Source: Kondoa subrosea (taxonomy: Eukaryota). From it: a stretch of 64,000 bases of DNA. The notes beneath the pieces are model-generated. The model was not told the DNA's origin. It saw only the letters and a list, made by a program, of their open reading frames with translations, and made no database searches. Below, in pieces: positions 1-64,000 of this stretch. The DNA is taken from contig BCIN01000005.1 in assembly GCA_039545335.1 (NCBI GenBank), positions 1,271,946 to 1,335,945 of the forward strand, given 5' to 3'. Each line of letters opens with the position of its first letter. Positions within the stretch are counted from its first letter, which is position 1. A program made the position numbers and the translations under genes.

Positions 1-563
1 GTGAGAAACCGTATGAACACATGATCACATGAATCTGCAACGTTTGACGACGCGCTTTGGAGGCTACGCTTCATGATCTGCAAGCAGACACGAGCCAGGG
101 AGCATATTGGCAAATCAACAAGACCGTTTCAGTGCAGTGAGCAAAAGGGCAGGCTATGAAGCAAGCGCTTGGATGAGCTGAGCAGGAGCGTAGAACGCGA
201 AATACGGCCAAGCAACCTCAAAAGGGTAGAAGGCAGCTCATTCGCTTCGCAAGTTCAGTCAAGTTCTTCGTGATAAAATTGGTAGGTCTTGATCTTAATA
301 CAGATTTGTGTATGCTGATCTATATATCAGACACGATAGAGTTGCATTTTCGGTTATTCTATCACTGCCATTCATTCCCCTTCATATGAACTTCCCCCCA
401 CGATTTTGCTTTCCTCGATCTCTCTTCTCTTCAGTTGCCTATCTTCAAGAATATGGCTGATTCTAGAGCCGTCGTAGCTGATCTGCCAACATTCCCAGAG
501 CTGAATTGTTCAAAACCTTTGCTTAAGTTGACGCTGTGATATTTCAATGCTAAATTCTTTTGA

Positions 564-1034
564 TCAGTTCAGCTTCGAGAATAGGCGAGAGGTAATTACT
601 GTGTATGATTCCAGCACTTGAGACAAAGCTGCCGCCCCAAATCGATCCTCGAACTTGCGCATCTTGTTGAGTAGTTTCCGAGCTTTCTTCTGCTGCTTGC
701 GGCTCGTTTGTGCAGCATCCCTGCTGGTGGATGTAGAAGTGATAGGGGAGGAAGAAACAGACGAAGCCGAAGAAGATGAAGAGTGAGATTGCACCGTGTG
801 GCCTTGAGGAAGTGTAGGTGAGCGAGATGGAATAGCTGCTACTGGAGGTGCAGTCATTGGTGCATCCTTTTGGACCAAAGAAGGATTCGGAGCTAACACA
901 AGAATTCGTCAGAGCAATGTATAGCGAGATCAGATCAGATTCCTACAAGCACCCTCATCCCAGGTCGATAAATAAGATGGAGGGGCAGCAACTGAAGGCG
1001 GAGCTAAAGTTTCCATATGACTCTTGTTCTGCAT
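564..1034 (-). CDS. Small PPxY-motif protein, paralog A (2 exons)
   Basis: ATG at 1034 and a phase-1 intron 952-893 (GTGCTT...CTGAC...TAG) give MQNKSHMETLAPPSVAAPPSYLSTWDEAPNP...QTSRKQQKKARKLLNKMRKFEDRFGAAALSQV. The C-terminal motif is shared with the genes at 1380-1748 and 9847-10207. Confidence 0.6.
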
Positions 1035-1379
1035 TGCCTGAGCTTTAGATATGAAGAATCAAGGCAAGAGAGCTTTTGAGAGAGAAAATGAGAGAAAGTA
1101 GAAGCCGAAAACAGAGGTGATTGTAGTCACCGATGAAAACTCCGACTGGCGACTTCATAGCCTTCCCGCTTAAGACTGGGGAGCATGTGAAGAGCAACAT
1201 AGCAATGGCAAGGGATGCTCGTCGACAGGAAAATAGGAGGAAAAGCAGTAGCGATATGTACAAAGGAGAAGCTGGAGCACCCGAATAGATTTCTATCGCT
1301 CTTTGCTAGATATGTACAGAGTTACTACTGCTCTTATCATCCAAAGCTACTGACCACCCGAGACCATCCTGAATGCTTG

Positions 1380-1748
1380 CTAACCAAAGCGCTCCTCGAG
1401 TCGTTGCCTCCACCTTGCCAAACGACGGGTTGATTTGCACCCTTTCCTTCCATTTCTGGACGTCTGGTACGGAGAATTCAGCGGAATGGTTGCTTCTGCA
1501 GAGTCTGTGATGCAGAAATGTCACTCAAGATCTCTGCAAAGGAAGCAGCGGAACTGACATAAAGCGCACTTGATGTCTCTCCTTTCATAACAGCCAAATT
1601 CAGGCGGACTGGCCCTTTGTGTATGCTGACTTAGAGCATGCGGCAGCGACAATTGCTTTGTTGAGCCACGACAAGAGCTGTTTGGCGCGGTAAGAGATTT
1701 TGTAGCACCTGGTTGAGAAGAACAATTTGCTTGTGAAATGTATTGCAT
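1380..1748 (-). pseudogene. Decaying paralog B of the small PPxY-motif family
   Basis: ATG 1748, phase-1 intron 1558-1505, ends ...YQTSRNGRKGCKSTRRLARWRQRLEERFG*. A shifted frame reads LAVMKGE (MAVMKGE in paralog C). Past the TAG at 1382-1380 the frame continues QAFRMVSGGQ*, matching DSLARVVAGQ* of paralog C. Confidence 0.5.
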
Positions 1749-1974
1749 GATGAGTTGTGATATGTATGAGATGATAGAGATATAAGAAAGGTGATGGGAA
1801 TATATATGTGATTTGCCTAAGTTCATCAGGTTTTCGATTTTCGAGATTTAGGCCAATGACCATCAGCGAAATGATTTGACAGTAACGCAACCGCTTCTGC
1901 AGCTCGTGAAGGCCTGTAACAGCGACAATAAGCAATACGCTATCTATTTTCGTTGTGTAGAACTTACTTTGACT

Positions 1975-4896
1975 TCATACTGTTTCTTGTGGTACTTCTT
2001 CTTTCGCATGTTTGCTGTGTTTTTCTTGCTTCTTCGCCTTGCGTTCGGCTAACCACTCTTTTGCGTCCGCTTTGCCTTGCTTGTCCGTATCACGAGCCAG
2101 GACATGGTGTTGCAGCACGAATACACTGATGAATACGGCGGCGACCAGTATTCCGGTAACGATGTAGTAAGAGACTTGAATGCCCCGAGTGAATGAACGA
2201 CCTAGATCTTGTCGTTGAGCATCAGAAAGATTGTAAGGATTCGATTCGCTTGATATCAGAATTGGGTTAGCTGCAATTGCACGGCCTGCTGCATCTGAAA
2301 GTCCGAGATTACGAATTTCATTGCGTAGAGAATTGTTGATAATTGAAGAAGCGACGGCTAGTATCAAGGTACCAGCTAGAGTTCTGCGCGCGCAAAATGA
2401 GCAATGTTCTTTCTTCATAATAGTGAGACATACCGAATGAAGTTACGGATACCGGTCACTGAGGCCATATCTTGCTTCAGTGATGCTGCTTGAGCGAGAA
2501 CCAAAGAAGTCCTACTCAGAAGGTCAGTACATTTATGCAGACCTGGTGAGCCTTGACCGACTGAAAAGTTTGACCAGCACTACAACCTTGATGAGCATTC
2601 GCGTGATGGAGGCATGAAGGCGGGACCCACCCAAATCCACAAATGAGAAGATAGCCGACGACATTCGCCACAGGCGTGTCTTCATTGACTGAGGAAAGTA
2701 AACCACTCCCGATACTCCACAAAACATATCCGCATATAATCGATGGTCTCGTTCGCCCAGTCTTTTGTACAAGTAGACCAGAAAGGAAAGAGACGACTAC
2801 TTGAATAACCAAAAGCGGAAGCAGCATGAGACCAGAATTGATCGCGCTGAAGCCTCTGACGATTTGAAAGAATTGTGGGATATAAAAGAGAGGAATGACT
2901 GCAAGAAGAGTGAAAAACAATGCAGGACAAACACTGCACAATCATGCTTACAGTTCGCAACACCTAAAGCGAAGGTGACAGCGTATACACCTGCATCAAA
3001 GCACATCAAGATTGAACCTGATCATTAGTGGTGAAAGACTGACCAGCTACGGTCCGATGTTTGAAAGTTCGCAGCGGGATGATGGGAATGCGAGCGATCT
3101 TCCATTCGTATAACACGAGACCAACAGCCAAGACTGCGCCGACGAGTAAAGTAGACAGCACCAGGGCTGAGTTCCATGGTAGTTCTTGACCTCCATAGTT
3201 CACTGGTGTTTGAAAGCAACGAATTGAGAAATTTGCTAGCTGGCAGAGATTTATCACTCACAAGCGACCAAGATCAAAGTCACCGAAGCTAATGTCAAAC
3301 CCGATCCTCCATAATCAACTTGTAGCAATTTCGTTTTGATGTTACCTTCAACACGTCGAAGGGGCAAGACATATGCACACTGTGACAAGAGAGCTTAAGA
3401 CAGTCGGTACCAGGATCCTTTCTGACTCACAATAATGAAGGCGAGAACTCCTATTGGCAACTGGAAAAATATTAGCAAGGCTCTGATTGGAAAAATGCTT
3501 GCCTTACATTGATCTGAATTCAAATGACAATGAGCTCATTAGGGAATCTAGCACAAAACTGTATATGCCGTACCCAGAAACACCACCTATCAATACTATG
3601 TTAGTGAAAGTCAAAGTAAGAGGAAGCGCAACATTTACCTCCAAGAGGCTTTCTCCGAAAAGACTGATCCAAGAACAGGACCACTAGCATCTTATCAATC
3701 AGCTAGTGAGCATAACAAGCGATGTATGCAAAAACTCACATTCCCTGAGCAATCGCTATTACACCTCCTAATATTCCTTGATATTTCCCTCTTTGACGTA
3801 GAGTGACGACGTCGCTTATGATCTAAAGAGGGTCGATGAGTATAAAGCAACCATGAGCTGAAATGAAACACACTATGAGACACCTGTAAAAGGACATGTA
3901 CTTTTAGCTACATTACAGGTACAACACAAAGAAAAAGCTTACAGAGTGGCTATACCAGCACCTCCAATACCAGCCTATCATAAAAATTGAGCATATGATA
4001 TTTGAGAGAGCAGAGATTAGAAATGATACGAAACTTACCAGTGTTCGAAAGATGATCAACTGAATGAGCGTTTGCGAAACAGCGCATGCCAAAGAAAAGA
4101 TTGTAAAAGTTGATAAAGCAACTAGAAGCATTACTTTACGTCCGAAGACGTCTGAGAAGCGACCACTTTTGAGTTTATCGAGATCAATTGATCCATCGCT
4201 TAAGAGAAATATTGGAAGGCTCACTATAGAGGTTGGAAAGCGGTTGAAGTTAATAAATAACCTGAATGAAGAATGTACTATGAGCAGCTGAAACAAGGAG
4301 GCTTCAGCGTATTACTCACCTGTAGCTATCCAAGTACTTGTAGCTCCTCCTTTGAAATACGTAGTAATAGTAGGTAAAGCAGCAGCGATCAATGTTTGAT
4401 CTAAGATCGCCAGAAAGAGAGCGGATCCCAAAGCGACTATTCAACGCACACTCTCTCCGGTCAGTTTCGACCAACTTATATGAGGGGGGCCTGGTATGTA
4501 AACTCACAAAAGCATATGATAATTTGCTTTCTCGGTAATAGATTGCTGCATTACAAGGGATTTCAGCTATCTGCTTCAGACTTCACACTGAGACAGGGCT
4601 AACGTCTGATCCTGGAGTATAACTTCTGCCCGATGATGCTTTTTCTGTTTCCCATCATGATGATCATGCTCCTCTTCAACAATCTCCTGCGCCAGGACGG
4701 GCTGACTCGATGGACTTTGCGCGTCTACATTCTCACTTGCAACCAAGTTCTTCTGCTTCTGCTCAATCGATTGTGACTCGACTGCAATGATAGCGTTTTG
4801 ATCGCGTTGCGGCGTGCTTTTTTCCCTTACATCCGCGTCATGAGGAATATACTCATGTAGGGTTTCTGAATCAGTGCTTGAAGTTTCTATAGCCAT
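1975..4896 (-). CDS. MFS drug:H+ antiporter (DHA2/14-TMS type), multi-exon
   Basis: Exon ORFs contain GRFSDVFGRK (motif A), LIIFR, YGGQELPWNSALV, FYIPQFFQIVRGFSAINSGL and many hydrophobic helices. Confidence 0.9.
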
Positions 4897-6272
4897 CAAG
4901 AAGAAGGCCGTTACTGAATAAGCGAGAAACAGTAAGCGGCAATCTCTGAAAATAAATTGTTTTCGGTCGGCAAGCAAGATCGGCAAGGTAGTTTCTTATC
5001 CCGCGCGCCGTCGCTTACGGTAGAAAGGTAATTGCTGTACGTGTCTTGTAGTCGTGATAGTAGTACAGCAGTGCGTACCAATAGTTTACAGTAGACTTGC
5101 GGATTTGTGAGCAGTAAAGCGGGAATTGAGTGTAAAAAGACTTCTTTGTCGCGATATGGGATGAATTGTGCTATCGATATACGTCGTAGAAAGAGCAAGA
5201 CATTTCCGCGCAACGACACGTCCGATGGAATAAATGAGAAGGGAGTCAGTGTGAAATGCAGTACCCGGCGAATTGATTGAATCTTCAAAAGAGGTCAAGA
5301 AAAGGCAAAACATGAGAAGAAGCGGAAGAAGAAGAGAGCAAGATCAGATGGCTGCGTGAGGGTTTTCTCTTCATTGAGTACTTCAGCGAGAGAGGGGAAA
5401 ACAAGAAGCAGAAAGAAGATTACTTCAGAAACAATGCTTCATCCAGTTATAACTTATGCGATGAAATGCCTTGCACACCAAAATAGATTGACTGTCCCCC
5501 CAGCTTCCCCTTGTGTGCTTAGGTCATTTGAACCAGTACTTGACTACTCTGTGCGTGAGATGCAGAGTCACGACTGAAAAGATAAAGACGATAGCGAGAA
5601 CCATAACGATTGTTGGATCCCTATATATCACATAACCTCATCAGTTCTTTGCATTCTGCACTTTGAAGATGGGCAAACGGACACTCTTAAACCTGGTGTT
5701 GTGTCTGCTGTATAGAGCCTCATCATTGTACTACTGCTCCCTCCTGTAAATCACAATAGACCATGAATTAGCATGATGTAGACTACAAGCAAGAGGAGTA
5801 GAGATGGAAAGAAGAGAACTTGCCATGACCTGCTGCTCGAGTGGAATTCGGTTTATCGACTTTATCCAAGTTTGCTCTCCGCCTGTATCGCGCACAGTCC
5901 CATTTCATCAGCTCCTCGAATGAGTGCTGTGTCTATATCTAGGACGCATCACCTTATTGTGGAACCTGAAGGCCTATTTGCAGTTGAACGAGCTACAGCT
6001 GTATTGGACTCTGATTCGCTCTGTGTTGCACCATTCCTGTTAGTGCCCTGTATCTCCTTGTCGATGTAATGGAAGGGCTAACCATGGTTGGAGTGTGTAT
6101 GAAGGGGGAAGTATTGGTACAAGAACAAGAGAGCCAAGTTTATTTGTGAAGCTTGGTCTGCTACTGTCACCGTCTTCTGCTGTTCTCTATATCTCTGCTC
6201 AGAATCCTTGTTTCTCCTTGAACACTTACCTGTCGACGAGCGTTGCTCTACATAAGATCCGTCGAGGGAATC

Positions 6273-7603
6273 ATGGATTTCGATGAAGATGGTTTAGGAT
6301 TAGGACCTGATGTCGAGACCAATGCAGCAGCAGCAACAGTAGTGGAAGATCTGAATGAGGAATTGGATGTCAAAGGGAACGCGAATCAAAGAGCTTGGCT
6401 AGTAAAGGTTCGTCAATGGTCACCTGTGTTAGCTGTCTGTCAACAAATAGCTTAGGTAGTCCCTGTGAACAGGTACCTCAGTTCTTGATGGACAAATGGT
6501 CAAATGCACCACAGAACGGTCAAGAAATAGGTAGAGTTCGAGTCTATCCGTTTGTTTTCCTCTGCCTCCCTTCTCCCTCCTCATCTCATTCACGAGATGT
6601 TGCATAGACGACCAGATGGGGGTCAAGATATAACAGTCATCGTCCCATCTGAGATAGCTACTTCTTCTTCTACACCACAACAAGATGGAGGACCAATAGC
6701 TAATATTCCAGATGAATACAATTTATCTATTCACAACTCAGCCACTGAGAATCTTTTCGTCTTTGCTGAAAAGAAAGCAAACGAAATCAATGGTTATGGT
6801 AAAAAACGTGCTCGTTAGTTTCTTTCACTTGTCCTAAATGTTCAACACGTATTGATTTTGGTGTTTTGACAGGCGAACCTGCTTTGTTGGGCAAAGTAGT
6901 ACACGAATGCAATTTAGCACCAGATGTGGAAGCTCCAGTTTATAGAGAAATTATGAGATCAAGAGCTAAAAAAGCTTCTCAACCAAAACGAACGTATGTC
7001 GTTCTTTATCCGATCCGATTAAAAGGGTTGCTGATATAAGAGAGAATCAATTAGTGTACAAATGCTTACTGGAGATCAAGCAACTCAGAATATGATGGCT
7101 TCCGGTGTTTCTTCCACTTTAGCGCAATCTAAATTCGCAAGTTTCGTCGTGCGTCATCAATTTTCCCCTTTGTATCAGCCTTTGCTGATGGTGAGGCATT
7201 TTTTTGACGTACAGAAAGCTAAACCAAAAGCTAAAGGAGATAGATTGGTTCGATTACCTGCTTCCGAAGTTCGAGACATGATTTTCGCCGCTTTTGAAGA
7301 ATTCGATTACTTTAGCCTTAAAACCCTCGTGAGCGTCCCTGTCTGTCTATAGCATCTCAGTTTACTTAAGACAGACTGAACATTTCACAGAAAGCTCGAA
7401 CGCAACAACCCGAAGCCTATTTACGAGATTTGTTGGAAGACGTTGCTCAACTTAATACGAGAGGTCCTTATTCTGGTCATTATTCACTTTTACCTTCATA
7501 CAAGAAAAGAAAACGGGAAGCAGAAGAAGAAATGGATGCTGAGGCTCCTCATCCTCCTGAAGCTGGTCCTTCAAATACAGAGGGGGATATCGGGTCGGAT
7601 TGA
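6273..7603 (+). CDS. TFG2: Transcription factor IIF beta subunit (RAP30/Tfg2)
   Basis: RAWLVKVPQFLMDKW, IPDEYNL, VVHECNLAP, RDMIFAAFEEFDYFSLKTL, RTQQPEAYLRDLL across spliced exons. Confidence 0.9.
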
Positions 7604-7761
7604 TTTCAATCCTCATTGTAGATTCTTGTGTAATTAGATTTTGTATTTTAAGAATGGTGAAGCCTCTTATAATGCAAAAAGATGGCCTAAACTGAGTCTT
7701 GATATTTACACTTCTTTCTGTTGCATGCTGTTTCTACTACACCTTAATCGAGCTCCCAAAT

Positions 7762-9266
7762 CTATGATAATCTCGCTTGCTGCTTGGCTTGAGCTAATTC
7801 TGACATTCTTTGCATATCGTCTGGTGATGTTCCTTCTAACGTTATACCAATACCGAATTTGCTTGTGTTCTGTAAACCCGCAATCGTCCATTAGCTCTCT
7901 CGACGAGCAAGAAGAGGACTTTATGGCCCACCTTCCACTGATCAATCTCACCACATAATTGCAAACCCATCAAAGGGTTCAACCTTTGTTCCAAATGGGC
8001 TGAAATCTTGCCATCGGAAGAAACTTGTCCTCTATAGGTAGCCATTCTATAATCGAATTTCAAACCAACGCTAGCTATCCCACTCTTGACACCTTGTCCA
8101 GCTTTTTCCAAATCAGGTTGAATAGTTAATTCAGCTCCTGCTTCAACTTTTTCTCCTAAATATTGCCAATAAGAAGCTTGAATTCCTTGTTGTGCAGCAG
8201 GGAATTCAACAGTCGTTATAGAATCTCCTGAAATTCTTGTACTGCTTCCAGGATCTTCAAGAGAAGCGTAACGGAATTTAGGTGAAAGTGATAAACCGCA
8301 GACTTCAGGTCGAGCAGGTATATTGACGTATTGCGCGCTGAAACCAGCAGACAAATTCTTGGTAAGGGATTGTAAATGATTAAGACCGTAAACTCCGGAG
8401 CAATCGATCGGTGAAGGGTTAGCGAAAGAGAAAGAAGTAGAGTAACTCTTTCCTGCGATTTCATGATCAAACACGAATTGAGCTGGAATGCCTGACATGG
8501 ACCCGGATGGTGGGATCTACCAGATCGAAGCAGAGAATAAGTACTAATTCTGGTGCGTTTCCGGGTAGTGACTGACCTGGCATTGTACTTTGGTCAATTG
8601 TTCTAGAGTCGACAATCTCGGTGACCAGCCATATCTAAGTACACCAAACAGTCCTCCGTTCCCTTCTACTGATGCTTGCAAGAAGGCCTGTTATTCGACG
8701 ATGATGATGAGACTGAGTAAAAACAATGGTAGAATCAAGACCTACCGTATCTCTGGGGAACATCACATCTTCATTAACCACTACAGCAGCGAAATTGTAA
8801 TTTCCAGGAGAAGGTGTTGGACTACCAGGTGACATGCCTCCCAGAGCAAAAGTATGATTGACTTGAAATTGAGGTGCCATGGAAATGCTCTTATTCAGTT
8901 CTGCTTTAGCTCCATCGAAAAGGAAAGTGGATGCCAGTGTCACTGTAGACACGAAGGACAAGTGAGCATCACAATGCTGCACAAGAGTACGATCACCTAC
9001 TCCTTGCTTCTTTGCCAAAGCTTTCATTCGTGCCAGGGTTAGGCAGCTTATCCTGCGCAAAACAAGGAGTAAGTCTATGATCACACTCTCCTCCTGAATA
9101 CTTTAAGGCCTACACCGTCTCGATTCGTCCATAGTCTGCTCAGTGCAGTAAATGGGTTATAACTCGTAGCCTCAGGTTTCGTCAAGGATTTCTCTCCAGC
9201 ATAGCCTAATTCTGTGTAGGTTGGCTGAGGATGCGTCTCTGTAGGGTATGCTGTAACATCGGCCAT
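7762..9266 (-). CDS. TOM40: Mitochondrial outer-membrane import channel Tom40
   Basis: FLFDGAKAELNKSISMAPQFQVNHTF, LNHLQSLTKNLSAG, QASYWQYLGEKVEAGAEL, YRGQVSSDGKISAHLEQRL, SKFGIGITLE. Confidence 0.92.
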
Positions 9267-9846
9267 GGTATCTGCTCGTGTCAAGACAAAAGATTTCTCT
9301 AAAAAAATTGAATTGTTGTGTGGGTTGTCAGAAACTGCCAAAGAGAGATCTCAAATCGAAGTGCAATCTCTCTCTCATCTCTTTGCGATTTGTTCTGCAG
9401 CGAAAGCGATTAGGCTTGCTCGGCTGCTTGCATGAGTCTGTGTCGAATGTTCAATGAATGATGCTCAAGAACGGAGCTTGTCTACTTTGCCTCTATTAGA
9501 ATTGTGGCCTGTTTCGCTTCCTTCTTTCTTATCAACGCTTGCAATCGTGATTTTACGGCGAATGAGCGCATTGAACATTTGGTCTGAACTGCAGTCTCGA
9601 CTTACAGTTTACTGCTATCTACATTTCGATTAGAAGAATGACGCTTAGCAGCTATCTATGTCGCTCTCGTGGCTCGAGATGTCGGCTTCCGTCGATATCA
9701 AGAAGACCGACTAATATCAGCGAAGCCGATAAATTATACCGAATTCTTTATAAATGCTTCATTGTTTCCATCTTTTCTCTCTTCTTCATCACAAAACTAC
9801 ATTTGACCCATACTCATACTCATTCAAACCATTTCCTTCCTATAAA

Positions 9847-10207
9847 ATGTGCTGCAACAAAACCAAACGTTCTCAATCAGCTCTTGCTGCTCTGTCTGCT
9901 CTCAAAGAAATCTCTCCCGCTCCTTCATCTATGACCGCAGTGCAAGCGCATGGTCCGCCTACGTACATGGCTGTCATGAAGGGAGAACTTTCACCTTGTC
10001 AGTTTTGCCTCTTTCTGTGCATTTAGCTAAGACTAATCCTTGATCGTAGATATCCCACCGTCTCAAGAAGCTGCTGTTGTGCAAAACCCTGGTCTATATC
10101 AGACATGGAAGGAAAAGAAACAGGCGAGGAAATTAGCGAAAAAGATGCAAAGGTTTCAAGAGAGATTTGGAGGGGATTCTTTGGCAAGAGTCGTTGCTGG
10201 GCAATAG
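9847..10207 (+). CDS. Small PPxY-motif protein, paralog C (2 exons)
   Basis: ATG 9847 and a phase-1 intron 9998-10049 (GTCAGT...GACTAAT...TAG) give MCCNKTKRSQ...HGPPTYMAVMKGELSPYIPPSQEAAVVQNPGLYQTWKEKKQARKLAKKMQRFQERFGGDSLARVVAGQ*. TATAAA near 9748 and a CT-rich leader lie upstream. Confidence 0.65.
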
Positions 10208-10526
10208 ATGGAACGCGGTTGGGTTGGATGTTGTTTCTTGTAAATAGGCATGCATTAAGCGAATTGTCTATTGGTAGCATTTTGTATCATTTTTATGCGT
10301 TCCCGGCTCAATTGCTGTTTAATACTTCGTCTTATACACATCCCTTCAGCTATTCCAGCGCTTCCCGACATGAAGTGAATCTTACAGGAGAAAGGTAAGC
10401 GTTGCTGAACGAAAGACAAATCAGACGACTCACAATTATCGCCCGATGGAAGGATGGGATTCCAGACTATGCGCTTTTGCTGACATAGCTGTGTGAAAGA
10501 AGTCTTTAATGGTGTAAAAGGACCAA

Positions 10527-11378
10527 TCAACCTTCGATCTTCATCGCTTCTCTGACCAAATGCAGGAAGTCCGTCGCTTCCCATGTCTTCACTTGCTCTA
10601 TATCCGCTTCTTCTTGATGCTCCACGGCAAATACAGCAAATAATCCTTCTTCTTCCAAAGCAATTCTCTTCACTTGCCAATCACTCTTCTCTTCCTCAAC
10701 CCAAACTTCCCAATCACCTTCATCCCCTCTGATCTCATACGTTGTCAAATCACACTTCAAACCCATTCCAATAGCTTTGGAAATCGCTTCTTTGCAAGCC
10801 CAGAGTTGAATCAGATATCGACCTTTTTCCTTTTCTTCTTCCAACAAGGTATATTTCGTCTTTTCGAATTCCGTCATTATTTCATCCATAGTTTCAAACA
10901 ATTGATCAGCTGAACAATTGGGCCAATAGTCGAGTTTGTAGTGCATCAGATCGACACCCAAAGGATAGGTAGAAATAGCTAGTAAAACGAAATTGGCATC
11001 GTGCGATAAGTTGTATTCGATATTTGGAGAAGATGTGAGATAGGGTTTGCCTTGAGGGGTTGTAGAATGTTGCTGAAAAGCAATTGGCATCGAATAGGGT
11101 AGCAGCGAGAGCACGTAGCGAGGTAGGAAATAAGATAACAGGCTGCCTACTCAGAAGATGAGGCAGGTCGAAGAGAGTCAGATGAATGACACACGACAGG
11201 AATCGATTTGTTCTGCTTTGGCGAGAATCCGAGATTGGACAGCTTCAGGCAACGTATCCAGAAGCTCTTTCGGAATCTAGTGATCAATATTGGCATATAC
11301 AGAGAAGTAACGAAGAGAAGCGCAAACAGAGAAGCCTTCCTCTGGTAGGCGAACAGCATGGACAGAGACTTGAGGCAT
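10527..11378 (-). CDS. Sfp-type 4'-phosphopantetheinyl transferase (Lys5/NpgA family)
   Basis: GKPYL, YNLSHD, LGVDLM, LWACKEAISKAIGMGL motifs. 5' exons approximate. Confidence 0.9.
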
Positions 11379-11550
11379 ATCGAGAAAATAGCAGCCAACG
11401 ACAGTCTAGTGGATAGCGATCTGTTTTACAGAACCAATCTTTGGTCGCTCAGGCGAGTTACAACTGCGCAAAGTCAGCGATTACGCTGGTGTCAGGACAA
11501 GATGCTCCACATTTTGAATTGACTCTTCTTTCGAAACAAGCTCTCGGACA

Positions 11551-12772
11551 ATGCCTTTAGCACCCGTAGACGATGCAGGAACTCAGCTGTTCTATACTGA
11601 CAGCGGAAAGACAGCTAGCGGCAAAACTATCGTAATCTTACATGGATTCTCTTTCAATGGTTTAAGCTTCGCTCCCCTCTTTCCCATCGCTCCCAATCTC
11701 GATATCCGTATTATTGCCATCAACAGAAGGAATTACCGATTCTCTACTCCGTTAAGCGATGAAGATTTCGCGCCTGTCGAATCACCTTCCGCAACTGTTG
11801 AAGATTATCGACACTTTATGGCCAAAAGAGCTAGAGAAATCTCGAGATTGCTTGTTTGGTTGACTGAGAATGAAGGAGTGAAGGGAGAAATAGTCTTGAT
11901 AGGCTGGAGTCTCGGAAATCAGACCATCACCTCTTTCTTGGCTGAAGCAGATAACTTACCGAAAGAAGAGGTAGCAATTCTGGAGAAGCAGCTGAAGGCT
12001 TTCATCTTCTATGATCCACCAATGGAAATCTTCACCTCCAAGCAACCTGAACAAGCTTGTTTGTTCCCCTTGATACCCCACATCACTTGATCCGCTAATC
12101 TTGAACCAAAGACAATCCAATGACCGATATGAGCATTCCAGAAGAGGAGAGATTGAAAGCTTTCGGTGCTTGGATTTCGGGACATTACGATCATCCGTCC
12201 GTCCTTTCTTTCCTTTTGTGTTTGGGCATTCCTCTGTACTTATTCTATTGACAAGCGATCCAACATCTTCTGATCCCAACAATTGGTCTTTCCGTACTCC
12301 AATGTCCTCTAAACCAAGCTACCTCTTGTCCCTGACCGAACAGCAAGTAGCAGACGGGCTTGATCCAGCTGCGAGACGAGAGCAAGTTTTGATTTGGAAT
12401 GCGGCCAAGGTGGCTTTCTGGGATGATCAAGCACATCGAGCTTTCACCAAGAGTAAAGCTTTTAGCGAAACCAAGGCGGTTCAGTGAGTTTTTTAATGGC
12501 CGGCGCTCAACCCAGGTGAATTATGCTGATAATGAATATGAAGTGTCGTGTGCTTGGAATCGGGGTGGGAATGTATTATGGCGCAATTCGTGATCGCGGA
12601 TCACTGTGATAGACCGGAAGCCAGAAAGGTTGAGCTGAAGCGGATTGAAGGTGCCAGTCATTTCGTGCGTGATGCTTAAGCAGATTTCAGATCGTACAAT
12701 GACTGATGTAAGCTTCAGTGGCACGGAGAAGATCCAAAGGCGGCAGTTGAGCTATTCAAGAGTTATGCTTAA
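11551..12772 (+). CDS. Alpha/beta-hydrolase fold protein, multi-exon
   Basis: IVILHGFSFN oxyanion motif, IIAINRRNY, nucleophile elbow GWSLG, C-terminal WHGEDP. Confidence 0.8.
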
Positions 12773-12875
12773 TGTCTCGAAAGTAAAGAAGAAAGTGCTA
12801 CTCACGATAAGGCCAATGTAGTATAAAGAGCTGTAGTATCTCTCATGTAGCTAACAACCACTGATACTTGGCTTG

Positions 12876-13970
12876 CTACCACTCCTCAATCGCAGAAGGA
12901 AGATATATGCTCGTATTCAGCAATTGCATATTTCTGTTGCGAGCGATTCTCTCTGCAAAGTCGATTTCTGCGTCGGTGTAGTCGTAATCAGAGACAATAG
13001 TGATTAATTGAGCGTACGAAGCCAAATCGACATTCATCAACTCTAAGCAGATTAGATGCTCCTGCGGTAGATAAGTATTGAACTCGATTGCATCAAACTT
13101 GCTGGCGTGGATTGCCGGTACCAGCGATTTGAATTTCAGTTCTCTGATCGCCAGAGTTCGTAGATTCCCACGCAGACTTGATGGCTTCTGAAAAGAAAGA
13201 TGATTGTTTGCTGCAGTTTCGTCTTGGGCAGCTGATAATTCAAGATGCTCAAGTTTGCTTTCAGAATAATGTTGAATGAGCCAAGCTAGACTTTCTCTCA
13301 AAGCGTACATCGTTTCCCGATTGCCTCTAAGACTGAACTTGCGAAGATTGGGACAGTACTTGACCATTAGTCTGAAACCAATATCCAGAGCTTGTATACG
13401 CTGCGCTTGATTATGATCTGGAAGAATGAGGTGCATATGGAACCTTGTTAAAGACTTATTGGTCAATGCAGGCAGACTTTCCAGGTATTCGACGCAAAGA
13501 GGATCGCAGATCAGAAGTCTGCGAAGGTTTTGTCGATGTAAACTCGAGTAGAAAGTAGGCGGTATGAGAAGGGCGTCATTTGAAATCAAGCACAGATCCA
13601 GCTTCAAGGATTGAATTTGAGGACAATACTGCAGAAATTGCGCTAGCTCGGCATACAATGCTTCAAGCAATGGAGTTCCTTCTCTTCGAAGCTTCTGGCT
13701 TTCTCGAACCAGGTTGACTTCCAAATAGCGTAAATACTCTGAACCTTCGAAGAGCTTCACGGTCGATAAAAGCTGCAGAAGAGTTGCTCGAGAAGGGATG
13801 TACAGAGATCGAAGGCATGCTCTGCGAGACGAAGCAACGAAGACAGATGACACGGTTGATATGAGATTTAGGATTGTCCATCGATCCCTGCAGTCGTGTG
13901 TAGAGTATGCGAATAGATGCGAGATGATCACGTCCAGTAGCTCGACGGGTATTGTATCTAGATTGGGCAT
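12876..13970 (-). CDS. F-box-like protein with LRR/RNI-like region (single exon, 364 aa)
   Basis: N-terminal LDTIPVELLDVIISHL resembles an F-box start; LxxLxL repeats follow (CPQIQSLKLDL, CPNLRKFSL). Confidence 0.65.
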   Translation of the reverse strand: MPNLDTIPVELLDVIISHLFAYSTHDCRDRWTILNLISTVSSVFVASSRRACLRSLYIPSRATLLQLLSTVKLFEGSEYLRYLEVNLVRESQKLRREGTPLLEALYAELAQFLQYCPQIQSLKLDLCLISNDALLIPPTFYSSLHRQNLRRLLICDPLCVEYLESLPALTNKSLTRFHMHLILPDHNQAQRIQALDIGFRLMVKYCPNLRKFSLRGNRETMYALRESLAWLIQHYSESKLEHLELSAAQDETAANNHLSFQKPSSLRGNLRTLAIRELKFKSLVPAIHASKFDAIEFNTYLPQEHLICLELMNVDLASYAQLITIVSDYDYTDAEIDFAERIARNRNMQLLNTSIYLPSAIEEW

Positions 13971-14089
13971 TGTTCACGCTGATAGTCGTCTGCCACCATG
14001 GAACGGGACAAGAGATGAAGTCATGCACTGGGCGTGAGTTTCGTCAAATCATGATCTATTTCACATTGTTGTGTTATCTTAGAGATTTG

Positions 14090-17000
14090 TTAATCCACTG
14101 TCAGGTCCGCTTCGCCCTCAAGTTTCCGCTTGCTTGCTTCTAGCGCTCTCGATGATGCCAATATTTGGGTTACTATGAAAGCCGAAAATCGTAAATCGTG
14201 CCCTATTACACGTGTAAGTGAAAGTCTGCAGCGATAACAGGAAGACCTGCAATAATTTCCGTGCGCAGCAATCGCTAAAGAAGCAACAAACATGAATATG
14301 AGACGAAGAGCAACAGAGGCCTTGAAACCTACAACCATACAGCGGTATGGAGCTAGTATAGCTCTCGTCTGGCAGGTAGTAATCGAGATTGCCCTGGGGA
14401 TTTAATGCCCTGAACCTGCAAACATTACTCAATACCAGCGTTGGCATCTCTTTGCATCTGACTAACCTCGCTTCTGCCCGTTTCATCTCAGCGTACTGGA
14501 AGGGACCCATCTCCTCGTATGTAGTTTGCCGATATGGGAAAGGCCGAGGAGGAAGACCATCTATCGGTGGTTTGGGTAGCTTCTCTTCTGCCGATTTCGC
14601 TCTTTCGACTTCTGCGGCCGCTGCAGCTGTCGTATTGCTGCCGAAATATGGCACGGACAGACCACTCCACAGTTGAGATACTCGCGAGAAAGATGAGCCG
14701 ATGCTAAGATCGAATCTGAGCGAATGCCCTGTATCTCCACAGAGATTTCGCTTACCCTTCGAGTAAAGAAGAGGTCTGTGAAGGTATCGCTATAGGCTTG
14801 ATACGTTTTGAGTACTTGAGATCAGCAGTCGCGTTCAAAGCATAGGCGACGGGGTCTGTAGTGTAGTAGACATTGTAAAGATCCTGTTCTTTGGCTCAGT
14901 CTTGATAGCAAATCAAACAATACTTGCGCGACTAACATCGACTGCTAAACAACCCCAGCGCGTGCGATCCAGAGCAATATCAGGAGGTAGATTCTTGGTA
15001 CGTTCTCTACCACTTCTTGCTATCAACTGTGCTCCATTGAGAAAGTAGAAGAAAGCCAAAGGCGAACCAACAAAGAAGCAACATCGAGTATTGAAGCAAA
15101 AAGTAGTGTCAGATCGTAGGGAAGAAAGAGGCTGATCGGCCAAAGGTGATACTACGCAAGGCTGTTCGCTCAGGACATCAGTCGCTAGTAGTGAACCAAG
15201 ACTGTGAGCTATGAGAGAAACTCGTCCCCCAGTCTTCTCAAAGTTTGGGTTACGTTGCACAAACAGGCGATACACTCGGTTGGCTTCGAGAACAAGAGCT
15301 TTCGTCATCTTGTTTCGATGATGCGAGAGGTAGAAAGGAAGGTCGATGAGAACGTTTGATACAAGAGAGCGGATGAAAGGAATGCCATCTGGTTCGATCT
15401 TTATTACGACACCCTGAGCTGAGTACCGAGTCAAAAAACAAAAAACAAGTATGACTCACATCTCCTATAGTGAACTTATTATCGAGTTTTTCTGAATCGG
15501 CATCGGCGTTCTTGTCGATCTCTGATCCGCCTTCCAAGTTGAGATTCGTCCGCCATCTGATTGGTAGAAATTGAGCTCTCTGCCCAGCCAGTAGTTCGGC
15601 AAAAGCCTCATCCGAGCAGTGCTTGTTCGCGCTATAATAAGGAATAAGGAATCATTCGCGCATGTATCTGCCAGCACTGACTTTGCTCGTAACTGATTGC
15701 ATGCATGATTGAAGGAGAAGGATTCGTACTGCTCTGTAAGCTTCTGACCAATTCCATGTATGACCAGCACTCTGCATATTGTATTAACTCAATACAGCCT
15801 AGGAACAGTGCTACGGACAGATTCTTGAGCTCGACCGGTTTGTCCTCATCGTCGCTAACAAATACTTCATTCTCTTCCATGACTTGCGCTGATCCTTGTT
15901 GAGATGTTGAATCAGCTTGATCTATACGCTGACTCTGTTCTGTTGAAGCATTGACTTCCTTAATTGCTGTCTTTGTTGACTCTTCCTTCTTTTTTAAATG
16001 ACCCTCTTTCATCGACACAGTAGAAGCTTTCTTGCGTAATATTGAAGCCAGCTTTTCGGCTGCCGATCCAGAAGGAGGAGGAGGTTTACTTGGACTTGCA
16101 GACCGATCTTTCGAAGGACCAGGAGAAGAAGGTCTAGATCCAGGTGGACTGGCATCGCTTGCTCTTCTAGATTTACTTGACGTTTCTGACCCTCTCCTTG
16201 ATTTACTTGCAGGTGATTTGGATGCTTGATGTCGTAATATCGCATCGTAACCTCGAAACACTAAACTGCCGCCTGCGTGCTGACCGGAACCGCTTAAGAA
16301 AGTGGTGAGGATAGATTTGGAAAGACGAGAAGCGACACCACGAGAATACAGACGAGCTGAATCGTAACCTTGGAAAATAGCATCGATTTGTGTCTCATCC
16401 AGTTCGACTCGAAGCTTCTGTTCTGCGTCCGCTCCTAATACAACAGCTGCTTTGAGTTCATCCATATAACTTGGCACCCATGCTGAACTTCGAATAAGCT
16501 ATAGGATCCGGAGAAAAAGTCGGCGGATCAGCGCACGTTTGATGCGATGATATGCTGCTTCTAGCTTAACCGCGAGAGCATTTTCGACAGGCACAAATTT
16601 ATTAGGTGTAGATGAAGGATAAAACCAGGCTGTGTAACAGAAACAGATTGAGCTTCTCAAGCCAATAGAAGCAATCATGTAACCGACAGCCTATTGAAAC
16701 AGGGACGGCTCCTCCCATCCAAAATACAGGATAGCATGTTAAATCGAATAAATCCACCGTGAATAAAGCATCTAGACCAACAGCTACGTGTCCAGGTGCA
16801 GGCTCATTATCAGGATTGAAGAGCGTATCCAAGCGAATGTGTTCTTCCTTCTCTTTTAGAGGTTTCGGCTTAAGTTCTTTCGCTCTGGCTGCAGCTTTGT
16901 CTAATGCTTTATGCCTGACTTCCTCGTTCAAGTCGAACCATGCAGCTTGCAACCGCTCATCTTCTGCGTCCGTGAATGTTCTCCAAGCAGTCACTTGAGT

Positions 17001-17183
17001 TGGTGTATTGCTTGAGCTCAAGATATCACTGAGTTCCTCAGCTTTGCCCAGTAGGAACCGATGTTGTAAAGCAGGAGCGGGAGGAAACTCGTCACAAGGC
17101 GTGGGCTCAAAGTATTCTGGCGGAATAGAGGAGCGCTTGCTGTTCATAGAGCTGTTCGAAGCAGACTTGGGTATAGAGGACAT
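14090..17183 (-). CDS. DDHD-domain phospholipase A1 (Ddl1-like), multi-exon
   Basis: LVIHGIGQK, DLPFYLSHH, lipase motif AHSLGS, FFVGSPL, DPVAYALNA, LNPQGNLDY, AHGNY. Confidence 0.88.
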
Positions 17184-17270
17184 TGGTATATGTGACTGCT
17201 CGTGGTCTCGCGACAACAAAATCAACAAGCGGCTCACCTTGTATCAGCGAGCAGGTGTGCTGCAAAAACT

Positions 17271-19658
17271 ATGCGACTGTGCGGCTTCCTATCCTCGAGA
17301 CGTGATGTGGAAGATATCAGGACCCTCAAAGAGAAGCAAAACCCACCCATAGACACCAAAGCAAGATTGGCTAGACTGCGTTCTCTAATGCTTGAAGACA
17401 AGCTCGATGTCTAGTGTGCCTCAAGCTCTAGCTGTTGTGTGATATGTCTCATTGTCTTTTGTTTCTCTCTTGAAGCTGTGTACCGTCCGGAGATGCACAT
17501 TCGTCTGAATACGTTGGAGAAAGCGACAGGCGTCTAACCTTTCTCTCTGGCTTCACTGGCAGCGCTGGTACAGCTGTCGTAACCCTGCAGTAGGTTCTTC
17601 CCCTCACAAGATACCAGAATGATGCTAAATGTTGTCTAAAGCGAAGCGCACATCTTTATCGACGGGCGATACTGGAGTCAATGCGCCAAACAAGTAGACT
17701 CAAATGTACGCACAATACGACCCTACGAGTCTCCTCTTATTATTTGAACAGTGGACGGTGATGAAAGCTGGAGCGCCATCTGTTCCATCCTGGTCTGAGT
17801 TTATTCTCAACGAAACACACAATGGCGACAGGATTGGTCTAGATCCATGGCTTGTCACTCATGATTCTATAGTCTCCCTTCTAGCGCAATTTCAAGCCAA
17901 AGCACTCAACCTTGTCTTTCCTTCCACGAACCTGATAGACTTGATATGGGACGATCAGCCCCTTCCAAAAGCCGAACCTATCTTCCTCCATCCAATCGAG
18001 CTCTCTGGGGAATCAACATCATCCAAAGTAGCTCGAGTGAAAGAAGAAATGAAAGTGAATGAAGGAACACATTTGCTCTTGTCTGATTTATCCGAAATCG
18101 CTTGGTTATTCAATCTTAGAGGAAGAGATATAGCAAACTGTCCACTCTTCTATGCTTATGCTTTGATGCCATTGAAAGGAGAAGTTAGACTCTTCTTGGA
18201 TCAGAAACACCTCGCAAACGAAGTCAAGGCCTATCTCCAAGATTTGAAAATCACTTGGTCACCTTCAGAGGAACTTGAAGGATGTCTGAGGAGCTTAGGC
18301 GAAAATGCAAAGGTGAGCTTCGGCTTTGATCTGACCTAATTCGCTGATTTGGGCGCAAGTGCTTGCTAAGCGGTAAAACACCGCATGCTTTAGTCATGTT
18401 GGTTGGATCAGAGCGCGCCAAGGTCATCGATTCACCTGTTGAAGAGTTCAAGTCAATCAAGAACAAGTGAGCTGAATTTCTAGCAATACATCAGACTTTC
18501 CAAGGTGAACTTGAAACAGAACAGAAATCGAAGGCATGCGTAAAGCTTACGTTCAAGATGCTCTTGCTTGGACTCGATGGGCAGCTAATCTAGAGGAGCA
18601 TATAGTCAGGAAGAAGAAGAGTGTGTCTGAATACGAAGCCGCGCAATTACTCGTCTCGTACGCTTCTAAACAAGATAATTACTTCTCTCCTTCATACGAT
18701 CCATCGGTTGGCTCTGGTTATAATGGATCTATGCCGCACTATATGCCTACAAAGGAGGATTCGATTATCATTGATCCGCGGCGGCCCGTTGTTTGCGATA
18801 TCGGTCAACAATACTATAACGGTGAGTATGAACTTGTATTGATGCTGCAAATTCATTTTTGGTCACAGGAACCACCGATACAACCCGCACATATCTCTTT
18901 GACTCTTGCGCTGCTATTGACGATCAGAAGCGATCATACACGAGGGTCTTACAGGGTCATATTGGTGAGATCTTTCTTTCGATGTCGAGTTCATTCATAC
19001 ATACTGTACGTAATAGCTGTAGATACCGCGGTTTTTCCTCGCGATACCACAACAGGTGCTAAATTGGATGTTCTAGCTCGGGGTAAGTCAAGAGGCGTTC
19101 GCAGAATTGCGCTTTGTGACATTGGTTTTAGCGCCGCTCTGGAAAGATCAGAAAGATTATGCGCACGGAACAGGTCACGGAGTTGGAGCGTTCCTCAACG
19201 TCCGTAGGCTATCTACTAGTGTCTCGTACGTAGATATTTGGCTTATCATTTGTCTAGACGAAGGTCCAATGCAGATCAGCGCGACGCGCGATCCTTCGCA
19301 AAAGGGTCCAGGATCGAGACTGCTCAAAGCTGGACAAGTTCTGTCCAACGAACCAGGCTACTACCTATCGGATGCCAAAGTTGGTTATGGCATAAGAATA
19401 GAAAGCGTTGTTGTCGTTACTTCCTTGAACGAAGATTGGCTCAAATTTGAGCGCTTGACCAAAGGTGAGGCCATGCGAACATCAACCGAAACTTACCTCA
19501 TACATTTTGCAGTGCCAATCTCGACCAATTTGGTCAAGTGGAGTCTCTTGTCTGCAGACGAAACGCTGTGGCTCAAGAAACACAACGAGGCTTGTAAGAA
19601 GACTCTATTGCCGCTGTTAGATGACAAGCGAGCTCGTAAATGGCTTGAGCGGCAATGA
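17271..19658 (+). CDS. Xaa-Pro aminopeptidase P (peptidase M24B), multi-exon
   Basis: [63 protein letters not shown] (spliced), SNEPGYY, GIRIES. Confidence 0.92.
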
Positions 19659-20080
19659 AAATCTTTCGATGTGTGCTCTGGGTCCGCCTTCAAAGCCGCA
19701 ATAGAAGACTACATCTCGTCACCATCCGCGGCGACATCATTCTGTAGCTATAAGAATGTGCCTTCCGTTTCTCTCAACTGGCAGTAGGTCTATTAGTCAA
19801 CCGGATTCGTTTTGAAGTGTGCTACTCTGCACGAATGCAGATAATATATGGAACGAATGTCCATTACATCGCCGCACATAGACATGCAGCCCACTGTAGA
19901 GTTTGTCCCTTTGTTCTGACGTATATCCATTCTTGAACTTCTTCTTTTCCCTCTTCTTCTCTATTTAACATCCTCAACCACATTCATTCGCTCACTTCAC
20001 ACTATCATTCATACCCACACTCATTCACATCACTGTCTTTCAATTCTCACCTATACTCTCATTTATACATCGAAATCTAT

Positions 20081-20980
20081 ATGCGTTCTACCAAGCAGTC
20101 ATCTACTTCTCCTAATAGCCAGCAAGCTTTATTCTCTCAAACATCGAATGCCGTTCCTCGTAAAGCTGGTCGGACCCGTTCTTGCGAAAAGTGAGTACTT
20201 GCCAACCACGAATTCCGCGGAAACTGACTCACATAAGCAGTTGCCGCAAACGCAAAGTCAAGTAAGATCATTTTCATACGCTAATTCATACCTCTGATGC
20301 AGTATCAGGTGTGACAGGAGCTTGCCGTAAGTTACAGCCCATTTTTTAAGCCTTCTCGTTCTGATCTATTACAGATGCTCTTCTTGTGTTGTTCATGGCG
20401 AAATTTGCCAGTGGGCTCCATCTGCTGCCCCTATGTGAATCTCGCCTGTTGTTATACAAAGAAGACACGCTGAAATTGATATTTAGTCGCTTGTCATCAA
20501 GCTTGACCGGTACCAGTGATACCGATGCTGCAGAGCTGAGGGCATTGGAGGCTGTCATTGAGGACCTATCTGGCCGACTTGGAATGGTCAGTCCATCGAC
20601 TCGTAACACGATTAGAGCTAATCTTCTCAGGGTTTTAGACATCTACAGAAGTTGAGCTCTTGAAAAGTCACCATCGCGGCCATGGACTTTCTAGCAGACG
20701 TTCCAGCTCTAGTACCTCTGGAGATGAAGCTTCGCTTTTCGCTCCAGTGGATAACGCAGGTCCAATAACTCAGCTTCAGCAATCTAGCAACTCTAGCTGT
20801 ACCTTTTATATTCCTCCGGCAAACAATGCACAACCATTTGCAATGTCTCCCTACTCTGCTTTCTTTTACACTAGAAACACTACTACTCAAGCACCAGGTT
20901 TGCACAACAATCTTTCAATTTGGCCGATTCAATCTCAGAATCCCGCTACTGTCTCTCCTAACTTGGGTCAACGGTCATAA
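20081..20980 (+). CDS. Small Zn(II)2Cys6 transcription factor, split into micro-exons
   Basis: Splicing four short exons gives [31 protein letters not shown], then a coiled coil ELRALEAVIEDL and an S/P-rich tail. Confidence 0.8.
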
Positions 20981-21356
20981 TGACCAACAAGAGCAGACTT
21001 TCGATACCCTGCAAACGTATACATACAATTAAAGGTTCATCGCTCCAGCATTTTTATGTATATACAAGCTTTGAATCATGTACATAGTCGCACAAACTGT
21101 CTGCATGTATCCTTTTTACTACAATTGCAGAAATTGTCATTCTAAGCAACGCTGAGTTGGCTGACAGCAGAGAAATGCCCTGGTGATGAAAGGCTTCTTT
21201 CGGCTAGCAGTATCGCACAATTGATTGACAGACTGCCTTAGCCCCGCTGGAAGCAGAATGAACGGCTTTAGCTGGCTTATCGTACACCCCAGTAGGATAC
21301 ATACTTTCATGCCGTAGTGCGACAGCTTGACGAGCACTTCTCAACATTCCAAGTTT

Positions 21357-21718
21357 CTATTCGAGAGTGTAGGTATTCTTCTCGAGCTGTGCAGATGGTT
21401 TTCAGTGACTATGTGCAAAGTATTGAAAGGAAAGCCTAACCTGAATTTCAAGCTGCTCTTTCAAATCTTCCAGTGCATCAGGTCGAATGAGAACATGAGT
21501 GTCATCCAAGTCTTGTATGATGATAGATTCCTTTTCATCCATACTGAGAATGATTTGCTTGACTGCTGGATCACTGGAGAACCAATCACGCATGAGATTT
21601 CCAATCCGAGCAAGAATCAAAACGAAGCCAGATACCATGTCACCAGAGTCCCTATATTGCGTAGTCAGCACAACAGAAGCAGTCTCATCTTATAAGTACC
21701 TTTCAGAGCCTTAACCAT
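21357..21718 (-). CDS. TFB5: TFIIH subunit Tfb5/TTDA
   Basis: Spliced MVKALKGTLVTCDPAVKQIILSMDEKESIIIQDLDDTHVLI...LEKNTYTLE*. Confidence 0.9.
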
Positions 21719-21866
21719 CTCTTTGCTGGTCGTGCTAGTACAAGTCAACAACAGACATTGAAGCAGGTGTATTACTAAGCAAGACTGCACTGTTTGTATA
21801 TACATCAAGTGACCCATATATTACAACTACAGCTTCTACTTCTATTCTCACACGTAAGCTCTACTT

Positions 21867-23570
21867 TCACTGATTCATTTGAGTATCTTGCATTTCAAGC
21901 GTTGATCGAAGTAGTCCATCCATATCATTTATAGTAATAGCATTCTCGCCAGAGTAGTTGTTGGAAGAAGAAGATACTTGAGCTGTGGGCGTGTTAGAGA
22001 TACCAAGGTTTCGCATTTGTTGCTCGAGTTCCGCGTTTCGGTTCATCTGATGTTCGATTACTTGCTTCAGGTGCATTACGTAGCTAAATACCAGTTAGTA
22101 CACGGTAAAAGTACGGAAGAAGGTTACTAACTCGACTATCCGTGACAGTACGACAGATTTGTTGGCTTTGAGACCTAATGGCATACCAGATGAAGTTTCA
22201 GGCGAAGCGTGATTGAGGAGTGAGCTGCTTTCCAGGTTCGGATGACTGTGGGAGACAATGCTCAGATAGAAATTAGAGCTGGCAGAAACAACTCACTGAT
22301 GAGTAGAAGACATCTGATTAGCGTTGGGTTCAAGCATCTGATCTGGAAGTAGTTCCGACAACTGCTGTATAGCTGCGTTGATACCTTACGAGACTCTATT
22401 AGCATAGTATTACTGGCTTACGCAAGGGCATACCGTCTCTGCGACGCCTTTCCACCATGTTATGAGCTTCCCTTCTCCTCTTCTTTTTGTCAGCGACTGT
22501 ACTAGCTCTGACACCTCCATGTCAGATAACATAACATATACCATAGGAAAGGCGTCACTTACTTTCCAATCCCTCCGCTGCCACCGGAATCATCCTCATC
22601 CAGATTGAAAGCCCTAGTCTTAGATCTGGGTTTAGCTGGAACAGGCGATGCGGTTGTGCTACCAAACGAGAAACTAGTGTTATTATTGGAAGGAGTACCA
22701 AATAAGCTACTGATGTTGGAATCGTAGCTTTCTGGAGCGAGAAGTGAGGAATCTTTAGGTGTATCCCAAACATTTGGTGGATCTGGGGAGAGTGACATTA
22801 TGCTTTGTTGGTGCTGCATATATCCTGGAGTAGAGAAGCTACGAGAATGAGAATAAGCTGGACCGGGCGTCGAGTATTGCATTGCTGAAGGTGGAAGAGG
22901 GATGAAACGGGGAGATGGTTCAGTAAGAGTAGAGAAGGTAGAACTGGGGATAGTTCGAGGTGCAGTATAAGAAGATGTCGAGCGATGACCCATTGACATG
23001 TTCTGTTCGCGCTGGTTTGAAACAGCCTGTGCAGAGAAATCAGTTGAAGTCCTTGTAAGAATCGACAGAGCTCACCCAAGGCATAGAACCACTCTCTGAT
23101 CCGATGCTATAAGGAGTATAATGACCACTAGATCCGGAAGAATTGTGGGAATTCGAACTTCCTAAATTGCCAGTAGCTGAATTCGGTTCTAGCTTTACGT
23201 CGTTTTGTTGAACAATGTCCATCAAGCTTTCAGATATCATATCCATTGATGAGGTATTGAAGTTGCTTCCTCTCCGGTGAGAAGATCGATTAGGAGTTGA
23301 ATTAGAGGAAGCTCCGACAATCGAGTCGGAATGTGACCGCATCTGTTGGCTGAGCATAGCTGGATCGATTGAGAGGTTTGACTCGTAGGTATAAGAAGGT
23401 AGTTGGGACTTCGAGTTGCTTCTGAAGGCGGTGAAAGGCGATGGGCTTGAGGCTTGCGAGTAAAGCGGCAAACTTGGAGGTCGTTTGTCGGTATAGCGAG
23501 AGTGTGTTGGCGGACTACCAAGCTCGAAGCCAGTCGTCCGTTTGGGACTTGGAAGACCCTCGTGCGCCAT
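21867..23570 (-). CDS. bHLH-leucine zipper transcription factor (Rtg3/TFE3-like)
   Basis: KRRRREAHNMVERRRRDGINAAIQQLSELLP...KANKSVVLSRIVDYVMHLKQVIEHQMNRNAELEQ after a long S/P-rich N-terminus. Confidence 0.85.
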
Positions 23571-24333
23571 CTTGAAGTTGAGCAATTAGATGATAGTGGA
23601 CGTAACGTCACACGTTGCTTGATTGCAAGAGACGGTGGAAGACTTGCCTGACTACAGAGGAAGCAAGGTAGCACACGATACTAACAAAGGGCCACGGGAG
23701 GTGTACTTGATTCGGCTTCTGAATATTCTTTGATGATAAGATATCGAAGACTGGAAATTAAATAGGATTGCCAGTGATCAATTGAAGGAAATGAAGTAGT
23801 ACCAAAATCAAAGGTGGTCGCCTGATAGAGAAAAAGTAAAGTTGCGATTCCCAAATAGGATAGCGGAGAAGCAATTAGAAGCCTTGTTCTAATTAGCTCT
23901 GTCGAGAAGGTTGCTCTGGTAACGCTGCCCTTCAGGTTTGAGCTGCCTGATACCGGCTCAGAGGTAGAGATCTCGAAACAGTAAAAGACAAGGAGAGCCA
24001 AGATAGGAAGGCGAAATGAGAAATAAATTCGACCTCATAGCCATTGAGCACCGCAAAAGCTGTGCGAGAGATATCCGAATACCGACGTAGTCATATCATC
24101 GGAGCAGACCGATGCGTCGTCAGTGGTTTAGTTGCCGTGAACAGCTAAGGCAAGCTGTTCAACGAAGCAAGAATTTTTGACTACTCGACCTTGTGTCAGT
24201 AAAGTCCATGAGCACGGAGTATATAAACTTACTGTCGATGCTATGTATGACTTCCTTCGCTCGAGGTCCGATATCTCATATGCTTGAAAACAAAGAATGG
24301 AATCTTCTCCCATACTTACAAACTATAATTGCG

Positions 24334-26048
24334 CTACGCCATTTGGCCGACCATCAGTATTGTAGCCAGCTGTTCCCCATTAGCATCATGTGCTGTGAAG
24401 TAGAGAGCTCACTCACGATAACTTTGCCAATGGACCAAACTTGCTCAAAATCGTAGCCCTCGATGCTTGTCAGATCGCCAGAATTGTGATAGACAGGTGT
24501 TATAATCTTCCCATTGCGCTCAAATAACCAAGTACTCGTGTAACCGTTCTCGACAAAGCTTTGATGATCCGAACAGCTTCGAAATGACATTCAGCACGAA
24601 TACCGCATTCATAATCCAGTAAAGAAGCTCACCAGACACTTGTTTGACCCACAGTCAACTCAGGAGCATAGACTAGCGAAACGTTGCCCATCAATTCACG
24701 AGCTTTAGTCGAACCAATAACATCAGGGAAAGCGATTTGCATTGCTTCCTTAGGATCCCTATAAGCGATCATCTACCCATCACGAACATATCAGCATATC
24801 TCTGAACAATGTTCAAACGGTACTAACATCAATCTGTATCATCAAAACAACATCTTTTCCTTCTTCTTTCATTCGTTTGGCTAATGCTCTACTACCTCTC
24901 AATCCTTGCTCTTCTGAACAAAAAGCAACAAGCATGACATGTCTGTTGAACTTGACTTTATGTTCGTGCAATGTTTTCGCGATATTGAGTAAGATAGCTG
25001 AACCTGATCCATCATCATCTGTTACACCATCGAAGTAATCAGTATGAGTATGCGAAATGGTATCCAATGAGATTGAATTACCTGCTCCTGGTGCTCGAAC
25101 GAAACCGAAAGATCCTCTTGAATCATAATGAGCTCCAATCAGAACGATTTCTGTTGAATTGCTTGTGTTCGGGTAAGAGCAAACTATATTAGGTGCTGAA
25201 GCTAGAAGCAGAACAAGTAATCTTATTAAACCAAAAAGGGAAAACAGCAGAGACGGAGAAGCTGTACCTGGATCAAAGACATGTTCTTCGCAGGTAACTC
25301 CGCCGGAGGCTTCATACTGTTTAAGTAACCATTTTCCAGCATACCTTGCTCCTTCAGTGAAAGCATGACGTGTTCTGATTGGACTATTGGCGCTTTCACC
25401 AGATAAAAACCGAGTTGTTTCTTTGATTGATTTAATAGACAGAGAAGTAGCGATCTTGTTGACTGTACTGTTGAATTGAACTGGAAAGTAAGGATCTAGA
25501 CGAGTGTCGTCAGATGTTGGGAAAGTCGAAGTAGAATAATTCGGTAAGAGATCCAGTTCAGCGAGCTGCATTTGTCATCAGAATGTGCTAGTAGATCGAG
25601 AATAAAGACATACGTGAGGGAAGAATAGATCTATCTGAGGGACGATGGAGGAATGTACGGAGTAGATACTGATTTCACCTTGATGAGCTACATGTTGAAT
25701 GGCTTCTCTTATGCCAAAAGTGATCTGGTTACTGGAGTGCTGCAACTGAGAAGATCGAAGAAGGTGATCCTGCAACTCTTGCTGCCATTGCTCTGGTGTT
25801 ATAGCTCCATACACAGATTCCTCGACCTGAGCCCGGCTGACTAATAGTAATTGAGAATCTTCGGTGAGGGAGAAGGTCTGAGGGCTTTGAGCTAATAGAC
25901 ATTCATCCGAAGCTACACTCAAGTGAAAGCCTGGTCGAGCATGCAAGTGCAGAGCACAAGGCAAATCAAGTGGTTCAGACGAAATATGCAGAGACGTGCT
26001 GAAGACTTGCAATGACAGCCCCAATAGAGGAAGTGTGCGCAGTAGCAT
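24334..26048 (-). CDS. Secreted M28 zinc aminopeptidase
   Basis: Signal-peptide-like N-terminus; GAHYDSRGSFG, DDDGSG, SEEQGLRGS, CCSDHQSF, YHNSGD. Confidence 0.9.
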
Positions 26049-26362
26049 GATTGTAGAACAGTTTAGGAGGCGAAACAAGGCTGTATCTGATCAAAGGCTC
26101 GCTCACCATTTCGACCTGGAACTGTCACTGCTACGCATATACCCGATCTCGCTTGACTTGTCTTGGTTGGAGCATACCAGAGCATTGTACTTGGATCATA
26201 CACAAGCCTAGGCTGAGATATCCTGGAATTGCCTACGAGACGAGCGAATTCTGCATCCATAGACAGCCTGGTCTGACACCCGCATACATCGGCTTTGAGC
26301 GCTCTGTACCTACTCTTTCTTTCGCTCTCCTCTCATCTTCAAGCTCTTCTTAATCATTCAAC

Positions 26363-28397
<2,035 letters not shown>

Positions 28398-28484
28398 AGC
28401 ATCTTGTTCCAAACCATCACTCCTTGCTTTGCGATCGCTGTCAAATTTATACCTCTACATTCTATACACATCACATAATCTACA

Positions 28485-29104
28485 ATGGGAGTACGTCCAG
28501 CTGAATGTCGCTGTTCGAATGCCTTGTGTTGATTTTCGCATCATGGTGCTTTCAGGGAGGGTGGGTCAGGAGATCTACTCAAGCAGGCTGTTTGCTGATT
28601 GGCTTTCTGTCTTCCACAGAAACGGAGCGAAATCTAAGCAAGCGAGAGAAGTCAGTGCTGCGATTCATTCGACTTTGAAGATTTTCGTTTTATTGAAGCC
28701 CAAAATGTAGAGAAACGCAAAAGCAGCTGCAGGAGGACCAAAGTCACAATTAAAGCAGAATGAGGCTGCGATGACTATCAAGTGCAAGATTTGCATGCAG
28801 ACCTTCCAGTCAGTCCATATTACTCATGTTCTGCTTGACGTTAGTACTGATACTCTGCCATAGGGGAACGTGAGTCTGATTCTGATTCGCTCATAGGGAC
28901 ACGCTAAAGCTGTCCACCCTAGCGCTGGTCAAAAGATGTAAGTTGAATCTGACTTTGAGCATTGCCGAACTCATGCTGTTCTAGCTTGGAGCAACACGCA
29001 GACAACAAGCACAGCAAGTGAGTAAACATATATGTGAACAACGGCTGGTGCTGATATCCCGCAGAAATGTGCCGGATTGCTTCCCAGATTTCGTTGCTGC
29101 ATGA
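28485..29104 (+). CDS. Small ZNF706/At2g23090-like zinc-binding protein (77 aa, 8 exons)
   Basis: Coding exons of 6, 5, 31, 98, 6, 15, 33 and 40 nt splice to MGGGNGAKSKQARERNAKAAAGGPKSQLKQNEAAMTIKCKICMQTFQGTAGQKILEQHADNKHSKNVPDCFPDFVAA*. Confidence 0.85.
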
Positions 29105-29397
29105 ATGAATCGGACGGCTTTCGATACCTTAGATTTGCTTTGGTGAGTTACGTCAAATGCAGGAACAGTGTTCTCATCGCTGATACTGACCTCCACAGTA
29201 CTTGTATGCTTTAGATGGGTTGCATTAGACGTTCTCGCTTGTCACAACTTTGGCTGTCAGTGTCGTTCTTCAAATTCTCGCTCTCGTCCATGTCGGTCTT
29301 TTTCTCGTTGAGCTCGACGACCTGCATGCCATTCGTGTATACGCAACCGCAACATTATCTTACAAACTGACTAATGTACAAGTCTAAAACTTCGATA

Positions 29398-32087
29398 TTA
29401 CGGCTCATTTAGCTCTGCAGCTAATCCAGTCTCTGTCTTCTGTTCTACTTTATCTCCATCATCCGATAACTGCGTCGGCAACATGACAGCACGATCGATA
29501 GCCCTATTGCAGAATGCATAAGCAGAGCCGTAGCGTATATACTCAGCGCAAAATGCTCACAGCGGTAGTGAACGAGTTCTTCCTCGAATCATTAATGCCA
29601 TCAATACCAATTTAGAAAACGTTTTGAAAGATCCGCAAAAGCTGTAGTTTGCCTTCTCAAGATCTTCAGCTCTGGAAGATCATGAACCGCAAGCGAATTG
29701 AGCTTACATAGGGTAGACCCAGTGAAAGACCGGTGTTTGCATAAGCTGACACCGCTTCCTATATCAATCAATCCGGTCAGTCTCGATATCTATCGAAATA
29801 AGAGAGAACACCTACATAAAGAACAGAGAAGACATTGAAGCTGATGAAGGTTAGTATCGCGATCCAAAAGACACTTGCAGAGAAGAAAGACTTACTATGA
29901 TTCATCGTCGTCCTGTAGATTGGTACGTTCGACAATAGTGATGATCCATGAGCAGAGAATGATATACCACATATCATCTGCCAAAAAAAACAGCATAAAG
30001 TCTGGTTGCGTCCAATATGCGACGCATCGGACGTACAAGCAAGCTGATCTTTCATATGCGTTACCTGATTCAAACACGTCGGCATACAGTCTTCTGTAAA
30101 GATAGAGTTACTCACCACATATGATTTCTGCGCGTGTAAACGTTTCGATTCTTCTTGAATCGAATGTGAATCTGAGTCATTCTCTATACCAATTGAACGT
30201 TCTTCATAGACACTATAGAATTGTCAAATCTAGTGCGCGGCTGATCTCGAGAAAGATCAAAACTTACTTTGTTGCCCTGAACGACGTGTAAAGAAAGGCA
30301 GCTTATATGAATTACTATGGAAATTTTACCGGATCACCATAGCTAGCGGAAATATTGCAAAGCTTGCTTCTAGTCAGCATCGATTCTTTGGCTAGCGGGA
30401 AATTATAGCATACTAGAGCTATTTGGATAGAGAAAAGATGAGCCCTCTCACTTCCAAGAAAGTACAGATAGACACTTACCATGAACAGGGTCAGTATATG
30501 TTCAGCTATACCAAAAGTCAAATTTGAGATCAATGTGGGAAAAGCTCAAAAGCGTACAAGGCGCGAGAGCTGAATTTGAGATTACAGTGAATCCAGACGA
30601 GCGGATAGCGATGGATTGAACGAGGCCGTCAATGACACTACATAAAAATCAGACATCCAGCTTTTACAGCATCGATGGTATGAACTTACGCTGTTCCAGG
30701 CGGTAAATCATAGATCGCGTCGACACCAATGTTGAGAACAAAGAAACAAACCCAATCGATGGCGACTAAGATGAAAGTGACGATGGCCAAAATCCAAGTC
30801 TCGTATGTCTAAGCAATTGATCAATTACCTCGTCCTTGTTAGAATTGTGGGAAATCTTACAGGATACAAGAAGTAATAGACTCGCCTGGGATGACTGAGG
30901 ATAAAGTGTAGATCGCGTCGCAGATCAGTGTAGCGTTCAGGAAGGGCACATTTTAGCAGCCAAAGATCGATTCTGAGTATAACAGGAAATAGCATATTGC
31001 CGCACAACTGAAGGAAGACAGCCGGAACAAGGAGAATGTAGGAGTCGTAGAAATTGGATAGCGAAGCATCCGTGAGAGACAAGCCAACGTTGTTGAATAA
31101 GCTGGAAATTGTGAAGAAGGAAAACCAAGTAGAGTTAAAAGTGGTAAAGTACTGTTCGGCTTTGTGATCAACTTGAACTGACAGAGTCAGAGTCAATTAC
31201 TCACTTGATCATATTTAGTTGTAGCTGCGTAGTATGGCGCAACGATCGCAAAGATGAAAAGTTCTGTACCAGGCTCTGTCCATGATTCTCTACCATAGCA
31301 AATACAAGAACGTACGAGCGCAAATCCAATAGATGAAAATAATAATGATCAAGATATCCATAGCACCCACCTCTTGCCTAGTCAACCTTACGTGTTCTTC
31401 GACGCTTACACCCTTAAATTCAGATTGTGCCCCAACCAGCTCGTTGATATCAAAGATCGGCTTCTTTTCGTCTTGTCCATCTTTATCTTTGCCCATGAGA
31501 CGTCTCTTCAAATGTCCGTGACCAAATTGCAGCAATACGGCAGCGGGATTCGTCCACGACCCTCTATCGCTAGACGGTGTCATTCTGTTGGCTGTAGGTG
31601 TGCGAGGTATCGGATCTGGAGCTGAGGATTTCCTTCTAGGTGCTTCTTCTCGTTTAGGAGGACCTTGATCATTGGGCGAAGCAAAGTCAGCTGCATCCGC
31701 CGCAGACTGTCCTTCAGGTTCCGCTCGACTCGCTCCTTCCTTTCTGTCACGGTCCAACTTGCGCAGAGCTCTTCCAAAAGAAATTCTTCTCACAACAAGC
31801 ATAAGCCAGGAAGCGCTGACTGGGTTGCCAAAAGACCACAGGAGAAGCAGCAGAACTTGCTGCCATGTTGTTAGAGGACTCAATAGGATAGTGTTGAGAC
31901 CAGTAGTTGTAAGTGCACTGCACGAGAGGAAGAGAGCATCGATGTATTTGACATCAGAACCCGACGCAAAGAAGATAGCTCCAAAGACAATGGGAACAAG
32001 TACGCCCAAGACGATGTGCCAACGATAGAATGAATTTATGCCTAAATTGCTCTTCAAGCCCTTTTGTAGCAGTTCTTTCACTTTCAT
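29398..32087 (-). CDS. Trk/HKT-family potassium transporter
   Basis: Four pore-loop Gly motifs: SALTTTGLNT, SLFNNVGLSL, RSSGF, SAYANTGLSLG; YIDALF; SKLVLMALMIRG...DRAVMLP. 3' end approximate. Confidence 0.88.
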
Positions 32088-32399
32088 CACACCGAAATTG
32101 AACGTCAGAGATTGCCAAGCATGATGATGATCTTGCAGTGTTGGTATGACAATCTAATGGCAGCGCTATCGCCTCGGATACAACACCGCAACGAGAGGAA
32201 CAGAACAACGTCGAGGAAACGGTGCAAAGTGGGCATTTGGCATTTTCGTTCTATGACCGAGCTTACGTAATAGAGCGATTGCTAGCTTGGCTGCATGGAT
32301 TGCAGTAAGCAAAATGCTGGCAATTTTAAGGTAGAGACGAGAAACGCATGATTGTCTTCAAACAGATATGGTAAACTATGGCCCATACAATTACAATTC

Positions 32400-35100
32400 T
32401 TCACTGAACTGAAATTGTAGAAGCGGGAAAGTGATGCTCAACAAACGCAGATGTGGTACCTCGCTCTTTTACATCTTTTGAACGATTTTTCAATTTACAA
32501 GGAAGACAAAGCGAGGAGAAGCATACCTATGGTTAGATGAACTTGATAAAAAGTTGACTCCCCCTTCTTGAGCACAATTTTATAGATCACTCCACTAGCG
32601 AGGCTCAGTTGATGTAGAGTAGAATTTAGAGGAACCTTGAAGCGACGTTCGTCGCCGGAGTCCCCCACTGAATCTGGCGGTGAGTAGTTAATAGCTTGAT
32701 CCCGGACGAGAAGGTGACCGTGCTCAGAAATCACAGAAAGAGTACAGTCACTCGTATTGAAGTTGTGATGAGCGGCGATGAATAGAAAAGCTGGCATTTC
32801 AGGGTCACTGTTGTCCTGTTCTACCAAATCAACTGAGGCAGTCGACTGCAGATACTTGAGCGAGGACCCATATGATAGCTTATATGACATACCCAATGCA
32901 TCAATGTCGTAATTGACTTTTTGTGAACAACGGTATGTTCCCGGGCTTCGTGGTGATGTAACGGGTGCTGGGGATCGATCGCCCCAAAGGAGAATCTCAG
33001 CCCTCCATTGGGCAGAGCGATACGCAAGTCCCCTTCCTTATAAGCCAGGGCTACGCGGTTATAGGATACGATTGGCATAGTTGTGATGATTTCGAGGAGA
33101 AAGAAGCCTGAACGAGGAATAAACGAGATTACAGACCAGGGAAGAGGAAGAGAAGAGATATGGATGCCTTAGAACGGCCGCGAACGTCTCATTCAAAAGA
33201 CAAAGGGAACTCGAGTAACGCCGAGTTCGCTCACTAACAGCTTCGTTGCAGCCTGCTCGCATGAAGTTCTTGCTGGAGTCTAGACATCGTCTGGCGAGCT
33301 ATTAACAGCATTGATCCAGCATCTCACGAGAAGGAGATGATCTGCTTACCATCAGGTCTGTCGGCCGAGGACAATCCAGTCTGTCCGTAACGATTACACC
33401 GCTGTTTGTGACCAGCTCTCCAATCTATGAAAGGCGAATGAATATTGCTGCAAATCGAAAAGAGGGAACCTACGAGCTGTTTGGCATTCCGATGAATCAT
33501 ACATACTGCATCTATCGTACTGGCAGAGCTTGAAAACTATGTCGTCCGGCTTTAATATGAGACAGTGATTACATCTACAAGAATAAAAGATAAGTGTGCC
33601 GATTCAAAAATTGGATTTTATTCGCTGACTGACATTGACTTTGGGCAGTGCGGTAGAAAGTATCTGCGCCATGACAAACAATACACACAGACAAAGTCTG
33701 TTGTCGCACGGAAGACCTCGAACATCACCGATCTCTGTTCAAGTGCTTGCAGTTTCAGACTAATAGGCTTTAGCGTTGCTGAAATTGCAAAGAAGTGATC
33801 GAATTCGATGTCATGGGTTAGAGGAACAGGTTGACCAAACACCAGAGCGAGTGCAGCGATCCAAAAGGACTTGTTTGGTCCAAGAGATCGGAGCCTTTAC
33901 CTTCTTCATCATTTTTCCGCTTTGCCCGCATAGCCAGCTTCATCAAGGCCGGCGAGAGCCTGAGGAACCAATCTCCTATGATTTCTAGCACAGAAGCTTC
34001 ACACACTTCTGGCTTACGACAGAAGAGTAGAACAAGACAGGTTATCGAATCATTGAAGGATCCTTTCACATCTTCCCATGCATCTTTTCCGTCAACTATG
34101 TCGTTCCATAGAATGAGAAAGCGTTCCGCCATCCATAGTGTGATAATGATGCCTGTCCAGATCTTCATTCATTATGTTATGAGCGCTTTTGACGGTAAAT
34201 CATTACGTACAATAATCGAAAGGCAACGCTTTGCCGAACCCAGTGTCAAACAACATCGATTTAAAGAAAAAGCTGAGATGTATGGATTGGCAGCCCTCGG
34301 TGCAGAAGCCTTCGCTACAAGCCGGTACACTCAATGTTGCCTTGACAAGAATATCTGCATGCTCGGAAACTAGAGTACGACACAGAATTATTCGTCGGAC
34401 TACATCTTCATTGCACATGTCTCCTTCAGGCCCAATCAAATTGGAGAGCGCCTGGTAAACTTTGCCATCTAGAAGTGCTTGACATATGGACTTGATATCC
34501 TCTGCTAAAGACAAGCGAAAGGAGGATGCTAGTTGACTTTGTCTCAGTGTCGGCGATAACAAATCGCACCCATCTTCAGCTCCGTGTGCTCCGGCGAAAA
34601 GCTTATGTTTCGAAGAATCGTAGATCAAGCGTTGCACCTGGTCCGACATGGAGATTTGTGCTTCCTTGAACAGAAAGAATAGCTGAGAAGACGGAAGAGC
34701 GAAATATGAGTGTGATCGAGTCTGACCCGAGCACAAGCATAAGCGGTCGCAGAGGCATAATAATCTTGCTGCCTCACGACTGACAAGAATGATGCAGTCT
34801 CAGAATAGTGACCTGTAAGCCGCAATAGGTACAGGAGAATCGATTTATCTTCAGTCAACTTGAAGGTAGAATGCTGCAGCGCAGCTTGTAAGCTTGTATT
34901 CCGGGGCGGTTTCGAAAAATCTGAAGGGAACCCGTGTGAGCAGCCTCTCAGTAGTGCAAGAAAGCTTGCTGACATCTCTCATAAGCCCAAAGTGCAAGCA
35001 AGCTCGCGATTGAGATCTTGAGAGTCGACGATTTGGAACAAGTCTCTTCATCAACCAGTAGGATGGGCTCGATTCCACGCATCACTGCATCAGTGATGTA
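32400..35100 (-). CDS. Multi-exon hypothetical protein (possibly a pseudogene) with a RING-like Cys cluster
   Basis: Chain of minus-strand exon-like ORFs separated by GT-AG introns; one splice gives VCVYCLSWRRYFLPHCPKSICNHCL...LCQYDRC. Boundaries uncertain. Confidence 0.4.
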
Positions 35101-35171
35101 AAGTGCACATGCTTTGTATTCAATCAATGACAACCCATCTAAGCCTTCCTTCCTTCTTCATTTCTACTCCC

Positions 35172-37279
35172 CTACGAGGCAAAGATACCAAAGATCTGTA
35201 CAGCCATGTCAGCCTCTTGTTGAACACATAGACGAGCAACAAACCTTGAATCTAGCCCTATCAGTCTCTTCCTTTTGCAATTCGCATACAACAAAATCTG
35301 CCAAATACAGTGAGACGAATCTACGTCGCGTGAAGATGTAAGACTCACGATTTCCCTTGGTTACACCTCTATCAACCTGAGTGACTGTAGGTTGACCGTA
35401 ATCCCTATCCCAGTTGCCTCTTAATTCCACAGCTCCCGCTTTGTTATCGTCTACCCAACACAATACTGTTCCCCATCCGTCGCTTGCAGGACCTTTGAGA
35501 TAATAGACAGCAATATCTCCTGCTCCAACTTTGATTGGAATCTTGAGCGTACTTCCTGGTGTTTCAGAATACCAATAATGTCTCTCATCTTCATCATCTG
35601 GTTTAGGCGTGACTGGATCCCAACCAGATCCCAAAAAGACAGAACTAGGAAGAGGGTTGATCAAATCGTTTGCTGAAGCGCAGTTTGGTTTGATTTCACG
35701 GAAATGTTGAATCGTATGAGGTCGATCAATGATTCTGAAGGGTGGGATTCGAGCATAAGAGTTTCCAGCTTCCTTCTTCCTGTTGTTCAAGTATCCTACT
35801 CCTCCAGGCCCGTTTTGGGATGTACCAGCATCTTCAGCATCCAATCCTGCATCGCCAGATTTTCTCAACCCTTTCCCGCCCAACAAAGAAGGTGGTGCAT
35901 CTTCGCCTCCAGCTGGAATAGCAACACCTCCAGAAGCCCCAAAGTACGCACTGCTAGCAGGTGCAACCAAGTTATCGTATTCTGCATCCCAAACCATGCA
36001 TACTTCTGATTCCAGGTAAGCGATTACTGTATCCGCGAGTAGTTCATGACCTTTAGAATTGGCAAGAATAGGGTCAAGGAAATAGCTTTGTCGAACTTTG
36101 GTTGGGTTCATGAGGTATTCTTCGTAAAGCAGGCCTTTGACACTGAGATGCGGGATATCGTAAAATTGAGCAACGGAAGCATGCCAAACTTCTGGACCCG
36201 CAAAACCGTGTTCCCCTTGGATTTGAGGTGCAAAGTGGCCTAACATAACTACTGCTGGTTGATCTGGTCGAAGTAGAAGGGATCGGATCAAAAGATCAGT
36301 TGAAGCGATAGTAGTCGTATCGCTGTGCGACAAGGTGAGTCTTTTCCCAACTGTTTAGCAATGAGAAACTCACTGAGGGTCTTCAGTATCGAATTCAACA
36401 ATGACCAAATCAACTCTGTCGGGCAAATGCATTTCACTGCAGAAACCAAAGTAACTTGTTCCAGTTCGGCGCACTGCGATGAATATTGAGTAGGGAATAC
36501 ATCAGGTCCCAATGATACGTACGAGCTCCATTAGTCAATTCGTTGGCAGGATGAGGGAAGACATCGTTCAGCCAAGAAAAGATTCTATGAGGGTAACAAT
36601 TTGGTCCAACGGGATTACCAAGAGGATGAGCAGGTGTTGCATCCAGACCATGGCAGCTCGAAACTGATCCTCCAAGGATACCGATAGCTACAAATAATCG
36701 ATTAGAACAGATTTAAAGTCAAGGTTCAAGCAGGCACGGACTGATAGGCAAACCGCTCATTGCCCTTCTGATGACTTTGCGGACTCGTTCCGAAGATCCC
36801 AAATGTGCTCTGGTACGAAGAATAGCGTCTGGTCCATACAGACTGCTCAACTCATCACCTTCGCCAAAAGTTGGGCAAAAGGTGAAAGGAGGGGGTTCTG
36901 AGAAGTTGCTGGGCGGATAAGAAGATCCTTGTATGGCTGCACGAAAGAGTAAGAGTGTGTGATTAGTCACCAGAGAAGCGCACTTACATGCCGCAGATTT
37001 CCTTCTCTTATCGTAGCGAAGATGGGAATCGGTTCTTCTACTGGCCATCGTTTTGAAGCCGAATCCAGGCAAAGTGATTTTAGAAGAGGAAGATTTGGAA
37101 GGATAGAGGAATTGGAGAAAGACAAAGACTCCTGCTAGAGCTGTAATGGTCCATAGGATTCGCTTTTTGTTGGCAGAGGATGGACCCGTTTGGCTTGTGC
37201 CTGATGATGATTGAGGCTGGCCATGAGATAGATTAGCGTATCCTGGATCGGCTGGTCTTGCTCCCGCTCGTCTGTACAT
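35172..37279 (-). CDS. CAP64/CAS3-like SGNH-hydrolase-fold capsule-associated protein
   Basis: N-terminal TM, HLGSSERVRKVIRRAMSGLPI, ILGGSVSSCHG, ELTNGA, MHLPDRVDLVIVEFD, YDIPHLSVK, CWVDDNK, IFGIFAS*. Confidence 0.8.
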
Positions 37280-37521
37280 GTTGGAAGTAGTCTTCGCGAC
37301 GTCTCAAAGACACGATGTAAAGTCGGATGCAGTAGGCCAAAGTCCTTGATCTCCTTCACAGTCGCAAGCAAGCCCAACCTCACAGCAGAGCAGTGTGGAA
37401 AGCACTGGCACTTGGTCTGACCGGAAAGATAATGGTATCGGAAGAAGGGCAAGCGAAATTTCGCTTCTCGACTATAGGGCTTTACTCACATCCGCCGCGG
37501 TGCCTGTCTGCGCTGTCCAAC

Positions 37522-40431
37522 ATGAGCAGCCCAGAGGACATTCAGCCAGCTCCAGCTCTAAGAATCAGGCCGCCAGCTTACTCTCACAGCGCACCAACTT
37601 CTCCCGTAGTATCTTCCACAAATCTTGTTGGTTTGGGGGCATTCGCTTCGTCTTCGAGCTCTTTTGGCAGGCCATTGAGCGGTAGAAATACACCGGATCC
37701 TCGCAGCAGTCCTATCCCGTCATCTCATGCCTTTCAGCGACGTCTCAAACACTATCGTCGCAAGTTAGGCATCTACCCTTCTCAACGAGGACTGCTCAAA
37801 GTCACCTTCATCATTCTCTTCCTTGTTTGCATCAAACTACTTCTCTTTGACACAAAGGTAAGCTGCCTTGTCTTTGACGCGTAGATAGAGTTTTGAAACT
37901 TGGCATGTCAATTCGCAGCCAGCAACGCCTACCGGGGAGATCGCGCATCCAGCACTGCTAGAGAGATTAGCTCTCAACAATCCTCTTACGGGCTATCAAT
38001 ATCTCGATCCTCGCAAGTACGACTTTCTTCAGCAGCGAATAGGGCGAGATGAACGGCCTGATCTCTTTCAACAAGACGTCCAAGCAGGGATTGAAGACTT
38101 CTGGGACCGTTTCCAACTTCCCTTCGCTATCAACGCGGAGACCCTGCATCTAGATGAACAGGTGCTCAAAGGCGTGGTAGAGGAATTGATGGCATTCAAC
38201 GGATGGGCAGCAGCAGCATGTTCTTCTCTAATACGACCCTTCGCAGCAAACAAGCACGATGAATACACTGATCTCACTTCGAGTGGTCAACTGTATTACT
38301 TTGCTTTGGTAGTGCACTCAGCCGATCATTTCCTTATCGATCAATTAGCAGTCATCGTTCAGCTCGCTCGTCGTCTTGGACCTACCAAGATTTTTGTTTC
38401 GCTGGTCGATTACGCTTCAACCGATTCTACTCCTTTCTTATGCGACATGTCAGAAATGGTTCTTACCCTTCTTGGCATCTCATTCCGTATTCGAAGAGTA
38501 CCACCGATGACTTCAGATCCCAATGCTTCTTACTATCCAAATGAAGAAGCTTACACTCGAAACTTGGCTTTGGAACCATTATTGGAACTCTATCATCGAA
38601 GACACCTCAAATTCGCACGCGTCATCTGGTTGAAAGGTTTCGCTTGCCCTATGGATATCTTGGAAACACTTCGAGTAGCAGATGCAAACAAAGCAGCAAT
38701 GACTTGCTCCATGGATTGGAAAGAACACAATGGCTTCTTCATCTACAACGATCGTTGGCGTACAAGAGATTTGGAAGGAAATCTGTTCCGTGGATCTAAA
38801 TCAACTTCTCCTTTAGACGAAGCACCACCTAGAGATCCAGCTGCTCTGGAAAGGTATTCTCAACATTTACCTTTCCAAGTCTTTTGCTGCGAATCAGGAG
38901 TTCATATCGTTGATCCAAGTCAAACTTACTACTCTGGTCTCAAATATCGATCATCGGTTGAAAATGGCGTCTTCAACATTACTACTGCAGGTGAAAACAA
39001 AGCTCCGAAATGGAGTGAAGGACCTTGTATGGATTCAGCGCAAATGCATTTCTGTAGGGATGTTTGGATGCTCAGTGCTAGAAAAGGAGTGGAGAAAGTC
39101 GCTACTGAAGCTAAACAACGTGAAAGGAAGGGTTTGCAAAGAGCTTTATCCGATGAATGGGAGGCCGTCATCAAAGCGGTTGTACCTCATCTAGGCATGT
39201 CTGTCACTGGACACAATGACTTTGCGTTGGGAAGAGAGAAAGCAATCCAAGATCTTACTGAAGCTGGCTTGGTCGAAGATGATGAAAGTTTTGAGTTGGA
39301 AGAGGACGAAGATGATGTATCTGGATCAGACACGAACGATAAAGCGGCGGAGCGCAAAGAGAAAGCAGAACAGAACAAAGCTGCCGATGCTGCCGCAGCT
39401 GCTCTATCTCCCGAAGAACAAGCCAAAGGTCGACCTCTAGATGATGCGGATTTGAAAGGTGAAGATGTGGATGAAAGTTCAGAGAATGGTCCTCTTGTTG
39501 AACCGGACGCCGTTGCTGCGATTGGCGAACAGCAAGCGGCAGCAGACGCTCAAGGTGTTGTTGAAGGTGATCTCAAGAAAGGCGATTTACCTCTTCGGAT
39601 ACCTGAAGGCAAACCAGTCGCTCAAGGGCAAAATGCACCAGCAGGCCAAAAGATTCCAGCAGGCCAAAATGCACCAGCAGGAAAAGCGGCGGAAAACATT
39701 CCAGCACAGGCTCCTGCAATTATTCTGGACGACGACGATGCCTCTCCTGCAGATAATGATGCACCAGCAGGTAATCTTCCAGTAGACGATTTACAAGTCG
39801 AAAATGCACCAGCCGACAGCGATGGTATTCCTGCAGCACCAATCGGCCAACCTGAAGTGGTGGATCCCAATGTTTTACGATTAGTTGATGAAGACACCGA
39901 ACGAGCAGGAGTACAAGCAGCTGCATTCCAAAAAGCTCCAGCTCCTCAGCAACGACGCAAGAGAAGCATGTCAGATGGAGACTTGATGAAGAGAGCATCT
40001 GCCATCTTACCCAATTCAGCTTTCGATGCAGCTCGAATCATTGTCAATCCTCGATGTGTGACAACTTACGCAGGCGTCAGTCATACGCAACTGGCTCTCG
40101 ATTTGTTTGGGAGTTCAGAGGATGGAGAAGCAGAAGATGAAGAAGGTGGGAAATATGCTTTGGACGACGCAGATTGGAGGAATGCCCCTGAAACCTTCGT
40201 TTGTCAAGAAGTATGTGTTTCAAACTACTGTTTTGCGTACGAGCTTATATCTTGACTTAGATGAGAACGACCGGAGGAAGAACAGCACCAAAACAGCAAA
40301 GAAGAACGGGATTCTACATGTAAGCTCTCTGTTATTCAGCTCTGTCATGATAGTAACGGATCGTTCGCAGCTCGAGAGGGTTATTAGAGGGGTGGTCGCC
40401 TACAGGGAGCGGGACTCATAAGCATACATAA
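37522..40431 (+). CDS. CAP60-like (GT69/CAP59-related) capsule-associated putative glycosyltransferase
   Basis: Type II TM, RIGRDERPDLF, DFWDRFQLPF, IFVSLVDYASTDST, RNLALEPL, DRWRTRD, PFQVFCCESG, IIVNPRCVTTY; long acidic insertion. Confidence 0.8.
39626..39679 (+). repeat. 3 x 18-bp imperfect coding tandem repeat (GQNAPA/GQKIPA)
   Basis: GGGCAAAATGCACCAGCA GGCCAAAAGATTCCAGCA GGCCAAAATGCACCAGCA. Confidence 0.85.
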
Positions 40432-40875
40432 TAGAAGCGCCGTCAAATGTATTGGTAGTCTCACCGAGTTGGAGCATAACGCGTCGGAGGTACGCATGTC
40501 TGAGAGCGTTCGGTATACAGACAGATAGAGAGAGAGCTGTTATGGAACATCATCATTCTATATGTCAGTCTGACCAATTTCAATTTGGCTCCGAAAAGGC
40601 CCAGGCGATATCTTATGTATCATTCGAGCAGTGAACAGAGAGCATGGATCGAGATCCCATAATCTTAGAGAGAGAAAATGCAGCAACATCTAATGTCTCA
40701 AAGGGGAACAGACAGAGATGGAATCCGCTCGAATGCGAGCTTGGCTGAAGACTACGAACTAAGTGTCACACACATTTACAGAGCCACATAGGAGGCCGAG
40801 TCTGTCAATACCTCGCCTCTTACTACGACACGCGGTTTCACTCCAACTTTGCTTGAATTTTGGTCAGACACAGCC

Positions 40876-43800
40876 ATGAGCTATCAGCAGCAGCAGCCTT
40901 ATGGCTATCATTCAGATCCCAACAATAGGCAAGACTCACGTTCTCCCTTCGCGTCAGTCTCTGTCTTTTATTTATTTTTGGTGTCTGTGCATTTCTTACT
41001 GTCTTGTATCTAGTGACCCTTATGCGAATGGAAACGCTTCGCTTTATGGAGCTATGCCACCTCATCTGGCACAACCGACTCCTCAATATCCCCCTTCGAC
41101 TATAACTGGTTCGAGCTATTCTTTGCACGACACACCTCTAGACGATGAAATGGGAAGCGATGAAGATGAAAAAGGTTACAATCATCTAAGACATACGGCA
41201 GACGATGATGATCGAACTCCGCTGAAAACTGAATTCTCTGGTCATGATATGCCGGGAGGTTTTGTGGATCCTGATTCATACAGTTTACCTTCAGTTGGTT
41301 ACAATGGTAGAAAAGGTGGTGCGGGTGGCTTGACGAGGAAGGAAACAAACGCGATTGCTTTCAGGCAAAGACAGAGAGATATCGGACGAGCTAAAACTAA
41401 GAAGGTTGTTCTTCAGAAAGGTCATTTCATTGCGTTAGTCTCGTCATCCTATGCTTTTGACCGGGAGCTGATTGTCTATCAGCGAATATCCTGTACCTAC
41501 TGCTATTCTAAACGCGAATCGCAATGCTCAAGTTGGAAACAGTGAGGAAATAGCATACCTATTTGATTTGATTGCTGATGTTTCTTTTCGCCAGACGATC
41601 ACGTACGCTAATTGCATCAAGTCTCCATGCGCTGATTCTGTCTTCTTTAGCCCGAAGAATTCTCTCATTTACGTTACACCGCAGCAACTTGTGACCCAGA
41701 GTGAGCACATTCGTCTCCATTTGTCCAAACCATTACTGATTTCAAATGCGAACCATAGTGACTTCACCACTGATTTAGGCTGGACTCTGCGGCCCTCTAA
41801 TTTCAATCGTACTACTGAATTGCTCATTGCTATAGTACGTCTTTCGCTATGTGGATCGAGCAAAGCTGATTTTGGTGTCGCAGACATACTACAACGAGGT
41901 CAGTGGATCGGAAGGGTATTCAGCTCACGCTTATTTCCCCTTTTCCATGATGACAGGACAAAATCCTTATGGCTAGAACTTTACACGGCGTCATGGAAAA
42001 CATTACAGAAATGGTTCGAAACAAGTACTCTGAGTTCCGAAGAGTAGCAGAACAATCTTCTGGTGAAGGCGGAGTGCATTCAGGAACGGAAGCTTGGAAA
42101 AGAGTTGTCGTTACTTTGGTCTTCGATGGCTTAGAGCCAGCCGACAAAGAAACTTTGGAGTAGGCACCGTTTTCTATCCCGCATTCGTAGAATAAACTCT
42201 GATTCGTGTAATGTTTATAGTTTATTGGCTACTTTAGGGTTGTATCAAGATGCCATTATGCAAAAATCAGTGGATGGAAAAGAAACAGAAGCTCATATTT
42301 TCGAATACACTACCGCTTTATCCATGTCTGCAAAACCTCAACTCATTCAACCTCAACCTAATGATCCGAAATCACTCGTTCCAGTCCAGATGATTTTTGT
42401 GCTTAAAGTTTGACATTTCATTCGCTGTCTTCTGAACAACGCCGCTGATTAAGTTGATAGGCCAAAAATGCAAAGAAAATCAATTGTAGGTGCACAGCGT
42501 CTACCTGTCAGACTAATCTGATGGGTGTGCTTTACTATAACTACAGCCCATCGGTGGTTGTTCAACGCGATTGGCAAACTTCTCAGACCAGAAGTCTGCA
42601 TCCTTCTCGATGCGGGTACCAAACCTGGTCCAAGATCGTTATACTAGTCCGTTACCGTCTTCTCCCTGCGTCCGTACAAGCTGACTCCTGGTTGCGTCCA
42701 ATAGCTTATGGGAAGCTTTCTCGCATAATCGAACTCGTGAGCATCTCTTCGTCGAAGAGTAGAGAAAGAAATCTCATTTGCTATGCCAGTGGGTGGTGCT
42801 TGTGGTGAAGTCAGTACTCGCGCTAAAGAGGATGATGAATTGACTGATGATGTGAAACAGATTCATGCTATGTTGAAGGGTGGCAAGAAGTTGCTGAATC
42901 CTCTGGGTGAGAAGTGTTTACTTCTCTCAAGTTCATCCGCTAATCTCCAGCAAAGTCGCCGCGCAAAACTTTGAAGTAAGTTTATCATGTAATGATCTGT
43001 GGCAGTACTGACTTTGATGTTAAGTGTACGTGATAGGAGATTGGTTAGCTTGTAATGAGCTTACATCGAGACTACCATTGCTACAGACAAAGTGAGCCGA
43101 TTACGCGTTGCTAATAAGTTTGCTTACTTTCCCGCAACGCAGATGAGTAACATCCTCGACAAACCTCTCGAATCGGCTTTTGGCTACGTCAGTGTCTTGC
43201 CTGGTGCTTTCTCAGCTTACCGATATCGAGCCATCCAAGGACGACCGCTTGAGCAGTACTTTCACGGTGGTCAGTCACAGCGATATGAATCACTTTACAT
43301 TGCTCGATCTTATCGTTTGTGTTGACAGATCATTCGATGGCATGTTCTCACTGGTCGGCGTATCTTGCACATTGCTAAGATTAATCCAGGCTGAACGTCT
43401 TGGATCTAAAGGCATTCTAGGCATGAGTATCTTCCAGAAGAATATGTTCTTGGCTGAGGATCGAATGTTGGTCTCTCGCTTTCCCCATACCTGCGCAGAT
43501 CCTCATTCTTTTATCAGTCTATGTTTCGAATTGGTCGCAAAGGCCAACGAACGCTGGACGCTCGGTAAGCTTTCGTGAATGAGCTGCCTTGTAACATGCG
43601 CTGAGCCGAATAATCTTAACAGGCTATGTCAAACCGGCTAGTCAGTACTGAACTGCTCAATGTTGGTATTTGGCTGATTGTATTCCGCAGAGGGTGAAAC
43701 CGATGTACCGGAACAAGCAGCGGAACTCAGTAAGTCGCGCCAATAGACTGTGTCCCTCTGTATTGACACTTCATTGTAGTCAGTCAGCGCCGACGATGGC

Positions 43801-45942
43801 TCAACGGAAGTTTTGCCGCAGGAGTCTACTCTCTTGTGCAGTGAGCTCGACTCATTGCAAGCAAAGATTACCGCTGACTGGCTATCGACAGCTTTGGCCG
43901 AATCTACAAGAGCAACCATAATGTTATTCGCATGTTCTTCTTCCACATTCAAGCTATCTACAACATAATCAATCTACTAATGAGGTGAGTCAGAGTCCTT
44001 CGAGGTTCACACTTATTTCAATTTCTTCCCATTTCCAGTTGGTTTCAACTTGGTATGCGCCTTCGTGTCTCCCGCTGTCTTCTCTAACGCAAGCATACAG
44101 GCAACATTTTCCTTACCTTTAGTATAATCATAATGATGTACGTTGTTGACTTTGTCAGGCCCGACAAAGCTCATTCGTTACAGCGTTGGCGATAATTTGC
44201 GCAACCCAAGTCTAGCTGGAGGAGCTGTTGAACAAGCTTGCTGGGCCGGTACCTTCTTGCAGGAAGGACAAGGTAGCTACCTGAAGGAGCATGATGTACT
44301 TGGCACATTCAAGTAAGATACCTGCCTAGACGAAGTGTTTTGCTCATACTTCATATAGCTGGGCGCTGATTACTGTCTACCTGGCTGTCTGCGCGTATCA
44401 AGTGAGGACAATTGTCTCCGAGTGATACACATGGCTGAACTGTTTCAGGTTATTCTCGCTCTGGGAAATCGACCGAAGGGTGAAAAGGTTGCTTACGCTC
44501 TTTGCTTCTGGTTCTTCGCCTTCTGTGCTGGATGGTTGATCTTCAATACTGTAAGTATGCTCTCCGCTATGATAGATTGATGCCTACCTGCTATTTGACT
44601 AGGTCTTTCTAACCATCAAAGCTTTCTGCCCGATCAATACTTTGATGAAACAGGCGACTGCTAAAGGTGATAGCTCAATCAGTGTCTTCTTCAGCAGGTG
44701 AGTTTTAGCACTTGTGTTGTAAAGTCTGACTAAATTCCTTGCACAGCACATACGGGTTAGCTGAATAACAAATCATCTCGTATGCAGGCTAACCAGTCAT
44801 TAGACCTATCTTCGCTGGTCTGTAAGTAAGATGTTCCAAATCGACTGAATACGCTGATCAATGTGTGGTAGTCTCGGAACATTCGGTGTTTACATTATCA
44901 GCAGTTTGATCTACCTGGAACCATGGCATTTGCTCAACTCCGTGAGTGAGCAGCCTTCCTGCCTTTTTTCTATCCTGACGACTGTTCAGATGCCGCAATG
45001 TCAGTATAAGATCCGATTAACGGTCATTGCTTAATGCTTGAACAGATCTGCTGATCGCCATCTCTTTTACTAACATGTGAGCTGATCGAATGCTCCATCA
45101 GATTTGTCTAATCAAATGTACAGCTTGAATGTATATGCCTTCTGCAATTTACAGTCAGTTTTTTCTATCATTTGATATCAATACTGATATGGCCACAGTG
45201 ACGTCTCGTGGGGAACTAGTAAGCTTTTGGCTATATTTCGCTCCACTCTGGCTCAATTTGCTCGTTACAGAGGGATCCGATAAAGCTGATGTATTACCAG
45301 CGGTAAAGTCAAAGAAAGCTGCAGGAGCAGATGGAGCTGTCGCGGAAGTAACGGAAAAGGTGCAAGAGGATATTGAGTGAGCGCGGTCGTACTTTGAACC
45401 CGATTTTATCTTAGTAATCTTGTTTTTCAGTCAAGCATTCGAAGCGACCGTCAAGCGAGCTTTGCGTCCGCTGCCCAAAGGAGAAGAGAACGCAGAGAAG
45501 CCAAGTATGGACGATAGCAATCGAACCTTCCGTACTCGGTCAGTCAAATCTCCCATCAGGCACTACAATGATGATAGTATTTGTGCACAGATTGGTTTGC
45601 GTGTGGCTGGCTTGCAACACTGCTCTAGCTTTGGTCATCTCTCGTCTGGGTAGCCATCCTCGTACAATCTAGTAAAACTCTCCGATCTCCGTTTGACGGC
45701 TGCTAATAGCTTGATACAGTTTCCAGTGCATTCTTTGGATAACATTCGTGAGCAATGCATGACCTTATTAGTCACGTGCTGACAGACTCAACCACAGGGT
45801 CTATCTGGCATCAGACTAACAGGCTTCCTTTGGTAAATGCACGCGTCAAAGTATTCTTGCACCACTTACGCGTACTCTTAGGTATATCTTTGGCGAATAC
45901 ATTTTCCGCCTTGTTCGTCTCTGCACAAGAAGAAAGCGCTGA
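40876..45942 (+). CDS. Chitin synthase (division 1, class I-III type), very intron-rich
   Basis: [83 protein letters not shown]. Confidence 0.95.
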
Positions 45943-46134
45943 ATGCAATGCGCAATGCAAGAAAATTGTTGAATCGTTTCTATTGTGCTGAGATACCAAA
46001 GCGAATACAAGGACACTATGCATATCTCCATTTCCTCGTCATGTAATATAGTCATAAGGCTCTTTTTTTGGATTTTGTATGCATGCATCATAGAGGTCAT
46101 TTCTGTCTTCTTCCTAAACCAGATTCTGGCGAAC

Positions 46135-47925
46135 ATGTCTGGCGATGTGGACATGCAAGCTGGTCCCAGCAGCTACAGACCTACCTTTGGAAAGCCTGAA
46201 CCCAAGCGTCAACCGAAAGAACGCAAGAGAGCTCCGTTGAAGGGAAAGAATCTACCTGCCAATGCAAACACGAGCAACGCCTGGATCAGTGCAGAAACGA
46301 GTACAGACTACAAAGCGGACTCTCTGCAGTTGACTAATCACTCAGATCCAAGCAATGTTACAAATCTCGCAAAATTCACTAATGTGCATCGACTGGATTT
46401 GGCTGGCTCTCAGCTAGAATGTGGCTTGAGCTTTCTACTCCCTTTCGCGGTGAGGTTTATCGCATGCAAGTGACATCTTCAGGCTGATCTTCACTTTCAG
46501 TCCACACTCACTTGGCTGAGCTTCAAGGGTTGCATGGGCTTGCAAGATTTCACTGGCTTAGAAGAACTGACCACACTCTATGTGTTAAATTTGCAAGATT
46601 GCGGTTTGCAAGTCCTGCCTCTCGAACTAGCGACCATGGATCAACTTCAAGCCCTAATTTTGACTGGCAATGCCTTGACCGATCTACCTTATTTAGAAGA
46701 TAAGATGGAACTCAATACTCTAGTCGTTTCTAAGAACTCTTTAACCTCTTTACCTGAATCTGTATCCGCCTTGAAAAGCTTGACTAAACTTAGTGCTGCT
46801 TACAATCAGCTCACTGCCGATACTCTGCTCGATCTCTCTTCATTACCAGATCTAAGAGAGGTCCGGCTCAACAATAATCCGACTCTCGATAAACTACCTT
46901 CACACGTCTCTACTTGGGCCAACTCGAGATTGCAGATCTTGGAAATCGGTAGTTGCGGTTTTTCGACTTGGGATGCATTGGAGCCATTGGAGGCACAAGT
47001 GGAATTGACGCATTTGAATCTGAGAAACAATCCTCTAGAACCGGGCGAAAAGACGAATCCTGCTGAATACGAGGAATATAAAGGATTGGTGAGCCTGTTA
47101 GCTGATCGGAAGGGATGTGTTGACCTGAAACGTATCACTCAGGCCCAGGCACTATTACCAAAACTCAAAGTGCTCGATAACAAGCGATTCGACGAGGCCT
47201 TCCTCGCCCGCAAAGCCAAACGAAAAGCAGATGCGAAAACCAAATCAGAGTCGGGCGAAGCCTCCGTATCGAAGAAAGCCAAGAAACTTACCAGCAAAGC
47301 TCAACCACCATCCCGCTATTTGGACGATGACAAGGCTATTTCAGAGAAAAACGAGGCAATCGAAAATCAGAAATCGAGCAAGAAGAAAAGGAAACGCGAT
47401 GCTTCCCCGCCTCCGTTGACTGTCTATGGTGATGCTCTGCCTGATTTGCCTCCCTCTCAGCTTTCTTCTTCTTCTACCACTCCTGCAATGATCAGCGAAG
47501 CGCAAGAAGTCAAATCGAGCAAGGGAGAGGAGACGAAAGTGAAAGTGGTGGATGTAACTGAAAGCGATCAGAAGGTTAGCGAACAGTTACCTGTGCAGAA
47601 AGGCAAGCGGAAAGCAGCAGAAGTCGAAGCTGGACAAGCCAAGCCAGCGCAGAAGAGGAAACGCCCGGCAAAGAAGACGAAAGTTACCGCTGAAGAGAAA
47701 GCTGCACTTGCTGTTGGCGGATCACTGTCTGAGACATCTGTGAAAGCTGCAGAGCCTAGTCAGAAAGCGGCATTGCGCGAGCAAACGGAAGTACAGGGCG
47801 AAGCCGCAAAGTTTAAAGTCATCGAAGTCAAGAAGAAGCGACCGAAAGCCAGAAGTGATATCACTGCCCTTCTTGAGAGTAAGGTCACGGAATTAGGTGG
47901 AGATCTGAACGTGGGCGGTTGGTAG
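46135..47925 (+). CDS. Leucine-rich repeat protein with Lys-rich tail
   Basis: Repeated LxxLxLxxNxL units, LRR cap LPKLKVLDNKRF, basic NLS-like C-terminus; introns near 46450-46500 and 47090-47142. Confidence 0.8.
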
Positions 47926-48010
47926 TGAGGCATTTTGCCTAACACATGCATGTCATGTTACAGCTTGAGTTATCTTTGTATGCTTAATGAAATAGCGATA
48001 GCAAGTAGTA

Positions 48011-50665
48011 TTACTCATTATAACGCGATCGGGCCTTGTCGCCTATATGGAAAATCTGATCAGTTGCCTTTCATAGAAGAAACGTAGCCGCAACACACGT
48101 CCTTTGATATTGCTGTTCCAGCTGAGATTCTGATTCTGAGCACCAACAACTTCGCCTTTATCTGCACCGATACCAGCTCCTGCAGCAAACATCTTGACGG
48201 TGATGGGATCAACAGATCCGGATGCTTTCAATGCTTCGCCCTCCTTCCAACCGGCAGCTTCTAGCAGCTTGCGACCTCTGTTGTCCGCAGTAATACCCTG
48301 ATTGTTCGGCTGAATGACAGGCGCTGGTGGAGCAGGACCAGGTTCATAACGAGGTCTTTTCCCTCGACTGTCCGTGTCAAGCACCGGCTTGTCAGGTTGA
48401 CCAAGGATTTGTCTACGTTCAGCTGCCCTATCTCGGTACTGCTGCGAAGTCGTATCAGATTCAGCTTCAGTCACGACAACTGCTTGAGCCGGAGGAGCAA
48501 CAGCAGCCTTCTTCTCAACAGCAGCAGCTCGTTTGTCTTTGTCGGTCAGATTATTCTGTACAATACAGACTCCGATCAGAGAGAAATCTCGATGCGGTAA
48601 CAACAAGCTTGTCTGTACCTTATGAAGGTCAGATTTGTCATTATGTCTTCGCAACTCGTCAACACTTTTGAATTGGCGTTGACAAAGAAGACACTGGAAC
48701 TTGATCGGATCGGCGTAAGGAAACTCATCCGCCGGAGCAGAATAAGTACTTGGCTGTAGAGGTCTGAGTATCGTTCAACAGCGTGGTATTATGAACATAC
48801 TGGAACGACTTCGTCTTTTCTCTTGTCCCATTGTTGTATAAAGGCATTATTCTGATGTATTGCTCAGCATCATGTCAATGAAAGGCATGATTCACCTCAC
48901 CTTTTTTGCGGCAATAGGTTCTGCAGCTTTACGTTTATCGCCGGCGCTAAATAGCTTGGATTTTAGTATCTGCACCAATGATACTGATAGACCCGTACCG
49001 TAGCTCGACAGAAATCATAGCTGTCTCAGGATTTAGCCCGGCTTCTCTCTTTTTCCGATCAGCAGCAAGTTTCTCCTTCTCGATACCAGCAAGAAAAGCT
49101 TCATCCTCTTCTTTTGTTCGAACTTGTGCAGGTAAACCAGCAGGGTCGGCTGGAGGTACAGCAAGAACACTGGCAAATCCCTTCTGGTCCCAATATTGCA
49201 AATCGCCCGAACCGTCCAGAGGTTTAAAATTCCATTCAGATGGCGTATAAACTGGTCGAAAAGCATCTTGAGAAGCAAAAGTCAATTCAGGTGTTGCTCT
49301 TGCTATTTTGAATCCGGATGGATGTAATAAAGGATCCAGCAAAGACTGCATGGCAACTACAGCAGCCTATATAAAAAAGGTTTGTAAAAGAACAACACAG
49401 TGAGCAAAAGGTGCCATGCGAAAAAGTTGAAAAGGCAAGCAACATTGTGATTCACAAGCTCGAGGAAACAGAATCCCCAGCTGGATTTGGAGGTTCGGTC
49501 TTTGATAAGAAGAATGCGTCTGATACCTCCAGATTTGCCTGTCTGTTCAAAATGTCTGTTGAGACTGCTGACGATTTGGGACTCTGTGGTCAAAGCATCC
49601 AAATGGCGCAAAAGAAGGAATTTGTTTGGATGAGTGACAGCGTCCTTGTAACCGTCGTTCGGCCCAGATTCGCGATGATCAGAGTACGCGTCATCGTTGA
49701 CTATCAAAAGTCAGAGAAGCATCAAGACTGTCTAAGTGTTGCGCACTTGGCCTTCGCGGCTCAGGTCGCTGTCCCGGCAATTTGTCTGTCTGGCTGTAAT
49801 CAACCTGCACAGCCGTCATGATTTAACACCCACTCTAGCAAGACGATGCGCACCTTGACGCGGATAGGAGACACTGCTTCTCCAACTTGACCAGGTTCGC
49901 GCCAATGTACAGCAGGAAAGTTCGGTTCAACGAAAGCTCGAGCGTGTTCCACTGTCACAAATCTGGCGAACCCAAAGCCTTTGGAAAGTCCTGTATGTTT
50001 GTCTTTGACTATAGTCGTACTGTCAAGTTGAGCTCCCATATCTTCTAAGAATGCTCGGAGACCGTTGTCATCCACATGAGATGGCAAACCAATCAGTATA
50101 GCTGTTTGACATGGCGCAGACTTCTTATCCCGGGGCTAGGAGGTAGAGATTGAGCCAGGTGCGGCGAAATGAGTAATATTCTCTTACGTTATTGCGTGGA
50201 TATTGGTCTCTAGCAGGGGCCGCGGGCGGATAGCCTCTTGCGGTTTCGTCAGAATAGTGACCTGGTCCAGCAGAGTACGGCGGATACTGAGCAGGAGCAC
50301 GATGATATGAGTTGTGAGGTGGATAGACGTCTGATTGCTGATAATAAGGTGGTGCTTGATAGCCTTGATGCGACATGTACTGTTGCGGTGGTGGCGGCGC
50401 TCCGTATGGAGGATAGGCAGGGTGCTACGAGGCGAAGGAACAAAGTAAAATGTAGAGAAGAGCGAATGAAACAATGAATACAATGTACTAAATAGTGAGA
50501 GCAAGACGAAAGGCAACAAACTTGATAGCCTGGACCGTTTATAGGTGCACTTGGATGTCCATAGGCATCAGCTGGATGGTAGCTGTTTCGATTGTACACA
50601 TCTGGTGCATTGCTCGGTGGATATCCTTGTGGTCCTCGCTGGCCAGGGTATTGATTGTAGCTCAT
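48011..50665 (-). CDS. RBM5/RBM10-like RNA-binding protein (2 RRM, C2H2 finger, G-patch)
   Basis: KGFGFARF and WGFCFLEL RNP1 motifs, CLLCQRQFKSVDELRRHNDKSDLHK, YRDRAAERR, NRGRKLLEAAGWKEGEAL. Confidence 0.88.
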
Positions 50666-50834
50666 GGTATGCAGTCGCTCTAGGCGAATCTCGCTGTCCA
50701 AGACAAGGCCTTGAAATTCAAAGAAGACAGCAATGAGGCCAACTTCGGCCTGACACCGAAAGCTAGGTATCTCTTCTAATCTATGCAAGCTGGTCGGTCT
50801 TACAATGTTACAATAGTATACAGATACTTGTTCA

Positions 50835-53800
50835 TCAGTCTTCTTCATCTTCTCCCACATCAGCGTAAGTACGTTTGTTCCTTCTCGATGCTGCACCTTT
50901 AGCACCTCTACCTCTCGAAGACTTTGCTCCACGAGGCTTTCCTGCGCGACCTCTTCCTCTAGAGCTTCTGCCTCTTATACTACCTCGTGTCGGTGCATCA
51001 GTATTGCCACCGGGACAGGCATTTGACTGTTAGTTATCATCAGAAAAGCATCCTGGGACAAGCAGAGTCTTACAAAGTGTCCAGCTTCACCGCACTTGAA
51101 GCAAGAGCTGTGTTTTTGTCAGTCGTATACGTCTGCTCAACATTGGAGCACTTACTAATTAGATCCTCCAGCATCAGCATTTGGTGCCGTACGAGCGCGA
51201 GGAGCAGCTTGACCTCCTCGGCCATTCTCGTCTGCCCATTCGAAGCTATCACAGTTATCAGCTAGACTCCACATGGTGATTTGAATGCCCTACAATTTGC
51301 ATCGAGCTCTTTCGCTAACATTCGGACAGCAATAAAACTGAGATCCTGAGTGAGCGGCTTGCTAGTATCATGAGGATCAATCTGCCTACTTGACGACCTT
51401 TGTTATCGCCCTATACCCAATTTCATGTCATTGAAGCTCAAAAGAAGAGAACAACAGCTTACCTCTTTCGCTACAGTTTTGAGCTGGCCAGCTGTAAGAC
51501 GACATCGCAAAGAGCGAAAGATAACACTCACAGCAGCAGTTAAATTACATGTGCACATCAAAGGATTGTCTTCTGTGTTGATTTCGGCTCGAGGTCTAGC
51601 TTGTCGCTGACGTGGCCCATTCTGCTGTTCAGAAATCAGTCCCTGTATGTTACAGATTCATACCGAGCGTACATCCTGTCGAGCCAGTGGTCTCTGAGCG
51701 GAGCCATTGTCGTCGACCCACGCAAAGAAATTGCATCCTTCATCTTTGCCTCTTGGACAGGTCCAGAACGTGCGACCTTTGTTTGCTGTCTCCGCTCGAA
51801 CTGTTCGTTCCACTGCTGTTTGAGGTTCAGGACATGTACATTGAGGAGCTTCATCTCGAACAACATCTGCTTCTGCTTGTTTGCGTTGACGTTTGGGAGG
51901 TGGTCTGGCTAGAGGATCGTCTGTAGGTAATTCAGATCATCAGAGATAGATGCGGAAGACAAGCTTACCATCATCGTCGTCTTGCCTTGGTCGAGTATTG
52001 CTTTGACGAGTTGTACCTCTACCTCTGGTACCCCTTGGACCTCTCGATCCTCTGCCTCCACTTCTGGGAGGTGCAGGAGGCGGATTGTTGTAGTCATCGT
52101 GATCACTTCCTGCGTCGGATGCATCATCATCATTTTGCTGAGCCTGATGTTGATTCTGATTCCGAGCTGCACCGTTGCCTTGTAAATATTGACCGACAGA
52201 CTATCTTACCATCAGGATGGATAGAAAATGAGGCTTTGCAGACATACATCAATAAGAACGCCAAATTGCTGCCGAGCGCGAAGAAACACTTGTCGATATT
52301 CATCGAGCGTTTCGTCTAGCACTTCTCGTCGTGCTCTGGTGCCATCGCATATCAAGACCATACGCTGCTCCATCTGTACGCGCCATTAGAAAGTGCAGAC
52401 CCTAAGGCAAAATCTACATACTTCTCTACGCAAATGAGGTTTGCTTAGTGATTTTTCGAAACCGATCTTGTTGTAGCCTTCGACTAGGCCAATGCCGAGC
52501 GTCGATGGCAAGAGATATTCGGTCTGGCCTTCTCTTTGCTTCATGACATATTCTCGGTCGCATATCATTGAAATGTGTTGAGCGATGGTAGCATCAGTGC
52601 CTGACCAGATGGATTAGTTTCGCACTAATTAGAAAAGTATTGAAGCTCACCGATACCGTTCTTGTCCATTAGATTGACAAGATCAGCTTCAGTGAGCAAA
52701 CTTGGTCGACTAGTTTGACCTTCGCGCAATTCGCAGACGCTAGGCATGAACTTCTCGCCAACCCTGAAATCGGGAACATAAAAGCCATCCCATTTGTCAT
52801 AGGGGTAGACATCGAGATAATTGCGCTGATGCACAACGAGGCCTGAAGATTTAATCAGTAAAGCGATTGAGGCTTAACTTTGTCCAATCACCTGAAGTAT
52901 GAAACTCTTCTGAAGCCACAGTGATATCAACCGTCGTCTGAGATCCAGTAGCATTCTTGGAACAGCAAGCTAAGAAACGACGAGTGATGACTTCGTAAAC
53001 GCGCTTTTCATCGCCAGTTAAATTCGAGGCATGAGCAGTAGGATGAATCGGAGGATGAGCTTTATCGTTCTTTTTGCCGTTTCTCGGTCTTTCAAACCCT
53101 CCATTGCTTAACCTGTGGCTCTATATCAGCAAGTCTACTGGAATTGTTCGGAATAAGGGCTAACATCTGGGCGAAAGCTCCCCATCGATCATCTGTCGCT
53201 TGCTTTTGAACCAATTCCATGCAATCAAAGTCTTTATCAAATTGATCTGTTTCTGTTCGAGGATAGCTGACAAATCCACTTTGATACAGTTTTTCAGCGG
53301 TCTGGATTTGCAAGGTCAGTTCTGCAGATCAGCAAGGTATGAATAACAGACCTCCAGAACGCGCTTTGGACTCATATGTAGCAATCGAGATCCACTTTTT
53401 TGCATTTCAACAGTAGTGAGAGGCAGAGGTTTCCTATTTTGCGCTCAGCCATAGCAACGACGAAGAGAGCGGACACACCACTTCTGAGTTGGCTTGGTCT
53501 GGACATTGACTACCTCTGCTTCTGGATCGCCAACACAAAGTTCATACAGAACATAAGTTGCTTCCCAATCAAACAAACGGTTTCGTTTCCAGTTGAAGAC
53601 TGTCTTCTTCGCTTCACCCTCCTTTTCCAATTCGATGTAAATGTACCAAAACGTTTCCGGCACAAAGTTCTGGACTTTCTCGTATTGATCTACTACAAAA
53701 CCGAGAGTAGGAAATTGGCAAGGTCCATAAGAAAGAACTTTGGATTCGAGTTCTGCTGGGAAACGTGCTTGAAGAGTTAGGGTTTGTGCTCGAGTCAACG

Positions 53801-54501
53801 CTGCACCGATGCGAAGATCAAGATCCATTCTTGCTGTAACGGCTGCTGCTTGTCTTAGATCAAGAGGGACTGGATTCCTACAGGCATTGTGGATTTGGCT
53901 GTGCATGATTGCATCAGTAAAGACAGCTCACTGAGACGAGGGAACGTACGCAGGAATAATAGCGGAAAAGCGAGCTCGTTCTACTCTGATGCCGCGGTTG
54001 ACCTTCTTGACGATATCCACAATCTCCGTTCCGATGTGTTCTCCTTCTCGGTCGCAATCCGTCCAGATCATCAACACATCTTTGTTTCTACCTTCTCGCT
54101 CGAGATTGGAGGCGATCCCTTTGCCATCTTTTCGAACAAAAGCTTTGATTTCCGCGTCGAAAAGATCATAAGGATCGCAGTTGCGCCAACCGCGTAAGTT
54201 TTCGTCAGCAAACTCTGTTTCTGTCACATGACCCGTGACTGCTGTCATTGTAAAAGAAGCTTCTCTGCCATTGCCTAAGCGGTAAGTGAAGTCGTAGTTC
54301 TTGATCCATTTGACAGCGCTGGTTCTCTGCGATGTTGGTTTAGCATACTTCGGTAACTGAGTAAGCGACTCGCCGTGGTATATTGACCACCTGAAAGAAT
54401 CTCTGTGACGCTTCGAGAAATTGAAGGCTTCTCAGCGACCAGAAGATCTATAGCTTATTAGAGTGACCTCCATTGCTCTGCTATGTAGACTTACATCGCA
54501 T
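50835..54501 (-). CDS. TOP3: DNA topoisomerase III (type IA) with C-terminal GRF and CCHC zinc fingers and an RG-rich tail
   Basis: MRYLLVAEKPS, TAVTGH, WTDCDREGE, SYGPCQFPTLGF, catalytic SYPRTET, KAHPPIHP, GIGTDAT; tail NKGRTFWTC...CNFFAWVD, CFKCGEAGHFSNACP. Confidence 0.95.
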
Positions 54502-55610
54502 TATCTTAGCGCACGTCCAAGCGCAGGATCATAGCTATAGCAGTTGGGATGTCCGACTAGCAAAGCGACCTCAATGAAGAGCTCTTCCAGAACGAGGATG
54601 TATCAAGGCCCCTCAAGTAGAATGCGACTAGTCGATGCGTTTCTGCAGTACAGCTCGTCGAAGCTCTTTGGAGTCGCCGCTCAATGAAAAGATGGAATCG
54701 CGAATAAACAACAAATGTCATGACACGACGACACTGAATTGGTTGGTAGCTTGTTGCAGCTGCCCCAAGGGTTTCCTGTAACAATCTACAGCCAAAGGTC
54801 TCCCGCACTGTGTGCCAGTGGGATCTGTGTTAAAGGTTGTTCGCCAATATCAGAGTGTTCTCGTCGCTTTGACTGTATGAGCGGTTCTCGATATGGTGTT
54901 TAAAGACGACCTGTCGTCTGTATCCCTCTGTAGCTGCAGTTTTGCAAGCTTCAGAAGATTCGCAGCATTACGTAATCGACTCCGCGTTTCTCTCTCATAT
55001 ATGCTGTCTCGTTATCCTCTCAAGCATGTTCCCATTTGTTTAACCTGATCTAAGCTCGGGCCGAGCTCTCTTTTCGAGTCTGCACTTTTTGGTGATACAC
55101 TTTGGCTACCAACAGTCTTGGTTTCCAGCTTTGCATTATCGATTCCAACATCTGCGTTTCACATTCCTTATCTAGGCTAGCAGTTCTCGCCTATTGTAGC
55201 AGTCCTTTTCTACCTTTTCGTTCCTAATCTCTCAGAATGATCCTGCCAACTCTATTCATTTCCGAATGCTTGAGTCACATCCAACCGCTGGATCATGGCG
55301 ATATGCACACGGGTTGTTGAGGGAACATGTGCATCGAGAATTCAACCTCGAAAAAGGAAAGCACTTTTGATGCAGCCGGAAGTACATTGGGCAGTAACCG
55401 AACACATTTCAACAGAGAGGAACGAGAAAAAGCACGACTTCTCATTTCAAGAAACGCTGTCTAGCAGATTCAGTCAATACCGCACAGTTGGAACGGAGAG
55501 GAACCAGCGCAGATTACGCGTGAATTGGGGCATATAAAATCGGTGGGGCCTAAGTGTTTCTTTGCATGCTATGTGTGATAAACGTTTCGATACTTTTCCC
55601 ATCATTCTTC

Positions 55611-56060
55611 TCATCCATCTTCCAAGCCAAGTAATTCACTCCTCCTCGTTTCTGCTGCCTCCTCTAGTGCTTCGTGCCACAGTTTGAGCGTGATACTTCC
55701 AATTACGTCCCATCGTTTGCTGTCAAGACCTAGCAGGTAGTCCATGACTTTCACTTCCTTGACATCCCTAATCAGCTTCTGCGTCTCTTGCTCCTGCGCC
55801 AATGCACAATCGCAGATCTCTTCCTCTTCGTCTTTCCTAATCTTCCCTCTCGATCCAATGAGTCCAACGCGATCTAACAAGCACTTCTCATGCCCTCTGT
55901 TGAACTTCTCTCCACAAATACACTGCATTCTTGTACCAAACGTCCCGGCTCTCCATCGAATCGCTCGTCTCCTAGCGACCGCATCCTCTTCGTAAAGAGG
56001 AGTGGATTGGGCGTGACACCTATTCTACCTTCCTGCTTTCGAATAGCAGCTGGATATATT
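55611..56060 (-). mobile_element. Probable 3' remnant of a non-LTR (LINE-like) retrotransposon ORF2
   Basis: Frameshifted GVTPNPLL / RRRAIRWRAGTFGTRMQCICGEKFNRGHEKC...VMDYLL resembles, from memory, the C-terminal Cys/His knuckle region of fungal non-LTR RT proteins. No RT core and no introns are visible. Confidence 0.5.
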
Positions 56061-56237
56061 CCAGCCAGAAACAACTCTTACGAATCAATGGCAGAACAAT
56101 AGGAGGTTGCGGCACTCAAGCTTGCAGTAGTCTACGTGGTATTTCAAAGGTTGCGAGGTCCCAAAAAAAAATTGGGGAGTTTCCCAAAGGGCTGAGGAGA
56201 TAAGATGAGCTGGGTAGGATTAGGTTGTAGCAGAATT

Positions 56238-56272
56238 TACCTCCAAAGGGAATTGAACCCTTGACCTCGTTT
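56238..56272 (-). pseudogene. tRNA 3'-half fragment (variable loop, T-arm, acceptor strand)
   Basis: Minus strand AAACG AGGTC AAGGG TTCAATT CCCTT TGGAGGT A: perfect T-stem and B-box. No D-arm or 5' acceptor strand found upstream. Confidence 0.65.
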
Positions 56273-56289
56273 CCTGACATGGGTTCAAT
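56252..56289. repeat. 14-bp imperfect inverted repeat with 10-bp spacer (candidate recombination site)
   Basis: ATTGAACCCTTGAC - CTCGTTTCCT - GACATGGGTTCAAT; the arms match at 12/14. Confidence 0.7.
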
Positions 56290-56592
56290 CATTCGAAGCC
56301 TACAAAAGACATTTCCCGGACACACCCGGCTCTCGTGGCTGCAGTCAGTCTGACCTTTCCATCTTGCTGTCCTCATCTTGCTGTCTATGACTGCTGCGCT
56401 CACTCAGGCTATGTATTCCAAGCCAATTCTGCAATATGTATCATCAAAGAATCCAAAGAAAGCCAAGTTCGATGGTAGAACCGTTTGGACCTTGTTTTGG
56501 TCCTCTTTGCTTCTCATGGCCTGTTGCTTCTGAAGACCTCTTCTTCGCTTCTGTCCACTACCTCACTTCTTGCAATCCCCTTCACCACTGAC

Positions 56593-59480
56593 ATGGATCC
56601 TGCACCCGTTGCCAACAAGAAGAAACGCAAGTCGCTCTTCTCTGCTGCACTTGAAGCTCAACTAGCAAATCCAAACGAAGAATTGACACTGCGACAACAT
56701 GCCCAAGAGATTTCAGAGGCTTTCAATCAAACAGATGGTCCATCCTCTCAGCGTCAACGCGCAGCCATTCAACAGCGCTGGGAGGAATTTATTGATAACC
56801 AAAACTCGCTTGTCCTTACAGCACAAACGAACGCCGCTAACAATGTGGCATCATCAGCTAACTCCACGCCTCTCAAGCCATGGTTGGATTCGGTCATTGT
56901 CAAAAATGCTGCAGTATTCTTTCATTTGCTAGTACGTCGCCATAATCATCCCGCGAGACTCTGATTGACTCTGCTATAGGCCCGATGCCTAGTTGGAATC
57001 GATGGCGGCAAGATCAAAGCCAATACACTGTCCAAGGCAGCCGAACACTTTGTATGGTGTGTCAGCAAATTTGCGGAAGATAAAGATGGGAAAGCCTGCG
57101 GCCCTGCTCTGTTAAGAGATGTGGTGGACGAAAAAGGTGCAAGGGATTCATCGGGAGCTTTTCTACGACGCTCCCTCTTCAGCTTCATCGATGCGGCAGT
57201 TACCTCAGGTATATAATCCATCTGTTCTTCATACGTGTCTCTGATAACCTGTTTAGCAATTGTTGAACACGGACTATCCAAGAAGCCGAACGAACGTCAC
57301 TTCGCCGCAATAGCCGAAACTCGAATCCTTCTCGAGAGCATTCTGTTTCAGGCTGCTAACACACCTACTCAACGCGACTCGCTGCTCCAGATAGGCATAT
57401 CTATACTTCTGAGCTTTATTTGTGGAGTCAGAGCAGGCGCCTTGGGATTTTCGCATCGAGAATGGGCGGCAAAACAAAAGGTGTGTCTCTCTGTCGTCGA
57501 CCGATATATTGATTGATTTTCCCCAGTATCTCCAAGTCAAAGATACGCGTCTCTACAGGGCGGAAGACGGAACATTAGTACTCGAAATTAGTTTTGAACA
57601 TCTTAAGGTGCACCATACAATCTCAATCCATTTCAAAGAACTGATTAGCTCCACGACAGGGTTTCAACGGTGTCACGGAATACAAAACGCTCAAATTCGT
57701 CATCCGGCCAGTCCAGAAGCCTGATAATCTCCTTTTCGAAGTCTCAACGCTGTTGGGTGTGTTGTACATGTTGCGTGGTTGGCTACCAGGCATATCCGTT
57801 AGTTTCATCTGTATCTCAGACCATTGGCTAACCCATTTTTTTAGACGGTGGAACAACTGCTGAAAGGCAAAGAGGCCGAAATTACAATTGACGATGGTTT
57901 TGGCAACGTATCACCCGTGTGCGTGATGTGTTAGCGCAGCCAGCCTCGTTTGACGTGTCGCTCAGATTTGTCACGCATGGTGGCGGCGGTCGAGCTCTTA
58001 AAGTCCAGAACGGTCAGCTACCAAAGCCTATGTCTGCAGTATCCATCACCAGCGCCGTATCCAACAAGGCTATCGGTATTGGTCTGCCACCGCTCGCCTT
58101 GCACTCCTTTCGAAGAGCGAGAGGCGACATGGTTTGTTATCGTTTTCTCCTTGCTTCTGCCCTTTCTTATCAAGCCTCAGTTGAACAGCCTTCGCGGGAA
58201 AGAAGGCGCCAGTCTCATGTTAGGCCATGTCGAAGCGGACACTACAGCAGCTCGGTACTACTCCAGTGGTGTGCAAAATTGGGACGTTATGGCTGACGCT
58301 GTTGGGGAAAGCGAACTGTGGAAGAACAATCATATGGTGGTGGGTCGCCTTGACGAGCACAAACTCACCCTGAAATGTGATATGTCTGTTCAGGCCGAAC
58401 ATGTTCGCCAACAGCTCTTCAGCTCCTTGGCTCTTTGGCATCTTGCTTCTCGCCCTCAGAACGATAATGCGAATCAAGAAGAAGAAAGTCAAGCTCCGGA
58501 CGAGTCGCTCGACGTTCTCAAAACCAAACAGAAGAAGGTTTCATTCACTCCATCTGCTGCGCAATTGGCGGATGCTCTTGTAAGTTTCCGGACGTCTTGA
58601 AGGCGCAAGATTTGATCAGGACACAGGACGAAGATGATGCTTATACTGCTGCTTTCGAAAAGACTCAGAAATCTATCGACCTCTTTAATGCTTCTCTGCG
58701 TCCTGAAGCGAAACACATCACACGCGCCTCCGCAGAGTGGACCAGATGGCAGTCATGCTGCTCAGTCGAAGTCAAGCAGAAGAGCAGGCACAGTTATAAT
58801 GTCGCAGCGGATCCAGGTTTCGCAGCACGAGAAGCTGTGAGTCATTCGACCAATCTGATACCTCTCTTACATTCATCGCCTACAGTTGCTTCGTCAATTC
58901 GAGAAAGATTACGATGCTGAGAAACTGTTGAAATATCGAATTAAGAATCAACTCAATAAAAAGAACAAATCAGCTGTGGGCAAATTGGCAGTCTCCAAAG
59001 CTTCGGATCACACCCACGTCATGCAGGAAGACAGAGATAGAGCTGTTCTGGAATTGGAGAAGCCCAGCAATCTCTTGATCAACACGGCGGTCCGAGGAAT
59101 GGCCGAAGCAAGGAAACAATCGCACGTTGCGTCGTCCAAAGCAGATGCTAGTGTTTCTGATGATCTGTTCGACTACAATGAAGACGATTCTTTGGAAGAT
59201 CGGATCGATTTACGTACCGGAACTCGAACGATATATCTTGCCGAAGGAGAAACGCCTTCACCAACCGAAAACGTCGTTATTGGCTTTGCAAGACAGGCTC
59301 TCATTCACTATCTGTTGTCTGTACCTGAACCGATCAAAAAGCAACACGGGAAGGACACAAAGAAGAGGTCAGTCGCAATCAGTGTCTTGCCTCAAACAGT
59401 ATTAAATATGACATCTCATCCATAGGCCCTTAAGTGACGCAACAAATGCTGGAATGCCCAAGAAGGGACGCGCTGTGTAA
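56593..59480 (+). CDS. Intron-containing tyrosine recombinase (DUF3435/Starship-captain- or Crypton-like)
   Basis: Spliced frame stays open and contains the catalytic set in order: R (CGVRAG), K (FEHLKG), HxxR (LHSFRR), H (LMLGH), Y (TAARYYSS). Confidence 0.8.
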
Positions 59481-60168
59481 ATGAGGCTTCTGCTGCTGTT
59501 AGACACTAATTTCTATCCTTGTAAACCGGGCCACAGCATCTCATACATGTATTCTTCCTCGCTTTTTCTGTCAGTCTGCTTCGCGTCTTCGCCGTTTTCA
59601 GTACTGCTCTATTCGCTTAGCGCTCGAATATCGCTGGAAGGGCCGCCGTCAAAAGTCCACTTCCATTACTTCCGCTGTCTCACTCTCTTCTCTCACCCCT
59701 CGCTTCTTCTCTCTCTTCCTCTTTTCGGGCCGAATGTCTGTTCAAATATCGGCCTCTCCTTCTTTCTTTAACCAAGAAATCATCCGCTTCCAAGTTGATC
59801 ATCGGCAGAACCTTTTTTATTCAGACACCATCTTCTCAAAGGACGATGAACCATATTCTTGATTGGCTTTGCCAGGTCTGACGCAGCACTAAGGCACCCA
59901 TGCAACGGTGAATAAGATTCTCCATTGAAACGATGAAACGAGATTATATGGACTCGATGCACTGTACAATGTGTTTGTACTGTGGTAGTTTTAGCTTTTC
60001 AGCACCGCAGCCCATCATCCTCCCAGGTCTTGGCTTCCCAAGGTGCAGAATCAGGTTGCTGTTGCAGATTGAAACATGGGCCTCGCCTGAAACAAAACGC
60101 GTTCTACAATGCTCAACTATTGGTTATTAATATTTTTACGTCACAACGCAGTACATCAACAAAAAAAT

Positions 60169-60300
60169 GGCCGTTTGGTCTAGGTAAATCCCACCCCTAC
60201 AATTACACGGCTTTGACTAACGTCTTTCACAGTCGTATGATTCTCGCTTTGGGTGCACCCAGCTTGCGAGAGGTCAGGAGTTCAATTCTCCTAACGGCCC
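60169..60300 (+). tRNA. tRNA-Pro(UGG) with a 49-nt D-loop insertion (60184-60232) and an 11-nt canonical intron (60254-60264)
   Basis: Acceptor stem GGCCGTT/AACGGCC, anticodon stem CTCGC/GCGAG with TGG at 60250-60252, T-arm AGGAG TTCAATT CTCCT; matches the tRNA-Pro consensus TGGTCTAG..TATGATTCTCGC. Confidence 0.85.
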
Positions 60301-60307
60301 CTTTCCC

Positions 60308-60321
60308 TTTTTTTTTTTTTT
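60308..60321 (+). terminator. RNA polymerase III oligo-T terminator
   Basis: T14 run starting 8 nt after the tRNA 3' end. Confidence 0.85.
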
Positions 60322-62330
60322 CCGTTGAGTAGACGAACTGAGCTGCGCGAATTAGCTCAGGCTTCAGAACGCAATGCACAACTAGGTGATGTCTGAGAAG
60401 AGTCCGAGATTGTAACAATCGGATCGTGAAGCGCCGAATGAAAGTCGTGGCAGATTCAGCAAAGCTATTGGCCTTGATCAGCCCGTAAATGCGCACATGT
60501 ATTGGAATGAGCCGTTTCTAGGTCATATCTGATATCAAACATTGGATTTTGTAAGTAAACTGGGTTGCAATTCAACTCCCTGTCATTGGACGGCTTGCAG
60601 GACCAGTTGACAGTACGCGTGTGTAATAGTTTGAGGATGTGAATTTGGGAATGAGTTCGGAAGAAAGGTCATAGAGATGCTTGCAATTGACAGTAAATAT
60701 CTCTGAGCTGACAGCACACGATATCGTCATACCTTTAGCTTTGAGATCTGTCCATTTTGACGTGTTTCAAGGAACCCAAAGCAGGAATCATGCGACTTTG
60801 GAAGACGTTAGCGAAGGTAGGAGGCATGAAAGGATGGCACTAACCTAGACCATAAAGCCAATTTGATGAGGTGCCAGGCAGGCAGTTCAATAATGATCCA
60901 CAAAGTATTAAATTTGTAAAGCACAAGAAGTCGAGACGATCTGCAAAGCCATTCGAGAATTTGGTTCCATCGTTTCACTGCTCGGCCAATCTGTGCAAAT
61001 GAAGGCGCGCCAGCGAGGCACAGTGATTGATGCAGACCAGGGTATTGACTTCAGTCCAAATTGCAGCTCAGTTGTCATTTGAAGCCGATTTCGGAAATCG
61101 TTCATCATCTTCAGGCCTACCAAGTCTAGCTACCGGATTTGTGAACCGCCTCTCCTAGAGAGACAAAAGATTGAGCAACAGAGTCATTGTCGAGAAACAA
61201 AGGGATACTCACCTATGTCTAAATCGCAGGCCACCTGTCCGTCGAAAGCAAACGAGATCGTTCATGCAACATTCATCTTTGAAGCAGGCGAGTCGTAGTT
61301 GAGGCAGCTACGGCATCATACATCCTAACCATGAATCGAGAATGTTCGTCGTGGAACATAAAGCCAAAATAATACAGGCCAGCCGTAATGTAGTTGCAGA
61401 GACAGCATATACGATTTGCATCTTGCTACTTTGATCTAGCTGTATAGGTAACGCCAGCAATACACAAAGACTCCAGCAAAGATCGACAAGACTGAAGTAC
61501 CATTACCGGCACCGGGGTTGTCTTGTACCACTTCATTCATTGCTATCTTACAGCAACAGCTGACCATTGGTCTGTACAGAGCATAATGATTCGACTTGAG
61601 CTGTACATCATCTTCCGAATCTCTGAATGGCAAAATGCGCGGATCTAGAGCAGTAAAGGAAGGAGAGAGAGAGAGCGAGAGAGAGCGCTGTATGATACGG
61701 ATAATACAAGGTAAGAAGCCTGAATCAGAGGTCGCATCTGAAAACCGATGCGATAGAGTTTCTTGTCCATTATCAGCGACAGATTGAAAGGCAGAATAGA
61801 AGCTCGAGCAGTGCATCAGAATTACACGTGAGAAGCACACCAGGTATATCAGACTTTAGACACGGTTCGTCCCTGCTCTCCAAGATGTTGGCATTTATGG
61901 ATTTCCCGCTCGACATGGACATCAGTGCTGTATCGCGTAACGAATTGTCTATGCATAACTGAAGACTACTTTTACTGGCTTTGAAGAAGCGGAAGATGGC
62001 TCCGATTGCGCGAATGGATGGTGAGGTCTTGTTGAACAGGCTGTTGTGAGGACGGTAAGTACTTGCGCATGCAACGGCGAAGCTATGATCTTACAATCTT
62101 CAGGCACTCCTTATCCAACATCAAGTCGTGTTGTGCATGCGCGCGGCCAATTGTTACCAGTAATGCCATGCGGCTTCTGGCTCGTATTATGTTCTGATCA
62201 AGGAAGATCGGTACATATGTGCGTCTGACTTCCTTCAGCTGGTGTACAAGCTTATTTACGAGCCATAGTCCATAGACTAAATCGAGATGAGGACGAGAAT
62301 GTAAATAACCCTCTCATTCCCAACTACCAA

Positions 62331-63371
62331 ATGGCTACAAATATTACTCGACTACCTGATGGCAGATACCAATTCCGGTTATCCTCCGAAGGTGTATACA
62401 AGGCATATGAAACAGAAGGGGCACGTAACTTGGGCGCAATCAGTCTTTTTGGGTTCATGGGATTCTATGTAGATGAGGTGAGGTGCTTGATATTATTGCA
62501 TATATTCTCGCTAATCTCGCTATGGATAAGGTGCTTGACTACTACTGGGGAGCAGAGAAGAGTCTTGCGCGCAAGTCACAAGATTGGCTTACTTCGCATA
62601 CAAGTCGTTTGGAAGAGATTTTGGTCGAATTGGAGGATACTCAAGAGCGTGGTGCTCATGCATATCTTTACCTGCATGCGAGATACAGTGTCCAAAATCC
62701 GTTCTTTTCGTTGAGAAAGGAGTTTCTCGATAGTATGTTCCCACTCTGGGTTAGTTCAGGACTACTGCTGATATGTTTTGCAGTTGCATCTGCTAAGATC
62801 GCTTCTTTACAACGTATGACCTTAATCGAGCCAAGGTGCACTACTAATGGTGCTTGAACAGGCGCGATAAGATCTATACTCCTCAATCAGTTGTCGAATC
62901 AGAACGATCAAGGCACTACAGCTGTTGTCACTCCACAACGAAATTGCAGTCCAACTCCAACAGTCTGGTCGATCTCAAGTTGATATCATTCCTTTGTCTT
63001 CCCAGTCCTGGCTTTTCCAGTCGGTAGAACGAGATTGCCTTCTTGCGCTTCGGCTGACATTGGGAAGGACATGCAGTACATGATTTCATTATCGGGGAAA
63101 ACTACTGGGTTAGGGTCGCGATTGGCTGCTTTGGGAAGACCTTTGCAATCTTCGGCTGGCACATGCAACAATCTTCCAACTCTCTATGCCTGCTCTGTTC
63201 AATATCGAACATGAGTTCGATGATGTTCTTGTTGACGGACCACATGTCAGTAAGGAAGGAAGCGCTGTCGAAGAGACGTTTTCTGATCCACTGTGCAGCT
63301 ATCTCGTGCTGGTGACTGAAAGGGCAAAGGACACTCGTCAAGTTATAGCTTCATTGTCAATTCGTCCATGA
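62331..63371 (+). CDS. Multi-exon hypothetical protein or pseudogene
   Basis: ATG 62331 in good context; GT-AG introns join MATNITRLPDGRYQF...YVDE to VLDYYWGAEK...EFLD. The 3' part cannot be spliced unambiguously. Confidence 0.4.
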
Positions 63372-63596
63372 TTCTAGTAATGTTCTTTCCTGCTGTGTAC
63401 TTCTAATAGTCGCATAGCATTATATGTATTTCATCCTCTAGTATCTAATTGTTACACTATATTTGAGTCTGTCTTGAAGTGCATGAACAAGTCTGCTGTG
63501 GAGGCATCGCATGGATATGAATATCCGTTACTTTGAAATGCCTGGGAGTCAATGTACAGTATGTAATGCTCTTCAAACCCAATCTCCTTTCGCGTA

Positions 63597-64000
63597 TTAT
63601 TTCGATGCCTGCATCCCGATACGAGCCCAAAACAGTTTCTCTTTGATGCGAATCAAATCTCTCCAAGTCTTGACCTCCCATGGTCTAGAGTCAGGTTGCT
63701 GTTGCAAATTGACAAAACTACCTTGTCTTGACAAAGCTTGAGATATTGGTGTAGGTTTAGGTGCTTCAAAAGGATTCTGCTGTTGCGCCAGGACTGGGGT
63801 TACAGGGGAAGGGAAAGAGGAAGAAGCAGGCGTTGTCGGAGTGGCTTGAAGTCGAGCAATAGATCGACGTGGAACAGGTGGAGGAACAGGAGAGCCCGGT
63901 AGAACAGGGCTTTCCTTCTTGACTTCAGGTGCAGGTGATGCTTTCTCGCTCGGCTCAGCATCTGGATTCGCCTCTCCAGAAGTCTTCTCAGGCTCGGATA
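63597..64000 (-). CDS. 3' end of a Sec2-like Rab GEF gene (partial)
   Basis: Pro/Ser-rich stretch ending PWEVKTWRDLIRIKEKLFWARIGMQASK*, similar to the C-terminus of fungal Sec2 homologs as recalled. Confidence 0.6.
   Translation of the reverse strand, partial: SEPEKTSGEANPDAEPSEKASPAPEVKKESPVLPGSPVPPPVPRRSIARLQATPTTPASSSFPSPVTPVLAQQQNPFEAPKPTPISQALSRQGSFVNLQQQPDSRPWEVKTWRDLIRIKEKLFWARIGMQASK

What the first reader, a model, noticed from the sequence alone, without database searches (positions are those of the whole stretch)
56238..59480. Candidate tRNA-targeting tyrosine-recombinase mobile element in a probable basidiomycete
Seen: an apparently intact spliced YR with the R-K-HxxR-H-Y catalytic set begins about 300 bp from a truncated tRNA 3'-half and reads away from it, inside an accessory island that breaks an otherwise dense housekeeping gene run. 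Established: Starship captains (DUF3435 YRs) are the first gene of their elements and are described mainly from Pezizomycotina; bacterial YR islands often integrate in tRNA genes. Inference: LMLGHVEADTTAARYYSSGVQNWDV resembles the captain MGH....F..YY.S region, so this may be a small Starship/Crypton-like element that integrates at tRNAs.
Basis: partly seen in the sequence, partly recalled or inferred. Interest (0 to 1): 0.85.

Follow-up and report, generated by a model that had tools for sequence, protein, structure and literature searches.

The report
Single-copy Crypton-like recombinase gene in fungus
An intact, intron-rich fungal gene probably encodes a transposon-type DNA recombinase, but it is single-copy and nothing shows that it jumps or that it aims at tRNA genes.

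Summary
The gene is real. Eleven exons (56593..59480, +) splice through ten GT..AG introns of 46-58 nt into one open 798-codon frame. It carries R248, K291, H408-x-x-R411, H433 and Y443/444 in tyrosine-recombinase order.

Two separate exons land on DUF3435, DUF3504 and NDC10_II clusters in the ESM Atlas. This is a lead, not a test. No HMM, sequence or fold search could be run on the spliced protein, and single exons found nothing.

The mobile, tRNA-targeting reading is not supported:
- The source's own contigs hold the gene once at 80% likeness or more.
- No terminal repeats bound it.
- The "tRNA 3' half" is a decayed, inverted copy of a local tRNA-Pro gene family. That family has one intact gene and two pseudogenes.
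- A dispersed coding repeat lies next to it.

Best reading: a low-copy Crypton-like element, or a recently domesticated derivative, sitting in a gap rich in repeats and tRNA remnants. It is a new member of a known kind, of modest interest.

Side observation: the intact tRNA-Pro gene has a 49-nt GT..AG insertion in its D-loop.

The parts
56593..59480 (+). Spliced gene for a 798-aa tyrosine-recombinase-like protein. Exons: 56593-56931, 56980-57208, 57257-57480, 57527-57607, 57660-57797, 57845-57918, 57966-58131, 58181-58579, 58627-58836, 58886-59367, 59426-59480.
   Evidence: 2397-nt CDS with one terminal stop and ten GT..AG introns of 46-58 nt. R248, K291, H408, R411, H433, Y443/444, and a KKKRK box at residue 9. 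Atlas leads to DUF3435, DUF3504 and NDC10_II; one contig only, depth at baseline.
56238..56313 (-). Decayed tRNA-Pro-type pseudogene (copy C). The T-arm is kept, the anticodon stem-loop is deleted and the 5' part has decayed.
   Evidence: local alignment to the intact tRNA-Pro scores 39, reached by 0 of 500 shuffles and 0 of 400 random segments; 12.2-bit T-arm match. Not called by ARAGORN or by Rfam at gathering score.
60169..60301 (+). Intact tRNA-Pro(UGG) gene (copy A). It has a 49-nt insertion in the D-loop (60184-60232) and an 11-nt canonical intron (60255-60265), and is followed by a T-run.
   Evidence: once the 49 nt are removed, ARAGORN calls a 73-nt tRNA-Pro(tgg) with an 11-nt intron at 37/38; the precursor folds with acceptor, anticodon and T arms, z = -3.28.
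60731..60859 (-). Decayed inverted copy of the tRNA-Pro gene (copy B). It has a 49-nt D-loop insertion at the same place. Its 5' part is well kept and its T-arm is lost.
   Evidence: inverted repeats I1, I2; A against B scores 84; not called by ARAGORN.
55550..55994 (-). Dispersed coding repeat overlapping ORF 55611-56024 (-). Probably a fragment of a transposable element or of a multigene family. It is not part of the recombinase gene.
   Evidence: summed contig depth 730-888 against a baseline of 142-145 in run X1, up to 9 contigs at one site, copies 85-90% alike, and the source's contigs break here. 21 of the 33 listed variant sites inside the ORF fall on codon position 3 (my count from table 3; 66 further rows were not shown). 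No Pfam hit.

Best explanation
The locus holds one intact, single-copy, intron-rich nuclear gene. It encodes a recombinase of the eukaryotic Crypton/DUF3435 tyrosine-recombinase supergroup, and the full catalytic set is still present.

Most likely it is the only gene of a low-copy Crypton-like DNA element. Such an enzyme would cut out the element as a circle and reinsert it by recombination across a few shared bases. The other possibility is a young domesticated derivative of such an element. I cannot separate these two, and put them at roughly 55:45.

The gene sits in a gene-poor spacer between TOP3 and the next gene. The same spacer has collected a dispersed coding repeat and three tRNA-Pro-derived sequences (one live gene, two pseudogenes). 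The tRNA-like piece upstream belongs to that local tRNA family and is not an attachment-site scar.

Shown: the gene structure, the motifs, the single copy, and the nature of the tRNA pieces. Inferred: the recombinase fold, the family, and any mobility.
For: Gene and motifs:
- Open 798-codon frame across 11 exons, with ten canonical short introns.
- Catalytic residues in the order R-K-HxxR-H-Y with spacings 43, 117, 3, 22 and 10-11. This matches the RKHRY pentad given for captains (PMC10104507, passages).

Atlas leads:
- Exon 3: recognition 3084 and best score 0.97. Of the 30 hits, 7 fall in the DUF3435 set and 4 in the DUF3504 set.
- Exon 8: scores of 0.93 and 0.91 to DUF3435 clusters and 0.91 to an oomycete cluster with NDC10_II.
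- Two independent exons therefore reach the same supergroup.

Copy number and setting:
- Depth stays at baseline (142.4 in X1, 52.2 in X2) in all 8 bins from 56072 to 59807, and one contig spans the gene.
- No second copy in the window.
- No compositional break.
- Cryptons are known from a basidiomycete yeast with a 19-Mb, intron-rich genome. They are low-copy and have no long terminal repeats (PMC3212892 and PMC7175516, passages).
Against: No statistical homology test was passed.
- 0 of 10 exon translations matched any recombinase family in Pfam at E up to 10. PHROGs and NCBIfam gave none either.
- 3 exon searches of PDB sequences gave nothing relevant.
- 3 word-index protein searches found nothing.
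- The full HMMER scan with exon 8 returned only 4 hits, all unrelated repetitive proteins.
- For exon 8 the Atlas recognition value (2147) is below the 2300 mark, so that hit is weak on its own.
- AlphaFold on exon 8 alone was uninformative, with pLDDT 56.

Against an active element: ten introns and a single copy fit a host gene as well as an element. No element ends were found.

Against CryptonF specifically: no GCR1_C domain in the C-terminal exons.
Confidence: 0.6

Rival explanations
1. One reading: a small Crypton/Starship-like element that integrates into tRNA genes. In its boldest form, a 4.4-kb unit carrying the recombinase and its own tRNA-Pro gene inserted into or beside a tRNA-Pro gene, leaving the decayed copies B and C as junction remnants.
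For: All three tRNA-like sequences found in the 64-kb window lie within 4.7 kb around this gene. B and C are both on the minus strand and flank the recombinase gene and the intact tRNA-Pro. B keeps a good 5' part and C keeps a good T-arm. The recombinase gene starts 280-318 bp from C and reads away from it.
Against: B has its own 3' acceptor strand, so it is a whole decayed copy and not a half. C also carries D-arm and intron remnants. B against C aligns no better than chance, with 162 of 500 shuffles reaching the score. C is inverted relative to the intact gene and shares no exact core with it. The gene is single-copy. A multi-copy repeat lies directly beside C and is a simpler cause of local disruption. 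The papers read on Cryptons and Starships report no tRNA targets: 'tRNA' occurs 0 times in PMC3212892 and in PMC13465315, and only in methods and references in PMC11162782.
Confidence: 0.1
2. A domesticated host gene. It is a former Crypton recombinase now kept for a cellular role in DNA binding or site-specific recombination, and no longer mobile.
For: Single copy. Ten host-style introns and an intact frame. Base composition like its neighbours. An N-terminal KKKRK nuclear-targeting-like box. Intron-rich recombinase copies are discussed as candidates for domestication in Glomeromycota (PMC13465315, passages).
Against: Known domesticated Crypton derivatives have usually lost catalytic residues (PMC3212892 and PMC13465315, passages), whereas all are present here. 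A conserved host gene should have orthologues, yet exon-level searches of billions of proteins found none. The gene lies in a repeat-bearing spacer.
Confidence: 0.27
3. Not a recombinase at all: a lineage-specific protein whose R, K, H, R, H, Y pattern is a coincidence.
For: No HMM, sequence or structure match to any recombinase was obtained. Single residues in the right order are easy to find in an 800-aa protein.
Against: Two non-overlapping exons independently gave DUF3435 as their best named family in the Atlas. Exon 3 scored 0.96-0.97 with recognition 3084. By the tool's own calibration, shuffled proteins reach 0.95 about once in 100. The local motif contexts G-x-R-x-G, HxxRR and GH-x8-RYY match the supergroup (read directly from the sequence; the consensus is recalled, not from a call).
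Confidence: 0.08

Closest known systems
CryptonF DNA transposons of fungi and oomycetes (Crypton-Cn1 of Cryptococcus neoformans; Goodwin 2003, not seen; Kojima and Jurka 2011, PMC3212892, passages)
   Same: One spliced recombinase gene in a unit of a few kb. No terminal inverted or long direct repeats. Low copy number. A basidiomycete-type host with short introns. An Atlas neighbour cluster with NDC10_II from oomycetes.
   Different: CryptonF proteins carry a C-terminal GCR1_C DNA-binding domain. None was detected in exons 8-10. The 4-6-bp terminal repeats could not be sought with a single copy. No sequence-level match was obtained.
Starship captains (DUF3435, PF11917), including the unnamed 'Family 11' enriched in basidiomycetes (PMC11162782, passages)
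   Same: An RKHRY-type catalytic set. The best named Atlas neighbours of both exons are DUF3435 clusters. In that paper, basidiomycete captain-like genes likewise lack recognisable element boundaries.
   Different: No PF11917 hit at exon level. At most about 9 kb lies between the flanking genes, against a smallest Starship of 15,020 bp. No cargo genes were recognised and no TIR or DR was found. Known specific targets are 5S rDNA, AT-rich DNA and TTAC, not tRNA genes.
Domesticated Crypton derivatives (Cbf2/Ndc10 and Gcr1 in yeasts; DUF3504 genes ZMYM2-4 and QRICH1 in animals)
   Same: A single-copy, intron-bearing nuclear gene derived from a recombinase. DUF3504 and NDC10_II clusters appear among the Atlas neighbours.
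   Different: Those proteins have mostly lost the catalytic residues, whereas this one keeps all of them.
tRNA-targeting mobile DNA: bacterial and archaeal integrase islands, and Dada DDE transposons of fish (PMC8869645, search listing and abstract only)
   Same: A recombinase gene lying close to tRNA-derived sequence.
   Different: Those elements leave an exact direct repeat of part of the tRNA at both ends, and their copies recur at many tRNA genes. Here the tRNA pieces are inverted or decayed and the gene is single-copy.

Membership tests
Tyrosine recombinase superfamily | Catalytic R, K, HxxR, H/W and Y in that order, with compatible spacing | tested here: met
   R248, K291, H408, R411, H433, Y443/444 in the spliced protein. 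This is a pattern read from the sequence, not a statistical test.
Tyrosine recombinase superfamily | Recombinase catalytic fold, or a significant profile match | tested here: inconclusive
   The spliced protein could not be handed to Pfam, fold prediction or fold search. 0 of 10 single exons hit a recombinase family. AlphaFold on exon 8 alone gave pLDDT 56. The Atlas leads point to recombinase families.
DUF3435 (PF11917) / Starship captain | Match to PF11917 above the gathering score | tested here: inconclusive
   No exon matched at E up to 10. A 400-position model split over six exons is a weak test. The full-length protein was not testable here.
DUF3435 (PF11917) / Starship captain | First gene of a large cargo-carrying element with defined ends (DR/TIR), and an empty site in relatives | tested here: not met
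   No bounding repeats. No recognisable cargo in the flanks. About 9 kb at most lies between the flanking genes. The empty site was not testable: only the source's own runs were found.
CryptonF | Recombinase domain plus a C-terminal GCR1_C domain | tested here: not met
   Exons 8, 9 and 10 (133, 70 and 160 aa) gave no GCR1_C hit at E up to 10. A domain split by an intron could have been missed.
CryptonF | Short (4-6 bp) direct repeats at both termini, seen by comparing copies | not testable with these tools
   Only one copy exists in the data and no genome is held.
tRNA-integrating element | A direct repeat of a tRNA segment at both ends, and recurrence at tRNA genes | tested here: not met
   C is inverted relative to the intact tRNA-Pro and only partly alike. 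B against C is no better than shuffles, with 162 of 500 reaching the score. Single copy.

The most novel reading that the evidence does not exclude
A Crypton/DUF3435-type recombinase element in a basidiomycete-like yeast that uses tRNA-Pro genes as its landing site and carries its own working tRNA-Pro gene. That carried gene would make up for the one it disrupts. This would be a eukaryotic counterpart of bacterial tRNA-integrating islands. The two decayed tRNA-Pro copies that flank the recombinase gene and the intact tRNA-Pro, both on the same strand, would be the old junctions.
Probability: 0.07. Interest if true: 0.8.

Novelty: new member of a known kind. Interest (0 to 1): 0.3.

Why it matters
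Tyrosine-recombinase elements are well charted in Pezizomycotina (Starships). In basidiomycetes they are poorly known: captain-like genes exist there, but no element boundaries have been found (PMC11162782). An intact, catalytically complete and very divergent recombinase gene in a small yeast-type genome is a useful data point on whether such genes there are mobile or domesticated.

As it stands it is one more Crypton-like gene without evidence of movement. Only the unproven tRNA-targeting reading would change how eukaryotic DNA elements are understood to choose safe landing sites.

The D-loop insertion in the neighbouring tRNA-Pro gene may be of separate interest for tRNA processing.

Tried and rejected
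Homology searches that found nothing useful:
- Exon-level Pfam, PHROGs and NCBIfam scans: nothing relevant.
- PDB sequence searches with exons 3, 7 and 8: nothing relevant.
- Three word-index protein searches with exon 8 (twice) and exon 3: nothing.
- Full HMMER scan with exon 8: 4 hits, all repetitive and unrelated.
- Two metagenome scans with exons 8 and 10: no relatives.

Data that were not available:
- No whole genome is held for this window.
- Sequencing runs: only 2 runs of one sample, probably the source. No RNA holder is listed and no sister strain was found.
- Earlier-findings look-ups returned nothing on this genome or on a look-alike.

Uninformative analyses:
- AlphaFold on exon 8 (pLDDT 56) and on the repeat ORF (pLDDT 43). 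No fold search was run on these models.
- Codon usage against neighbouring ORFs: r = 0.55, but an out-of-frame control gave 0.61, so this was dropped.

Idea rejected: that copies B and C are the two halves of one tRNA-Pro gene split in the anticodon loop by a 4.5-kb insertion. By hand, B's 5' acceptor strand pairs with C's 3' strand at 6 of 7 positions, but 3 of those are G-U pairs. B has a better 3' strand of its own. C also holds 5' remnants. B against C is no better than shuffles.

A bulge-helix-bulge motif at the D-loop insertion is not evident in the predicted fold.
Full report
**What is there.**

The stretch 56593..59480 (+) holds a gene that I could splice cleanly. It has eleven exons and ten introns of 46-58 nt, all with GT..AG ends. 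The CDS is 2397 nt and gives a 798-residue protein with a single, terminal stop. Five of the ten introns have a CTRAY branch-like box.

A frame that stays open across ten junctions is good evidence of a live gene.

The rest of the window fits a fungus with many short introns, and the first 54 kb is a run of ordinary genes:
- porin, phosphopantetheinyl transferase, a hydrolase and a DDHD protein;
- M24 and M28 peptidases and SRP54;
- a CAP59-type mannosyltransferase, an LRR protein, a G-patch protein and TOP3.

The source's own contig set is about 19 Mb. I did not establish the organism. 'Probable basidiomycete' is plausible but untested.

**Is it a tyrosine recombinase?**

The spliced protein has GVR248AGAL, EHLK291GF, H408SFR411R, MLGH433 and ARY443Y444. 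That is the R-K-HxxR-H-Y order, with spacings typical of the superfamily. It matches the RKHRY pentad quoted for Starship captains (PMC10104507, passages).

That is a severe handicap for a catalytic domain spread over exons 3-8.

At exon level nothing was found:
- Pfam: 0 of 10 exons hit a recombinase family at E up to 10.
- PHROGs and NCBIfam: nothing relevant.
- PDB sequences: nothing relevant.
- Three word-index protein searches: nothing.
- The full HMMER scan of 1.84 billion representatives with exon 8: four hits, all internally repetitive proteins of no relevance.
- Metagenome contigs: no relatives.

The only positive signal comes from the protein-language-model Atlas:
- Exon 8: nearest named clusters are DUF3435 (0.93 and 0.91) and an oomycete cluster partly annotated NDC10_II (0.91). 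Recognition is low at 2147.
- Exon 3: recognition 3084 and scores of 0.96-0.97. Of the 30 hits, 7 fall in a DUF3435 set and 4 in a DUF3504 set.

DUF3435, DUF3504 and NDC10_II are the Pfam faces of eukaryotic Crypton/Starship-type recombinases and their domesticated derivatives (PMC3212892 and PMC13465315, passages). Two non-overlapping exons pointing to the same supergroup is hard to get by chance.

I therefore put about 0.9 on 'recombinase of the Crypton/DUF3435 supergroup', while stressing that no E-value backs it. AlphaFold on exon 8 alone was useless (pLDDT 56).

**Which family?**

This is unresolved.
- CryptonF proteins carry a GCR1_C domain (PMC3212892). None is seen in the C-terminal exons.
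- Starships are at least 15 kb, carry cargo and have defined ends (PMC11162782). Here at most about 9 kb separates TOP3 from the next gene. The flanks hold no recognisable genes and no bounding repeats.
- That paper also notes that basidiomycete captain-like genes (mostly 'Family 11') have never been tied to elements with boundaries. This gene may belong with them.

**Is it mobile?**

Laying the source's own contigs on 50001-64000 at 80% likeness or more gave a clear picture.
- Across the recombinase gene, all eight bins from 56072 to 59807 stay at baseline depth (142.4 in X1, 52.2 in X2), and one contig spans it. The gene is therefore single-copy at that level of likeness.
- The window holds no second copy.
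- Base composition does not differ from the neighbours.

Single copy, ten host-style introns and an intact catalytic set fit two readings. One is a low-copy Crypton, a class that is rare in the one basidiomycete yeast where it is documented (0.1% of the genome; PMC7175516, passages). The other is a recently domesticated gene. I cannot separate them.

The absence of any detectable orthologue in very large protein collections, together with the retained catalytic residues, leans slightly towards an element. Domesticated relatives usually lose those residues.

**The tRNA claim.**

ARAGORN in default mode and Rfam at gathering score find no tRNA in the window. With introns allowed, ARAGORN finds one gene at 60169-60301.

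This gene (copy A) is a tRNA-Pro(UGG). It becomes a clean 73-nt cloverleaf with an ordinary 11-nt intron only after a 49-nt insertion in the D-loop is removed.

An inverted, decayed copy (B, 60731-60859) has a 49-nt insertion at the same place and its own 3' acceptor strand.

None of 500 shuffles and none of 400 random window segments reach that (maxima 36 and 38). The alignment includes the end of the D-loop insertion, the D-arm, the canonical intron and the T-arm, with the anticodon arm deleted. So C is a third, decayed member of a local tRNA-Pro family and not a truncated half produced by integration.

C is also inverted relative to A and shares no exact core with it. That is the opposite of what an integrase-type att duplication leaves behind.

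I also tested whether B and C could be two halves of one gene split by the 4.5-kb segment. B is complete in itself, and B against C is no better than chance, with 162 of 500 shuffles reaching the score.

Directly left of C lies a dispersed repeat (55550-55994):
- It has 5-14 times baseline summed depth, and its copies are 85-90% alike. The source's contigs break there.
- 21 of the 33 listed variant sites inside its ORF fall on third codon positions. It is therefore a coding multi-copy family, probably part of another transposable element.

This repeat is a simpler explanation for a disturbed tRNA neighbourhood.

One fact still stands. All three tRNA-like sequences of the 64-kb window cluster within 4.7 kb around this gene. 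That keeps a small probability, about 0.07-0.1, on a tRNA-linked element.

**Literature.**

In the papers I read (passages only), no Crypton or Starship is reported to target tRNA genes:
- 'tRNA' occurs 0 times in PMC3212892 and in PMC13465315.
- In PMC11162782 it appears only in methods and references. That paper reports 5S rDNA (23% of sites) and AT-rich targets.
- A search for Crypton, tRNA gene, tyrosine recombinase and insertion site surfaced only DDE-type Dada transposons of fish as eukaryotic DNA elements aimed at tRNA genes (listing and abstract only).
- Goodwin 2003 was not available to me and is cited through others.

**Verdict.**

The recombinase reading is probably right but unproven. 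The 'Starship-like, tRNA-integrating' reading is not supported. This is a new member of a known kind, with interest 0.3.

The D-loop insertion in the tRNA-Pro gene has spliceosomal-type ends (GTAAAT...GACTAAC...CAG) and is conserved in length and 3' sequence in a decayed paralogue. It is the oddest thing in the neighbourhood and deserves its own look. A review notes that such non-canonical insertions in eukaryotic nuclear tRNA genes are rare and usually taken for pseudogenes (PMC4090602, passages).

Noticed in passing
window 60169-60301 (+); insertion 60184-60232; decayed copy at 60731-60859 (-): The only intact tRNA gene in the window, tRNA-Pro(UGG), carries a 49-nt insertion in its D-loop. 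The insertion has GT..AG ends and a GACTAAC branch-like box, and falls in the same size class as the 46-58-nt introns of the neighbouring protein-coding gene. The tRNA gene also has a normal 11-nt intron after position 37 and is followed by a T-run. A decayed inverted paralogue has a 49-nt insertion at the same position with the same last 17 nt. This is either an unusual intron in a working tRNA gene or a pseudogene family. Two literature searches listed nothing comparable for fungi.
   Followed up: partly
window 55550-55994, ORF 55611-56024 (-): A dispersed repeat with 5-14 times baseline summed depth in the source's contigs and copies 85-90% alike. Both of the source's contig sets break here. 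21 of the 33 listed variant sites in the ORF are third codon positions, so it is a coding multi-copy family. It has a Cys/His-rich stretch but no Pfam hit, and AlphaFold gives pLDDT 43.
   Followed up: partly
window 60637-60749 and 63009-63158: Each stretch matches one other long contig of the source at 87-90% identity. These are small dispersed repeats of unknown nature. A 50-nt stretch at 60023-60072 also resembles 63663-63712 at 84%.
   Followed up: no
window 59481-63596: About 4 kb to the right of the recombinase gene has few long ORFs (0.54 of bases covered, against 0.73 for the window) and no Pfam match in 9 ORFs tried.
   Followed up: partly
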